Below are positions 1 through 64,000 of a DNA stretch of 64,000 nt, one piece after another. The notes beneath the pieces were generated by a model. That model made no database searches. It saw only the letters and a program-made list of their open reading frames with translations, and was not told the DNA's origin. A program made the position numbers and the translations under genes. Source of the DNA: Bdellovibrionales bacterium (GTDB lineage Bacteria; Bdellovibrionota; Bdellovibrionia; Bdellovibrionales; JAUICD01); the NCBI GenBank assembly GCA_965203275.1, contig OZ241865.1:416001-480000 (forward strand), in the 5' to 3' direction. The first letter of the stretch is position 1; each line of letters begins with the position of its first letter.

Positions 1-49
1 TCATAAAAACAACAATGTATGGGTTTGGAATTTAACTGGTCAAAGGCAA

Positions 50-406
50 GTGATGGGAACTTTTCAATCTCAAAATAGAATCAAACCAATAGACTGGAAT
101 AAAATCAAATCTAAAGATTTTTTCTTAAGTTTAAAACGTGACAAGCAGAAAATGTTAGGTCTGTTAGGCATAACTCATTGGACTGTGAATACTTCTCAAT
201 GGAAGAAAAGGTCAGATCATTATGAATTGACTCTAAGAGGATCCTATAAAAGTACCAATGGACAGCATATTCGTTTTTATGAAGTGCATTTATTTTATGC
301 ATCAAAAACACAGCAAATTTTAGTCTCTCACCCTCAGGAAGTACCTATAAAAAGGCATCTTGCTAGTCAATTTATAAACAAAGCAAAAAGGATGCTTTCT
401 CAATGA
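50..406 (+). CDS. hypothetical protein
   Basis: 118-aa ORF whose stop overlaps the next start (ATGA at 403-406); no recognisable motif; start uncertain. Confidence 0.5.
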   Translation: MMGTFQSQNRIKPIDWNKIKSKDFFLSLKRDKQKMLGLLGITHWTVNTSQWKKRSDHYELTLRGSYKSTNGQHIRFYEVHLFYASKTQQILVSHPQEVPIKRHLASQFINKAKRMLSQ

Positions 407-2970
407 AAAATATTTTAACTTCCATTTATATACTGCTTTTGTCCATATTGCTTTTTTCAAAAGCTGTTGCACAGGAAGCACCTTCTACTGAAGAAATTAT
501 TGAAAGTCTTAGATCTTCTCAAAGTGTGAGTTTTTCAATGCTCCCAATGATTCATGCCTACACAGATTTGTGTCTTCCTCGTAATGAGATCACCAATAAT
601 CTTACAGATATTTGCGAAGCTGTGATAGCTAGTCCTATTTGTCAAAATGTAGAAGAAGACAAAAAAATGAACTGTCAAACTATGACAGAAAGACGTTCTT
701 TATTTGGATCTGCGGTGAATATTTGGCATTTTCTGAGAGGTTGTTCAGAAGGTGTCTTTAGCTCTGTGCAAGCACTGCTGGGGTTTATATGGGATCAAAC
801 AAAGAGCATAGTAGGACATATATCATCTTCAGAGGTGCGAGCTGAAACCTATCAACAGGCTTCTGAATACCTTGAGGGAGTGAATCTCTATTTACACACA
901 GAATATTCAAAAGCTTATCAAGAAGCCTCTTTACCATTTAGAGAAACAAATGCATTAATGCGGATGAGTATGTCTATATCAAAACAGCTTTTAAGTCGTG
1001 TGATGGAGTTGATCTCACAAAAGTATCAAGAAATAGGCTGTCTTAATTTTGAAGCTAAGTCAAAAACTGTCTGTCAGTTTATTGGTGAGATATTTATACC
1101 TCCTGTAGGAGGTTTTGTATTACTAAAGCATGGGATCAAAGCTTCAGGAAGGTTTTCAAATATTGCTAAAGCTTTTGATAAATTAGATGATGTCACACAA
1201 CAAGCAAGAGGTTCTCACAATAGAAGGAGATTAAATGAGGCAAGACATGTTCTTGAAAGAGACCTTACTCCTCAGCAGAGACGTGCTGTCATAGAAGCCC
1301 ATGAAGTAGGTCAAAATGAGCCAGGAAAAGATGGAAGTCCTGCTAGAATAGGTAACTACACTCAAGCTCAGTTACGTCAAAAAGCACGTATTCTCAAAAA
1401 TCAAGGGTTTAATCAGAGAGAAATTCGTACTTTGATGGAAAACGGCATTGTTGGTTTATCTGCAGCAGAAATGCCTGGTTTTATAGGAATGGTTAGAAAT
1501 CTTTTTAGAAGAAATCCTTATTCCCCTCCCCCAGAGCTTCCTCCAGTAGCACCTAGAACTCCTCCAGTAGTAAATAGAGCTTTGGCTCCAAATACTCCAT
1601 TTGAACAGCAACGGCAGAGATATGAAAACTATGCAAGTTACTTTGATCCGACTCCTTCTAATCGTCCTCGATATAGGAGAGATGTAACTCCAACAATAGG
1701 ACAAGTAGTGGCTGTTCCTCGGTCTAGAGCTAGAGGAGGAGGACTTACAAATGGTACAATTCAAGAGATTCTTCCTGACGGTCGTGTGCGTGTGGAATTG
1801 TTGAATATGGGAGATGATCCCATGGAAATAACTATCATTGGACATAAAGATATTCATCCTCACTTGCTTCAAAGTCCTCTTAATTTAGATGTTCAAAGTA
1901 TAAAAATAAATGATGAGGTATCAATCCATAGATCAAATGGCGAAAGATCCAATGTGAATATTGTATCTATTGACAATGATAGAGCTTCTGTCACTTGGAC
2001 ATCAGCAAGTGGAAGACAATATATGAAGTCAGTTGATATACAAGATTTGGGCAGACCAATAAATAACGGCTATGATGTTGCAAGACAGAGAGGATTATTA
2101 CCTACAGAATCTATTAGAGTCAGAGGTGCAGATGATGTAAAAGTCGGGAAATTTTTCCAAGATCCAGATGGAAGACTTTTTACTGTTGCTAAAGTCACAG
2201 TCAATGGTGTTTCAAATCATCATATATTTTATAGGTCTAAATCACAAAGTGTTTTCAGATTGTTACCAGCTGTAAATAAAAGTGGACTTAGGCCAGGTTA
2301 TGATAAAGGGATAGACGAAAATGCCCTCACACTCCCCCACGAGATTCAAGCAGCGTTATCAGAAAGAGCAAGATCATTGGATAGAAGTCAAATAGACGAG
2401 ATGAAACCCATAGAATTAGACGGTATCGTAAGAGTTAATCACTCTTTTAAAGATCATTTAAATCAAGGAAAGGTGGGTGAAGACTTTCGCAGAGATACCA
2501 TTATAAATCCTGGTGTTGAAAGAAAGATTGCAGACTCAGTCAACCGATTTTTTGCAAATCCAAGAGATGTTCGCATTCAAGTAGAAGCAAATAGACCCAA
2601 TTATAGTCGCTCTACAAGTTCTTATAAATTAAACTCTCCAGTATATGGAGATGTCACAGCTTATGTTTATCCATCACGTAATGGTCAATTAGAATACACC
2701 TTATTAAAAGACGAAAGTAATAGAATTTGGTTTGCTGATGTTGGGTACAGAGGAAGTTCTTTATCATCACATGGGTTAAGGGAAGATGCTATTAATGCAG
2801 AAGAACTCACAATGCCTTTGTGGGAGTATTCAAAGCAAATACCAGACGGTTATAATAATAGAAAAAATGAGCGACGTGAACGTGATTATGTGAGTAGCTG
2901 GAGTTATATTCGAGAAATGCCAGAGATTCAAAGATGGTATAGAGAAAATAATATGCCCATTCCTGAATAA
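403..2970 (+). CDS. large secreted multidomain hypothetical protein
   Basis: 855 aa; signal peptide MKNILTSIYILLLSILLFSKAVA; Cys-containing N-terminal region, Pro-rich linker, distinct C-terminal domain. Confidence 0.8.
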   Translation: MKNILTSIYILLLSILLFSKAVAQEAPSTEEIIESLRSSQSVSFSMLPMIHAYTDLCLPRNEITNNLTDICEAVIASPICQNVEEDKKMNCQTMTERRSLFGSAVNIWHFLRGCSEGVFSSVQALLGFIWDQTKSIVGHISSSEVRAETYQQASEYLEGVNLYLHTEYSKAYQEASLPFRETNALMRMSMSISKQLLSRVMELISQKYQEIGCLNFEAKSKTVCQFIGEIFIPPVGGFVLLKHGIKASGRFSNIAKAFDKLDDVTQQARGSHNRRRLNEARHVLERDLTPQQRRAVIEAHEVGQNEPGKDGSPARIGNYTQAQLRQKARILKNQGFNQREIRTLMENGIVGLSAAEMPGFIGMVRNLFRRNPYSPPPELPPVAPRTPPVVNRALAPNTPFEQQRQRYENYASYFDPTPSNRPRYRRDVTPTIGQVVAVPRSRARGGGLTNGTIQEILPDGRVRVELLNMGDDPMEITIIGHKDIHPHLLQSPLNLDVQSIKINDEVSIHRSNGERSNVNIVSIDNDRASVTWTSASGRQYMKSVDIQDLGRPINNGYDVARQRGLLPTESIRVRGADDVKVGKFFQDPDGRLFTVAKVTVNGVSNHHIFYRSKSQSVFRLLPAVNKSGLRPGYDKGIDENALTLPHEIQAALSERARSLDRSQIDEMKPIELDGIVRVNHSFKDHLNQGKVGEDFRRDTIINPGVERKIADSVNRFFANPRDVRIQVEANRPNYSRSTSSYKLNSPVYGDVTAYVYPSRNGQLEYTLLKDESNRIWFADVGYRGSSLSSHGLREDAINAEELTMPLWEYSKQIPDGYNNRKNERRERDYVSSWSYIREMPEIQRWYRENNMPIPE

Positions 2971-2975
2971 CATTT

Positions 2976-3749
2976 TTTCACTAAAAGTGGTCTAGCCTCT
3001 GGCTACTTTCTGGCAATGACCGCAATGGCTTTCGCCATTGGCAAAATGGTCATTGCCTAGAAAGCCTGACCACTTTTAGTAATGAGGATCCATTTCTCAT
3101 TTAACACCATGTTAAGGAAAAAGTTCCTTCATCGCAACTCGCATGCTCCCTAAAAACATTTGAGAAGCATACCTTGTTTCCCTAACATGGTGTCAGAAGC
3201 AAGGAGATCCGCTCTACTCAAAATGAGCAGATTTTTGAGGCATTGCTCTGACAGCTTACGCTGTCCAAAAAGAGCAATACCTCAAAAATCCGTTTATTTT
3301 TAGTAGGAAGGATCCTTTCCTTTTTTAACACAATATTAAGGAAAAAGTTCCTTCTTAAATGCTGGCAACCTCAAAAGTCCGTTTACTTTTAGTAGGGAGG
3401 ATCTCTTCGTTTTTTTACACAATGTTAAGGAAAATATCCTTCTAATAACAGTTAGCCCTACGGCTACCGCCGTCATCAAAGGCTAACTGCCTAGAAAATC
3501 CATTTATTTTGAGTAGGGGAGGATCCTTTTATTTCTTTACACTATGTTAAGGAAAAATTTCTTTTATTGCCTTAAGAGCAAACAAGCATACAAATGAAAC
3601 TCTTTTTCCTTAACATGTGGTTAAGAGACGATGAGATCCTTCCTACTAAAAGTGGTCAAGCTTTCTAGGCAATGACCATTTTGCCAATGGCGAAAGCCAT
3701 TGCGGTCATTGCCAGAAAGTAGCCAGAGGCTAGACCACTTTTAGTGAAA
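2976..3749. repeat. cluster of structured ~145-nt palindromic elements (cluster 1)
   Basis: Bounded by inverted copies TTTCACTAAAAGTGGTC...TGTTAAGGAA and TTCCTTAAC...GACCACTTTTAGTGAAA; internal partial copies and linkers; lies between convergent genes. Confidence 0.9.
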
Positions 3750-4172
3750 TTAACCGAGATTGGATCTGATTGTCTTAAAAAAAGTCACTTGATTACCTTT
3801 CTGAGACCCTGAATATTCAATGCGATCACTTAAATTTTTAACAAGGTGGATACCCATCCCTCCCCCTGACCTGTCTTCTATATTCCCTTCAGGAAGCTCA
3901 GGTGCTTGCCTTAGTAAATTAAAGGGTGGGGCAAAATCGTGAACACTAACCTTGATCTGTCCATCTTGAATACAAGCAACAATAGTCACTGGCCCCTTAG
4001 GATTACCATAAGAAAAAGAATTTAATACAAGCTCTTCTAATGAAACCTCTAAATCAAAAAGACTTTTAGGATTGACATTGTTTTTTTCACAAAAAGAATG
4101 AAATCCTTCAGCACACTTTGGAAATTCTTTTTCAAAATTGTTTAAAATAGATTTGAATTCTAATACACTCAT
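3750..4172 (-). CDS. anti-sigma factor / Ser-Thr kinase-like HATPase_c protein (RsbW-like)
   Basis: Motifs LEELVLNSFSY, VHDFAPPFN, GGMGIHLVKNLSD. Confidence 0.85.
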   Translation of the reverse strand: MSVLEFKSILNNFEKEFPKCAEGFHSFCEKNNVNPKSLFDLEVSLEELVLNSFSYGNPKGPVTIVACIQDGQIKVSVHDFAPPFNLLRQAPELPEGNIEDRSGGGMGIHLVKNLSDRIEYSGSQKGNQVTFFKTIRSNLG

Positions 4173-4529
4173 AATCAAGCCATTTTTTTAATCATCATGT
4201 TTTCATCATATTGAAGATTTAGCTAGCATATATAGTGTGACACAAAAAGAAACAAGAGTCAAAGACGAAACAAACCACTCTACAATAGTCAGTTTGATAA
4301 AAAAATTATAAAAAAATATAAAAATAAATTTGACCTTTAAGAGGATATATTAAATTTTTAAGTAATTATAGTGGGTTATAAAATTTTTCATATAAAGCCC
4401 TTTGACTTGGCACGAAAAATAAACTATTTTTTAGTCCTGAGAAAGATGATACATTAAATATTTCACACCTTGTAATGTATCATCTTGAGTCAGTATTTAT
4501 GTTCAATCAACCTAAACAAAGAGGTAAAT

Positions 4530-5075
4530 ATGATTCTAAACTTAGTATCAGTTTTCAATTATTCAGTACTTAGGTGCTGTTTTATTTTTTGTTTTATATA
4601 TTGTTATTTTAATTATCCACAGACTGTACTGGCATTTAGCCCTCAGCTAGCTCAAGCACAACCAGTACAACCAACACAGCCAACACAGAGATCATCTGTG
4701 GTGTGCTATCATTCTCAAGACTTATTAGAAATAGAAATTGGCAAGGAGGCAGACTTTTCTACTCCAGAAGATCCTGTCTTTCAGTTTTATGCAAGAATGA
4801 CTAGTCTTCAAGTAGATCCAAGTCGCTTAACTTATACTTGGAGAGTTCATTCCCCTGAAGGTTCTGTTATTTCTCCACAACCTATTGCATCCCCGCGATT
4901 GGTACTTAATCCAGATGTGTTTGGTACTTATGAGATCACTTTGATCTTACAAGATTCTTCTCAAAATTGTCGGTACTCTGTTTATATCTTTCAATATCCT
5001 GAAATGGATCAAGAAGACATTCAAATTCTTACAAGTATTCATGCACATTTTTTAGACAATCATTGGACATTTTAA
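4530..5075 (+). CDS. hypothetical exported protein with PKD/Ig-like segment
   Basis: GAGG RBS before ATG 4530; LTYTWRV...PDVFGTYEITLILQD resembles a PKD-like beta-sandwich. Confidence 0.6.
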   Translation: MILNLVSVFNYSVLRCCFIFCFIYCYFNYPQTVLAFSPQLAQAQPVQPTQPTQRSSVVCYHSQDLLEIEIGKEADFSTPEDPVFQFYARMTSLQVDPSRLTYTWRVHSPEGSVISPQPIASPRLVLNPDVFGTYEITLILQDSSQNCRYSVYIFQYPEMDQEDIQILTSIHAHFLDNHWTF

Positions 5076-5090
5076 GATGAAAACAAAGGA

Positions 5091-6326
5091 TTGACTGTGG
5101 ATTTTTCTTACATTCAAGAGCAGTTTCCTATTTTAAAACGCAAAATCAATGGTCAACCTTTGGTCTATCTTGACAGCGGAGCTTCTAGTTTAAAACCAAG
5201 GATTGTTGTGGATCGCATCAATCAATATTATTTAATGGGGGCTTCTAATGTGCATCGAGGGCTACATTATTTAAGTGACCAAGCTACGAGTGATTATGAA
5301 AATGCTAGATCGACTGTAGCTAGCTTTTTAAATGCCTCCTCCCATGAAAGAATTATTTTCACACGGGGTACCACAGAAAGCCTTAATCTTATTGCCTCTT
5401 GTTTAGGGGAAGTCATCTTAGAACCAGGGGATGAAATCTTGATCACAGAGATGGAACATCATTCGAATATTGTGCCTTGGCAAGTATTAGCCCACAAGAA
5501 AAAATGCACTGTAAAATTTGTACCGGTCAATAAATACGGCACTTTGGATTTATTAGAAGTGGAAAAGTTATTAAGTCATAAAACCAAAATTTTTGCATTT
5601 ACTTTTATCTCCAATGCATTAGGCATAGAAAATCCTGTGCAGTCTTTAACTCAAATGGGTCATGCCGTAGGAGCTAAAGTTGTTGTAGATGCTGCCCAAG
5701 CCTTAGCTCATACTCCAATAAATATGCAAGAATTAGCTTGTGATTTTTTAGTGGGTTCTGCCCATAAAGTGTTTGGACCCACAGGTGTAGGGTTTTTATG
5801 TGGCTCTCAAGAACTATTAGAAAAAATGCCTCCTTATCAATATGGAGGAGGGATGATCTCACAAGTGAGCAAAGAACAAACGACGTATGCAGAAATGCCT
5901 CAAAAATTTGAAGCAGGAACACCTCATATTGCAGGTGTGATTGGGTTTTCTGAAGCTTTAAAGTTTCTTCAGAAATTTTCTTATTCTGCTGTGATGCAAC
6001 ATGAACAGACCTTAATTCAACAAACCTTAAATGGGTTAAAAGATATAAAAGGTGCTTGCTTGATTGGACAACCAGAGGCTGTAGGTGCTATCAGAAAATC
6101 TGCTATTTCTTTTATTGTAGAAGGTTGTCATCATCAGGATTTGGGGCAAATATTAAATAATTATGGAATAGCTGTGAGGGCAGGGCATCATTGCTGTCAG
6201 CCATTGATGGCAAGGTTTCAATTAGATGGGACTCTCCGAGTGTCTTTTAGTTTGTACAATACTTTAAAGGATGTTCAGTATTTCTTAGAATCTCTTCAAA
6301 AATCCATTCAACTTTTGCACGTTTAA
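5091..6326 (+). CDS. sufS: SufS-family cysteine desulfurase
   Basis: LVYLDSGASS, NVHRG, MEHHSN, SAHK (PLP lysine), AVRAGHHC. Confidence 0.93.
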   Translation: MTVDFSYIQEQFPILKRKINGQPLVYLDSGASSLKPRIVVDRINQYYLMGASNVHRGLHYLSDQATSDYENARSTVASFLNASSHERIIFTRGTTESLNLIASCLGEVILEPGDEILITEMEHHSNIVPWQVLAHKKKCTVKFVPVNKYGTLDLLEVEKLLSHKTKIFAFTFISNALGIENPVQSLTQMGHAVGAKVVVDAAQALAHTPINMQELACDFLVGSAHKVFGPTGVGFLCGSQELLEKMPPYQYGGGMISQVSKEQTTYAEMPQKFEAGTPHIAGVIGFSEALKFLQKFSYSAVMQHEQTLIQQTLNGLKDIKGACLIGQPEAVGAIRKSAISFIVEGCHHQDLGQILNNYGIAVRAGHHCCQPLMARFQLDGTLRVSFSLYNTLKDVQYFLESLQKSIQLLHV

Positions 6327-6516
6327 GATTTTGATATATTTATGTCTAATTTTGAGTCATTTTTTAAAAAAAATATTATTTTTTTTCACAATTTATCAAA
6401 AAATCTAAGCTTATTTACTGTAAAAGCCGATAAAGAAAATGAGGTTATAGGTTCATAAGAACCTATCTGGTCTATTTACATCAATAATAAATTATTTTTT
6501 AAAAAGGAGTTTTATT

Positions 6517-6726
6517 ATGACAATAGAATTAGTGATTTTATTAACACTAACAGCCTTTATTTATGGACCTATAACAATGGGAGAGGGTGGCCTTATAGGA
6601 AAAACTTTTAAAAGTGCTGGTCCCCATTTAGGAGGACGCATTGAAAGGCAGTTAGATACAGCAGCAGGTTTCCAGGAAATAGCAACTGGTAACATTGACA
6701 ATCCATTGAGTTGGAGTGATCGGTAA
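6517..6726 (+). CDS. small Flp/pilin-like membrane protein of the tad cluster
   Basis: AGGAG RBS; MTIELVILL hydrophobic N-terminus with Glu; directly upstream of the prepilin peptidase. Confidence 0.6.
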   Translation: MTIELVILLTLTAFIYGPITMGEGGLIGKTFKSAGPHLGGRIERQLDTAAGFQEIATGNIDNPLSWSDR

Positions 6727-6727
6727 T

Positions 6728-7234
6728 ATGTTGATAGAAGTTTTTACTTTATTTCTATTACCTACTTTAATCCTAGTGATTGGCGTGATAGATGATATTT
6801 GGCATCGCAAATTTCATAACTGGCTTTTTTTGTCTTTGCTAGCTTTCAGTATACCTATTGTAGCTGTAACTGGTGGGGTTAGTGGTTTAATAACTGGATT
6901 TTATGGCTTTCTAGTAGCCTTTGCTTTAGGCTTTCCACTTTTTTTATTAGGTGTTATCAGAGCTGGTGATGTGAAGCTTCTGATGGTCTTTGCTATGACC
7001 ACAAGCGGACATGTTGTCTTCAATGTGATGCTCCTTGCTATTTTATGGGGAGGAGTGATGGGTTTGATGCACTCTGTGATCTCTGGTGGTTTTTTCAAAA
7101 TTTTTAATAATCTTACGTTATTACTGATTTATCATCTTAAGCCAGAGAAGAGTTCTCTACATGTGATTCCTTACACTGTGCCTATTTGTTTGGCATGGTC
7201 GACACATATATCCATGATGGAGGTGGCCAAATGA
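6728..7234 (+). CDS. cpaA: A24 prepilin peptidase (CpaA/TadV-like)
   Basis: Polytopic membrane protein with catalytic Asp motifs IDDIWHRK and AGDVKL, C-terminal IPY. Confidence 0.85.
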   Translation: MLIEVFTLFLLPTLILVIGVIDDIWHRKFHNWLFLSLLAFSIPIVAVTGGVSGLITGFYGFLVAFALGFPLFLLGVIRAGDVKLLMVFAMTTSGHVVFNVMLLAILWGGVMGLMHSVISGGFFKIFNNLTLLLIYHLKPEKSSLHVIPYTVPICLAWSTHISMMEVAK

Positions 7235-7536
7235 TATTTAAAAGACTTTTTATGTATAAAAGAGTGCAGCAAAAGCAATGTAGATTTTTATTACAGAGGA
7301 CAGGTCAAGTGACAGTGGAACTCATTTTACTTTTGGTGATCTTTGTAGGCATCGCTGGAATTATTCGAGGTGCAATTGGAGATACAGCTGAAAATTTGAT
7401 TAAAGCACCGTGGGAAAAAGGTATCCGTGGCATGATAGAAAGTGGTAACTGGGGTACAAGAGATGAAGCGAAAAAGATGCATCCAGGAATAGTTGATGAT
7501 AGAAAAGTCTCTATAAAAGGAGAAAAGATTCAATGA
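7231..7536 (+). CDS. TadE-like pseudopilin
   Basis: Prepilin motif RTG^QVTVE followed by a hydrophobic helix; ATGA coupling to cpaA. Confidence 0.75.
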   Translation: MIFKRLFMYKRVQQKQCRFLLQRTGQVTVELILLLVIFVGIAGIIRGAIGDTAENLIKAPWEKGIRGMIESGNWGTRDEAKKMHPGIVDDRKVSIKGEKIQ

Positions 7537-8108
7537 AAAGTTTAAAAAACCAAAAAGGTGTTTTGGCATTTGATTTTCTTTTTGGATTTATGTTTATGGC
7601 AAGCTTTTTTATGTTGATTGTGATCTTGAGTTTCACTCTATCTGCTGTTGAAGTTCTGCAATACATTGCCTTTGCCACATCTCGCAGTTATGTGGCCTCT
7701 GATGTAAGTGAAGGTAAACAAAAAAAAGCAGCAAGGGATAAATATGAATATTTAATAAATGGAGGTATTTTTAAAATGAAACCAGAATGGTTTAACCTGC
7801 CAGACAAAGACGATAACAAGCTTATTTCTAATAACAAAAAAGTAGGAGATAGAGGGATAGGCACTTATATAGAATTCAATGCTAAAATATTATCAGTTGA
7901 TTTGCCATTTTTAGGGGATACAACATCAGGCAATTTTATATCCAGTGTCAACTCGTATATTGGCAGAGAACCTCCCATGAATAAATGTCAAGAGTTTGTC
8001 CGGAACCGTCCTGATCTTATTATGGAAATGGATAATGGTGATATGTACAAAGCATATCAAAGTGAAATGAAGAAGTTCTCAGCACCTATATGGGATAATG
8101 GATGCTAA
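7533..8108 (+). CDS. Tad pseudopilin-like protein
   Basis: NQKG^VLAFD leader plus TM helix; translationally coupled in the tad cluster. Confidence 0.7.
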   Translation: MKSLKNQKGVLAFDFLFGFMFMASFFMLIVILSFTLSAVEVLQYIAFATSRSYVASDVSEGKQKKAARDKYEYLINGGIFKMKPEWFNLPDKDDNKLISNNKKVGDRGIGTYIEFNAKILSVDLPFLGDTTSGNFISSVNSYIGREPPMNKCQEFVRNRPDLIMEMDNGDMYKAYQSEMKKFSAPIWDNGC

Positions 8109-8656
8109 TGAAAAATTTAAAATATATATTTTATAATAAAACAATAAGAGCTAGCCAGAAACTGGCCAGCCAGAGACTGGCCAGCCAGAAACTGACTAGT
8201 CAGAAAGGCTTTGCTTCTATAGAAGCTATATTATCTATTACAATTTTTTTGATTATGTTGAGTTTTAGTTTAGGTTTTTTTGGAATAGTGCATTCAGGGA
8301 TTGTCAACTCTATTGCTGCTCGTAATTATGCATTTGATACATTTAATAATCGTACTTACTTAACATATCACAGAGATACACTGGATACTCTGATTTCTAA
8401 TCAAAAAAATGGATTTAGATTACACCTTATTACAACAGATGAAGATGACAATCCAAATTCAAAGTTTATAGTGACAAAAAGACAGATTGCTTTTCCACCT
8501 AAAAAAAATACTACTTCAAATGCTGATCACAGAAAAATGGTAGAAGATGCAAAGAATAATAATGATAAAAAAAATATTACAGATTATAAATTTGACCCTG
8601 TGTGGATTAAAGCAGGTTATGGGATATGTTTGAATGCATCCTGTAAACCAAACTAG
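8108..8656 (+). CDS. TadE-like pseudopilin
   Basis: QKG^FASIE prepilin motif, TM helix, AAR motif. Confidence 0.75.
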   Translation: MKNLKYIFYNKTIRASQKLASQRLASQKLTSQKGFASIEAILSITIFLIMLSFSLGFFGIVHSGIVNSIAARNYAFDTFNNRTYLTYHRDTLDTLISNQKNGFRLHLITTDEDDNPNSKFIVTKRQIAFPPKKNTTSNADHRKMVEDAKNNNDKKNITDYKFDPVWIKAGYGICLNASCKPN

Positions 8657-8777
8657 ATAGTTATTAAAAGTAAAGAAATGATAAAAAGTAATGCATATAT
8701 CCTAAGTCTATATAAAAAAATTCTTTGCGAGAGAGCAAAGCTAAAAAATAAAGCAACATGGTCATAAAAAGGAGTTA

Positions 8778-9629
8778 ATGATGAATTCAAATCCAACTAG
8801 AACATTAGCCGTCTCATTAGGGGCAGGTATATTTGCTATGTTTCTTGTGTATAGTTATTCACAAGAGAAAAAAGCAGAATATGATAAACTCTATGGTGTC
8901 ACAAAGCGTGTGGTGGTAGCTACAACAGAAATTTTAGAGATGCAAACCATTGATGATAGCATGATAGAGTATAGAGAAATCCCTGTTCACTTTATACAGC
9001 CAGGAGCGATCACCAATCCAGAGGACGCTATTAACACCATTGCTTCTGCCCCTATTCAGAAAGGAGAACAAATCCTCACTACAAAACTGCTTGCTCCAGG
9101 ACCTGTCACAGGACTTTCTAGTCAAATTGCACCTAATAAGAGGGCTGTGACAATTTCTATAGATGAAGTGCGAGGTGTTGCTAAACTTTTAAGACCAGGC
9201 GATCGTGTTGATATACTAGCGTCTTTATCCAGCGGTACATCCACAAACCGCAAGGTAGAAGTCAAAACTATTATGCAAGATATTGTGATTTTAGCTACAG
9301 GGATCAATATCACAAATAACATTCCCCGTTCAGCAGAAGTGGAAGGGGATCAAGTCGTAGGCTATAGAAACCTCAATGGAGATATTTCTTTTAAAACCAT
9401 TACATTAGAGGTCAGTCCTAAGGAAGCCCAAGATTTAGTATTTTTACAAATAGCTTCACCTGGAGGCATTTATCTCACACTTCGCAACACTATTGATCGC
9501 TCAAGCTCAAAATCACCTACAAGTACAATGAATTCTCTTTTGGGAAGAATTGCCACAACAACAAAGGTCAGACAACAAGCATTTAATCCTGCTAACTTAC
9601 CTCCACCCATTCAAAAACAAGGGCGGTAA
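8778..9629 (+). CDS. cpaB: Flp pilus assembly protein CpaB/RcpC
   Basis: SAF-like VVVAT region, RAVTI...GVAKLLRPGDRVDIL, ITLEVSP. Confidence 0.9.
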   Translation: MMNSNPTRTLAVSLGAGIFAMFLVYSYSQEKKAEYDKLYGVTKRVVVATTEILEMQTIDDSMIEYREIPVHFIQPGAITNPEDAINTIASAPIQKGEQILTTKLLAPGPVTGLSSQIAPNKRAVTISIDEVRGVAKLLRPGDRVDILASLSSGTSTNRKVEVKTIMQDIVILATGINITNNIPRSAEVEGDQVVGYRNLNGDISFKTITLEVSPKEAQDLVFLQIASPGGIYLTLRNTIDRSSSKSPTSTMNSLLGRIATTTKVRQQAFNPANLPPPIQKQGR

Positions 9630-11140
9630 TGATGAAACAAAGAATATATTTATTTTTAGGTTTATTGACTTTGTCGTCTGATTTTTTTTATACAGATGTG
9701 GCTTTGGCCCAACGTAATAAAGAACCTAAAAAGGATCGCAAGTACATTAATCTTGTTGTAGGACTTGACGAAAATGTCAAAATGCCTTACATGCCTCGCA
9801 AATATACTTTTAAAGGAAACTTTAAAAGATTCACCTCAGTGAAATATCTCAAAGAATTTAAAACTTTACGTTTTTCACCAAAAAGACAAGGGTCTGCTAC
9901 TTTAACTATTCAAGATAGGAGAGGACGTATTGTCTCAGAATTTTTCCTCACAGTTCGAAAGAGCAATCTCAATCGAGTAGCTAAGGAAATCCAATCACTC
10001 CTTAGTGAAATTGATGGAGTGACAGTTAAGATCATTGATAACAAAGTGATTGTGGATGGGCAGGTCCTATTGCCTAAAGAGCTAAGTCGTATCCACACTG
10101 TAGTAGAACAATATGGTAATGATAGGGCAGCTAATTTTGTCACTTTAAGTCCTGTCTCACAAAGGAAAATCGCAGAGTTTATAGAAAGAGACATCAATAA
10201 TCCACAAATCCATGTCAGAAATGTTAATGGTAAATTTCTTCTGGAAGGGATGGGCAATGCTTCTGAGAGTAATAGAGCGTATCAGATTGCACAGGTTTAT
10301 TTTCCAGATGTAGAAGTTATTCGAGGGGATGGTAAGGTGATCCGCCGGATTGGTTCAAAAAAGTATGTGATCAATTTAATCAAGCCTCCTCCACCAGCAC
10401 CTAAGCAAGAAAAACCACCAGATAAGTTAATTCAAATTATGGTACACTTTGTAGAATTAAATAAAGACTATCAAAAATCTTTTCGATTTCAGTGGCAACC
10501 AGATATTAAAGATGGTTCAAAACTTAATTATAGCACCGGTGGTGATGCTTTGGGTTTGGGAGGAATTGTAGGAACTATTACAGGGACTATTTCTAACTTG
10601 CTTCCTAAATTAAATTGGGCTAAATCACATGGACATGCCCGTGTTTTAAAAAGTACCAGTGTGATTGTCAAAGACGGAAAGAAAGGAGAAATTAATCAGC
10701 TATCAAAAATTCCTTATCAAGAACTAGGTGAAGGGGGTACCACAGGAACAGCTTTTGTAGATGTAGGTATTACATCTACAATTACACCCAGTGTTAAAGG
10801 AGCGAACGATAATATTGAGCTAGAGGTCGGCTTTGATGTGTCAGCTGTATCAGGTCAGCTTAGTAATGGCCAACCTATTATCGCTAAAAATAAGATTCAA
10901 ACAACTGTGGTTGTTAGGAGCCGTCAAAGTGCAGCCATTGGAGGTATTGTGTCTCAAACTAGTAACACAGGTTATAATAAGATACCAAATACTTCTGAAA
11001 ATCCGCTTATTTCATTATTAGCTTCAAAGGATTTTTTAAGAAAGCAAAGCCAGTTTGTTGTCTTTGTCACTCCTGTGATTAAAAGTTCTGCAAGCTCAGG
11101 CACAGAGCGTATCAAGCGTAAATTCCGCCTCAGTCAGTAG
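9629..11140 (+). CDS. cpaC: Tad secretin (CpaC/RcpA-like) with BON-like N-terminal domain
   Basis: Signal peptide; secretin motifs VHFVEL, GHARVL, DVGITSTITP, SAAIGG, FVVFVTP. Confidence 0.82.
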   Translation: MMKQRIYLFLGLLTLSSDFFYTDVALAQRNKEPKKDRKYINLVVGLDENVKMPYMPRKYTFKGNFKRFTSVKYLKEFKTLRFSPKRQGSATLTIQDRRGRIVSEFFLTVRKSNLNRVAKEIQSLLSEIDGVTVKIIDNKVIVDGQVLLPKELSRIHTVVEQYGNDRAANFVTLSPVSQRKIAEFIERDINNPQIHVRNVNGKFLLEGMGNASESNRAYQIAQVYFPDVEVIRGDGKVIRRIGSKKYVINLIKPPPPAPKQEKPPDKLIQIMVHFVELNKDYQKSFRFQWQPDIKDGSKLNYSTGGDALGLGGIVGTITGTISNLLPKLNWAKSHGHARVLKSTSVIVKDGKKGEINQLSKIPYQELGEGGTTGTAFVDVGITSTITPSVKGANDNIELEVGFDVSAVSGQLSNGQPIIAKNKIQTTVVVRSRQSAAIGGIVSQTSNTGYNKIPNTSENPLISLLASKDFLRKQSQFVVFVTPVIKSSASSGTERIKRKFRLSQ

Positions 11141-11363
11141 TCACTATTCCTGCTACCATCAACAATTGTGACATTCTATTTATTTTAATTTATTGAGATG
11201 GGCTTTTGATTTTCATTAACTGTTATCAACAAAAATCGCCTGCAATCCTAAAGTAGAGGTCTTTAGGGAGTTGAACAGCTTAAAGTCCTAAAGTTTTATA
11301 CCCTTATATGCTATCTTTATTTAAGAAAACAGTTATTTATAACCGAATAAATATAAGGAGGCT

Positions 11364-12011
11364 ATGATGAGATCTGTGACAACAAATGCTCTCCTCACTT
11401 CTTGTAGAGATTACTTTTCTGAAGTGATTGATGAGGGTATGCAACACACAAAATTTTATCCTTCAAAAATGGCTCGTTTCTATCTTTTAGAAATCATGGA
11501 GCAGTTTTTATCTTCAGATAATTTATTTGAAATGGAAAAGCAAACAGGAGAGGATGGTCAACCTTCAACAGGTACTCTTGCAGAAATGCTCTTGACTGCT
11601 ACCAATGAAAAGCACGGTGTACGCGTTAATCTTCTTAAAAAGCTTGCAGATACAAGTCTTTATATCAGTGGCTTTTTAGGTGATTCACTTAAATACAAAA
11701 TCATTGATATTGACTATTATGCTGATATTGGTTGTGTTGCTTATCAAAGGTTATCAAAAGTGATTAAGGATGAGTCCTTTCAAGAACTTTATATGGAGTT
11801 TGCTACAGATTTTATGAGCTTTATGGATTTGCTGACATTTTTTAGTCATAAATCCAATATTCAAACCAATACCGATCTATTAAGACTTTACGATAGATAT
11901 GTCAAAACAGGCTCTCGTGTGGCTAAAGAATTTTTAGAAACTCAAGGGGTGATCTCTGCTGGAGATGAAAACTCCTTAGATAGAGAAAAACTCAAAAAGT
12001 TTAATCAATAG
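11364..12011 (+). CDS. conserved hypothetical protein
   Basis: AGGAGG RBS; 215 aa with motif LKKLADTSLYISGFLGDSL...DIDYY. Confidence 0.75.
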   Translation: MMRSVTTNALLTSCRDYFSEVIDEGMQHTKFYPSKMARFYLLEIMEQFLSSDNLFEMEKQTGEDGQPSTGTLAEMLLTATNEKHGVRVNLLKKLADTSLYISGFLGDSLKYKIIDIDYYADIGCVAYQRLSKVIKDESFQELYMEFATDFMSFMDLLTFFSHKSNIQTNTDLLRLYDRYVKTGSRVAKEFLETQGVISAGDENSLDREKLKKFNQ

Positions 12012-12054
12012 TTGAGCATTTGACCATTGATTTGTGTTTGAGGTAGTTGAAAAA

Positions 12055-14742
12055 CTAACGGCCATGGCATTTTTTGTATTTTTTACCACTACCACAATAA
12101 CAAGGGTCATTCCTCCCTGGCTTTGCACCCTGTCTTACAAAAGGGGTCTTAGATTGTATACGGGCCTTCATACCATTACTGCGATCAGTCGCTTGAGGAG
12201 GTAAATGTCTTCCAGAAAACTGTGTGAGATCTTCACCACTTTGCATTTCCATATCTGAAGGTGCTTGCCCATACCCCATATCATCTTCTAACTCGTTGGT
12301 TCTATTAGCTACAATTTGAATCTTAAAGAGTTTTTCTAAAGTTTCTGTTTTGATAGCTTGATCCATAGTTTCAAATGCTGCATAAGCTTCTTTTTTATAT
12401 TCAATCAAAGGATCTTTTTGAGCATATCCCCTTAAAGACACACTCTCTCGAATATGATCTACCACTTGCAGATGGTCTTTCCATTTGATGTCTATGGTTT
12501 GTAATAAAATCATCTTTTTAATTTGATCATAGTGGACTGCAAGATGTGCTTTTTGAGCTTCAAAACGATCCCCTACAAGAGATTTGATTTTATCTGTGAG
12601 TGACTGGCTTGTCCAATCTATCTCTTCATGATGAAGGTCAACAGCAAATTGTTGATGTAAAGCCACTCTGAGTTTTTCTAACTCCCACGTTTTTGGATCA
12701 CTGGTTTCAGGAGCATATTGATCTAATAATATTGAGGTCATCTCCCCTAAATATTCTTTGACAATAGTGTCAATATTATCTCCATCTAATACTTGCCGTC
12801 TAAGGGCATAAATTGTTTTACGTTGTTTATTCATAACATCATCATAATCAATGAGATGTTTTCGAATATCAAAGTTATGACCTTCGACCTTTTTCTGAGC
12901 CCCTTCAATAGCTCTTGACACCATAGACGAAACAATGGCTTCATCATCCGGTACATTGAGGCGATTCATAATTTTTTGAATTCGCTCTCCTCCAAATATC
13001 CTCATCAAATTATCTTCAAGAGATAAATAAAACAAAGAACTCCCAGGATCTCCTTGTCGACCAGACCGACCTCTTAATTGGTTGTCAATACGACGTGATT
13101 CATGCCTTTCTGTTCCTATAATATGTAACCCTCCTGCCTCAATGACTTTCTTTTTTTCTTCTTCACACTGCACAATATACTTTTGATAAACCTCTTGTCG
13201 TTTGCTTTCATTAGGTTCTAAAGTTTTTGTAAGGATATCTGGATTGCCTCCTAATACAATGTCTGTTCCTCGACCTGCCATATTTGTAGCAATCGTCACA
13301 GCCCCTTTGCGACCTGCTTGAGCAATGATTTCAGCTTCTTTTTCATGATGTTTGGCGTTGAGTATATTGTGTTTTACATTCAGTTGAGATAAAAAATTGC
13401 TAATTTTTTCTGATTTTTCAATACTCACTGTTCCTACTAAAATCGGTTGGCCTTTTTTGTTCTTTTCTTCAATGTCTTTAGCTATGGCTTTAAACTTAGC
13501 GTTTTCTGTTTTGTAAATGACATCATCATAGTCTATGCGAGCAATGGGTTCATTGGTAGGAACAACAGTGACTCCTAAATTGTAAATTTTTTGAAATTCA
13601 ACTGCTTCTGTGTCAGCTGTTCCTGTCATACCTGCCAGCTTGTCATACATCCTAAAATAATTTTGATACGTGATAGAAGCAAGTGTTTGGTTTTCGTTTT
13701 TGACTTGAACATGCTCTTTCGCTTCAATGGCTTGGTGAAGACCATCACTCCATCTACGACCTGGTTGCAATCGGCCTGTAAATTCATCTACAATAACAAT
13801 CTCACCATCTTTGATCATGTAATCGACATCTTTGTTGTAAAGGTGATGAGCTTTTAAAGCTTGGTAAATATGATGTAAGAGTTCAATATGTTTGGGATCA
13901 TATAAATTATCAATGTTGAGAAGTTTTTCAACTGTGTTATTGCCTTCTTCAGTCAACATAGCACTTTTAGATTTTTCCTCAATAGTAAAATGTATTTCTT
14001 TTTGAAGGCTTGGAATAATGCGATTGATCTTTGTATATTTATCTGTGGATTCTTCTGCTGGACCAGAAATAATTAATGGGGTCCTAGCCTCATCAATTAA
14101 AATGGAGTCGCATTCATCTACAATAGAAAAATAATGATCTCTCTGCACATAATCTTGAAGGTGATATTTCATGTGATCTCTAAGGTAATCAAAACCTAGC
14201 TCGTTATTGGTGGCATATAAAATATCTGAATTATAAGCTAGTTTACGTTCTTTATCTGATTGACTGTGTGTTACCACACCTACTGAAAGTTCTAAGAATT
14301 TATAAATTTGCCCCATCCAATCAGCATCTCTTGTAGCTAAATAATCATTGACTGTCACAAGGTGTACACCTTTACCTAAAAGTGCATTTAAGTAGATAGG
14401 GAGAGTGGCTACGAGAGTTTTACCTTCGCCTGTTTTCATTTCTGCAATTCGGCCCTTGTGCAGAATGTAACCACCAATGAGCTGTACATCATAATGACGC
14501 ATTTTAAGTGTACGGCAAGAGGCCTCTCGGCAAACAGCAAAGGCTTCTGGTAAAATATCATCCAGACTAGCTCCATTAGAAAGCTGTTCTTTAAATATAG
14601 ATGTTTTAGCTTTGAGTTGTTCATCAGATAGAGATTTGATAGATTTTTCTAGCTCATTGATTTGATCGACTAGTGGACGAATTCTTTTCATCTCACGATC
14701 ATGTGAACTACCAAAGATTTTAACTGCAATTGCTTTAAGCAT
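12055..14742 (-). CDS. secA: preprotein translocase subunit SecA
   Basis: AEMKTGEGKT, DECDSILIDEARTPLIISG, TNMAGRGTD, C-terminal SEC-C motif GRNDPCYCGSGKKYKKCHG; start set at MLKAIAVK. Confidence 0.98.
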   Translation of the reverse strand: MLKAIAVKIFGSSHDREMKRIRPLVDQINELEKSIKSLSDEQLKAKTSIFKEQLSNGASLDDILPEAFAVCREASCRTLKMRHYDVQLIGGYILHKGRIAEMKTGEGKTLVATLPIYLNALLGKGVHLVTVNDYLATRDADWMGQIYKFLELSVGVVTHSQSDKERKLAYNSDILYATNNELGFDYLRDHMKYHLQDYVQRDHYFSIVDECDSILIDEARTPLIISGPAEESTDKYTKINRIIPSLQKEIHFTIEEKSKSAMLTEEGNNTVEKLLNIDNLYDPKHIELLHHIYQALKAHHLYNKDVDYMIKDGEIVIVDEFTGRLQPGRRWSDGLHQAIEAKEHVQVKNENQTLASITYQNYFRMYDKLAGMTGTADTEAVEFQKIYNLGVTVVPTNEPIARIDYDDVIYKTENAKFKAIAKDIEEKNKKGQPILVGTVSIEKSEKISNFLSQLNVKHNILNAKHHEKEAEIIAQAGRKGAVTIATNMAGRGTDIVLGGNPDILTKTLEPNESKRQEVYQKYIVQCEEEKKKVIEAGGLHIIGTERHESRRIDNQLRGRSGRQGDPGSSLFYLSLEDNLMRIFGGERIQKIMNRLNVPDDEAIVSSMVSRAIEGAQKKVEGHNFDIRKHLIDYDDVMNKQRKTIYALRRQVLDGDNIDTIVKEYLGEMTSILLDQYAPETSDPKTWELEKLRVALHQQFAVDLHHEEIDWTSQSLTDKIKSLVGDRFEAQKAHLAVHYDQIKKMILLQTIDIKWKDHLQVVDHIRESVSLRGYAQKDPLIEYKKEAYAAFETMDQAIKTETLEKLFKIQIVANRTNELEDDMGYGQAPSDMEMQSGEDLTQFSGRHLPPQATDRSNGMKARIQSKTPFVRQGAKPGRNDPCYCGSGKKYKKCHGR

Positions 14743-14833
14743 GGAACAACACCTAATACCTTTAAAAATATTATAACTTTTAAGAATTTTTACAGTCAAA
14801 TAATCATCTTAAGTATTTACATTTTATTATAGA

Positions 14834-14893
14834 GCCTGGTCTTGCCTGGCTTTACCTGGTTTTGCCTGGTCTTGATTGGTCTTGCCTGGTCTT
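14834..14893. repeat. 6 x 10-bp tandem repeat (GCCTGGTCTT consensus)
   Basis: gcctggtctt gcctggcttt acctggtttt gcctggtctt gattggtctt gcctggtctt. Confidence 0.85.
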
Positions 14894-15022
14894 CATAACC
14901 ATCAAAAATAAGTTTGACTTTTATAAAAATGCAGAGTATCCTATTTAAAGAAATCACATTATATTTGATATATTTAGATTTTGATAAGAATTACTTATAG
15001 TTTACAGATGTGGAGGTATTTT

Positions 15023-15598
15023 ATGGAAATACTCATTACAACAGGCTTTTTTACTGTGACAGCTTGGTATTTAACGCGAGCTGTTGCACATATAGATAAG
15101 AGATTTGAGGCTATGGATAAAAGATTTGAGGCTATGGATAAAAGATTTGATGACTTTAAGGAGGGGTCCAATAAGAGATTTAATGACTTTAAGGAGAGTA
15201 TCAATAAAAGGCTTGATGACTTTAAGGAGAATATCAATGAGAAATTTGATGGTGTTAATAAGAAATTTGATGATGTCAATAAGAAAATTGATGATGCTAA
15301 GGAGGAGTCCAATAGAAAATTTGATAATATAGATAAGAAAATTGATGATGCTAAGGAGGAGTCCAATAGAAAATTTGATAATATAGATAAGAAAATCGAT
15401 GATGCTAAGGAGGAGTCCAATAGAAAATTTGATGATTTTAAGTACTTCTTTAAGGAGTTAATTGCTCCTATCAATGAAAAGTTAAATAACCATATCACTG
15501 ATACTGACAAAAAAATTGATCATCTTCAAAATAATGTCAAAGAGATCAACCACAAAATAGATGAGATCAAGGTGCTTCTCACTCAGAATCAAAAATAA
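15023..15598 (+). CDS. membrane-anchored coiled-coil repeat protein (Bdr/DUF1640-like)
   Basis: GGAGG RBS; N-terminal TM; DKRFEAM repeats and 3 x 54-bp KKIDDAKEESNRKFD(NID) repeats. Confidence 0.8.
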   Translation: MEILITTGFFTVTAWYLTRAVAHIDKRFEAMDKRFEAMDKRFDDFKEGSNKRFNDFKESINKRLDDFKENINEKFDGVNKKFDDVNKKIDDAKEESNRKFDNIDKKIDDAKEESNRKFDNIDKKIDDAKEESNRKFDDFKYFFKELIAPINEKLNNHITDTDKKIDHLQNNVKEINHKIDEIKVLLTQNQK

Positions 15599-15636
15599 CT
15601 TAGAGTTATTTATTCCATTTCCCTAATAGGATGTTC

Positions 15637-16217
15637 ATCCGGGATCTGGGATCCGGCAACCCGGCATCTAAATGAACTTTTTCCTTAACATCGTGTTAAA
15701 AAATGAGGAGATCCTCCTCTACTCAAAATAAATGGATTTTCTAGGCAGTTAGCCTTTGATCAACGGCGATAAGCCGTTGGGCTAACTGCCAGAAAACATG
15801 CCAGAGGCATGATTTATTTTGAGTGAAACAACTGCCTTGTTTCCTTAACATGTGGTCAAAAAACGAAGAGATCCTCCCTACTCAAAATAAATGGATTTTC
15901 TAGGCAGTTAGCCTTTGATCAACGGCGATAAGCCGTTGGGCTAACTGCCAGAAAACATGCCAGAGGCATGATGCATTTTGAGTGAAACAACTAACTCTCT
16001 ACTAAAAGTGGTCAAGCTTTCTAGGTTGCCAGCATTTGAGAAGGCGATAGCCTTCGGCTGGCAACCAGAAAGTAGCCAGAGGCTAGACCACTTTTAGTGA
16101 ACCAGTGAACCAAGGAACTTTTTCCTTAACATGTAGTCAAGAAACGAAGGGATCCTCCCTACTAAAAGTAAACGGACTTTTGAGATAGCCAGCCTTTGAT
16201 CGACGGCGAGAGCCGTC
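15637..16217. repeat. structured element cluster 2 (two near-identical full copies at 15681-15829 and 15841-15989 plus variants)
   Basis: TTCCTTAACA...ACTCAAAATAAAT...CAACGGC GATAA GCCGTTG...TTTTGAGTGAAAC; last copy continues at 17618-17674 beyond the IS. Confidence 0.9.
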
Positions 16218-17617
16218 GAGCTTGTCCCTGATATCGGTGAAAATAGACGGCTCATAAATTAGTTTTTAATTGTTTTTTCTTTTTGTCAATAATAATTTTT
16301 TTTAAACTTTGTTCTAATTGTTCTAAATCTTTAAATCCTTTAATGCTTTTGAAATGTTTTTCTGCTTCCAATAGACTCACAGCAGACCATCTTAAAACTT
16401 GATCTGAAGAAGAACTCCAATTCTTTACCCTCCGAACTTTTTCCCTCACAACTGAAAAAACAGACTCAATAGGATTTGTCGATGATAATGACCTCCTTAA
16501 AAGTAATGAAACTCCAAGCTTGATCGTTGTCAGTGTCTCCATCTCTGCCTCTTTTAAAGATGTGAATGCTGAATGATTGACCCGCTTTAACCAGCTTAAT
16601 AAAGACTCATGCTCTAACTTCGATGACAACTCATCTGGCATACCATGTAACTTCTTCCAACGACTCTTAAACTCTATGTGACGACTTGGAGGTAAGCAAC
16701 TCAGAATATTTCTCTCTTTATGCTGAATACAACGCTGAACTACTGAACGATCTGAAAATACTCTATCTATTCCCTTCCTTAATGCTTTGCTACCATCAAT
16801 CACAAAAAGATAACCCTTCTCTTTATCAAGACCACGACCTATAAGTCCCTCCAGAAGATCACGGCAAACTTCCCAACTCTCTGTATTGCCTTCTTTAAGA
16901 CCTAATATAACCTTCTTACCTTGATCTGTGATTCCTAAGGCCACTATAACCAGCGTAGAACCAATACCCACTCCATCTATCATTATCGCTGGAAACCTGT
17001 ACTTACTTAAATCACGATTGTTAATCGACTCAAGGGCTTGTTTAGATGACTTATTAAAAACTCTACTCACACTACTCCTAGAAAGTTTAAGCCCTCCTGA
17101 AATATCATCTAAAAGATGATTGTAATTCCGTGATGAAACTCCACTCATGGCATGTTTTAAAACACGATCACTGAGTATGTCATAGTGTTGAAGGGCTGAA
17201 TAGATCTTAAGCCTCACTTCACGACCTGACTGCTTAACACGAGGCTTCCTAACCTGCAACTTTTGACCACCTGCAAGTATGCTACCTTTATCACTACCAG
17301 CTCTATGATATGGTGTATCTCTATGACGACCATAACGCTCACCGCAAAGCTCTAATAGCTCTGCTTCAAAAAAACCATAGACCGAACAAAGAATAGATGA
17401 CTTGATCTCATCCTCTACAATCTGACGAATTTCTGACAAAGTATTGGCTGAAACTTGAAATGAATGACTATTTTTGGTACACTTCATAATGGCTCCTTTC
17501 TTTTTATTTTTAAAAGTTAATTGTTAATAAAATTTGGTTGGCTGAAATATGCCAACCAGGAGCCTTCTATCTTAACATCTTCTCTAAGAAAAATTCACCG
17601 AATTATAGGACATGCTC
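16218..17617 (-). mobile_element. IS256-family insertion sequence (1400 bp)
   Basis: Imperfect TIRs GAGCTTGTCCCTGATATCGGTGAAAAT / rc GAGCATGTCCTATAATTCGGTGAATTT; 8-bp target duplication GAGCCGTC at 16210-16217 and 17618-17625. Confidence 0.92.
16252..17487 (-). CDS. IS256-family (Mutator-type) DDE transposase
   Basis: MIDGV, VALGI...G.K.ILGL, FVIDGSKAL, QRCIQHKERN, STNPIES. Confidence 0.93.
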   Translation of the reverse strand: MKCTKNSHSFQVSANTLSEIRQIVEDEIKSSILCSVYGFFEAELLELCGERYGRHRDTPYHRAGSDKGSILAGGQKLQVRKPRVKQSGREVRLKIYSALQHYDILSDRVLKHAMSGVSSRNYNHLLDDISGGLKLSRSSVSRVFNKSSKQALESINNRDLSKYRFPAIMIDGVGIGSTLVIVALGITDQGKKVILGLKEGNTESWEVCRDLLEGLIGRGLDKEKGYLFVIDGSKALRKGIDRVFSDRSVVQRCIQHKERNILSCLPPSRHIEFKSRWKKLHGMPDELSSKLEHESLLSWLKRVNHSAFTSLKEAEMETLTTIKLGVSLLLRRSLSSTNPIESVFSVVREKVRRVKNWSSSSDQVLRWSAVSLLEAEKHFKSIKGFKDLEQLEQSLKKIIIDKKKKQLKTNL

Positions 17618-17868
17618 GAGCCGTCGGGCTGGCTATCCAAAAGCAGCCAGAGGCTGGTTTACTTTTAGTGAAACAGACAAATGTAGATATTAATATAGAC
17701 TATGGTTCAATTTGAGACAGTTTTTGAAAAAAATTAATTATTTTTGCATTTCTACCGATATAATTTGAGAAAGGTATAGAAGCAAAAAAACGAGTATAAA
17801 ATATATTCAAAGATAACAGAGCAGAACAAAACAAAAATTAGCTCAGTTAGAATATAATAAAAGGTATT

Positions 17869-20800
17869 ATGAATATAATAAAATTAAAATCTCTTTATTA
17901 TCTAAATCTCATTGTTTTATCTTGCATATTCATCTCTTGCGGAAGTGATAAAAATAACAATAATAATAACTTTAATAATAATCTAGAGGTTAATGTAACT
18001 AGTTTAGTGAATATGACTAAAGCTGTTAGGAATAAAGAATGGAGTTGGGGATGTGAGGAGTACAATAAAACAGATAAAAAAAGAAAATCCGTTGATTGCA
18101 CCTATCGTCACGAGATCAACAAAAAGAACTCTCATAAATTTGCAAGCAGTGTGAAGTATAACGATACAAAGAAAGCAACTCAAAAAGGTGCATCTGGAGA
18201 TGATGGTACAAAATATTATATCCATGTTCAGGCAAAATCTAAAAGCAATATAGTATCAAAAGTCAAAAGTGTTTATGCTCTATTAGATACAACTCCTCCA
18301 AAGGCTCCGCAATCTTCTAATGTAAAAGCTCCTATTAATAATAGTAGCGGAAAAACTTTTAAGGTGACTGTGAATAACCTTAAGAAGGGAGACACAGTGA
18401 CTATTTATGTAGAAGGTGGTAGTAGCTCTTCAAACTTTTTAGGGTTACGTTTTTTAGCTTCTCTTTTTAGTCGTAGGAATACAGAAGGAGGGAATTGCAG
18501 AGACGGTAATGCAGTAGGCAAAGCGACGGTATCTAGTGGCACTTCTGTGACAGTGGATGTCACAGCAAAGGAAGGAACAAATAGCTACTATGCTCAGATA
18601 GTGGATGAGGCAGGCAATAGAAGTCCATGTAGTGAGGTCTTTGACCATACAAATACCGGCGGAATTTTAGAGGTGACAAAGATTGCAACAGATAAAAATC
18701 CTCGCAGGTTTAAAAGCTGGGAGTGGAGTTGTAGTACAGAGAGTACGCTTCCTTGTGAATATCGTCATGTTTTAAATCAAAAAATCAGTCATACATTTGA
18801 TAGCAAGGCCACTTACTCTGCTAATAACAGAGCTAATACAAGTGGCAAAGCTGATGGGCGATGGTTTTTACATGTTCAAGCTAAAAATTCGAAGAGAGAA
18901 TCAAATATCAAATCTGTGTTTGTGAGGATTGATAAAACAAAGCCTGAAACTCCAAATACTGATTCAGTTAAAGTCACCCTTCTCAATCGTCAGACACATT
19001 CTTTGAGAGTGACTTTTAGAGATCTCATGCAAGGAGATCGCGTTTTTCTTTATAATGTATCAAATTGCCAGAGTAGCTCTTTGGGAACGACCACAGTAGG
19101 AGATAATAATGAGGGTGTGGTTACCCTGACAGCAACTGGCAGTCGCCAGAATTACTATGCTCGTGTCATAGATGAGGCGGGTAATAGGAGTGGATGTGGG
19201 CAGGTCTTTACATATCCAGAAAATGTGTTACCGCTATTGCCTACAGTGACAGGTCTAGAAAGTGATCAGACTCTTAGAAGAGTGAAAAGCTGGCAGTGGG
19301 GTTGCACTACAGAATCCACACATCCTTGTGAGTACCGTCATATAATTAATCAAAAAACCACCCATACATTTGCTAGCAGTGTGGCTTATACTATAACTGA
19401 TAGAGCAAATACAAGAGGGCAAGAAACCGATGGTACATATTATTTACATGTTCAAGCTAAGAATGTAGCTGGTCCTTCTGAGGTCAAATCGGTCAGTGCG
19501 AAGATAAAGAAAACACCTCCAACCCTAGATAAGGACGAGAACTTAGAAGAGCCTGTCCCTGTTGTCAACAATAGGGCTACTAGGTCATTGAGTGTGAATT
19601 TTGAGGAGTTAATGGAAGGAGATAGGGTTCGCATTTATACAGATAGTCAGTGTTCATCTTCTATAGGTTCAGAGGGGACAGTGGATTCAGATGGAACAGT
19701 TACGATCGACATCACAGCAAAAGCAAATCGCACTACTTACTATGGAAAAGTGACAGATAGGGCAGGCAATAGGAGCGGATGTACTCAGCTATTTACATAT
19801 CCTCCTGAAATTCTTGCTCCGCGTTTAGAGCTAGATGATACTCCTCTTGCCAATCCTTCTAATAACTACTTACATGATAGACCTACATTCAAAGTAAGTA
19901 ATGTAGAAGCTGGAGATACAGTGCTTCTTTATAAGCTTGAAGGTGAGACTGAATGTACTGGCACAGAATGTTGCAATAAAAATACAAGCGGGATAGACCT
20001 AGTGGCAAGTGCTGTATATCCAAGTACTGGTGGTGCAGATTTTACAATTCAGGTCGGTGATCAAATAAATAGTAACCCTCTCGATGAAAGTGAACTGGAA
20101 TATCCTGATAATTTTGTCATAGAACCAGAGGAGTTTACTTTTTATGTTGAAAGAAAATACACAGATGAAGATGGTGAGGAAGTTTCAAAATGTAGCAAGG
20201 AAAATAATGAAGGTGAATCTACTGAACAACAAAATAAAAAATCCGTAGCCTATAACCTCTGGCCTTGGCAACCTATCCATGTAGGAGGAGGTACTGGAGG
20301 TGATCCTTTAGGTTGTCTTTTATCAAAAGAGGGTGAAGTGAGTTGTTGGTGGTATGGTACTATCTTTAACGGATTAGAAAAGCACAAAAACCAATGTTTG
20401 CCTTCTGGAGGTCGGATTGATAACAATGACAATTCTGATAGCTATCCAAATACAGCAGATAAGCTTATGGCCATCTTTAATCCCAATCAATTAGAGAAGA
20501 AAATTGATTTGGGGTGCAGAAGTGGTAGTGGTTCAGATTGTCCAAAATATAAAGCCATTGCTTTAAGTGCAGGAGGACAAAGTTTTTGGGCAGCCTTTGG
20601 TACTGGTGTTCCTTCAGGACTAGGACATATTTGTGTACTTTTAGATGATCAAAAAGTCAAATGTTGGGGGCGTAACAATCATGGCCAATTAGGGCAAGAT
20701 GATGAGCTTGACAAAAATGATCCTGCTGAACTTAATCCAATTAATTTAGGGACAAACTTAAGGGCCAAAGCTATTTCAGCAGGTGGACTGCATACCTGTG

Positions 20801-21813
20801 TACTTTTAGATGACTTTGATGATGATAATGCTGATGATAATAAAATAAAATGCTGGGGAAATAATCAACACGGGCAATTAGGGCAGGATAATACAACTAG
20901 CAGTGATAATCCTGCTGATATTGATCCGGTTGTTTTAGGGACAGACTTAAGAGCAAAAGCTATTTCAGCAGGTGCAGCTCATACCTGTGCAATTTTAGAT
21001 GATACCTCTGGTACAACAGATGATGATAAATTCAAATGTTGGGGATATAATGGTTCTAACCAAATAAATGCAGATAGGCTAGAAGCAGGAGTTAGTCCAA
21101 GTCAAAAATGTAGTTATGGTAATGGTAAGGGTTATAAATCTGGTGATAATAATAATGATGATAGTGATGCAGACACACATGTTGAGTGTGATAATTCAAA
21201 TGGTGTTGGGGCTACAGTTGCTTCTATACTACCAATGGATGGTGGGAAGAAAGCTAAAGCTATACTTGCTGGAGCTTATGATACTTGTATTATCATTAAA
21301 GGTGGTGATGATGATGGTAAATTAAGATGTCAGGGTAGACATTTATTTTATTTGGGAAGATCTCTGGCTGATACAGGAACTGGTGAAGTAAATGAAGGCA
21401 TAACGGTCAGTTCCACAGGTACTGCTCCTAATATTTATTTAAATACTATAACATTTGCAGGAGACAGAAAGCCTACTGCCTTCACACTAGGTGAAGCTGT
21501 AGGTTGCGGGTTATTAGATAATGGCACTGTCAACTGCTTTGGTGCGAAAGAAACAACGGGAGGAGGTTTTCATCCAGATAGGAATCTTTTAGATGATTTA
21601 TCAGGGGATCGCTTAGGTAGCGGTAAAAAAGTAAAATATTTAGCCACAGCTAATACAGCACACTGTGCTTATGTAGAAGATTCTAATGCAAATGCAGAAA
21701 TTAAATGTTGGGGAAGACAGGGTTCCACCTTCCAATCTCCAACAGCCGAGAATAACAGGATTGCTCCACAGATTTGCCCTCTTGAGGCTCCCACTCCTTC
21801 TCCCACTCCATAA
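17869..21813 (+). CDS. large surface lipoprotein with Ig-like repeats and RCC1/BLIP-II-like repeats
   Basis: Lipobox FISC; 3 x (WxWxC...CxYRH) modules alternating with DxAGNRSxC modules; C-terminal KCWGxNxHGQLG and AISAGxxHTC repeats. Confidence 0.85.
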   Translation: MNIIKLKSLYYLNLIVLSCIFISCGSDKNNNNNNFNNNLEVNVTSLVNMTKAVRNKEWSWGCEEYNKTDKKRKSVDCTYRHEINKKNSHKFASSVKYNDTKKATQKGASGDDGTKYYIHVQAKSKSNIVSKVKSVYALLDTTPPKAPQSSNVKAPINNSSGKTFKVTVNNLKKGDTVTIYVEGGSSSSNFLGLRFLASLFSRRNTEGGNCRDGNAVGKATVSSGTSVTVDVTAKEGTNSYYAQIVDEAGNRSPCSEVFDHTNTGGILEVTKIATDKNPRRFKSWEWSCSTESTLPCEYRHVLNQKISHTFDSKATYSANNRANTSGKADGRWFLHVQAKNSKRESNIKSVFVRIDKTKPETPNTDSVKVTLLNRQTHSLRVTFRDLMQGDRVFLYNVSNCQSSSLGTTTVGDNNEGVVTLTATGSRQNYYARVIDEAGNRSGCGQVFTYPENVLPLLPTVTGLESDQTLRRVKSWQWGCTTESTHPCEYRHIINQKTTHTFASSVAYTITDRANTRGQETDGTYYLHVQAKNVAGPSEVKSVSAKIKKTPPTLDKDENLEEPVPVVNNRATRSLSVNFEELMEGDRVRIYTDSQCSSSIGSEGTVDSDGTVTIDITAKANRTTYYGKVTDRAGNRSGCTQLFTYPPEILAPRLELDDTPLANPSNNYLHDRPTFKVSNVEAGDTVLLYKLEGETECTGTECCNKNTSGIDLVASAVYPSTGGADFTIQVGDQINSNPLDESELEYPDNFVIEPEEFTFYVERKYTDEDGEEVSKCSKENNEGESTEQQNKKSVAYNLWPWQPIHVGGGTGGDPLGCLLSKEGEVSCWWYGTIFNGLEKHKNQCLPSGGRIDNNDNSDSYPNTADKLMAIFNPNQLEKKIDLGCRSGSGSDCPKYKAIALSAGGQSFWAAFGTGVPSGLGHICVLLDDQKVKCWGRNNHGQLGQDDELDKNDPAELNPINLGTNLRAKAISAGGLHTCVLLDDFDDDNADDNKIKCWGNNQHGQLGQDNTTSSDNPADIDPVVLGTDLRAKAISAGAAHTCAILDDTSGTTDDDKFKCWGYNGSNQINADRLEAGVSPSQKCSYGNGKGYKSGDNNNDDSDADTHVECDNSNGVGATVASILPMDGGKKAKAILAGAYDTCIIIKGGDDDGKLRCQGRHLFYLGRSLADTGTGEVNEGITVSSTGTAPNIYLNTITFAGDRKPTAFTLGEAVGCGLLDNGTVNCFGAKETTGGGFHPDRNLLDDLSGDRLGSGKKVKYLATANTAHCAYVEDSNANAEIKCWGRQGSTFQSPTAENNRIAPQICPLEAPTPSPTP

Positions 21814-21920
21814 AAAATAAAAAATAAACCTTTACTTTTGTTCTTAAATTTTCATTAATATTTCAAATAAACTGTTACGTTTTTAGTTTATCTACAACAG
21901 TAGAATTTTATTATATAAAG

Positions 21921-22292
21921 TTATCTTCCTTTACTTTGTAGTTCAAACAATTTATCTAGCCTATCATTAATTTTATCCAGCCGATGATTGACCTGCTCTG
22001 CTAATTTATCAACCTTTTGATCCAGTGCTTTGAGATCACTTTTTACTTCTTTGATCTGCTCAGTAAACTTTTGATCCAGTGCTTTGAGATCACTTTTTAC
22101 TTCTTTGATTTGCTCAGTAAACTTTTGATCCAGTTCTTTATACTGACTTGGAATATGATTAGTGACTTGGTTTTCTATATGCTTTAGCCTTGTATAAATA
22201 GGCACTAGCAAAAGACGCAATATAATTATCAAACTGGCAAAACCACCTAACAAACTAGCAACTAAGACAAGGTATTCTGTAAAATTTCCCAT
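21921..22292 (-). CDS. membrane-anchored coiled-coil protein, paralog 3
   Basis: AGGAGG RBS; TM helix followed by KALDQKFTEQIKEVKSDL repeats. Confidence 0.85.
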   Translation of the reverse strand: MGNFTEYLVLVASLLGGFASLIIILRLLLVPIYTRLKHIENQVTNHIPSQYKELDQKFTEQIKEVKSDLKALDQKFTEQIKEVKSDLKALDQKVDKLAEQVNHRLDKINDRLDKLFELQSKGR

Positions 22293-22310
22293 GATGCCTC
22301 CTTTATTTTT

Positions 22311-22670
22311 TTAGTTTCGTTCTTGAATTTTCATTAATACTTCAAATATTGTATCAAGCCGATGATTAAGCTGTTCTGCTAATTTATCCACCTTTTGATC
22401 AAGTGCCTTGAGATCACTTTTTACTTCCTTGATTTGCTCAGTAAACTTTTGATCCAGTGCCTTGAGATCACTTTTTACTTCTTTAATTTGCTCAGTAAAC
22501 TTTAGGTCCAGTTCTTTATACTGACTTGGAATATGATTAGTGACCTGGTCTTCTATATGCTTTAACCTGGTATAAATAGGCACTAGCAAAAGACGCAGTA
22601 TAATAATCAAACTGGCAAAACCACCTAACAAACTCACAGCTAAAACAAGGTATTCTGTAAAATTTCCCAT
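22311..22670 (-). CDS. membrane-anchored coiled-coil protein, paralog 2
   Basis: Near-identical to neighbours, same RBS spacer. Confidence 0.85.
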   Translation of the reverse strand: MGNFTEYLVLAVSLLGGFASLIIILRLLLVPIYTRLKHIEDQVTNHIPSQYKELDLKFTEQIKEVKSDLKALDQKFTEQIKEVKSDLKALDQKVDKLAEQLNHRLDTIFEVLMKIQERN

Positions 22671-22688
22671 GATGCCTCCTTTATTTTT

Positions 22689-23081
22689 TTAGTTTCGTTC
22701 TTGAATTTTCATTAATACTTCAAATATTGTATCAAGCCGATGATTAAGCTGTTCTGCTAATTTATCCACCTTTTGATCCAATGCCTTGAGATCACTTTTT
22801 ACTTCCTTGATTTGCTCAGTAAACTTTTGATCCAGTGCTTTGAGATCACTTTTTACTTCCTTGATTTGCTCAGTAAACTTTTGATCCAGTGCTTTAATTT
22901 GCTCAGTAAACTTTAGATCTAGTTCTTTATACTGACTTGGAATATGATTAGTGACCTGGTCTTCTATATGCTTTAGCCTTGTATAAATAGGCCCTAGCAA
23001 AAGACGCAGTATAATAATCAAACTGGCAAAACCACCTAACAAACTCACAACTAAAACAAGGTATTCTGTAAAATTTCCCAT
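22689..23081 (-). CDS. membrane-anchored coiled-coil protein, paralog 1
   Basis: Near-identical to neighbours with one extra 11-aa repeat. Confidence 0.85.
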   Translation of the reverse strand: MGNFTEYLVLVVSLLGGFASLIIILRLLLGPIYTRLKHIEDQVTNHIPSQYKELDLKFTEQIKALDQKFTEQIKEVKSDLKALDQKFTEQIKEVKSDLKALDQKVDKLAEQLNHRLDTIFEVLMKIQERN

Positions 23082-23200
23082 GATGCCTCCTTTATTTTTT
23101 TAGTTTCGTTCTTGAATTTTCAACATTTCAATTATTTATTTTTTAGTATTAAAATATGATGCTGATAATAGTATATCTTAATTACTCACTCCTTGCAAGT

Positions 23201-23665
23201 GTTTCACTAAAAGTGCTTGGCTCACTAAAAGTAAACGGATTTTTGAGGCAATCAGCCTTTGATCGACGGCGAGAGCCAAAAGGTGTAAGAAAAAACTTTT
23301 TCCTTAACATGGTGTTTATCCGGGATCTGGGATCTGGGATCCGGCATCCGGCAGACAGGCAAGAATGAAGCGAATATCTTGTTTCCCTAACATGGAGTTA
23401 AGAGACGAGAGGATCCTCCTTACTCAAAGTGAACAGGCTTTCTAGGTTGCCAGCCTTGATGAAGGAACTTTTTCCTTAACATGGTGTTAAAAAACGAAGA
23501 TATCCTCTTTACTAAAAATAAACGGATTTTTGAGGCATTGCTCTTTTTAGACAGCGTAAGCTGTCAGAGCAATGCCCAAAAACAGCCAGAGGCTGGTTTA
23601 TTTTGAGTGAAATATTAAGAAAAAAAAGTTTCATCCACAGACCGTTTGCTCTTAAGGCAATAAAA
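23201..23665. repeat. structured element cluster 3 with heptamer tract
   Basis: Full copy 23472-23612 (GGCATTGCTC/GAGCAATGCC stem, GACAGC GTAA GCTGTC hairpin); GGGATCT tract near 23319-23352. Confidence 0.85.
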
Positions 23666-23689
23666 ATAATCCTTATCAAAGTGACAAAG

Positions 23690-24637
23690 CTAATAAAAAA
23701 TAGTCAATAAGTAGATGAAATATAAAGCAAGTAAGAAAATACCCAATATACGAACAAATGCTTTTATATAAATAGATAAAATCAACAAGCCCAATGTGAT
23801 TCCAAACAACCAGAAATAATCATATTTCATAATATCTCTTGTGACTGTCAAAGGCATACACAAAGAGGCCGCTCCTGTGATGAGGAGAGTATTCATAATA
23901 TTTGAGCCAATCACATTAGATATGGATATGTCATGTCTTTTTCTTAAAGCTGCTACAAGGGAAGCAGCTAATTCTGGTAACCCCGTCCCCACAGAGACAA
24001 TTGTCAAACCTATAAGCCTCTCTGTCATACCCATAGCCCTTCCTATATGCACAGCACCTAATAAAACCAAATGAGCTCCTGCTAATAAACCACCAATACT
24101 TAATATGAGAAACATCCAATCTTTAAAGCTTGCCGTGGAAGGCTTTCTCTTTGTTTGGCATAAAGTATCTTGTGAGCTATCCCCTCTTACATGATTGATC
24201 ACAACAGAATATAAAAATATAGCAAATAATATCAAAAACAAAAGGCCATCCCATCTTGTTAAAAACAAGTCCTGCCCTAAAATCCACAAAAGACAAGTAG
24301 CGAGTATCAAAAAAAACCATTCTTTTTTCACAGATACAAATGTGTTTTGTAAAGGTTTTAAACAACAAGCAAATCCAATCACAACCAAGAGGTTAAAAAT
24401 ATTTGAACCTATGATATTGCCAAGTGAAATATCAGGAACACCTTTAAAAGAAGCTATAAGTGAAGTGACTAATTCAGGTAACGATGTGCCAAGTGCTACA
24501 AGAGTCACTGTGATTAAAGCAGCAGGAATGCCTGTTTTTTCTGCAATAGTGATGATAGTTTTTAAAAGAAAATCAGCAGACAATAACAATAGCCCTAAAC
24601 CTAATACTAGCTGTAGGAAGGCAATCACCATATCCAT
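23690..24637 (-). CDS. calcium/sodium antiporter (YrbG family)
   Basis: Two alpha-repeats GTSLPEL / GTGLPEL and GNIIGSNIFN / SNVIGSNIMN. Confidence 0.93.
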   Translation of the reverse strand: MDMVIAFLQLVLGLGLLLLSADFLLKTIITIAEKTGIPAALITVTLVALGTSLPELVTSLIASFKGVPDISLGNIIGSNIFNLLVVIGFACCLKPLQNTFVSVKKEWFFLILATCLLWILGQDLFLTRWDGLLFLILFAIFLYSVVINHVRGDSSQDTLCQTKRKPSTASFKDWMFLILSIGGLLAGAHLVLLGAVHIGRAMGMTERLIGLTIVSVGTGLPELAASLVAALRKRHDISISNVIGSNIMNTLLITGAASLCMPLTVTRDIMKYDYFWLFGITLGLLILSIYIKAFVRILGIFLLALYFIYLLTIFY

Positions 24638-24831
24638 TTTGAATCCTTAAGTTTAGGTCTAAAGATGAGCATTTTTCAAAGACTTTTTGATAATATCGTG
24701 TTGATTCTTAGGTTGCAACTATAACTTAATTTTTATTTCAATGGACAATTGTCTTGATATTATAATGCTTATCATGCTTATCAATAAAAATTATTATTGA
24801 AAACAACAATTTTACAATATATAATAAAAGT

Positions 24832-25284
24832 ATGTTGAGATATAAGATTTCAGGAATTATTGTCATTTGTTTTTGTATAGGGTGTTTGCCAAAGGCCTCA
24901 GATCAGTTAGAAAGAGGTCCTGTTTCAATACAGCAACTCAAAAAGCAAAGAGGAAATCCTCAAAGTATCCAACAAACAGCCTCAGGACAAACTGTCCATC
25001 AATATCGTTCAGGAGAAAATTTTCAAGTTGATCAAGAAGGTCAAGTCACCTATACCTATCGCAATCCTACACAAGAAGAGCAATCATTGCAATATTGGCT
25101 GACCCGTTGGAGAGAGCAAACATATCATTTCACTGCCATAAAAGAAAATAAAACTCACCTTCCTGAAAGTCTTTACTATATTAATTTAGATAACAATGAA
25201 CGATTTGTTTATGATCAAGCTATGGACAAAGTGGTGCGAGTTATTTTTGAGCTTGAAACAGAAAGAGACCCTACTATTCACTAA
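24832..25284 (+). CDS. hypothetical lipoprotein
   Basis: Lipobox-like CIGC; stop codon lies inside the element end TTCACTAAAAG. Confidence 0.7.
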   Translation: MLRYKISGIIVICFCIGCLPKASDQLERGPVSIQQLKKQRGNPQSIQQTASGQTVHQYRSGENFQVDQEGQVTYTYRNPTQEEQSLQYWLTRWREQTYHFTAIKENKTHLPESLYYINLDNNERFVYDQAMDKVVRVIFELETERDPTIH

Positions 25285-25935
25285 AAGTGGTCTATTTCAC
25301 TCAAAGTGAACTGACCTCTGGTCACTTTCTGGCGATGACCACGACGGCTTTCGCCGTCGATAAAATGGTCATCACCTAGAAAGCCTGACCACTTTTAGTA
25401 GGGAGGAACCCTTCGTTTTTTTACTCCATGTTAAGGAGTTGTTTCACTCAAAGTGAACTGGCCTCTGGCCACTTTTGGACAATGACCGCAACGGCTTTCG
25501 CCGTTGACAAAATGGTCATTGTCTCAAAAGTCCGTTTACTTTTAGTAGGAAGGATCTCCTCGTTTTTTTACTCCATGTTAAGGAAACAAGATTTCGTTTT
25601 TTTGTTTTTTTTATTTTTTTAGATTCTGCGTAACTCTCAAAAAAAAGTAATTAAGAGGAGGATGGGGGCAGAGGGATACTGGAGATCTTCCGCAGACCCG
25701 CTTGCTTCTTAAAAGCATTTTAGAAGCATATCTTGTTTCCTTAACATGGTGTAAAAGAATAAAAGGATCCTTCTCTACTCAAAATGAGCGGATTTTTTAG
25801 GTGTTGCCTATTTTGTCAAAGGCGAAAGCCTTTGCAGGCAACACCAAAAAACACACCAGCAGTGTGGCTCATTTTGAGTGAAATGTTAAGGAAAAAGTTC
25901 TTTCTGATGGCGGGTTGCCGGATCCCAGATCCCGG
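25277..25935. repeat. structured element cluster 4
   Basis: Two reverse-orientation copies, a ~170-bp linker, a forward copy at 25737-25883 and a heptamer tract. Confidence 0.88.
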
Positions 25936-25942
25936 AAAGGTG

Positions 25943-26019
25943 TGGTGACCATGGCAGGATTCGAACCTGCGACACCAAGTTTAGGAAACTTGTGCTCTAT
26001 CCAACTGAGCTACATGGCC
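25943..26019 (-). tRNA. tRNA-Arg(CCT)
   Basis: GGCCATGTAGCTCAGTTGGATAGAGCACAAGTTTCCTAAACTTGGTGTCGCAGGTTCGAATCCTGCCATGGTCACCA; anticodon CCT, CCA encoded. Confidence 0.96.
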
Positions 26020-26157
26020 TATTTCCTTTTGTTGCCGGGTTGCCAGATCCCAGATCCCAGATCCCAGAAGAAAGACCCTATCATCCTTTAACATCATGTT
26101 AAAAAAAGAAACCCTTATATTGTAAACATCAAAGTCAAACCAATACATTCCAATACA

Positions 26158-28998
26158 TTAAAAGGCACCAATAGAAAAATGCAATCGACCTAAGCTCTCT
26201 TCGCTCCTCTTTCTTAACTTAAAGCCATATTCAATACTTACAGGACCCACAGGTGTTGCAATACGTATCCCTAAACCTACAGCATCTCTATATTCATCCT
26301 CTTGATGCCTTTGATCAATATTCACTCCACCTCCATCATAAAACAAAACACCCCCTAATGCTTTGAAAATAGCAAACCGTAATTCTGACTTTAAAAGATA
26401 AAAATAACTATAAGTAGGAATAGTTAAAGACATACTTTCATCCTCTAAAAGTCCTGATCTGTTAGGAATAGAATTCAACTCATAACCTCTCAGCGTCGAT
26501 TGACCCCCTAAAAAAAAAACTCTTGATTCTGGAATCAATGAACGAGATCTATTTAAATTAGTAATATAACCACCCTGCATAGAGCTAGCTAAAATAATTT
26601 TAGACAGTAAGGGCGTATAAATATTAAACCCTCCTGAAAATCTCAGATAACGAATGGACTTGGTAGAACCTAACAAAGGATCTGCAAAATCTAAATTAAA
26701 TTGAGAATAAATCCCCTTTGTTGTATTAAAAGGATCATTCCTATAATCAAACTCAATACCTGGTCCAGTAGAGCCGATACTTTGACGTTCAATTTCATCA
26801 TTGGAGCGACCATAAAACCTCTTTTCTATCTCTAACTTCCATAAAGTGTAATTTAAAGTGACCTGCCTATTCACCTCGCGTTCTAAAAGCAAATCCAGAG
26901 CTGTAGAATCTTCAATCAATATATCATCACTACGCTGGAATAATGATTCTAAATCTCTTGAATGTACTAAATTAATTCGACCTCTTGTTCTGGAGCTAAA
27001 AATAAATGGTTCATAATAACTCATACCAACTGTATAGCCTAAAAAATTAACATCATTAGCATATCTTAATTCTAAACGTGTATTGATTCCGCGGGCTGTC
27101 CCCCATAAGTTACGATAACCTAAACCAACACTTCCTCGAAAAGTTAAATCAAATTCATTGTTAGCACCTAACAAGAATCTTAAAATGCCTGGATTTCTCT
27201 CTGTAACACGCACCAAAACAGTATGTTGAGATACTTCTGGTAAAGAAATATCTACATTAGAAAATAATCCTGTTTGTTGCAGGCGATATTGACTTTCTTT
27301 GATCAAATCCCATGTTAAAATAGATCCTGGTTGAAATGCTAACTCCTTTAAAATCACATCAGAGTTTGTCTTTTCATTACCCTGAACTAAAATATTTTGG
27401 ACCTTCACCTCAGGTCCTTCATTCAAATCAAAGTGAATATCTGCTAATGTGTTATTATTATTATAAGTAATAATTTCATCAGGATTGCTTATTTTGAAAT
27501 GTAAAAACCCCTTTTGAAAATAATATTCTTTAAGTGTTTCAAATCCATTTTCTAAAAGGGAAAGATTTAAAGGCTCACCTAGATTGAGCTTTAATAGCTC
27601 GAGCAGATCTTCATCTGTAGCATGCTGATTGCCTGTAAAATGAACACTCTTAATTTTTGTTAAAAAACCTTCATTGATAACAATACGTAAACTAACAGTT
27701 TTGTTTTTAGGATGAAAGGTTTCTATTAAGGATTGCATTCTTGCTCTTAAATAACCTTGATTTTGTAATGTACTAATAAGCATGTCTATATCCTTAAGTA
27801 TCTGATCTTTTACGTAGGGTTCTGATAATCTTGTAAAATAAGACCGGTGAGATCTTAAGAGCTTTAGATAATAGGCATTTCTTTCTTTATTCAAACTCAT
27901 TATTTCTATTGCTTTAACATAAAATCTATATCCTGGTTGGATATCAAAGAAAATACGATGCTCAAAATTTTCAGACAAGATATTTTCTGAAACAGATACT
28001 TTCACCTTAGAATATCCCTGACTTTTATAAAAATCTCTCACTCTTTGAGATAAAACTGTCGTTGAAGTCAGACCATCTACTTCATTTAAAAGGAGTGCCT
28101 TCATAACATCCTGAGAAGTCGGAGGTGGCTTTTTATAAGGTAGAGATGGGATAAATTCCTCATTAGAAATATTTAAATGAATAGAAAAGTAATAAGGATC
28201 CTTGACTATGTAAACAATATCTACTGTTTTTTTGTCGTCACTAAGATGTAAGTCATATTCTAAAAAAGTAGCCCTTAAATAACCTTTTTGAAATAAAAAT
28301 TGTTGTAATTTATTTGTCACTTCTTGTAAATATTCCTTTGTATATTTTTTACCTACAAAGGACCTCACTCTTTTTAAAAGCAATTCTTTTATTTTTTGAT
28401 GAGGTGTTACAAAATCAATAGAATTTATTTGACAAGGAAGACCTTCTTCAATGTTCATTTTTACCAGAACACTTTGCTCTTGAGTATCCTCAAAATTAAG
28501 ATCTATTTTCACATCCAAATAACCTATTTCTCGATACTGCTCTTTGATTTTTTCCACATCATTGAGTAGTTCTTGATAGATGAAGACCTCGCCCTTATTC
28601 AATGAATTCATTATTTGGTTTTGAGATAACACATTATGGCCTGTGATCACAATATCGGCAATTTTTCTATTGGGTTGAGCTATAATTTTCCAATAAATCT
28701 TGTCATCTTTTTCTTCAGTGATCAACTCAACTGTTTCATAGCGTCCTAGTTTGAAAATTTCTTTGATAAGATAATTCGCTTGTGGCAAAGATAGAGAAGA
28801 TCTTAATAATCCTCTTTGCGAAAGCACTTGCCTATCTTCTGGAGTTAAACCTATGTAAGTTGCAGGCTCAGAAGTGACGTGATCAGCAAATAAAATCATA
28901 AAACAAAAAACCAAAATAGCTTTGTTATTTATAAATCCAATAGCTTTTTGATTGTATTGATGATGCAAATGTTTAAAGACTTTTCGTGTTAGATGCAT
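26158..28998 (-). CDS. BamA/TamA-family (Omp85) outer membrane protein with POTRA domains
   Basis: POTRA motifs (ITGH, FTGN, VQGNEKT), LGGQSTLRGY, GLGIRIATPVGP, C-terminal F; downstream of the TamB-like gene. Confidence 0.88.
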   Translation of the reverse strand: MHLTRKVFKHLHHQYNQKAIGFINNKAILVFCFMILFADHVTSEPATYIGLTPEDRQVLSQRGLLRSSLSLPQANYLIKEIFKLGRYETVELITEEKDDKIYWKIIAQPNRKIADIVITGHNVLSQNQIMNSLNKGEVFIYQELLNDVEKIKEQYREIGYLDVKIDLNFEDTQEQSVLVKMNIEEGLPCQINSIDFVTPHQKIKELLLKRVRSFVGKKYTKEYLQEVTNKLQQFLFQKGYLRATFLEYDLHLSDDKKTVDIVYIVKDPYYFSIHLNISNEEFIPSLPYKKPPPTSQDVMKALLLNEVDGLTSTTVLSQRVRDFYKSQGYSKVKVSVSENILSENFEHRIFFDIQPGYRFYVKAIEIMSLNKERNAYYLKLLRSHRSYFTRLSEPYVKDQILKDIDMLISTLQNQGYLRARMQSLIETFHPKNKTVSLRIVINEGFLTKIKSVHFTGNQHATDEDLLELLKLNLGEPLNLSLLENGFETLKEYYFQKGFLHFKISNPDEIITYNNNNTLADIHFDLNEGPEVKVQNILVQGNEKTNSDVILKELAFQPGSILTWDLIKESQYRLQQTGLFSNVDISLPEVSQHTVLVRVTERNPGILRFLLGANNEFDLTFRGSVGLGYRNLWGTARGINTRLELRYANDVNFLGYTVGMSYYEPFIFSSRTRGRINLVHSRDLESLFQRSDDILIEDSTALDLLLEREVNRQVTLNYTLWKLEIEKRFYGRSNDEIERQSIGSTGPGIEFDYRNDPFNTTKGIYSQFNLDFADPLLGSTKSIRYLRFSGGFNIYTPLLSKIILASSMQGGYITNLNRSRSLIPESRVFFLGGQSTLRGYELNSIPNRSGLLEDESMSLTIPTYSYFYLLKSELRFAIFKALGGVLFYDGGGVNIDQRHQEDEYRDAVGLGIRIATPVGPVSIEYGFKLRKRSEESLGRLHFSIGAF

Positions 28999-29008
28999 GG
29001 AGAGAACC

Positions 29009-32000
29009 TTATTTGAATTCTATCTCATATTTTAAATCTATTCCAAAGATGCTTTCACGTTCTACGTTATTATCTACAGGATAATCTGCTTGTGTGCGAT
29101 CCAATAGGTGTCGTTTTCTGTTCTCCCATATACCTACAAGTGAAAAGTTATCATCTAATTGATATTCTACCTTGACATCAGAGGTAGGAACTTCTCTGAC
29201 AGTATCTAAATCATCAGGATTGGCAGCTGAACCTAAATGTCGACTCACACTTGTACTTAATCTTTGTCCCCATTGTTTTTTAAAAGTTACTTTTGGTATA
29301 TCTTCAAAATCCTCTGACTCTTCACTACTGGATGAAAAGTTCATTTCAACGCCAGCAGTTTCTTTGAGAGCCTTTCCCACTCCTGTCAAGCGTCCTGCAT
29401 AATTGCCTGCATAGTTGACTGTCTGTTGCCTCATTCTCTCCCCTGATGAAATGCGTCCTTCGTCTTCTTCTGTAGTGGTAAAGCCCAAAGCAATTAAACT
29501 AATAATATCTCTTTCAGGCAAAGAGGGATTGCTCTCAAATGTAATATTATGATCCTCACTTGTCCCTTGTATGGATATATTAATATCATATTGTTTGACT
29601 TGGGCATTAGCAACTAAGGAGACCACAGGATTGACTTCTTGTTGTTCAGGAGGAAAACGCAAACTAGCTGATATAATATTAAAAGGTGTATCTCTAAATT
29701 TGAGAATACTATCTCGTTTAAAATGAATTGTTCCATCAAAATAAGGGTTGTCAAGAGGTCCAAGGAGCTTCAAGTCACCAAAAAATTCCCCTTCTACAAG
29801 GGAGTTAGCAATGGTTGCATCAGATTGAAAAAATGCATGCATATCCCATATAAATGCAGAGTTTTTCTTTTTAAATAAGGACTTTGGTAGGAGATAGGCA
29901 TAACGTTGTAGAGAGGTATCAGGGATATCATCTTCAAATTCTTTTTCAACTCTAGCTTGATTGACATGATAAGTGCCTTTTAAAAGAAATGGGAACCAAG
30001 ATCCGGACACTTCTATTTGAGCGTCCCCTTGTGTTGTTATACCTTCAGGAACATGCAATGTGATATTGTTAGCTGTGGCTAAAATTTTTGTAGGTAGATT
30101 ACGCCAACCTTCCACAGCAATTTGGCCATTGGCATGGAACTGCCCCGTTGTCAATTGACCACTTAAATCTGTGAGAATAATATTTTCTTCAGAAAATAAA
30201 ACCTCCATTTTTAAATTGTTGAGTGTATGAGGTATATTTTTAAGTCTAGCATCTCCATCATTGATATAAGCACTACCTATGAGTTGCAATTGATCCATTG
30301 AACCTCTAATATCACACCTTAGTTCTAATAACCCCCTTAAGTCTTCCAAAAATGGAGTTAAAAAAGCTATCATATATGTATCAATTTTTCCGTTGAGAGA
30401 TAAGTTCAAATTATCTTTTTGAGAATTTTCAGCATGGACTCGAAAGTGTGTATTATTTCCAGTCAAAAGAAAGTCTTTGATACTCATCTTACCATATTCA
30501 AATGCAATAGATGTGGGTTGCTTTAAATAAAGATCATTTTTCCCTCTTTGCAATATAACTTTGTCTAGCTGAATATTCCCATGAGCCATCCAAATCCAAT
30601 CAGAATTTGAAGAAATATCTACTTGACCTGATACAGATGTTTCGTATTCCTGCACCAAAGCTTCTTGATTGATGAGAGCAAAAGCTGGAGCAAAGTCCCA
30701 CTCATTCATCTTCATTTTAATAAAAAAAGGTGCCTGAGCATGCCAAGGAATTAATGTCTCTAAGTTTAAAGTTTGATTTTCTAAATGGCCATTTATATGA
30801 ACCCCTCGAGAAGAAAGAGTTATATTATAATAAGGTGTGGCAACAGGAAGTTCTGAAATATGAAAGCCCTCTATATGTCCTGAAATTTTCATTTCTGGTT
30901 TTAAAACATGGCCTTGTAAAGATATATTAAAGTTATTTTGACCAAAAACATCTAACCCATAGTCTTGTAAGGTTTCACTGTTTTCTAAATAAAGATTAGT
31001 TCCTTTGATCTGTACATCAATTTGTCCATCAGGATGCCCCACTCCTGATAGAATAGCAATTTTCCCAAGACTTTTGTGTATTTCTACTTGCTGGCTTTCT
31101 ACTTCACCTTTTTGGGCCTCTACGTGAAAGATGATTTGGTCAAAAGATTCTTGAGCTATAGCTCCTTGCTCTGTAGTGATATTTAAGTTATAGCTTAATT
31201 GATGAAATTGAAAAGGACCCCATACTTTAAGGTAGGCTTTTCCCTCAGCATAAACAGGGAGAGGGAAAAGATATTTTCTTTGCATAATATTTCTAAGGTC
31301 AGCTAATTGTATTTTTTCAGAAGTGACTTCTGCTTCTAAAGTAGAAGATCTCAAATCAATATTCAAATCTCCTTTATACTGGCTGTCTTCAAAATGCCCC
31401 TGGATATTTTGAAAAGAAAGCTGGCCTTTTTGATATTGCATCGTAGATGTGAAATTTCCAATACCATAGTCTTCAAACCAAATATTTTGAGCTTTAAGAT
31501 CCATAAATACAGTAGCATATTGAGAATTTCCTTGTGTTAAACCTGTGATAGCTGTTTGTCCTTCTATTTTAAGATCGGCTAAAGATTTTATATCTTTGAA
31601 GTTCAATTTTCGTGTTCCAAAACTAAAGCGAAAGCCTGACTTATAATTGACATGGCCAGAGACAGCTCCTATGGTTTGACCAATATCAAGACCTGCATTG
31701 ATAATGACTTCACGGCTATTGATGGTCACATTGCCTGTAGCTATTCCTTCTTTAAAAGCTGCAATGCTTTTTTGATTGCTACTATGTACTAAAAAGTCAC
31801 TTAAGTTTAAATGACTACCAATACATTGTATTTTAAAAGGAGACTTGAACTGGCCCTTGCAAGGCAGACGGCCTTGAGCATTTAACTGCAAGGGAGGAGG
31901 CCCTATATGAAAGTCTGTCAAAAGCTGTTTTAATTCTAAAGATTTGATTTGAATTTCTGTCTGCAATGAAAGCAAATCATCAAATTGCAAAATTGTATTG

Positions 32001-33079
32001 GATAAATCAAAATGATTGTTTTTGTTTTGAATTGTCCACTTTGTGACTTTCAAGGCATTTTCTTGCAAGGTCCCTTCTAATTGAAGCCGACCTAGATAAA
32101 AGCGATTCAGTTGCAAGCCATGAGCATAAGCCCTGAGCTGTGAATTTAAAGGGACACCTTTGTTTTGCTTTAATTGAGCAGAAGTTTCTAAAATGCCTTT
32201 GGTTTGTGTTATAGGCAATTCTGGATCAAAGAGAAGTGCTACTTCATGTAGTTGCTTGAACTGCAAACGGGAACGCCATTGCAACTGATATTGTCTTAGA
32301 CAGTTATTGAATGTTTTTTCAATAGAGCAATGCCCTGCAAAAAGATGAAGAAAGTTAGAACTTCTACCTATATGTAAGCTAGATAAAAAGATATTCTCTC
32401 TATCAAAATGCACACTGGTTTTAAAAGTCCAATTTGCATTGATCAAGCTAGCTAGCTGTCTTTTTTGGTGATGATAAGTAAAAGAAGGACTGTTGACAAA
32501 CACAGACCAATTGTTATTTTTATAATCTACCTTTAAAAAAAGATCTTTCCAGTTTATTTGCTTTTCATAGTGACGAATGTTTAGCTGTGTATCTTCTAAA
32601 ATCACAGACGAAATAGGAATATCTAAATATTGAAATATTTTCTCTTTATCTAAACTAGACAATAAAGAGCGACTCTCTTTTTTAACGAGCTTTTTAGAAG
32701 ACTTTGGCAAGATTTTAATAGCTAAATCTGCCCCCCGTATACGCACTTCTTTAATCAAAAAATAACCCGAAAATAAAAAAGAAATATCTAAAGTAATATG
32801 TAAGCTATCAATTGTAAAGTCTGATAAATATTGACGAATTTCTTTTTGGGGCTTCACTTTTATATTATAGGCATGAAAGCTCATGGTCAGTAAGTTGAAG
32901 TCAATATTTTCAGGTATGATATGGATTTTTTGGTCTTGGCTTTGGGCGATGATTTGGTCTATGGCCCAGCTTTTGATCAGAGGTAGGTGGTAGGCATATA
33001 AAAACCCCATGAGTCCAAAAAATATAAGCAATAAACAGAAAAAATAATATTTAGAATGTTTCATGCCACTTCTTTCCAT
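29009..33079 (-). CDS. translocation/assembly module TamB-like (AsmA-like) protein
   Basis: N-terminal anchor, long beta-rich body, C-terminal ESNPSLPERDIISLIALG and DLKYEIEFK. Confidence 0.82.
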   Translation of the reverse strand: MERSGMKHSKYYFFCLLLIFFGLMGFLYAYHLPLIKSWAIDQIIAQSQDQKIHIIPENIDFNLLTMSFHAYNIKVKPQKEIRQYLSDFTIDSLHITLDISFLFSGYFLIKEVRIRGADLAIKILPKSSKKLVKKESRSLLSSLDKEKIFQYLDIPISSVILEDTQLNIRHYEKQINWKDLFLKVDYKNNNWSVFVNSPSFTYHHQKRQLASLINANWTFKTSVHFDRENIFLSSLHIGRSSNFLHLFAGHCSIEKTFNNCLRQYQLQWRSRLQFKQLHEVALLFDPELPITQTKGILETSAQLKQNKGVPLNSQLRAYAHGLQLNRFYLGRLQLEGTLQENALKVTKWTIQNKNNHFDLSNTILQFDDLLSLQTEIQIKSLELKQLLTDFHIGPPPLQLNAQGRLPCKGQFKSPFKIQCIGSHLNLSDFLVHSSNQKSIAAFKEGIATGNVTINSREVIINAGLDIGQTIGAVSGHVNYKSGFRFSFGTRKLNFKDIKSLADLKIEGQTAITGLTQGNSQYATVFMDLKAQNIWFEDYGIGNFTSTMQYQKGQLSFQNIQGHFEDSQYKGDLNIDLRSSTLEAEVTSEKIQLADLRNIMQRKYLFPLPVYAEGKAYLKVWGPFQFHQLSYNLNITTEQGAIAQESFDQIIFHVEAQKGEVESQQVEIHKSLGKIAILSGVGHPDGQIDVQIKGTNLYLENSETLQDYGLDVFGQNNFNISLQGHVLKPEMKISGHIEGFHISELPVATPYYNITLSSRGVHINGHLENQTLNLETLIPWHAQAPFFIKMKMNEWDFAPAFALINQEALVQEYETSVSGQVDISSNSDWIWMAHGNIQLDKVILQRGKNDLYLKQPTSIAFEYGKMSIKDFLLTGNNTHFRVHAENSQKDNLNLSLNGKIDTYMIAFLTPFLEDLRGLLELRCDIRGSMDQLQLIGSAYINDGDARLKNIPHTLNNLKMEVLFSEENIILTDLSGQLTTGQFHANGQIAVEGWRNLPTKILATANNITLHVPEGITTQGDAQIEVSGSWFPFLLKGTYHVNQARVEKEFEDDIPDTSLQRYAYLLPKSLFKKKNSAFIWDMHAFFQSDATIANSLVEGEFFGDLKLLGPLDNPYFDGTIHFKRDSILKFRDTPFNIISASLRFPPEQQEVNPVVSLVANAQVKQYDINISIQGTSEDHNITFESNPSLPERDIISLIALGFTTTEEDEGRISSGERMRQQTVNYAGNYAGRLTGVGKALKETAGVEMNFSSSSEESEDFEDIPKVTFKKQWGQRLSTSVSRHLGSAANPDDLDTVREVPTSDVKVEYQLDDNFSLVGIWENRKRHLLDRTQADYPVDNNVERESIFGIDLKYEIEFK

Positions 33080-34260
33080 TGGGATAATGTTAAATCGGCA
33101 GATTTAAAATCAGGTTGTTGTTTGACAATTTCAGACATCAGTTCAATAGCTTCATTATTTTTATTAAGTCCCCATAAGGCCTTTGCTTTAAAGTACATAA
33201 GTGATAAAAGCACATCAGGGTTTTCATCCATATATTTTTCAGAAAGATTATCTATGTGTTCTAAGAGTTCTAAATAACATTTATGGGCAGAGTAAACCTC
33301 TAACTTTAAAAAATCAATAGACTTAAGAGATGTCATAGACAGATCATGACATCGAGATTCATATTGATTTAAGACATTGAGGGCTTCTTGATAAGCTCCC
33401 ATCACAAAAAGACTGACAGCTAAGTCGTATGCTAGATGAGGGATCTGTTGGGCTTGTTTCAAAATAGATGGGATAATTTCTTTTTGGGCTTTACTGAGGG
33501 TCTCTTGAAATTCACTTTCTACTTGCTGAAAAATACGATTGATTAAAAATTCTTCTTGAGATTTAACAGATGGCACAAAATGACTTTCAGAAGGTGTGTC
33601 TTTATATTCTGCTTCTTCTAGGATGGCCTGAGATGTGGTGATCTGATCAGAGGCTTCTTGTGATTGTGATGTATCTAAACTGTGTGTGTGTTTTATATAG
33701 GTTTGCTTTTTCTCTGTTTTTCTCTCTGTTTTTTTGGGGGGCTTTTTCTCTGTTTTTGATACACCTCGCCACTTTTCGATAAGATGTTTTTGAATTTTTT
33801 TAAGATGGCCCCTCCAATTATTTTCAATACTTTCATTTAAGAGGTCTTCGTCATGGCTCATAAAAGCTAGCAGTTCATTTTGACAGGATTCTTCTAGGCC
33901 TTGAAAGAGTAAATCGACAGATTCTTGATCAATATAAGTGTCAAATTTTTTAAGGATATAGGCGACATCTTGCAATGGAACTTCTTGACGTTTCAAGACT
34001 CTTTGGGCTATTTGATTACATAAACTAGCATAAAACCCGCATTGGATAAGGAATTGACATACTGTATGAGACTGAAGGTCATTGTAAGTATTAGAGGACC
34101 ATTCTCGAATAAGTGTATCGGCAATAAACATTTCATCTGTTCCTGTAAGCAACATATCTTGAATCTTAAATTCCAGAATATGGGAAGGCTTTTGAGAGTG
34201 TACCTCAGGATGTTGTGCTTTTTGATGTGATACCTTTTGAGAGTGTAATTGGTCTTTCAT
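33061..34260 (-). CDS. hypothetical protein with C-terminal TPR-like helices
   Basis: AYDLAVSLFVMGAYQEAL, YFKAKALWG...EAIELM..IV...PDFKSA. Confidence 0.7.
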   Translation of the reverse strand: MKDQLHSQKVSHQKAQHPEVHSQKPSHILEFKIQDMLLTGTDEMFIADTLIREWSSNTYNDLQSHTVCQFLIQCGFYASLCNQIAQRVLKRQEVPLQDVAYILKKFDTYIDQESVDLLFQGLEESCQNELLAFMSHDEDLLNESIENNWRGHLKKIQKHLIEKWRGVSKTEKKPPKKTERKTEKKQTYIKHTHSLDTSQSQEASDQITTSQAILEEAEYKDTPSESHFVPSVKSQEEFLINRIFQQVESEFQETLSKAQKEIIPSILKQAQQIPHLAYDLAVSLFVMGAYQEALNVLNQYESRCHDLSMTSLKSIDFLKLEVYSAHKCYLELLEHIDNLSEKYMDENPDVLLSLMYFKAKALWGLNKNNEAIELMSEIVKQQPDFKSADLTLSQWKEVA

Positions 34261-34418
34261 TATATTTCCTTATATTTTAAATAATAAATAGCCTTTAAGG
34301 CTATTTTAAACTTCTTTTACAAATTTAGCAAAAACTTTGTGAGAAAATAAGGCTTAAGCAAGATGCAGAAAATACAAAAAAAATTAAATCAAAATAAAAA
34401 AATAACCGAAGTATAGAT

Positions 34419-35345
34419 ATGAAAATCTTAAAATTAACTTTTGTAAGATGGCCCTTGCCGGTCATATATATCACTCTTTCATTGCTTCTGCACACACTGG
34501 CAGTGAGCTTTTTAGCCTTATATCAAAGGGAAGCTCTGCCTGAACCTGATGAGCAAATGTCTTCTCTGATACAAATGACTTTTATAAAAAAAGCAGACGT
34601 TTCAGAACAGCTCAAAGTTCAAAAAACTCCTCAGCAAATAGTAGAGCAGAGGAGAGATTTAAGCTATGTTCAAGACAAAGCTCCTAATAAAGCTAAATTT
34701 CTCAGTCAATATCATCAGAAAGTCTTAAAACAAACAGCATCTAGGGCTGGTCAAGCAAGTCAAAAAATGCCTATATCTCAACAGAAGGCATCTTCGCCTG
34801 GATCTTCGTCAAAACCCTATCCGTCTGTTTCGGATTTGATGCCAAAGACTCGCTGGGAGCATTATATGCAAAAGACAGAAAGCCAAAAACAATTTACAAA
34901 GAGAGAAACAAAACAAAACAGGCAGATCAGTAGTCTAGGGTTTAATATTCAAGCTGGAGACAGCAGTGATTACTTAGAAGATATAGAAGATGGTGAGCAG
35001 ACACTTTTAAACACTCAAGCTTTTAAATTTTATACATATTACGCTCGCATTAAAGAGCAGGTGCAACCTTCATGGGAATCTATGATCGAGGAAAAGGTCA
35101 GAAATATTTTATTAAAAGGTGAGATTTTTTTAGCATCTCAACAAAAAACTAGTTTATTAATCACTTTAGATCGTTTTGGTGTTTTAGTGGGTATTCAGGT
35201 TTTAAAAAAATCTCAAATCACAGACTTTGATCATATTGCAGTTGAGAGTTTTCAAATGACAGCACCTTTCCCTCACCCTCCTAAGGGTTTAATGGATGAG
35301 AATGGCATCTTAAAAATCCGATGGGATTTTATTATAGGGGTTTAG
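34419..35345 (+). CDS. TonB C-terminal domain protein (energy transducer-like)
   Basis: N-terminal SLLLH TM; C-terminal ITLD..G, FDHIAVESF...PFPHPP. Confidence 0.8.
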   Translation: MKILKLTFVRWPLPVIYITLSLLLHTLAVSFLALYQREALPEPDEQMSSLIQMTFIKKADVSEQLKVQKTPQQIVEQRRDLSYVQDKAPNKAKFLSQYHQKVLKQTASRAGQASQKMPISQQKASSPGSSSKPYPSVSDLMPKTRWEHYMQKTESQKQFTKRETKQNRQISSLGFNIQAGDSSDYLEDIEDGEQTLLNTQAFKFYTYYARIKEQVQPSWESMIEEKVRNILLKGEIFLASQQKTSLLITLDRFGVLVGIQVLKKSQITDFDHIAVESFQMTAPFPHPPKGLMDENGILKIRWDFIIGV

Positions 35346-35917
35346 TTTTTCTTTTTACTTGATTTCATACCATCAAACTCTTTAATAACTTGATCTGTAA
35401 GATCAAACTTTGGTTTAGACCAAAGGATTGTGATATCTGCTTTTTGTAAGATCATATCATACTTTTCTCTTTTAGCGATGCGGTCAATCACTGTGTGTAG
35501 CTTTTTTAAGATGGGTTCTGTTAGTTCCCTTTCTCTTGTTTGCATCTCAAGACGGCTTTCTGCAAGTAATTTTTGAAACTTCAGTTGTTCTTCTTGTAAT
35601 ACCATTTCTTTTTGTGAACGCACTTCATCAGAGATCACCATAGCTTGTTTTTTCAAATTTTGAACCATTGTCTTAAGATCACCTTCTTTGGCTTCTAGTT
35701 CTTTTTGTTTTTTTTGGAATTCTTTTTCCAGTTGTTTTTCAGCAGATTGGCCTTCTCGAGTTGTTCGGATGGCTACACTCATATCCACATAACCTAATTT
35801 GATGCCCAAAGTTTCTGTAGCGTCCTCTTTTTTGTTTGCCTGATCAGCTACAAGTACTTCTGCAAACAAAAAAACGCTCAATAAACCTGTTAAAATAATA
35901 ATTTTTGTTAGTTTCAT
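35342..35917 (-). CDS. skp: OmpH/Skp periplasmic chaperone
   Basis: KLGYVDM, coiled coil, IAKREKYDMIL, DLTDQVI; downstream of bamA. Confidence 0.9.
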   Translation of the reverse strand: MKLTKIIILTGLLSVFLFAEVLVADQANKKEDATETLGIKLGYVDMSVAIRTTREGQSAEKQLEKEFQKKQKELEAKEGDLKTMVQNLKKQAMVISDEVRSQKEMVLQEEQLKFQKLLAESRLEMQTRERELTEPILKKLHTVIDRIAKREKYDMILQKADITILWSKPKFDLTDQVIKEFDGMKSSKKKN

Positions 35918-35960
35918 CGTTCAACTCCTTTATATTATTTCATTATATTATTTTAAAATT

Positions 35961-38390
35961 TTAAAAAGGTGCTGGCTTGCCCATATCAAACTGCAAGACA
36001 AAACCACTCTCACCTCTTTTCTTAGCGATAGGTATTCCGAATTCTATCCTTATAGGGGATATAGGGGTATTTAAACGGAATCCAAAGCCTACATTACTTC
36101 TAAAATTTTGTAAGTAAAACACATCATCTGCAAAACCTGCATCAAAGAATAAAACACCTTGTAAGTTCATGCGGGATACCAGAGGAAATTGTAGCTCTAA
36201 GTTATAATAAAATTGTTGTGTCCCACCAACAACTTTTTCAGCTTTTCGTCTTTCAGAATATTCTGCTTTACCTACAGTAAACCAATCATAGCCTCTCAAT
36301 GTATCAGCACCCCCTAACCTTAAAAGTTGGTTAAAAGGAATGTGCCTTCCATGAGGAGCTTTAAGAAAAGCATAAGTCAAATTATTGCGAATCACAAGAG
36401 TTTTAAAAATTTCTTTGAAAAAACGTGCATTAAAAGACCCTTCTATGTATTTTTTACTCCCTCCAATCCCTGCATAGTCCAGAGAGGATGAAAAAAATAC
36501 ACCATTTCGAGGATAGAGGCGATCATCCCTTCGATCATACTCTAAAGAAATACCGATAACACTACGAGAGCCGTTAGCTGTATCAGGGTGATCATAAAAA
36601 GTCTTAAATGTAGGTACAGTATCATCAAAATTGTCATCTGGTGTCAGAGTGGTATGATAATATTTGTAATTGATAAATCCTCTTAGATAGTCAGCTAGAG
36701 GATAACCTAGTCGTAGGCCACCTCCTGTACGATTTTCTCTATAATTATCCTCCAACATATAAAACTCTGTATGATAAACGTCTATTCCTACAGACCATAG
36801 TGTATCTACAAAATATGGCTCTGTGAATTGAAAGAAATAATCTAAGCCCAAAGGGCGTTGGAATGCATTATAATTTGCAGAATTTAGAGTTGCACCTAAT
36901 GCTAGACTCTGTCCTCTTCCGAACAAATTATAACTTTGAAGTCTGACAGTCCCCATAAAACCATTACGTCCATTGTAACCTACTTGTAGCTGGATACTAT
37001 CTGTGCTACGTTCTTTGACTTGGATCTCTATATCCATAGTGGTGGGGTCATCAGGGTTGATTTTTTGTTGAAGAATGACATCTTCAAAGTATCCAAGTCT
37101 TCTCACATTGGCAAGGGATCGTCTTTTGTCTGTTTCGTTATAAAGCTCACCTTCTTTGATTCTTAGCTCTCTTCTGATGACCTTATCTCTTGTTTTTTCA
37201 TTACCTACAATGGTAATATTTTTGATGAAAACTTTTTCACCTTTATCTATTTCAAAGGTGAGATTGACTGTGCTGTTTTCTTCATCCACTCGAGTTTGTG
37301 GTACAACGTTAGTGTAAGCATAACCTAGGTCCCCGTACATAGCTTGCAGTCGACTTAAGTCTCCTTGTAATACATTGTAGGCAAAAAACTCACTATCTTT
37401 GATAGAGACCTCTTTTAAAAGCTCCTCTGAGGAAAAAAGCTCATCTCCTACAACATCTACGTTGCCTATTTTATATTTCTTCCCTTCTTCTATAGAAATA
37501 CGGATGGCAATGTTTTTTCTATCTGGGGAAATATAGACCCTAGGCATATCAATTTCTACATTGATATAGCCTTCGTTGTAGTAAAGGATTTTCAAAACTT
37601 GGACATCTCTTTCAAAGAATTCTTTGCGGTATTGGCCTGAACCAGACAGAAAGCTAAAAAAGCCCTTTTTTTTAGTTAGCATAACTGACCTGAGTAGATC
37701 GTCAGAGATATTTTCATTACCTAAAATAGTGATATCTCTGACTTTGACTCTGTCATTTTCTTCAATTTGAAAGGTCAAATCCGCTGCATTGTTTTGAAGG
37801 TATTGCAGATCATAATCCACAGAGGCTAGAAAAAAGCCCTTTTCTTCATAGAGTTTTTGCATTTTATCAGCAGCTAAGCGAATAGAAGAAATATTTAAAA
37901 ATTGATAGGGCTTAATATCTAAAGCTGCTTGCAGGTCTTCATCAGATAGAGAGTCATTGCCTTCAAAATTAATTTTTGTGATGGAGGGTTTTTCTGTGAT
38001 GGTGTAAGTGAGGGTTTGATCTGTATGATCAACTTTAATATTGTAGAAATAGCCCATTTGATAGAGTCTTTGGACATCTTCACGTACAGTTTGATGGAGC
38101 TGAGCTGTTGTGTAGTTAAAGCTTTTTTTAACTTTAATTTGAGTGAGGATAGCATCTGTTTCAATCCGGCTATTCCCTTTAACGTTGATCTGTTGGATGG
38201 TGTTACTGGCAGGCTGTCTTAATCCTTGATCTTCTTGTGTTTGTGCCTCTTGAGGCTTTGTCTCTTGGGGGTTTGCCTCTTGAGATTGTCCATAAGATAG
38301 GTCGGGCTTTAAAAAAGGTCCCAGCAAGCATCCTAGTAAGCAAGACAATAGGAATAATCTTTTTAAGATTAATTGGGGGAATATTTTCAT
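35961..38390 (-). CDS. bamA: outer membrane protein assembly factor BamA
   Basis: Five POTRA-like domains (VKGNSRIE, FEGN, ILGN, VGNEKTRDKVIRRE), GGADTLRGY, GFGFRLNTPISP. Confidence 0.92.
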   Translation of the reverse strand: MKIFPQLILKRLFLLSCLLGCLLGPFLKPDLSYGQSQEANPQETKPQEAQTQEDQGLRQPASNTIQQINVKGNSRIETDAILTQIKVKKSFNYTTAQLHQTVREDVQRLYQMGYFYNIKVDHTDQTLTYTITEKPSITKINFEGNDSLSDEDLQAALDIKPYQFLNISSIRLAADKMQKLYEEKGFFLASVDYDLQYLQNNAADLTFQIEENDRVKVRDITILGNENISDDLLRSVMLTKKKGFFSFLSGSGQYRKEFFERDVQVLKILYYNEGYINVEIDMPRVYISPDRKNIAIRISIEEGKKYKIGNVDVVGDELFSSEELLKEVSIKDSEFFAYNVLQGDLSRLQAMYGDLGYAYTNVVPQTRVDEENSTVNLTFEIDKGEKVFIKNITIVGNEKTRDKVIRRELRIKEGELYNETDKRRSLANVRRLGYFEDVILQQKINPDDPTTMDIEIQVKERSTDSIQLQVGYNGRNGFMGTVRLQSYNLFGRGQSLALGATLNSANYNAFQRPLGLDYFFQFTEPYFVDTLWSVGIDVYHTEFYMLEDNYRENRTGGGLRLGYPLADYLRGFINYKYYHTTLTPDDNFDDTVPTFKTFYDHPDTANGSRSVIGISLEYDRRDDRLYPRNGVFFSSSLDYAGIGGSKKYIEGSFNARFFKEIFKTLVIRNNLTYAFLKAPHGRHIPFNQLLRLGGADTLRGYDWFTVGKAEYSERRKAEKVVGGTQQFYYNLELQFPLVSRMNLQGVLFFDAGFADDVFYLQNFRSNVGFGFRLNTPISPIRIEFGIPIAKKRGESGFVLQFDMGKPAPF

Positions 38391-38493
38391 CTTGTTTAGA
38401 CTCCGGTGATCTTGTTTATTTTATACGCATCGCAGAAATTTACAATATCTTCCTTAAGAAGTCAAGTATTCGTTTTATTTTTTCACTCATTTT

Positions 38494-39120
38494 TTCCCTA
38501 AAATTGAACTAGCCTCTGGCTACTTTTAGTAGGAAGAATCCTCTCGTCTCTTTACACGATGTTAAGGAAACAAGACATTCGCTTCATTCTTGCCTGTCTG
38601 CCGGGTTGCCGGATTGCCGGATCCCGGATAAACACGATGTTAAGGAAACAAGATTTCCTTTTTTTGTTTTTTTTATTTTTTTAGATTCTGCGTAACTTTC
38701 AAACAAGAAGTAATTTAGAGGGAGGATGGGGCAGTGTGGGCCTGGAGATCTTCCGCAAATTGAGCTTGCTCTTTAAAAGCAAGCTCAATTGAGGACTTCG
38801 GAAGGCTCACACTGCCCCATCCTCAAGTAAAAACAAAATAGAAAAGCAGAATCGAAGGGCGGTGGGTGGGGTTAGGGAGTTAGCTGTTTCACTTGAAATG
38901 AGCCACACCTCTGCTTCACTAAAAGTAAACTAGCCTCTGGCTACTTTTAGTAGGAAGAATCCTCTCGTCTCTTTACACGATGTTAAGGAAACAAGACATT
39001 CGCTTCATTCTTGCCTGTCTGCCGGGTTGCCGGATTGCCGGATCCCGGATAAACACGATGTTAAGGAAAAAGTTCCTTTATCGCAATCCGCTTGCTCTTA
39101 AGGTAATAAAAGAAATTTTC
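38494..39120. repeat. structured element cluster 5 with 142-bp direct duplication and a ~100-nt hairpin
   Basis: 38507-38648 equals 38928-39069; long inverted repeat at 38722-38824. Confidence 0.88.
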
Positions 39121-39406
39121 TAAAATTCTGCCACAAAAACAAAAACCTAGTGGCACAAAATCTCTTTCGACTCATAACCCACTGATTTTACTCAACTTTA
39201 TTTTTTCAACTGTCAAACTCAGCCAGAAGGCATAATATGACTTGTCTCATTTAAACCATCACATCCAAGTCAGAAAAATCAATAAGGCATAAAATCTTTA
39301 TACAACAAGATACAGTGATCAATTGAAAAATTTAAATTATAATGATAGAAAAAATATCTTATAGGGAGAAGCTTGATATTTGATTTTGTTTCTTGATGAG
39401 GTAAAA

Positions 39407-41461
39407 ATGGCAAAAAAAACAACATGGCAAAATACAAACCGCACAAAGGCTACCTTTCAGCTTGTCTCAGATTTTGCTCCAGCAGGAGATCAAGTGAAAG
39501 CTATAAGCTCTCTAGTGGATAATTTTCAAAAGCTAGATCATCAAACTTTGTTAGGGGTGACAGGTTCAGGTAAGACTTTCACTATGGCTAATGTGATTCA
39601 GAAACTCAATTTGCCTACATTGATTCTTGCTCACAATAAAACCTTAGCTGCCCAGCTGTTCTCTGAATTTAAGTTACTTTTCCCACACAATGCTGTAGAA
39701 TATTTTGTCAGCTATTATGACTATTATCAACCTGAAGCCTACCTACCTGCTAGTGATACTTTTATAGAAAAAGATTCTTCTATCAATGATCAAATTGATA
39801 GAATGAGGCATGCTGCTACACACTCTTTGTTTGAACGTAGTGATGTTTTGATTGTCAGCAGTGTATCTTGTATTTATGGTCTTGGTAGTCCAGAAGCATA
39901 TCAAAAAATGATGTTATCTGTTAAAGTCAACCATCAAATAAACAGAGATGTTTTTTTAAAAGAACTTGTACGTATTTTATATGACAGAAATGACATTGAC
40001 TTTCATAGAGGGACTTTTCGCGTCAAGGGGGATGTGGTAGATATTCATCCTCCATACGAAGAAAATCGAGCTATTCGCATAGAGTTTTTTGGCAATTATA
40101 TTGATCGTATTTCTTGGATTGACCCCATAAGAGGAACTCGTTTATCACAGCAAGATTCTATCAGCATTTATCCAGGAAGTCATCATGTCACAACAGAACA
40201 GCAAATTAAAAAGGCTATTACTTCTATACAAGAGGAGTTGAGAGGGCGGTTACAGCATTTGCAACAAAATATGATGGTATTAGAAGCTCAAAGATTAGAA
40301 CAAAGAACTTATTATGATATTGAAATGATTGAAGAAATGGGGTTTTGTCACGGCATTGAAAATTATTCCAGACATTTTACAGGAAGGAAGCCTGGCCAGC
40401 CTCCTCCTACTCTACTTGAATATTTTCCAAAAGAATTTTTATGTATTATAGATGAAAGCCATATCACTATTCCACAAGTAAGAGCTATGTCACATGGAGA
40501 TAAGGCACGTAAAACAGTACTTGTAGAGCATGGCTTTCGGTTACCTTCTGCCTTAGATAATCGTCCTTTAAACTTTGATGAGTTTAATGAGTTTTTAAGT
40601 AAAACCATTTATGTATCTGCAACACCCGCAGAGTATGAATTAGAAAAATCACTAGGCTGTATTGTAGAGCAGATTATTCGCCCTACAGGACTTTTAGATC
40701 CTCTTGTAGATATAAGGCCTGCAACCCATCAAGTCGATAATCTTTTACCAGAAATTAAAAAAGTCATTTTGAAAAAAGAACGAATCTTGATCACAACATT
40801 GACAAAAAAAAGTGCAGAAGATTTAAGTCAGTATTATGAGAAGATCGGTTTAAAAGTAAAATACCTGCACAGCGATATCAAAACCCTAGAGAGGACAGAG
40901 ATTTTAAGAGATTTTAGATTAGGTGTTTTTGATGTTTTGATTGGCATTAATCTTTTAAGAGAAGGATTAGACTTGCCAGAAGTTAGTTTAGTAGCTGTGT
41001 TGGATGCAGATAAAGAGGGGTTTTTACGATCAGCTCAATCCTTGATACAAACAATGGGACGAGCTGCTCGAAATGTAAATGGGCATGTTATTCTTTATGC
41101 TGATGTGAAAACTCGTTCTATTGAAAAAGCTATGGAAGAAACAAAACGTCGTCGTCAAATACAAGAAGCTTATAATAAGAAACATCAGATCACTCCTCAG
41201 ACAATACAAAAGAATGTAGCTGCTAGTTTAAAAGAAGAAACTCATAGCAGTATGGATTCTCCTTTAATAGATACAAGTGCTATTGACTTGCCAGCTAAGC
41301 TTTATGAGCAGTATAAAGGGCGAACTGCTCAAATTGCAAAAGACATTAAAATACTCAAAAAGCAAATGCAAGAAGCTTCTCAAAATTTGGCATTTGAGGA
41401 AGCAGCCCGGTTAAGAGATGAAATTAAACGATTAGAAATTTTAGACTTGGAAATGCGATAA
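39407..41461 (+). CDS. uvrB: excinuclease ABC subunit B
   Basis: [40 protein letters not shown]-terminal UVR domain FEEAARLRD. Confidence 0.98.
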
Positions 41462-41481
41462 AACATATTAAAATAAGTTAT

Positions 41482-42234
41482 TTAATTATGCTTAGATATG
41501 TAATGAATGCCTTTTTTGTTTTCTTTACTTAATAATTGGCAACCTTCTGGTCGATTATTTTGATGATCTTTTAAGCACTGCACATAGCTTCTTTCTTCTA
41601 CCACTTGACAATCAGGACTCTCTATATTTGCATCATCAGGGTTCATTTCGATACAACGTACAGAACAGCAAGTTTTATTTTCATAAATTTCTTCTTCTGG
41701 GACTATTTCTTCAATAGCAGAAGTAGCTAGAGGATGATGACATAACTCTCCTATCCCTAAAACAACACCAGAACGTTTGAGATTTTCTTTGAGCCTTTCT
41801 TGACAAGAAGGGAGACATTGACCATTAACTTCTTTGTAATGAGGTAGTCTTTGGTTTTTGTTGCAAAAACTTTGTTTTAAGCTTTCTTTTGTGTTGGATG
41901 TTTGTGGCAAAACTTTAGCCACAAAAACACCTGATGGATGAGAAGAAAAACTAGATGAACTGGCTGGAGTGGGAGTAGGGGTAGGGGTAGGAGTAGGAGT
42001 GGGAGTGGGAGTAGGAGTTGGAGTGGGAGTGGGAGTAGGTGTAGGAGTAGGAGTGGGAGTAGGTGTAGGGGTGGGTGTAGGAGTAGGAGGGGGGGGAGTA
42101 GGGGTAGGATTTGGTCGAGAATTTGGAATTCTAATTGTATCTTTAGCTTCCCAGCTACAAGTTGCTATGAATGGTAAATAAAATACCACAATTAAAGATA
42201 ATGCCAATGTTTTATATAGATACTTCATATTCAC
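41482..42234 (-). CDS. exported Pro-Thr repeat protein with Cys-rich C-terminal domain
   Basis: Signal or lipoprotein-like N-terminus, about 20 PT repeats, multiple Cys (CLPSC, TCCSVRC). Confidence 0.75.
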
Positions 42235-42245
42235 CTCATTTGGTT

Positions 42246-42617
42246 TTCACTCAAAGTGGTCTATTTCACTCAAAGTGAACTGACCTCTGGTCACTTTCTG
42301 GCGATGACCACGACGGCTCTCGCCGTCGATAAAATGGTCATCGCCTAGAAAGCCTGTTCACTTTGAGTAGGGAGGATCCTTTTCTTTTTTAACACGATGT
42401 TAAGGAAAAAGTTCCTTCTTACACCTGATTGCCAGATCCCGGATCCCATATCCCAGATCCCGGGCTTAACATGGTGTAAAGGAATAAAAGGATCCTTCTC
42501 TACTCAAAATGAGCGGATTTTTTAGGTGTTGCCTATTTTGTCAAAGGTGTAAGCCTTTGCAGGCAACACCAAAAAACACACCAGCGGTGTGGCTCATTTT
42601 GAGTGAAATGTTAAGAA
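42246..42617. repeat. structured element cluster 6a
   Basis: Reverse copy, heptamer tract, then a forward copy closely matching cluster 4. Confidence 0.85.
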
Positions 42618-42701
42618 AACACCCTTATTATTATATAATATAGCCTAACTTGAAAAACCTGTATGTTTTTAAAGAAAAGCCTTACTTTGGACCTATTATT
42701 G

Positions 42702-43014
42702 TCTAACTTCGTTAATCTTCATCTACCCGTACGTACCTCTTTCAGAGATACGTGAATTGTCCCCCTCAAAGTTTCCCTTCCTTGAATCTTCTATCTCTAA
42801 TTGCATAAACCCACCAGGTTAAGCCTATTTCAGAGAAATGGAAGGTCAACTTTGAGGTGATCGGTCAGAAGTTTATTGCATAACATCCTAAATATATGCT
42901 TTTTGTTGTATATATTATTCTCAATCCTTATTTTGGGCCTTCTATCATCTAACTTCGTTAATCTTCATCTACCCGTACGTACCTCTTTCAGAGATACGTG
43001 AATTGTCCCCCTCA
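42702..43014. repeat. 67-bp exact direct repeat (42702-42768 and 42948-43014)
   Basis: TCTAACTTCGTTAATCTTCATCTACCCGTACGTACCTCTTTCAGAGATACGTGAATTGTCCCCCTCA occurs twice. Confidence 0.9.
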
Positions 43015-43017
43015 TTG

Positions 43018-43368
43018 TTTCACTCAAAATGAGCCACACCGCTGGTGTGTTTTTGGGCATTGCTCTTTTTAGACAGCGTATAGCTGTCAGAGCAAACGTC
43101 AGAAGGAAATCTTTTTCCTTAACATTGTGTTAAGAAATGAGGACATCCTCCTTCCTAAAATTGAACAGGCTTTTGAGACAGTTAGCCTTTGATCGACGGC
43201 GAGAGCCGTCGGGCTAACTGTCCAAAAGTAGCCAGAGGCTAGTTCAATTTTAGGGAAACAGAGGTTGGTTTACTTTTAGTGAACGAAAGCCTTCGGCTGG
43301 CAACCAGAAAGTGACCAGAGGTCAGACCACTTTTAGTGAACCAACGGCATGATGCATTTTGAGTGAAA
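43018..43368. repeat. structured element cluster 6b
   Basis: Full copy at about 43115-43259 with outer stem CCTAAAATTGAAC/GTTCAATTTTAGG, plus stacked 3' fragments. Confidence 0.85.
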
Positions 43369-43485
43369 AAAAACAGGCCCATTTTCAGTTTTTTTATTTT
43401 ATAATAAGGTGTATACTTAAATAATAAGGTGTATAATTAAATCATATATGGACAAAAAAAGAGGAGAGTTAGTTTGTTAAAATTT

Positions 43486-44205
43486 ATGAAAGAATCTCTT
43501 TATCACAACAAATGGGCTATATTTGCTTTTATTTTAGGATTTATGGGTATTCTTCTCACTCCGTCATTTTTCCTTCATTTAAAATTTGAGGAAAAAAACA
43601 ATATTTATATTATTCCTCCCAAGGAAATGGTACATTTTTCTTTTGGTTTCCAAGAAGCTTTTGCTTCTTTGATGTGGATACGTTTATTGCAAGATATAGA
43701 TATTTGTGAGCAGGGTAAAAAAAAATCTTACAATGTAGGGTCTAGCATTGATGAGATTTTAACAAGTGATATGCCTCCATCAAGATGTCATGAGGGCTGG
43801 GTTTTTCACATGTTAGATCGGATCACTGACTTTTCCCCTCGATTTTTGTATGCTTATGTTCATGGTGGAGTACTATTAAGTATTGTGGTAGATGATCGAG
43901 AAGGAGCTAGACAGATGATGGAAAAGGGACTCAAGGAGTTTCCCGATCATTACAACCTCAATTACAATGCAGCATACCATTATCTTGCTGAAGTCAGAGA
44001 TCCTCAAAGGGCTGCTTACCTGATGAAAAGAACACATGAGCTAGGAGGGCCTTCGTGGCTTTCCTTACTAGCAGCTCGTCTTTATGCTAAAGGAGGCATG
44101 AAGGAGGCAGGCATTACTTTATTAAATGAGCTTATAGAAAATAGCTCTGATCCTGATTTTGTAGAAGCAGCTCAGGAACGGTTAAAAAAGATGATTTTAG
44201 AATAG
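43486..44205 (+). CDS. membrane-anchored TPR-like protein (resembles deltaproteobacterial pilus accessory proteins)
   Basis: N-terminal TM; FGF..A...LMWIR.LQD, KGL..FP, AAYHY..E..D...AA helical repeats; family call tentative. Confidence 0.65.
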   Translation: MKESLYHNKWAIFAFILGFMGILLTPSFFLHLKFEEKNNIYIIPPKEMVHFSFGFQEAFASLMWIRLLQDIDICEQGKKKSYNVGSSIDEILTSDMPPSRCHEGWVFHMLDRITDFSPRFLYAYVHGGVLLSIVVDDREGARQMMEKGLKEFPDHYNLNYNAAYHYLAEVRDPQRAAYLMKRTHELGGPSWLSLLAARLYAKGGMKEAGITLLNELIENSSDPDFVEAAQERLKKMILE

Positions 44206-44254
44206 TTTGTTCTTTATTCTCTCAAGCAAGATAAATTTCTTTTTGATAACTTTT

Positions 44255-44331
44255 GTACCCGTAGCTCAACTGGATAGAGTCCCAGACTACGAATCTGGTG
44301 GTTGCACGTTCGAATCGTGCCGGGTACGCCA
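44255..44331 (+). tRNA. tRNA-Arg(ACG)
   Basis: GTACCCGTAGCTCAACTGGATAGAGTCCCAGACTACGAATCTGGTGGTTGCACGTTCGAATCGTGCCGGGTACGCCA. Confidence 0.96.
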
Positions 44332-44414
44332 TTTAATATTTAGTTCAAGAAAATAAACAAAAAAAGATAGCTTGTTTCCTTAAAATGGTGTAAAGAAATG
44401 AAGGGGTACTTTTT

Positions 44415-44567
44415 CCGGGATCTGGGATCCGGCAACCCGGGATCTGGGATCCGGCAACCCGGGATCTGGGATCCGGCAACCCGGGATCTGGGATCCGGCA
44501 ACCCGGGATCTGGGATCCGGCAACCCGGGATCTGGGATCCGGCAACCCGGGATCTGGGATCCGGCAA
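44415..44567. repeat. 7 x 22-bp tandem repeat CCGGGATCTGGGATCCGGCAAC
   Basis: Perfect units starting 44415, 44437 ... 44547, built from heptamer subunits. Confidence 0.95.
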
Positions 44568-44588
44568 TTAGGTGTAAGAAGGAACTTT

Positions 44589-44732
44589 TTCCTTAACATG
44601 TAGTCAAAAAACAAGGATATCCTTTCTACTAAAAGTAAATGGACTTTTGAGGTAGCCAGCCTTTTACGACGGAGAGAGCCGTCGGGCTGGCTACCCAAAA
44701 GTGACCAGAGGTCAGTTTACTTTTAGTGAAAA
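44589..44732 (+). repeat. structured element, full copy (cluster 7)
   Basis: GGTAGCCAGCC/GGCTGGCTACC stem, TGACC AGA GGTCA hairpin, ends TTTTAGTGAAA. Confidence 0.85.
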
Positions 44733-44748
44733 AAAACGGAGGTTTATT

Positions 44749-45963
44749 ATGAAACACTTTATTTTATTTATTTTAATATTAGGAACTGTAACACCTTTAA
44801 AAGCTACCTTTATTGATACAAATCTTTGTAGTCTCTCATGGTGGCAATCGAATAAAAATATACAAGATGAGCTACAAAGTGTACTTGTCCAAGAGTCATT
44901 TCATCCTAACCAATCTTGTGATGAAAAACAAAACACCCCTTTGCTTTTAGCTGTACGTGCGGGGGTTCATTTGCAACAAATCATTACTCTTGTCACTCAA
45001 GGGGCAAATGTGTCAATGAAAAATACTGATGGAGAAAACGCCATTTACCTTGCAAGTCAGTACAACACTCAAGATGTTTACCAATACTTAACTCACGAAG
45101 CAATACAGACTAGAGAATTTCAAACATCTCTCTTACATCAAGCTTTAGTCAGTCTTGTTGAAGATGAAGCATCTCAATGGAATACTGAAAATGCTACCTT
45201 TAATCGCTATTTTCATAACACAAGAAGAAGAAGATCACGGCGAAATCAACGTGCTATAGGAGTTTATGTAGCATTTAATGCAGGAACAATTTTAGATAAC
45301 ATCTTCAATCAAGATCATACACCTGTATTAGAAGGTGAAACGCAACGAAGTGAATCGACTTCAACACTTGCTCTGACGTCAGGTATTATGCTTGGATATG
45401 CTTTTAGTCCTGTGGGAAGAAATATACCATTGCGATTCCGCCTTGAAAGCGAATATGGATACCGCAAAATGCTGGATCGCACTACAAGCACTGATGAACA
45501 AAGAGATGATTATTTCCATTCTCAGTTTACCCATCAGAGTTTCTTTCACTTTGATGCACGACATTACTTTATGAATTTCTATACAGATTTCTATCAACTA
45601 GTTGGAAACTTAACCCCTTACCTTGGTGTAGGAGTCGGTGTGAGTCATCCAAATATCCAAAGTTCATGGTTTTCTAGAGATGAAGATATATATATACCCA
45701 ACACAAATGTTTCCTTTGGAGAAACAACATTAGAAGATGACCATTCTTTAGGAATGCAAGTTCTCTTAGGAGTAGACCATGCACTCACTCGAAGAATTAC
45801 CCTAGGACTCAAAGCTCGTTATATGAAGCTTTATGAAGACTTTATGTTAAGTACTTATTGGAAAGATATTTCTAGCGGAGCATCTATGATTCATGATCAC
45901 AAGGTGGAAGATTTGGATTTTTATGACCTCACTGCACAATTGAGTATTTTTTTTGGTAGGTAA
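44749..45963 (+). CDS. ankyrin repeat / outer-membrane beta-barrel fusion protein
   Basis: GGAGG RBS, signal peptide, TPLLLAV...GANV...GENAIYLA ankyrins, then RFRLESEYGY, NFYTDF, TPYLGVGVG (opacity/OMP-type barrel). Confidence 0.78.
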   Translation: MKHFILFILILGTVTPLKATFIDTNLCSLSWWQSNKNIQDELQSVLVQESFHPNQSCDEKQNTPLLLAVRAGVHLQQIITLVTQGANVSMKNTDGENAIYLASQYNTQDVYQYLTHEAIQTREFQTSLLHQALVSLVEDEASQWNTENATFNRYFHNTRRRRSRRNQRAIGVYVAFNAGTILDNIFNQDHTPVLEGETQRSESTSTLALTSGIMLGYAFSPVGRNIPLRFRLESEYGYRKMLDRTTSTDEQRDDYFHSQFTHQSFFHFDARHYFMNFYTDFYQLVGNLTPYLGVGVGVSHPNIQSSWFSRDEDIYIPNTNVSFGETTLEDDHSLGMQVLLGVDHALTRRITLGLKARYMKLYEDFMLSTYWKDISSGASMIHDHKVEDLDFYDLTAQLSIFFGR

Positions 45964-46033
45964 AATTTTAAAAAACATTTACAAACGGCATGCTAATAGC
46001 CAGAAAATAAAGTATCTTGAGAGAAAAGAAATT

Positions 46034-46954
46034 ATGAGCAGGAGCAGAAAAGTCACAATTGTAGAAGTAGGGCCAAGAGACGGATTACAAAATGAATCTT
46101 TTATTCTCGATCAATCGACTCGGAGAGAGTTTATTAAACGGCTTTGTTTGAGTGGATTGCAGAGGATTGAAGTGGGTGCTTTTGTATCACCTCGATGGAT
46201 CCCTCAAATGGCTGGATCCTTTGATTTAATTCAAAAACTTATTAAGCAACAAGCTTCAGGTCAAATATCTCAGCAAGTGGCTTTTTCTGCTTTAGTTCCT
46301 AATATGAAAGGCATGCAAAAAGCACAAAAATCTGGTATTCAAAATATAGCTTTTTTCACAGCAGCTAGCACATCTTTTACTCAAAAAAATATTAATTGTA
46401 CTATTAAAGAAAGCCTCAAAAGGCTTGCAGAGATAAAGCCCATTATTTCTTCAGGTGATCATCTCAGAAGTTATATTAGCACAGCTTTTTACTGCCCTTA
46501 TGAAGGACGCATCAAACCAAGTGTAGTTGTAAGTTTAGCAGAAAGACTTATGGATATAGGATGTGACGAGATAGCCCTAGGAGATACAATTGGAGCAGCT
46601 TCACCTAAGGATGTGAATCAACTGCTCAATGTTTTAATTAAAAAAATACCCGCAAAATATATATCCATGCACTTTCATGATACAAGAGGTATGGCCTTAG
46701 CCAATATTAAAGAGAGCTTAGATTATGGCATACGTACATTTGATTCTAGCTTAGGTGGATTAGGGGGTTGTCCTTATGCACAAAACTCTACGGGTAATGT
46801 AGCAACAGAAGATGTGGTTTATTTTTTAGAGAGGTTAGGATATAAAACCAACATAGATCTTCAGGTGCTTATCAAAATCAACTATTGGTTGAGTAAAAAG
46901 CTCAAACATGCTTTGCCTTCTAGGATTGGTTTACTTAAATCGTCTGACTTATAA
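46034..46954 (+). CDS. hydroxymethylglutaryl-CoA lyase
   Basis: EVGPRDGLQNE, LGDTIG, HFHDTRG, GGLGGCPYA...GNVATED. Confidence 0.95.
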   Translation: MSRSRKVTIVEVGPRDGLQNESFILDQSTRREFIKRLCLSGLQRIEVGAFVSPRWIPQMAGSFDLIQKLIKQQASGQISQQVAFSALVPNMKGMQKAQKSGIQNIAFFTAASTSFTQKNINCTIKESLKRLAEIKPIISSGDHLRSYISTAFYCPYEGRIKPSVVVSLAERLMDIGCDEIALGDTIGAASPKDVNQLLNVLIKKIPAKYISMHFHDTRGMALANIKESLDYGIRTFDSSLGGLGGCPYAQNSTGNVATEDVVYFLERLGYKTNIDLQVLIKINYWLSKKLKHALPSRIGLLKSSDL

Positions 46955-47040
46955 CTTCTGCTGTTTGTTCAATGATTTGTTCAATGACATGACATAGAAA
47001 ATCCAACAACCTTAAAAGATAAATTTTTTAAACTATGTTG

Positions 47041-48033
47041 TCAGTCACAACCATCTAAATGTTTATAAGCTAAAGAACCTGCTACTCGGCCTTGAGGTGT
47101 TTTATTTAAAAAGCCTTCTTTAATTAAAAAAGGCTCATAGACATCTTCTAATGTGTTTTTTTCTTCACTCAATGCAGCAGCCATTGTTTCAATTCCTACA
47201 GGTCCTCCATCACATTTTTTAATAATAAAGTTGAGTATTCTCTTGTCCATGCCATCTAAACCTTTATGATCAACTTCTAACTGCTTAAGAGCAGAATTTG
47301 CAATATTTCCTGTGATCTTTCCATCAGCCTTGACCTGTGCATAATCTCTGATCCTCTTTAGCAAACGATTGGCAATACGAGGTGTCCCTCGACATCTTGT
47401 AGCGATCTCATTTGCTCCTTCCTCATCAATAGCTACATTTAAAAGCTTTGCAGATCGCAAAACAATTTGTTTTAAAGCCGATGCCTCATAAAAATCCAAT
47501 CTTTCTACAATACCAAACCGGTCTCGAAAAGGTGCGTTCAAAGAGCCAACTCTTGTGGTAGCTCCAATCAATGTAAAAGGAGCTATTTGAAATTGCATAG
47601 ACCTAGCTGCTAGTCCTTCCCCTGTGATTAAATCAATATAAAAATCTTCCATAGCAGAATATAAATATTCTTCCACTGTACGATTAAGACGATGAATTTC
47701 ATCAATAAACAAAATAGATTGAGGGGTTAAATGTGTGAGTAGAGCAGCAATGTCACCCTTTTTTTCTATTGTAGGACCAGATGTTGTTTTAATAGATGCA
47801 TTCATTTCATGGGCTAAAATATAACTGAGAGTCGTCTTACCAAGACCTGGAGGGCCACATAAAAGTGTATGGTCAAGAGCCTCTCCTCTTTGACGAGCAG
47901 CCTTAACAAAAATTTGTAATTTTTCTTTGACCTTGTCCTGACCAGGGAAATATTTGAAAGAAGATGGACGAAGTTTCTGCTCTAGAGAGTTATCTTTAAG
48001 GTCTTTTCTGTTGTCTACAATACGTTGTAACAT
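47041..48033 (-). CDS. ruvB: Holliday junction branch migration helicase RuvB
   Basis: LRP, GPPGLGKTT, FIDEIHRL, GATTR, RGTPRIANRLL, YEPFL. Confidence 0.97.
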   Translation of the reverse strand: MLQRIVDNRKDLKDNSLEQKLRPSSFKYFPGQDKVKEKLQIFVKAARQRGEALDHTLLCGPPGLGKTTLSYILAHEMNASIKTTSGPTIEKKGDIAALLTHLTPQSILFIDEIHRLNRTVEEYLYSAMEDFYIDLITGEGLAARSMQFQIAPFTLIGATTRVGSLNAPFRDRFGIVERLDFYEASALKQIVLRSAKLLNVAIDEEGANEIATRCRGTPRIANRLLKRIRDYAQVKADGKITGNIANSALKQLEVDHKGLDGMDKRILNFIIKKCDGGPVGIETMAAALSEEKNTLEDVYEPFLIKEGFLNKTPQGRVAGSLAYKHLDGCD

Positions 48034-48045
48034 TTTATACCTTAC

Positions 48046-48585
48046 TTATGCTCTGGATTCTTTATTCATTTTATTACGTACAGTGTATGAACGGCCATGA
48101 TAAAAAGCCATAGCCAATGCATCAGTTGCATCTAATGTTAAAAGGTGATTTTTGTATGAATCTTTAAGATGAAGTGTATGCAGTATGAGATGACGAATAT
48201 GTTTTTTAGAAGCTAGTCCACTTCCAGAGATGCCTTTTTTCACCTGACGAGTTGCTACTTCTTGAATTTCTAATTTGTGTTTTGCTAAGAGATATAAAAG
48301 CATCCCTCGTGCCTGACCTAAAACAATACCTGTATGAGCATTGCGTCCTACAAAAGCTTTTTCTAGCACAGCGACCTGAGGTTGAAATTTTGATAAAAGC
48401 TCTTCAAGTTGATCTCCTATTTTACAAAGCCTTTGAGCAACAGAGTCTTTATTTGGAACTTTTAACATTCCATGGTCTAAGTAAAGAATACTATCTATTG
48501 CTTTGACATCAATAAGGCCATAGCCACAAATGTGTGTTCCTGGATCAATGCCAATGATACGAATAATATCCTCCTTTTTTCTCAA
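48046..48585 (-). CDS. ruvC: crossover junction endodeoxyribonuclease RuvC
   Basis: IIGIDPG, LEKAF, LGQARG, DATDALAMA. Confidence 0.93.
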   Translation of the reverse strand: MRKKEDIIRIIGIDPGTHICGYGLIDVKAIDSILYLDHGMLKVPNKDSVAQRLCKIGDQLEELLSKFQPQVAVLEKAFVGRNAHTGIVLGQARGMLLYLLAKHKLEIQEVATRQVKKGISGSGLASKKHIRHLILHTLHLKDSYKNHLLTLDATDALAMAFYHGRSYTVRNKMNKESRA

Positions 48586-48746
48586 AGTCTCAAAGATTAT
48601 TTGAAGCTACATCTTTTTGAAAAAAACATTATAGTGTATCTGCACATTCAAAAACAATTTACAAGAAGATCAAATATAAAATAGGTTAGCATAGTAGAAA
48701 TAGATTGGGCAATATTTATAATTTTTGTTGCGTTGTTTTTTTAACA

Positions 48747-49325
48747 TTTCACTAAAAGTAAACTGACCTCTGGCCACTTTTGGGGAGCAAGCGGACTGCG
48801 ATAAAGGAACTTTTTCCTTAACATGGTATTTATCCGGGATCTGGGATCTGGCATCTGGCATCCGGGATCTGGGATCTGGGATCTGGGATCCGGGATCCAG
48901 CAACCGGCAAAAAAAGGAAATCTTGTTTCCTTAACATGTAGTTAAGAGACGAGGAGATCCTCCCCTACTCAAAATGCATAATTTTTTGAGGCAATGACCA
49001 TTTTGCCAATGGCGAAAGCCATTGCGGTCATTGCCCAAAAACATGCCAGAGGCATGATGCATTTTGAGTGAAACAACTAACTCCCTACTAAAAGTAAACG
49101 GACTTTTGAGGTTGCCAGCATTTAAGAAGGCGAAAGCCTTCGGCTGGCAACCCAAAAGTGACCAGAGGTCAGTTTACTTTTAGTGAAAATCAAATGAGGC
49201 AATGACCATTTTGTCAATGGCGAAAGCCATTGCGGTCATTGCCCAAAAACATGCCAGAGGCATGATGCATTTTGAGTGAAATGTTAAGGAAAAAGTGTCT
49301 TCTGATGCCGGGTTGCCAGATCCCT
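48747..49325. repeat. structured element cluster 8 with a tract of about 10 heptamers (48836-48908)
   Basis: Tandem forward copies with ACTCAAAATGCAT/ATGCATTTTGAGT and ACTAAAAGTAAAC/GTTTACTTTTAGT outer stems. Confidence 0.88.
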
Positions 49326-49392
49326 TTTATTTTGAAAATTGGTATACTCCTTTAAATCCATACCAACAAATCTTATAATTAAAAAAGGCAAA

Positions 49393-50394
49393 TTATTTCT
49401 TCAGCTTGAGAATGTCATCTTTGGACAAACCTGTCATTGTAGAGATCAATGAAATATTGAGATTTTCTTTCAACATATTTAGTGCTACTTTCTCCATTCC
49501 TTCCTTACGACCTTTCTTCATCCCTTTCTCCATTCCTTTCTCCATTCCTTTCTCCATTCCTTTCTCCATTCCTTTCTCCATTCCTTTCTCCATTCCTTCC
49601 TTACGACCTTTCTTCATCCCTTTCTTCATTCCTTCTTCATAAGCACCCTCTTCTCTGGCTGCTTGATCTTTTCTGTCTCTCTCTTTTACCATTGCAAGCT
49701 CCTGTAATGTCTCATCTTTTGATAATATCCATAAATGCTTTGCTGCCTCTGCCATAATACCTCCCTTGTTTTGAAAATTGGTATACTCCTTTAAATCCAT
49801 ATTACCAGAGTTCTTTAAAAGATAACACCAATCTGCCTTTTTGTCAAATAATTCATGCAACCTTGACTGAAACTTGCCTAATTCCACAATGACAAAACAC
49901 AATCCACGAGACATAATCACTTCTGGTGGTTTTGTCCGACGGATATTGCAGATATGATAGTAATCCTTTATCCCTGCAAATTCTTTTAAATTAGCTGTTG
50001 TAAAAACAAGTGAATACACAGGAAGTAATTGATTAAAATCTTCGCCTTTCTTTATCTGACCAGAATAAGCCCTAGAAGCATAAACTAATATCCGATCTGT
50101 AAAAAACTTTTGACTTGTCGTCTGAACTTCTACATGGACAATCTCTGTATTTTGAAGAACGCCTCTGATCCGTCTTCTTAATTTCACACGCAAATCTAAA
50201 GTAAAGGATTTGTATTCGTCTGGAACTTTATCGGGAAGAAGCTCTGTGTTTAATAATGAAACACCCTCTATCACAGAACCTTTAGGCAAAGGTACAAAAT
50301 TCTCTACCAGTGAAATTAAAAGGTCTTCTCTCTTTTCAAAAAAAGCTTTGAAAATAGCATCTATTGTTAATTGTAATAAAACTCTCTCTGTCAT
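49393..50394 (-). CDS. Rpn-family (recombination-promoting nuclease / PD-(D/E)XK) protein
   Basis: DAIFKAFF, LDLRV, HVEVQ, RILVYASR, IVELGKF; C-terminal (E/K)KGM repeats and ALNMLKE...ISTMTGLS tail. Confidence 0.9.
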   Translation of the reverse strand: MTERVLLQLTIDAIFKAFFEKREDLLISLVENFVPLPKGSVIEGVSLLNTELLPDKVPDEYKSFTLDLRVKLRRRIRGVLQNTEIVHVEVQTTSQKFFTDRILVYASRAYSGQIKKGEDFNQLLPVYSLVFTTANLKEFAGIKDYYHICNIRRTKPPEVIMSRGLCFVIVELGKFQSRLHELFDKKADWCYLLKNSGNMDLKEYTNFQNKGGIMAEAAKHLWILSKDETLQELAMVKERDRKDQAAREEGAYEEGMKKGMKKGRKEGMEKGMEKGMEKGMEKGMEKGMEKGMKKGRKEGMEKVALNMLKENLNISLISTMTGLSKDDILKLKK

Positions 50395-50609
50395 AACTTT
50401 GAACCTCCTTTATATCTTTAAACATAATACAAATACTCTAAATGAAACCAAAACACAATATCCATAAATAGCAACTTTTAGCTTAATATTATCTCTAGCA
50501 TTGATTTATTTATCTGAAATTTCGTTTTTCCCCTTATTTTTAGGTTTTTTATATTGTCATCATACGAAAAAACAAAAATTAAGACAAATATAGAATTTGA
50601 ATTTTTGAT

Positions 50610-50638
50610 TTTATAACAGCATATATCTGAAAAGTCAA
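50610..50638 (-). promoter_or_regulatory. putative sigma70 promoter upstream of the Rpn gene
   Basis: TTGACT-N17-TATAAA on the minus strand; near-identical copy at 53240-53268. Confidence 0.55.
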
Positions 50639-50651
50639 GCCGTTATTTATT

Positions 50652-51086
50652 CTCACTAAAAGTAAACCAGCCTCTGGCTGTTTTTGGGCAATCAGCCCGA
50701 CGGCTCTCGCCGTCGATCAAAGGCTGATTGCCTCAAAAATCCGTTTATTTTTAGTAGGAAGAATCCTCTTGTCTCTTTACACGATGTTAAGGAAACAAGA
50801 TGTTTACTTCACGTCGATCAAATGGTCATCGCCTAGTGTTGTTACATGGCAAGCTTCAGAGAAGCTTGCTGTCTGACCACTTTTAGTAAGGAGGATCTCT
50901 TCGTTTTTTGACTACATGTTAAGGAAAACATCCTTCATTTTTTAGACCTACTCGCTCTTGAGACAATAAAAGAAAATTTTCCTTAACATGGTGTCAGAAG
51001 CAAGGAGATTCGCCCTACTCAAAATGAACAAGCTTTTGAGGTGGCCAGCCTTTTACGACGGCGTGAGCCGTCGGGCTAACTGCTCA
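50652..51086. repeat. structured element cluster 9 (last copy interrupted by the 153-bp array, resumes at 52459-52490)
   Basis: ACTCAAAATGAAC before the array is complementary to GTTCATTTTGAGT after it. Confidence 0.85.
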
Positions 51087-52463
51087 TTACCATTCGCATC
51101 CAGATTTTTTATTTGTAAGCACAGAGTTTCAAAGCCAAATAAGATAAAGGGTTGTAAAAACTAATGATATAAATGGGAAAGAGTCTGGTCTCAGGGCAAT
51201 GATTTTGAAATTTAAGAAATAAATTGAAGATCCAGCTCATTACCATTCGCATCCAGATTTTTTATTTGTAAGCACAGAGTTTCAAAGCCAAATAAGATAA
51301 AGGGTTGTAAAAACTAATGATATAAATGGGAAAGAGTCTGGTCTCAGGGCAATGATTTTGAAATTTAAGAAATAAATTGAAGATCCAGCTCATTACCATT
51401 CGCATCCAGATTTTTTATTTGTAAGCACAGAGTTTCAAAGCCAAATAAGATAAAGGGTTGTAAAAACTAATGATATAAATGGGAAAGAGTCTGGTCTCAG
51501 GGCAATGATTTTGAAATTTAAGAAATAAATTGAAGATCCAGCTCATTACCATTCGCATCCAGATTTTTTATTTGTAAGCACAGAGTTTCAAAGCCAAATA
51601 AGATAAAGGATTGTAAAAACTAATGATATAAATGGGAAAGAGTCTGGTCTCAGGGCAATGATTTTGAAATTTAAGAAATAAATTGAAGATCCAGCTCATT
51701 ACCATTCGCATCCAGATTTTTTATTTGTAAGCACAGAGTTTCAAAGCCAAATAAGATAAAGGGTTGTAAAAACTAATGATATAAATGGGAAAGAGTCTGG
51801 TCTCAGGGCAATGATTTTGAAATTTAAGAAATAAATTGAAGATCCAGCTCATTACCATTCGCATCCAGATTTTTTATTTGTAAGCACAGAGTTTCAAAGC
51901 CAAATAAGATAAAGGGTTGTAAAAACTAATGATATAAATGGGAAAGAGTCTGGTCTCAGGGCAATGATTTTGAAATTTAAGAAATAAATTGAAGATCCAG
52001 CTCATTACCATTCGCATCCAGATTTTTTATTTGTAAGCACAGAGTTTCAAAGCCAAATAAGATAAAGGATTGTAAAAACTAATGATATAAATGGGAAAGA
52101 GTCTGGTCTCAGGGCAATGATTTTGAAATTTAAGAAATAAATTGAAGATCCAGCTCATTACCATTCGCATCCAGATTTTTTATTTGTAAGCACAGAGTTT
52201 CAAAGCCAAATAAGATAAAGGATTGTAAAAACTAATGATATAAATGGGAAAGAGTCTGGTCTCAGGGCAATGATTTTGAAATTTAAGAAATAAATTGAAG
52301 ATCCAGCTCATTACCATTCGCATCCAGATTTTTTATTTGTAAGCACAGAGTTTCAAAGCCAAATAAGATAAAGGATTGTAAAAACTAATGATATAAATGG
52401 GAAAGAGTCTGGTCTCAGGGCAATGATTTTGAAATTTAAGAAATAAATTGAAGATCCAGCTCA
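51082..52463. repeat. tandem array, 9 x 153 bp plus terminal GCTCA
   Basis: Units start at 51082, 51235, 51388, 51541, 51694, 51847, 52000, 52153 and 52306; identical except one G/A site. Confidence 0.97.
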
Positions 52464-52718
52464 AAAGTGGCCAGTTCATTTTGAGTGAAACAGAGGTCAG
52501 ACCACTTTTAGTGAAAAAGAAGGTGTGGTTCATTTTGAGTGAAAAAGGTAGGCTTTGACTATTGTCTCTTGAGTTTGCAAGCCAATAGTTTGCTTTGACG
52601 TTGATACTCGATAATAAGCTACATATTGTTTGATATTCAAGTTGTGTCTCCCACCTTGATTTACTTCAAAGTGCAACACAGCTTTAAGAAAGTCAAAAAA
52701 ATACGTAGCTAATTGGTC

Positions 52719-53222
52719 TTATTCTGTAGCTCCGGCCTCTCTTAATAGTTTTTGAATTTCAATATAACCTTCTCGATTAGCATAATATAAAGCCGTATAG
52801 TCACGGTCGTCTTGAAGATTGACTTTGGCTCCGGCCGCTAGCAATAGCTTTACAGCCTCAGTATGGCCGTTATAGCTTGCAAACACTAAAGCCGTATTGC
52901 CATCTTTGTCTTGAAGATTGACGTTCGCACCATATTCTATCAATAACCTTATAATACCTATACGGAAGTTGTTTAAATAACTAAAATAACTAGCTCTAAT
53001 TAAAGCCGTCCAGCCGTCATTTTCTCTTTGATAATTGACGTCCACACCTTTTTCTAGCAATTCCCTCACCGATCTATGGCTACCGAAAACAACGCGATTT
53101 AATAAGTCATTATTGAGTAATTCCCTCTCACTTTGATTTGGCATAAGGCTTTCAGAATAAGCCCATAGAGAATCACTAGAAACAAGCAAAGCAATAAATA
53201 GAATAAAAATATATTTTTTCAT
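52719..53222 (-). CDS. secreted ankyrin repeat protein
   Basis: GGAGG RBS, signal peptide, GWTALIRA, GNTALVFA..GHTEAVKLLL, YTALYYA. Confidence 0.9.
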   Translation of the reverse strand: MKKYIFILFIALLVSSDSLWAYSESLMPNQSERELLNNDLLNRVVFGSHRSVRELLEKGVDVNYQRENDGWTALIRASYFSYLNNFRIGIIRLLIEYGANVNLQDKDGNTALVFASYNGHTEAVKLLLAAGAKVNLQDDRDYTALYYANREGYIEIQKLLREAGATE

Positions 53223-53239
53223 TTGTACCTCCATTTGAT

Positions 53240-53268
53240 TTTATAACAACATATATCTAAAAAGTCAA
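53240..53268 (-). promoter_or_regulatory. putative sigma70 promoter of the ankyrin gene
   Basis: TTGACT-N17-TATAAA immediately upstream of the RBS. Confidence 0.6.
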
Positions 53269-53451
53269 GCCTAGGTTATAAAAAACTAAAAAATGAGAAA
53301 TTTCTAAAGTCAACCTAAAAAAGTCTAACAATTACAAACACTTAATGCTGTAACTTTTATACAAAAGTCACAGTATTAACTTATTGAAATCACTGGAATT
53401 CCAATTTCCAAACCTAAATTCCTTACCTTTTCAAAGAAATCCATAAAAACG

Positions 53452-53896
53452 AATATCTTGTTTCCTTAACATGGTGTTAAGAAACGAAGAGATCCTCCCC
53501 TACTCAAAGTGAACAGACTTTCTAGGCGATGACCATTTTATCGATGGCGAAAGCCATCGTGGTCATCGCCCAGGGTGTAAGAAGGAACTTTTTCCTTAAC
53601 ATGGTGTTAAGAAAAGAGGAGATCCTCCTTACTAAAAATAAACGGATTTTTGAGGCAATCAGCCTTTGATCGACGGCGTGAGCCGTCGGGCTGATTGCCC
53701 AAAAACAGCCAGAGGTTGGTTTATTTTTAGTGAAACAAATGACCATTTTGCCAATGGCGAAAGCCATTGCGGTCATTGCCAGAAAGTAGCCAGAGGCTAG
53801 ACCACTTTTAGTGAACCAGTGAAACAGGCCACTTTTAGTGAACCAGTGAAACAGGCCACTTTTAGTGAACCAGTGAAACAGACCACTTTTAGTGAA
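53452..53896. repeat. structured element cluster 10 ending in 3.5 x 27-bp repeat of the element terminus
   Basis: Full copy at about 53592-53735; CCACTTTTAGTGAACCAGTGAAACAGG units at 53802, 53829, 53856 and partial 53883. Confidence 0.88.
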
Positions 53897-53898
53897 TA

Positions 53899-54627
53899 TT
53901 AGTGAGTATAGACGGCAATTGATTGATTGATACTTTTTGCTATTTCTTTTGTATCTTCAGACCTGGTCTTAGCTAAAGCTACTTGTTCTAATTTGTTGAC
54001 AATATCGTAAACATGAAGAATACTCATTCTTTTTGCCATGCAAGGCTCTGTATTGATCTTTGCCTCCGGACAAATCTTTGTAAATCGGTTATATGCTTTA
54101 TTGAAAACTGTATCTTTTAAAGTATGGTTGAATACCACCAAATAATAATATAGTGCTAATTTTTTATCTGTCTTTGCCTTTTTTGTGAGGGCTTTCAAAT
54201 TAGATTGTTCTTTCTTTAAATCTTCAATTTGCAAGTGACACCCTGGAATCTTATGTGCATTTTGATCGCAGAATTTTTGCACGGATTGGATTCTTTCTGG
54301 ATAAATACGATTTATTATTCCTTGAGGCTCTTTTTTATTGCTCCAGCGAGATAATCTAGTCAGTGCTTTTTTGTTTTGCTGAGCATTTCCTTTTTGAAAA
54401 ACAAGATCAGAAAGTTGCTTTAAAGAAACTCCAGTGATCTCTGTGATCTTTCGATACAAATCCTTACGTGGAGGTTCTTTTGCAAATGCAGATGCAGTCT
54501 TTTTTTGTTGTGGTTGTTTTACAATTCTAGCAAACACAAAATCCGTTAAAGTAAGCCCTATCAATAGAGCAAAAAAACCTTTCAATATCTGTCGTTTGAA
54601 TAGATCACTTTGATTGCAAATGAACAT
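53899..54627 (-). CDS. hypothetical exported basic helical protein
   Basis: GGAG RBS, signal-like N-terminus, two Cys pairs. Confidence 0.7.
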   Translation of the reverse strand: MFICNQSDLFKRQILKGFFALLIGLTLTDFVFARIVKQPQQKKTASAFAKEPPRKDLYRKITEITGVSLKQLSDLVFQKGNAQQNKKALTRLSRWSNKKEPQGIINRIYPERIQSVQKFCDQNAHKIPGCHLQIEDLKKEQSNLKALTKKAKTDKKLALYYYLVVFNHTLKDTVFNKAYNRFTKICPEAKINTEPCMAKRMSILHVYDIVNKLEQVALAKTRSEDTKEIAKSINQSIAVYTH

Positions 54628-54663
54628 CTTAGAACTCCTTGTGCTGTTTGTTAGGTGATTGAC

Positions 54664-55974
54664 TTATTGGACACCACCACTTTCTTCATTAGAATCACTT
54701 CCACTGACTGAAGATCTACCACTTCCACCACGACCTAAAAATTGCTGATATGTACATCCTATGTGTTCTGTTTCTGAGGTACATTGACTTAATACATTCT
54801 GTATATGTAACATTTGAATATAAGCTCTATTGGCATCGAGCAATGAATTCCTATCATTTTCTCTGATATTCCCAGCTACTCTTTCAGCATTGTTTAGAAC
54901 ATCAGCATAAGGGAGTCGACTGCCACGGCATTGAATTAATCTAGAACATTCTTTGCCATCATTGTTCATTAAGTCGCGAGTTTGGCTCTTAATACGAGTG
55001 ATTTTATCATTCATATCGTCTCGGCAAAAATCTGGTAGTGATTTACTACGTCTTGCATATCCTCCAAGTACATTTCTATGATCCCACATACTTCCACCAG
55101 AAAAACTATGGTACCGCCACTGTTCATCATGGTTTCGCAATCTCACATATCGGTATCGATTACGATTTGTTGTACGAAAAAGTACAGACGCCCGCCTATC
55201 ATCTGGCGGTAAAAGGTTTTCAGCTATTTCTTGCATAAAAAACCGACCAGAACATCCTTTGCCAATAGGGTTTCCATCAATAAGTACATCAGATCTCCTT
55301 GTCATAAGGCAACTATAAGGTTTTAATTGGCTTACAGTTTGTTGGTTTAAACCTATATTCATATATCCTGAGTTTCCTCCTCCTATAAAAATTAACCTTT
55401 TTATGCGGAAACATGCATTAGAAACCTCTGCATTTAATTTTTCCAACATCTCATTTAGTGAAGCCACCTTAAGTATAAGATTCACTACTCCAGCATTCCT
55501 TGTGTTCATACCACTACCCCTAAAATAGGGAGAACATTCCATCTCTTTGTTTTGTTCTTCTTGTTTTTCTACAATACAAACACTAGCATCTTGTATCTGC
55601 CAGTCTTCACAATGTTTGAGTTTTTCACATATTTGTGCTGTTCCTGTGTTGGCTGTGCTTTGTGGTGTTGCTGTGTCTCGTGGTGCTTCTTCATTGACTG
55701 TTACTGTTTCTTTTATCGGAGGGATAAAATCAATAGCTCCATCTGATCTTTGTCTTACATTATCGGGTAGAGGCTCCGTACCACTTTGAGCCAATCCACT
55801 ATTTATTCCAGTACATATTATTAAGGCAAAAAGCAAACCACATTGTTGTTTTGCTATGAAATTTATAGTGTTTGTTATTCTTTTTAAAGACGTGTCTGCT
55901 AAAAAATAGCTATGACGCGATGTGTTGGGGGGGGGTGCTTGATTAATAAAAGTATGATGAATAAAAATAGTCAT
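54664..55974 (-). CDS. hypothetical exported Cys-rich protein
   Basis: 436-aa ORF, hydrophobic segment LLFALIICTGINSGLA, many Cys. Confidence 0.7.
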   Translation of the reverse strand: MTIFIHHTFINQAPPPNTSRHSYFLADTSLKRITNTINFIAKQQCGLLFALIICTGINSGLAQSGTEPLPDNVRQRSDGAIDFIPPIKETVTVNEEAPRDTATPQSTANTGTAQICEKLKHCEDWQIQDASVCIVEKQEEQNKEMECSPYFRGSGMNTRNAGVVNLILKVASLNEMLEKLNAEVSNACFRIKRLIFIGGGNSGYMNIGLNQQTVSQLKPYSCLMTRRSDVLIDGNPIGKGCSGRFFMQEIAENLLPPDDRRASVLFRTTNRNRYRYVRLRNHDEQWRYHSFSGGSMWDHRNVLGGYARRSKSLPDFCRDDMNDKITRIKSQTRDLMNNDGKECSRLIQCRGSRLPYADVLNNAERVAGNIRENDRNSLLDANRAYIQMLHIQNVLSQCTSETEHIGCTYQQFLGRGGSGRSSVSGSDSNEESGGVQ

Positions 55975-56156
55975 AATAAACCTCTTTAAGTTTAATATTT
56001 TACTTGTTTAGTTTAAATAATTTTTAAGTTCTAAATATCTAAATAATGGTTCGGTTCAACTTATGAGATTCTTTATATTTTATTTTAAATAATTTCATAT
56101 AACGCTCATTTTTATTACTATGGTCTAGCTTCAAATAAAGTCCTAAACATTTTGTT

Positions 56157-56274
56157 GATCCGGGATCTGGGATCTGGGATCCGGGATCTGGGATCTGGGA
56201 TCCGGGATCCGGAATCTGGCATCCGGGATCCGGGATCTGGGATCCGGGATCCGGCAATTGGGCAACCCGGCATC
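56157..56274. repeat. heptamer tract (GGGATCT/GGGATCC/GGCATCC), about 14 in-phase units plus degenerate ones
   Basis: gggatct gggatct gggatcc gggatct gggatct gggatcc gggatcc ggaatct ggcatcc ... Confidence 0.92.
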
Positions 56275-56313
56275 AGGTCCTAAAGCATTGATTGTAATGA
56301 ATTTTTTCATCTA

Positions 56314-56363
56314 AAAAATTTCCTCCCAAGCCCTGGCGGGTTTTTAGAAAGGAGGAAATTTTT
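56314..56363 (+). promoter_or_regulatory. RBS-sequestering hairpin
   Basis: AAAAATTTCCTCC (56314-56326) is the perfect reverse complement of GGAGGAAATTTTT (56351-56363), which abuts ATG 56364. Confidence 0.7.
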
Positions 56364-56669
56364 ATGACGATGAAAAAATTCAAAACTTACCAATTAGCTA
56401 CTGAATTTTATCGTAATTCTAAAAAATTACACCTGAAAGAGCCTCATAGAAGTCAATTTCGAAGGGCTGTCTCAAGTATTGTACTTAACTTAGCTGAAGG
56501 ATCTGCTAAACCTACAGCAAAAGATCGTAGGAAATTTTACTATATTAGCCTTGGTTCTCTAAGAGAAGTTCAAGCAATATTAGATTTGGAGCTTATTGGT
56601 TGTATGGAATTAGCAAAACAAGCTGATAAATTAGGAGCTTATTTATACAAGTTGTGTAAAAACACTTAA
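56364..56669 (+). CDS. four-helix-bundle protein (23S rRNA-IVP / TIGR02436-like family)
   Basis: QFRRAVSSIVLNLAEG...RRKFYYISLGSLREV signature. Confidence 0.9.
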   Translation: MTMKKFKTYQLATEFYRNSKKLHLKEPHRSQFRRAVSSIVLNLAEGSAKPTAKDRRKFYYISLGSLREVQAILDLELIGCMELAKQADKLGAYLYKLCKNT

Positions 56670-56685
56670 AATCAAATTTAATTTT

Positions 56686-57719
56686 CCCGGGATCCGGTAT
56701 CTGGGATCCGGCAGCCGGCAACCCGGCATCAGAAGGAAAACTTTTTCCTTAACATCGTGTTAAAAAACGAGGAGATCCTCCCCTACTCAAAATGAGCGGA
56801 TTTTTTAGATGTTGCCTATTTTGTCAAAGGCGAAAGCCATTGCGGTCATTGCCCAAAAGTGGCCAGAGGCCAGTTCACTTTGAGTGAACCAACGGCATTG
56901 CTCTTTTAATATAATTTTAAAGGCATTTTGTTTCCTTAACATCGTGTAAAGAGACGAGAGGGTCCTTTCTACTAAAAGTGGTCAAGCTTTCTAGGCAATG
57001 ACCATTTTGCCAATGGCGAAAGCCATTGCGGTCATTGCCAAAAAGTAGCCAGAGGCTAGACCACTTTTAGTGAGCCAATGCCCAAAAACAGCCAGAGGCT
57101 GGTTTATTTTTAGTGAAAAAGATGAGAAGGCGAAAGCCTTCGGCTGACAACCCAAAAGTGACCAGAGGTCAGTTTACTTTGAGTGAAAATCAAATAAGAC
57201 AATGACCATTTTGCCAATGGCGAAATAAAAAGTGAAATAAATATCTTATTTCCTTAACATGGTGTTAAGAAACGAAGAGATCCTCCCTACTCAAAGTGAA
57301 CAGGCTTTCTAGGCGATGACTATTTTATCGATGTGAAATAAACATCTTGTTTCCTTAACATGATTTTCATCCGGGATCTGGGATCAGGCAACACGGCATC
57401 AGAAAGGACTTTTTCCTTAACATGGTGTTAAGAAATGAGGACATCCTCCTTCCTAAAATTGAACAAGCTTTTGAGGCGATGACCATTTTATCGATGTGAA
57501 ATAAACATCTTGTTTCCTTAACATGATTTTCATCCGGGATCTGGGATCAGGCAACACGGCATCAGAAAGGACTTTTTCCTTAACATGTGGTTAAAAAACG
57601 AAGATATCCTCCCTACTCAAAGTGAACAGGCTTTCTAGGCGATGACTATTTTATCGATGGCGAAAGCCATCGTGGTCATCGCCAGAAAGTGACCAGAGGT
57701 CAGTTCACTTTGAGTGAAA
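56686..57719. repeat. heptamer tract followed by structured element cluster 11
   Basis: gggatcc ggtatct gggatcc ggcagcc ggcaacc, then several forward copies including chimeras and an internal duplication of roughly 100 bp. Confidence 0.88.
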
Positions 57720-58541
57720 AGAGTTGGGAGTTAAAGGTCCATCCCAAGAATAATTTTTTTCTACAGCATAATTATGTAAGTTACTTATTCTGTTTTCAAA
57801 ATGAGGATGTGTAGATAAAAAATCTGGTATTTGATCTAAAAAGCTTCCTTCCTGCTCTTCAGACATTCTTTGAAAAAAGCTTTTACTTCCATTAACATGG
57901 CCATACTTTTTATAAAGACAATCTAAGCCAAAATAATCAGCTTGTACTTCTTGTTCTCTTATGAATCGTCGCCCTGCCAAAAAATCAATAGAATGACTAT
58001 AACCACCAGAAGGTGAAACTAAAGAAACAACCATCATCCATATTATATGCAACCCTGCCTGATGAATGACATGCCTGTGATACAAATGCCCTAACTCATG
58101 GCAGATCACCATAGCTATTTCATTTTCTGATTGTGCTTTTTCAATTAAACCTTGTGTGAGCAACATCCTTCCACCTACTGTCATATAAGCATTCTGAGAA
58201 GTTGTCTCTAAAGTATCTACTTTGAGTTTGAGATGAGGTTCTGATGTAAAAGATTGCCACAATTCATTTGCTAAATGAATGACTTCTGGTTTTGTTTGTA
58301 TTAAAAAATTAGAATCTGACTCAAATCGAAAAACTTCACTCCCCCATCTCATTTCCATCTCTGGTGTGATATAGTGAACAAGCCAACCTAAAAGCAAATG
58401 CATAATGAAAAAAGCTGTAGCAATAAGAAGCATTGCTGGTAATAGTATCTGATAAAGAGCTACCAAAGGATGTTCTTTAGGTGTATTAATTCCTTCTGGA
58501 ATTTCTTTAGGGACATACAAAATAAAACTCCTTTTAAACAT
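57705..58541 (-). CDS. M48 family zinc metallopeptidase
   Basis: NAY..GG, HELGH, QEVQAD, FLSTHP...RI. Confidence 0.9.
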   Translation of the reverse strand: MFKRSFILYVPKEIPEGINTPKEHPLVALYQILLPAMLLIATAFFIMHLLLGWLVHYITPEMEMRWGSEVFRFESDSNFLIQTKPEVIHLANELWQSFTSEPHLKLKVDTLETTSQNAYMTVGGRMLLTQGLIEKAQSENEIAMVICHELGHLYHRHVIHQAGLHIIWMMVVSLVSPSGGYSHSIDFLAGRRFIREQEVQADYFGLDCLYKKYGHVNGSKSFFQRMSEEQEGSFLDQIPDFLSTHPHFENRISNLHNYAVEKNYSWDGPLTPNSFHSK

Positions 58542-58542
58542 T

Positions 58543-59721
58543 TTAAATATTTATTTTATTAATTTCTTTAAGAATATGTAACAAACCCATCACTATTATA
58601 TCATCTTTATAAGGGAATCGATCATGTCCTCCATAGATCACAAGCTTTCTATCAGCTTTGATATCTTGACATGCATTGTGATAACCTCTGGAGACTTTAA
58701 AATTTTCTGCACTTTTTTTTATCTCAATAGCCCATAACTCCTGTCCTATCTTTAAAACCAAATCTATTTCAGCACCTGCTGCTGTTCTGTAAAAAGAAGC
58801 TTCTACAGTGTGAGGCAATATAGATAATATATTGCAAATAACAAAGCCTTCCCAACTTGCTCCAATAATAGGATGTGAAAGCAATTGATTATAGTTTGCA
58901 ATATTTAACAAACTGTGCAGAATACCTGTATCATTAATGTATATACGATAAGATTTAACTAATCTCTTTTTGGTATGCATATATAGAGGACAGAGTTTTC
59001 TAATCAAAAATAATTCACACAATATGTCTATATAATTCTGCACTGTCTTGCTACTTAAACTTAAACTCTTTGCCAGCTCTGATATATTTAATAATTTCCC
59101 ATTATAATGTGCTAACATAATTAATAATCTTTGTAATTGTTCCACTGGAATACGAAAACCTAGCTGAGGAATATCACGCTCTAAATAAGTCATTATAAAA
59201 TCTTTTCTCCATTGAAAACTCAAATGACCTGCATTGAGGTAACTGTTAGGGAAACCTCCCCTCAACCAGAGTTTTATAATGTCTCTTTGTGATTGAGATG
59301 GCACTTCTAATAAATTGAAGCCATACATATTGATGTAGCTGATCCTACCTGCAAGACTCTCTGATGACTGTTTGATTAAATGCTTAGATGCTGAACCTAA
59401 AATTAAATATTTGCATGGTCTTCTATTTTCATCAATCAGAACTCTTAATATAGGGAACAAATCTGGTTTTCTTTGAACTTCATCAATAATGACTAAGCTC
59501 TCTTTGTGTTGAGATAAAAAAGTATAAGGATCATTGAGTTTCAATAAATCTTTAGGTGCTTCTAGATCTAAGTAAACTTTCTGATGTTGATTGGTTATAA
59601 ATTCTTTAACTAAAGTGCTTTTACCCACTTGCCTTGGACCTAAAATAGCCACTGTAGGGTTGCTCTGAAGTCTGTATTTTATTTTTGAGGATATCAAACG
59701 ATGAAATAATTGACCTTGCAT
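58543..59721 (-). CDS. AAA+ ATPase (AAA_14 / DUF4143-type, with wHTH-like and nuclease-like C-terminus)
   Basis: GPRQVGKST, IIDEVQ, SESLAGR, RGGFP, DTG, YRT..GAEIDL, AIEIK. Confidence 0.9.
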   Translation of the reverse strand: MQGQLFHRLISSKIKYRLQSNPTVAILGPRQVGKSTLVKEFITNQHQKVYLDLEAPKDLLKLNDPYTFLSQHKESLVIIDEVQRKPDLFPILRVLIDENRRPCKYLILGSASKHLIKQSSESLAGRISYINMYGFNLLEVPSQSQRDIIKLWLRGGFPNSYLNAGHLSFQWRKDFIMTYLERDIPQLGFRIPVEQLQRLLIMLAHYNGKLLNISELAKSLSLSSKTVQNYIDILCELFLIRKLCPLYMHTKKRLVKSYRIYINDTGILHSLLNIANYNQLLSHPIIGASWEGFVICNILSILPHTVEASFYRTAAGAEIDLVLKIGQELWAIEIKKSAENFKVSRGYHNACQDIKADRKLVIYGGHDRFPYKDDIIVMGLLHILKEINKINI

Positions 59722-59775
59722 AAAACTCCCTCTTAATGAATGAAAACCTATCTTATATTATTTTCGGATATAAAT

Positions 59776-59933
59776 TCCCAAAATGCAAGGTTAAATTTAA
59801 AAATAACCTTGTATTTTTGGATATAGACTCCCAAAATGCAAGGCTAAATTTAAAAATAACCTTGTATTTTTGGATATAGACTCCCAAAATGCAAGGTTAA
59901 ATTTAAAAATAACCTTGCATTTTTGGATATAGA
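59776..59933. repeat. 3 x 53-bp palindromic tandem repeat upstream of the ATPase
   Basis: CCAAAATGCAAGGTTA-AATTTAAAAA-TAACCTTG(T/C)ATTTTTGG in units starting 59776, 59829 and 59882. Confidence 0.9.
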
Positions 59934-59995
59934 AACCTTGAAATTATATTAAGGTATTGGTTTTATTAAGAAAATTTATATTTCTATAGAAGCAA

Positions 59996-60460
59996 TCAAT
60001 GGCTTGACTTCTTTTTAATAGCAGTTGCGTATGCAAACACTTCGACGGCAGGCAGTGCAAATCCACCTTTTTGCATATTGCCACCATAGATAGAAGAATG
60101 TTCTAATCGCATATTGATAATTTTTTCTGCTCCCCAGCGAGCAGCCTTTTCTTTCATACGTAAAATAGCTTCTCTTCGCCCGCGATCAAGGAGGGTTTCA
60201 TATTCGCGTATACGGCCTCCAAAAAACATTCGCAGTGCTGATATAAATGTTTTAAAATAGTCTGAAGAAATAACAACGCCTCCAGTAAATAAAATACCCT
60301 CTTCATCTTCTTCGATACATTCTTGCCATCTACTTGTAATGATAGGGATATGATGAAACTTTTTTTCTCTTAGGCGTATTCTTTTATAATGTCTGACTTC
60401 AAATGAACGACCTGTAAGATATCCAGTAATGAGTAGAATAATAGAAATAAGCAGTTCCAT
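59996..60460 (-). CDS. YbjQ-family (UPF0145) protein with N-terminal TM
   Basis: FGGRIREYETLLDRGRREAILRM, AYATAI. Confidence 0.85.
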   Translation of the reverse strand: MELLISIILLITGYLTGRSFEVRHYKRIRLREKKFHHIPIITSRWQECIEEDEEGILFTGGVVISSDYFKTFISALRMFFGGRIREYETLLDRGRREAILRMKEKAARWGAEKIINMRLEHSSIYGGNMQKGGFALPAVEVFAYATAIKKKSSH

Positions 60461-60825
60461 TATTCCACCTTAACTGCTGTGCCATAAGCAAAAAGTTCTG
60501 CTGCTCCTGCTGCAATAGCAGAGGTAGCAAAGCGAACATTCACAATAGCATTGGCTCCTAAAGCCCTCGCTTGAGCAACCATACGAGAAAGAGCTTCTTC
60601 TCGGCTTTCTTGTAAAAGTTCTGTGTATCCTTTCAGCTCTCCACCAAATATATTTTTAAAACCAGCCATAATATCTCTGCCGACATGTTTTGCTCTTATG
60701 GTACTGCCCTGCACTAAACCATAATGCTCTACAATAGTCTTCCCTGGTATGATTTCAATATTTGAGAGAAGGATTTTTCCTGTTCCTATATGATAACGAC
60801 CTATAGGGTTATTACGATTGATCAT
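60460..60825 (-). CDS. YbjQ-family (UPF0145) protein
   Basis: GRDIMAGFKNIFGGELKGYTELL, GANAIVNVRF, YGTAV. Confidence 0.92.
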   Translation of the reverse strand: MINRNNPIGRYHIGTGKILLSNIEIIPGKTIVEHYGLVQGSTIRAKHVGRDIMAGFKNIFGGELKGYTELLQESREEALSRMVAQARALGANAIVNVRFATSAIAAGAAELFAYGTAVKVE

Positions 60826-61011
60826 TGGACTCCTTTCTTGTCTTTTAAGATGAATAAAAAATCATATATATTTAAGTTTGTAAACTTTATTTATATCTAT
60901 CGGTTTGACAATTATTAAACTTAAGAGCAAATAACCAATAAATAAGTAGTTATTTAAAAACAAAATAATATAAGCACTCTACAGTTTTAAAATCCATGTT
61001 TCTTATATTCA

Positions 61012-63447
61012 TTAAATAGCCGCTGGGAACTTAGTTGATGGTTTTCTTCTGACTGTAGCGGTCCGTGGTGTCAGCTTAACAGGTTTGGCTTTTTTCTCAA
61101 GGGCAATAGCTAACACTTCATCAATATGCTTAACAGGTATAAAGTTCAGTTTTTGTCTAAACTCCTTTGGAATATCTACTAAGTCTTTTGTATTTTGGAA
61201 AGGGATAATCACGCTTTTTGAGCCATGCCTTAATGCAGCAAGGGCTTTATCTTTTAATCCACCAATAGCTAAAATGCGACCTGTTAAAGTCACCTCACCT
61301 GTCATAGCCACATCACTTCTCACACTTGTTTCTGTAATCAAAGAAATAATAGCAGTAGCAATAGCAATACCAGCTGATGGTCCATCTTTTGAAATAGCAC
61401 CTGCGGGCAAATGAATATGAATTTCATGTTCTCTAAACCATTTGTCAGGTATGCCCAAAGCCTTTGCATTGGCTCTTGTATAAGCCAGTGCAGCTTGTGC
61501 TGATTCTTTCATTATATCTCCTAATTGCCCGGTCAGAGTGATCTTACTTTTGCCCTTCATTTTAAGTGCTTCAATGTATAAAATCTCTCCTCCTACAGAG
61601 GTCCAAGCAAGCCCTGTCACTACACCTATGCGATCTTCGTTTTCCATATCATCTCTGATAAACTTTGCTGGCCCTAAGAATTTCTCTACATTACTAGATT
61701 TAATAATATGCTTTTTATTTTGATTTTCTTCCCCATTAACAACTATTTTAGTGGCAACCTTACGGCAAATGCTCCCTATCTCACGTTCTAAGTTTCTCAA
61801 ACCTGCTTCCCTTGTATAATTAGAGATAATGGTTTGTAATCCATTATCTGTAAAATCTATGTTCTTATCTACAACACCATTAGCTTCTAATTGTTTTTTA
61901 ATAAGATGTTTTTTAGAAATAAATAATTTTTCTTGTTCAGTATATCCAGAAAGATTAATCACCTCCATACGATCTCTTAAAACACGTGGTATATTTTCCA
62001 ACACATTGGCTGTGGCAAGAAACATCACCTTACTTAAATCAAAATTCACATTTAAGTAGTGATCCTTAAAAGTATGATTCTGCTCTGGATCTAAAACTTC
62101 TAAAAGAGCAGCACTGGGATCACCTCTAAAATCGTTTCCAAGTTTATCAATTTCATCTAAAACAAAAACAGGGTTTTTAGAACCTACAGTTTTAAGAGCT
62201 TGTATAATCTTCCCTGGCATAGCTCCCACATACGTACGTCGATGTCCTCTGATCTCAGCTTCATCTTTTATACCACCTAGAGCTACTCGTTCATATTTAC
62301 GCCCCATAGCTTTAGCAATACTTTTTCCAAGCGAAGTTTTCCCAACGCCTGGAGGACCTGCAAAGCATAAAATAGGCCCTTTCATGTCTTTTTTAAGTTG
62401 TCTGACGGCTAAAAACTCTAAAATTCTTTCTTTGATTTTTTCAATACCATAGTGATCTGTATCTAAAATTTCTCGAGCATGCTTTAAATTAAGGTTATCG
62501 ACTGTCTCATGCTTCCAAGGTAGTTCAATACACCAATCTAAATAAGTACGCAGAATAGAATTTTCGCTTGCATCAGGATGTGTTTTAGAGAGTCGATGTA
62601 GCTGTTTGAGACATTCTTTTTCCACATCCTTTGGCATGCCTGCTTGTTTGATATGATCTCTTAATTCCTCAATGTCTTCACCTTTATAATCCATCTCCCC
62701 TAACTCACTTTGAATAGCACGTAGCTGTTCTCTTAAGAAATATTCTTTCTGTGTTTTGTTCATCTCATCTTTGGCTGTATTTTTTATCTTTTCTTGCATG
62801 GCTAAAACTTCTAACTCATTTGTAAGGTATTCTAAGACAATCTTCAGACGAGTCGTAGGATCATCTGTTTCAAGTATTCTTTGGGCATCCGGCACTTTTA
62901 AATTAAGGTTGCTGGCCACAAGATCAGCTGTTCTGCCAGGATGCACGACATCATCTAGCACCAATAAAATATCTGGTGAGAGCATCTTGCCATGTGCAAT
63001 GATTTTTTCTAAAAGGTCTTTGAGGCTTCGAATAAGAGCTTCTGCTTCTAGTTGATCATGATCAGGTATGTGTATTTCTCCTTCTTTGGGGAAACACCGA
63101 ACTTTAACTTCTAAATAAGGATGGTTGTGAATATAAGATGTGATTTGTGCTTTAGAGATACCTTGTATTAGTATTTTGATTCTTCCATCAGGTAATCTAC
63201 GCATTCTTGTGATCATAGCCACTGTTCCTATATTGAATATGGACTCACAAGTAGGATTTTCCTCTGTGATATCTTTTTGAGATGATAAAAAAATCAACCT
63301 ATTACGGGATAATGATTCCTCTACTGCTTTAATAGAAGACTCACGCCCTATAAACAAGGGTAAAATCATATAAGGAAAAACTACGATATCTCTGACCGGT
63401 AATAAGGGCATATTTTCAGAAATTTCTACATTGAGTTCGTCAAACAT
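61012..63447 (-). CDS. lon: ATP-dependent Lon protease
   Basis: PLLPVRD N-domain, GPPGVGKTS, LDEIDK, KDGPSAG catalytic Ser, MTGEVTL..IGGLK.K. Confidence 0.98.
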   Translation of the reverse strand: MFDELNVEISENMPLLPVRDIVVFPYMILPLFIGRESSIKAVEESLSRNRLIFLSSQKDITEENPTCESIFNIGTVAMITRMRRLPDGRIKILIQGISKAQITSYIHNHPYLEVKVRCFPKEGEIHIPDHDQLEAEALIRSLKDLLEKIIAHGKMLSPDILLVLDDVVHPGRTADLVASNLNLKVPDAQRILETDDPTTRLKIVLEYLTNELEVLAMQEKIKNTAKDEMNKTQKEYFLREQLRAIQSELGEMDYKGEDIEELRDHIKQAGMPKDVEKECLKQLHRLSKTHPDASENSILRTYLDWCIELPWKHETVDNLNLKHAREILDTDHYGIEKIKERILEFLAVRQLKKDMKGPILCFAGPPGVGKTSLGKSIAKAMGRKYERVALGGIKDEAEIRGHRRTYVGAMPGKIIQALKTVGSKNPVFVLDEIDKLGNDFRGDPSAALLEVLDPEQNHTFKDHYLNVNFDLSKVMFLATANVLENIPRVLRDRMEVINLSGYTEQEKLFISKKHLIKKQLEANGVVDKNIDFTDNGLQTIISNYTREAGLRNLEREIGSICRKVATKIVVNGEENQNKKHIIKSSNVEKFLGPAKFIRDDMENEDRIGVVTGLAWTSVGGEILYIEALKMKGKSKITLTGQLGDIMKESAQAALAYTRANAKALGIPDKWFREHEIHIHLPAGAISKDGPSAGIAIATAIISLITETSVRSDVAMTGEVTLTGRILAIGGLKDKALAALRHGSKSVIIPFQNTKDLVDIPKEFRQKLNFIPVKHIDEVLAIALEKKAKPVKLTPRTATVRRKPSTKFPAAI

Positions 63448-64000
63448 ACTTAAACCTTCCTTTCTCTATGGAGTTGTTATCATTTTTTGTTGTACCTCTT
63501 TTAAAATTATTCGGTTCTATTATGAAATGGCTTAAGGGAAAAAAGACCGAAAAATGACTTGATTTCTAACAAATAAACACAAATATTTAACACTAAAAGA
63601 CAGTTTTTAAGACGTAAGATGAATTTCATACCCTCTCAATACATAAAATATATTCTTTTGATTTTTGTGATATGGTTTTTTGTGTAGGTCGCTTCAATTT
63701 TCTGATTCTGTAAGAATGATCACTCTGCGGAGTCTTATGCTTTTTTAGCAAAGAAAAAGTGTCTCATTTTTAAACACTCTCTGAAAAAAAAAGTGTTCAA
63801 AAGGTGATTGTCTAAAAAATTTACATATTTTGATGAAAAAAAATATTTTTTTCTAAAGTTTACGCTCAAAGGACCGATGAGATTATTATTTATTGACACA
63901 AATATAGCAAAATTTTTAAGCAACATAAGTTTTAGCATAAATTCTTACTTTATCAACTTAGATAATTTTAATAAATTAACCCTTTTCAAGGGTGTATTTG

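What the first reader, a model, noticed from the sequence alone, without database searches (positions are those of the whole stretch)
15681..15829. Dispersed ~145-150 nt element family whose copies keep one fold through compensatory changes in every stem
Dozens of full or partial copies occur in about 11 intergenic clusters (2976-3749, 15637-17674, 23201-23665, 25277-25935, 38494-39120, 42246-43368, 44589-44732, 48747-49325, 50652-52543, 53452-53896, 56686-57719). The layout is TTCCTTAACA-N3-(TGTTAA), a GATCC-containing hairpin, 13-bp stem P1, a short stem with an A bulge, 10-11-bp stem P2, an asymmetric T-rich loop, hairpin P3, a 5-6-bp hairpin P4 with AGA loop, then P1' and GAAA. P1 variants: ACTCAAAATAAAT/ATTTATTTTGAGT, ACTAAAAGTGGTC/GACCACTTTTAGT, ACTCAAAATGCAT/ATGCATTTTGAGT, CCTAAAATTGAAC/GTTCAATTTTAGG, ACTCAAAGTGAAC/GTTCACTTTGAGT. 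P2 variants: GGCAATGACC/GGTCATTGCC, GGCAGTTAGCC/GGCTAACTGCC, GGCAATCAGCC/GGCTGATTGCC, GGCATTGCTC/GAGCAATGCC, GGTGTTGCCT/AGGCAACACC, GGTAGCCAGCC/GGCTGGCTACC. P3 variants: AATGGC-GAAA-GCCATT, CGACGGC-GAGA/GTGA-GCCGTCG, GACAGC-GTAA-GCTGTC, CAAAGGC-GAAA-GCCTTTG. P4 variants: TAGCC/GGCTA, TGACC/GGTCA, CAGCC/GGCTG, ATGCC/GGCAT. P3 loops are mostly GNRA on one strand only. This much covariation among paralogs in one genome indicates selection on a single-stranded structure. Inference: a structure-recognised mobile or recombination substrate, or a multicopy ncRNA. It is much larger than a REP and I do not recognise it as a known family.
Basis: partly seen in the sequence, partly recalled or inferred. 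Interest (0 to 1): 0.88.

Follow-up and report, generated by a model that had tools for sequence, protein, structure and literature searches.

The report
Self-nesting Y-shaped hairpin DNA repeat
About 7% of this small bacterial genome is made of copies and pieces of one 150-base non-coding unit that folds into a Y-shaped hairpin, lands inside older copies of itself and trims neighbouring DNA from one sharp end; it behaves like a selfish mobile repeat, but no enzyme known to move such repeats could be found.

Summary
The element is real. There are 18 full copies in the window and about 600 full copies genome-wide, with about 1,580 hits covering 7.3% of a Bdellovibrionales-type genome. The three-way-junction core (P1-P4) is held by selection on pairing: paired arms stay linked more tightly than adjacent blocks, across 247 allele combinations. 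The two 5' hairpins are not: the first has no compensatory change. G.T over A.C mismatches (125:28) mark one working strand. GNNA rather than GNRA loops lean towards single-stranded DNA over RNA. It behaves as a mobile repeat. Copies nest in older copies (outer halves match in 35 of 79, against 10.8 expected). No site is shared with the sister species (0 of 15). Its sharp 3' end sits against stop codons, tRNA ends and inside truncated genes, which suggests one-ended deletion. There is no Rfam match. No RAYT/Y1, IS110, reverse transcriptase or TnpB was found in the genome, and Rpn and four-helix-bundle genes fail as partners. Verdict: a new, genus-restricted, REP/BIME-like non-autonomous element with an unusually elaborate fold and an unidentified enzyme. 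This scan reported the same family several times before on other DNA of this genome.

The parts
15667..15679 (+). variable purine-rich leader (10-17 nt) of the reference copy; differs between copies and partly resembles the target DNA it replaced
15680..15691 (+). near-invariant 5' motif TTTCC(T/C)TAACAT; a sequence tag, not a covarying stem
15685..15699 (+). hairpin Pa (6 bp, 3-nt loop); no compensatory change
15705..15719 (+). hairpin Pb (GATC loop region); weakly kept, 69.5% paired
15721..15733 (+). P1 5' arm (13 bp; 9 fully paired alleles with 5 or more copies)
15734..15736 (+). 3-nt unpaired linker of the three-way junction
15737..15760 (+). P2a 5' arm (6 bp), invariant bulged A (15743), P2 5' arm (11 bp), 6-nt T-rich bulge
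15761..15779 (+). hairpin P3 (7 bp) with a C-G-closed G..A loop
15780..15796 (+). P2' and P2a' arms
15797..15811 (+). hairpin P4 with AGA loop; commonest landing site of another copy's 3' end
15812..15824 (+). P1' arm
15825..15831 (+). sharp 3' end and short tail (GAAACAA type)
15836..15990 (+). second full copy, chimeric P1/P1'
15995..16105 (+). 5'-truncated copy
16118..17676 (+). copy split by an IS256 (16218-17617) with an 8-bp target duplication (16210-16217, 17618-17625)
2973..3752 (.). cluster: 2 full copies and 4 partial copies, both strands
23224..23615 (+). cluster: stacked 5' fragments, then one full copy
25280..25897 (.). cluster: 3 full copies and fragments, beside tRNA-Arg
38497..39072 (-). 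cluster of fragments only
42249..43364 (.). cluster: 3 full copies; the one at 43110-43261 is followed by three stacked 3' fragments
44584..44734 (+). single full copy behind a heptamer array
48751..49295 (.). cluster: one full copy, stacked 3' fragments, inverted 5' head
50648..52540 (.). cluster: one full copy, plus a copy split by a 153-bp x9 array (51082-52463), plus 3' fragments
53458..53893 (+). cluster: 5' fragment, full copy, stacked 3' fragments
56740..57722 (+). cluster: 3 full copies with 5' and 3' fragments, behind a four-helix-bundle gene

Best explanation
A non-autonomous, structure-recognised mobile DNA that works like REP/BIME elements. Shown: one strand folds into a Y-shaped three-way junction behind a fixed 5' tag; copies recombine stem alleles freely while keeping pairing; copies land inside older copies and other repeats; one end is sharp and the other carries a variable leader; positions are species-specific. 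Inferred: the folded single strand is bound in trans by a nick-and-strand-transfer enzyme that is lost or unrecognised. Insertion joins the 3' end precisely and resolves the 5' side through about 10-17 nt of imperfect homology, replacing some target. The 3' end stays reactive and is rejoined outward, deleting flanking DNA until purifying selection stops it at a stop codon, promoter, tRNA end or CRISPR repeat. I favour DNA over RNA as the working molecule at about 3:1.
For: Fold-shaped linkage: normalised mutual information P1-P1' 0.79 against P1-P2a 0.71 and P1-P3 0.35; P2-P2' 0.86 against P2-P3 0.70; 247 allele combinations in 577 of 598 copies parsed. Single mismatches G.T 125 vs A.C 28, recurrent alleles 14 vs 3. 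P3 loops are G..A closed by C-G in 572 of 583 typed copies, a third of them GNYA; d(cGNNAg) is a stable DNA loop motif (title of Nakano 2002 in the reference list of PMC3201870). Order 5'-fragment > full > 3'-fragment 214 and 234 times, against 42 and 27 in reverse. Outer halves share a P1 type in 35 of 79 typed trios (of 103), mean 10.8 in 2,000 shuffles, none reaching 35. Empty paralogous sites outside the element for 41 of 640 copies, including one clean insertion and one with 4 nt lost in a four-helix-bundle gene. 0 of 15 syntenic gaps with an element have it in both species. 87 copies fall in 30 identical groups more than 5 kb apart. 3' ends with unique flank lie within 20 nt of a convergent stop in 43 of 212 (random 2.7%) and 10 of 67 in G001 (2.2%). 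3' ends lie 0-9 nt behind tRNA CCA in 4 of 36 and 4 of 31 genes, expected about 0.5 and 0.1. 3' ends are joined inside Rpn and four-helix-bundle genes with 49-637 nt missing.
Against: No enzyme: no Y1_Tnp, RVT_1 or IS110 match in G000, and no convincing HUH motif in its ORFs. No fixed cleavage dinucleotide at 504 3' junctions, unlike TnpA-REP. Many junction classes recur letter for letter, so trios and junctions are partly inherited copies, not independent events. In G001 the P3 loop is often closed by T-A, which weakens the DNA-loop argument. Both strands fold about equally well. No strand bias to the replichore could be shown (327 of 640; GC skew is scrambled). Abutting stop codons could also reflect targeting or survival rather than erosion; 5' ends do it too, in 8 of 64. 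No empty allele appeared among the listed joints in four runs.
Confidence: 0.5

Rival explanations
1. No dedicated enzyme: spread and nesting come from replication template-switching and gene conversion at a strong fold. Polymerase leaves the host template at short homology to the tail, copies a folded donor strand and returns at homology to the leader.
For: Leaders and tails resemble the lost target and carry slippage-type duplications. No fixed junction dinucleotide. No enzyme found. Arm-to-arm copying could itself produce multi-base compensatory alleles.
Against: Does not explain the near-invariant unpaired 5' tag, the invariant bulged A, the fixed junction geometry or the strand asymmetry of mismatches. 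Does not readily explain colonising hundreds of unrelated sites separately in two species.
Confidence: 0.25
2. SINE-like retroelement: an RNA copy is reverse-transcribed from its fixed 3' end, primed by nicks or RNA ends (tRNA CCA), with truncation and template jumps.
For: Fixed 3' end with stacked 5'-truncated pieces. Antisense 3' ends directly after tRNA CCA, flush in 3 G001 genes. Joins inside real genes are mostly in the sense orientation, 17 vs 5 sites by my hand count. G.T tolerance. G001 has 3 RT matches.
Against: No RT in G000, the genome with the most copies and with dispersed identical ones. The two G001 RT genes I could view are not flanked by the element. 5'-only fragments are nearly as common as 3'-only (564 vs 706), and outer halves match as nesting predicts. 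A third of loops are GNYA.
Confidence: 0.12
3. The partner is a resident multicopy gene: an Rpn (PD-(D/E)XK) nuclease or the four-helix-bundle protein.
For: In G000 the Rpn-containing family has an element upstream in 28 and downstream in 37 of 52 ORFs, against 124 and 183 of 1,515 others (the family includes ORFs that overlap elements). Four-helix-bundle matches occur in G000, G001 and G004 and not in G002 or G003.
Against: G003 has 16 Rpn matches and no element. In G001 only 1 of 11 and 2 of 6 Rpn ORFs lie near one. Four-helix-bundle genes are flanked by heptamer arrays, the 3 G004 loci viewed have no element, and they occur in 58 of 151 order genomes. The element inserts into and truncates both gene types.
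Confidence: 0.08
4. A host-useful multicopy non-coding RNA or cis-regulatory element (terminator, stabiliser).
For: Deep covariation, 57% GNRA loops, position near stop codons.
Against: No shared sites between species, no enrichment beside the same orthologues (22 shared, p=0.34), either orientation inside co-directional gene pairs, no promoter match, no Rfam match, most pieces truncated.
Confidence: 0.05

Closest known systems
REP / BIME / REPIN elements with RAYT (TnpA-REP) Y1 transposases (passages read in PMC8266576, PMC3333891, PMC3116915)
   Same: High-copy, extragenic, strand-specific fold with a conserved tag and a conserved bulge; mosaic clusters; head-to-head doublets with spacers; compensatory changes among paralogues.
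   Different: 150-nt three-way junction rather than a 20-40-nt palindrome; 12-nt tag, no GTAG-type tetranucleotide; no RAYT in the genome; no CT/CA junction rule; Russian-doll self-insertion; polar deletion from one end.
IS91-family ends and one-ended transposition (passages read in PMC13181058)
   Same: Two unlike ends, one sharp and one variable; no clean target duplication; adjacent DNA rearranged.
   Different: No Y2 transposase found (control silent). In the largest junction class the GAAAC tail comes from the donor, not from a target tetranucleotide.
Prokaryotic MITEs: Correia/NEMIS, RUP, ERIC, Rickettsia RPE (passages of the review PMC10969869; others seen as search listings)
   Same: About 150 bp, non-coding, folded, hundreds of intergenic copies in a host-type genome.
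   Different: No terminal inverted repeat beyond an inconstant 7-bp match without covariation; no fixed target duplication; ends unrelated to resident IS256 and IS1634; 0 of 640 full copies inside long ORFs, unlike RPE.
Small dispersed repeats (SDR) of Nostoc (named in earlier scan notes; paper not found in the library, not read)
   Same: Self-nesting hairpin repeats without a known enzyme (as those notes describe).
   Different: About five times longer, branched, with target loss at junctions.

Membership tests
REP/REPIN-RAYT | short (20-40 nt) palindrome | tested here: not met
   150-nt three-way junction
REP/REPIN-RAYT | conserved tetranucleotide (GTAG type) 5' of the stem | tested here: not met
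   invariant columns form a 12-nt TTTCC(T/C)TAACAT tag about 30 nt upstream of P1
REP/REPIN-RAYT | cognate Y1 RAYT gene flanked by the repeat | tested here: not met
   0 Y1_Tnp matches in G000 (one contig, 90.4% complete); the single G001 match is IS200-like and not flanked by the element
REP/REPIN-RAYT | cleavage and rejoining at a fixed dinucleotide (CT or CA) | tested here: not met
   504 3' junctions show no common host dinucleotide; donor tails often end in C, so a donor-side rule is not excluded
REP/REPIN-RAYT | high-copy extragenic repeat with strand-specific fold and conserved bulge | tested here: met
MITE | terminal inverted repeats | tested here: not met
   5' TTGTTTC is in a minority of copies and does not covary with the 3' tail
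MITE | fixed-length target-site duplication | tested here: not met
   41 empty-site comparisons give offsets from -22 to +40; same picture in G001
MITE | ends shared with a resident IS | tested here: not met
   IS256 and IS1634 termini are unrelated; other G001-only IS families not compared
IS91 / ISCR derivative | Y2 HUH transposase | tested here: inconclusive
   0 matches, but the control rang nowhere
IS91 / ISCR derivative | target tetranucleotide beside oriIS | tested here: not met
   host P4 sites lack the GAAA tail
IS110 bridge RNA | IS110 recombinase; variable loops on constant stems | tested here: not met
   0 Transposase_20 matches; here stems vary and loops are constant
Retroelement (SINE-like, group II, retron) | reverse transcriptase in the genome | tested here: not met
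   0 RVT_1 in G000, no YxDD motif hit; 3 matches in G001
Known structured RNA (Rfam 15) | match at gathering score | tested here: not met
   only 2 tRNAs in the window; 7 sub-threshold hairpin hits at most 21.4 bits
Known structured RNA (Rfam 15) | discrete expressed transcript | not testable with these tools
   no RNA holder listed

The most novel reading that the evidence does not exclude
The founding member of a class of single-stranded-DNA replicators recognised by a branched (three-way junction) fold and moved by an enzyme outside the known HUH, DDE, IS110 and RT families, possibly one of the 40 shared proteins with no family or a co-opted host enzyme. Its reactive 3' end would act as a polar, selection-limited eraser that has reshaped intergenic DNA and scrambled gene order.
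Probability: 0.25. Interest if true: 0.82.

Novelty: new variant of a known kind. Interest (0 to 1): 0.6.

Why it matters
How REP-like repeats spread without a recognisable transposase is an open question. This family gives an unusually rich natural data set: about 600 full copies, 247 stem combinations, hundreds of readable junctions and a sister species with independent sites. It makes sharp bench predictions (which strand, which tag, which end reacts). If a new enzyme is behind it, that would be a new transposition chemistry reading DNA shape rather than sequence. If not, it would show that a fold alone can replicate through host copying errors. Limits: uncultured host, one genus, no activity shown.

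Tried and rejected
Enzyme searches that failed or did not track the element: Y1_Tnp; RVT_1; Y2_Tnp (15, control silent); IS110; GIY-YIG, one match per genome in 612-653-aa frames; DUF559, one weak match in 3 of 5 genomes; TnpB-type domain only inside large Cas-locus ORFs; GxxExxY 0 of 5; Cas1 only in ordinary CRISPR loci, with no spacer of 100 matching the element beyond one 18-nt partial hit; two tyrosine recombinases, both Xer-like, the short one present in 116 of 151 order genomes. 200 of 217 basic, soluble proteins shared by G000 and G001 were scanned and 99 of those without a hit rescanned; no new mobilising enzyme, 40 without any family. Only 2.4 of 2.94 Mb of G001 entered that screen. 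Link to synteny breaks: significant in a small sample (14 of 16 vs 16 of 36) but gone once gap size was controlled (48 of 55 vs 189 of 234); rejected. Closing stem between 5' and 3' ends: no covariation. GNA triloops and a 99-bp array, noted early, were my parsing errors. Replichore bias: untestable, skew scrambled. dif-like site: no match to the element. Hammerhead-like reading: core positions vary; dropped without a formal test. G004 as a third-genus carrier: its hits lie on three small contigs, one of which carries a second rplB 96% identical to G001, so probably misbinned. Pattern scans of viral and metagenome contigs and BLAST of phages and plasmids: nothing. Laying four runs showed no empty allele among the listed joints. 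R-scape was not available.

Full report
Observation. The coordinates hold a full copy, followed by a second full copy, a 5'-truncated one and a copy split by an IS256 with an 8-bp duplication. The window is G000:C1:416001-480000 of a single 2.57-Mb contig, 35% GC. It has 18 full copies in the 11 clusters named. Genome-wide there are 598 strict full copies and 1,578 profile hits covering 7.3%. K-mer painting gives 640 full, 564 5'-only and 706 3'-only pieces, plus 1,142 short internal ones, many spurious. None of 640 full copies lies inside an ORF of 250 aa or more. Contigs from four public runs of three studies cover the unique DNA and stop at the cluster edges, with many contigs piling on the clusters. 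The repeat is therefore not peculiar to one assembly, though one run may be its source.

Structure. Copies fold into a three-way junction: P1 (13 bp), a 3-nt linker, an arm of P2a, bulged A, P2, T-rich bulge and P3, then P4 stacked before P1'. On 41 copies from G000, G001 and G004, 34 of 54 pairs change on both sides and 92.2% of cells pair; that shuffle control ignores relatedness. A stronger test is linkage. Paired arms are more tightly associated than blocks lying between them (P1-P1' 0.79, P1-P2a 0.71, P1-P3 0.35; P2a-P2a' 0.85; P2-P2' 0.86; P3-P3' 0.94; P4-P4' 0.92), across 247 allele combinations in 577 parsed copies. P1 and P1' types agree in 507 of 582 copies, against 82.5 by chance. 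Recombination shuffles modules and broken pairings are removed or repaired. The two 5' hairpins do not share this: Pa has no two-sided change and Pb pairs in 69.5%. The invariant part is the sequence tag TTTCC(T/C)TAACAT.

Strand and molecule. Loops are 333 GNRA, 195 GNYA and 44 G-N3-A of 583, all closed by C-G in G000. That fits the DNA motif d(cGNNAg), which I saw only as a reference title in PMC3201870 (passages). G001 often closes with T-A, so this is a lean, not proof. Orientation between co-directional genes is unbiased (178 vs 156) and no promoter-like site lies in the reference cluster.

Mobility. Fragments are ordered like nested dolls, and outer halves match in 35 of 79 typed trios against 10.8. 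Recurrent identical junctions mean these are not all independent. 3' ends land mostly at the P4 loop. Empty sites in paralogous DNA (41 of 640 copies; 16 distinct cases in G001) show no fixed duplication. One insertion is clean, one loses 4 nt, and most replace 5-30 nt of target by a purine-rich leader of similar length that partly resembles it. Both species carry an insertion at the same codon of the four-helix-bundle gene. In 2.4 Mb of G001 there are 387 hits, 242 full. Of 15 syntenic gaps with an element, 7 have it only in G001, 8 only in G000 and none in both.

The polar 3' end. 3' ends with unique flanks sit within 20 nt of a convergent stop codon in 43 of 212 cases (random 2.7%; 5' ends 8 of 64) and just before TTGAC in 11 of 212 (1.6%); G001 gives 10 of 67 and 3 of 67. 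They follow tRNA CCA within 0-9 nt in 4 of 36 G000 genes (38 rows less two heptamer artefacts) and 4 of 31 in G001 (36 rows less tmRNA and four odd copies), roughly 0.5 and 0.1 expected. Element ends abut 3 of 4 CRISPR arrays in G000, one clipping the repeat. Of 74 3' ends joined inside multicopy ORFs, the missing part lay within 30 nt across the cluster in 18 (many are tandem duplicates), further off in 14 (49-637 nt lost) and was absent in 42 (the set includes repeat-made pseudo-ORFs). One four-helix-bundle left junction occurs with 4 nt and with 49 nt lost on the right. I read this as outward rejoining of the 3' end, stopped by selection. Targeting near gene ends is an alternative.

Range. 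A covariance model found the element in 3 of 151 genomes of the order (20 candidates scored per genome), BLAST in 3 of 41. A pattern scan of the species-level genome set gave 19 loci, all titled Bdellovibrionales MAG. G004's hits are on three small contigs, one with a second rplB close to G001, so the family is probably confined to one genus. Viral, metagenome, phage and plasmid collections gave nothing.

Enzyme. None was identified; see Tried and rejected. Rpn genes are enriched beside elements in G000 but abundant in element-free G003. Four-helix-bundle genes belong to a separate heptamer-flanked unit found in 58 of 151 genomes. Both are victims of insertion.

Comparison. It works most like REP/BIME/REPIN DNA: single-strand recognition through a tag and a bulge, variable cut sites and mosaic amplification (passages of PMC8266576, PMC3333891, PMC3116915). 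It fails membership on size, tag, RAYT and junction rule. It shares end asymmetry with IS91 (passages of PMC13181058) and size with MITEs (passages of PMC10969869), but lacks their defining parts. Six library searches showed no description of this family; I read only their listings, the library omits most subscription papers, and no supplements were read. Statements on Rpn as toxin-antitoxin proteins, Avd likeness of four-helix bundles and Xer biology are recalled, not from a call.

Earlier scan notes describe the same family in eight other places of this genome and also found no enzyme. My nesting and covariation results predate that look-up and agree with them.

Verdict: real, a new variant of a known kind, mechanism inferred at about even odds; interest 0.6.

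Noticed in passing
window 56157-56669, 15637-15668, 26043-26068, 44415-44567, 48832-48897: Heptamer arrays (GGGATCC/GGCAACC type) flank four-helix-bundle genes (14 matches in G000, 19 each in G001 and G004) and look like a separate mobile unit with no known enzyme.
   Followed up: partly
window 51082-52463: A 153-bp unit repeated 9 times at 99% identity inside one element copy; its first 30 nt occur at 8 other places in the genome.
   Followed up: partly
window 16218-17617: IS256 inserted into an element copy; 2 of 7 full IS256 copies in G000 sit in element DNA.
   Followed up: yes
window 21970-23122 and 14981-15598: Three tandem 378-bp genes, and a relative, encoding small membrane-anchored coiled-coil proteins of a family with dozens of copies genome-wide.
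   Followed up: no
window 49393-50394: Rpn family nuclease gene; dozens of Rpn genes and C-terminal fragments in G000, several fragments starting right at an element 3' end.
   Followed up: partly
window 38650-38900, 42700-43010: Further uncharacterised repeat families (GCTTGCTC hairpin spacer, GAATCTAAAA family, ACGTATCTCTG family) that serve as insertion targets and as spacers of head-to-head doublets.
   Followed up: partly
G000:C1 238802-245700, 369700-376800, 1990534-1995500, 2266383-2278444: Four CRISPR-Cas systems (V-A-like, a type I variant, II-C-like, II-B-like by my reading of the ORFs) in a 2.6-Mb genome.
   Followed up: partly
G000 whole genome: GC skew changes sign about every 100 kb and gene order differs strongly from G001, pointing to heavy rearrangement.
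   Followed up: partly
G004 contigs C1, C4, C11: Probably misbinned from a G001-like organism (two rplB genes).
   Followed up: partly
L076:1417-1980: A 187-aa catalytic-domain-only tyrosine recombinase, single-copy in 116 of 151 genomes of the order; may be the Xer partner.
   Followed up: partly
G001:C1:2198524-2198880: Four tandem degenerate tRNA-like copies before tRNA-Trp.
   Followed up: no
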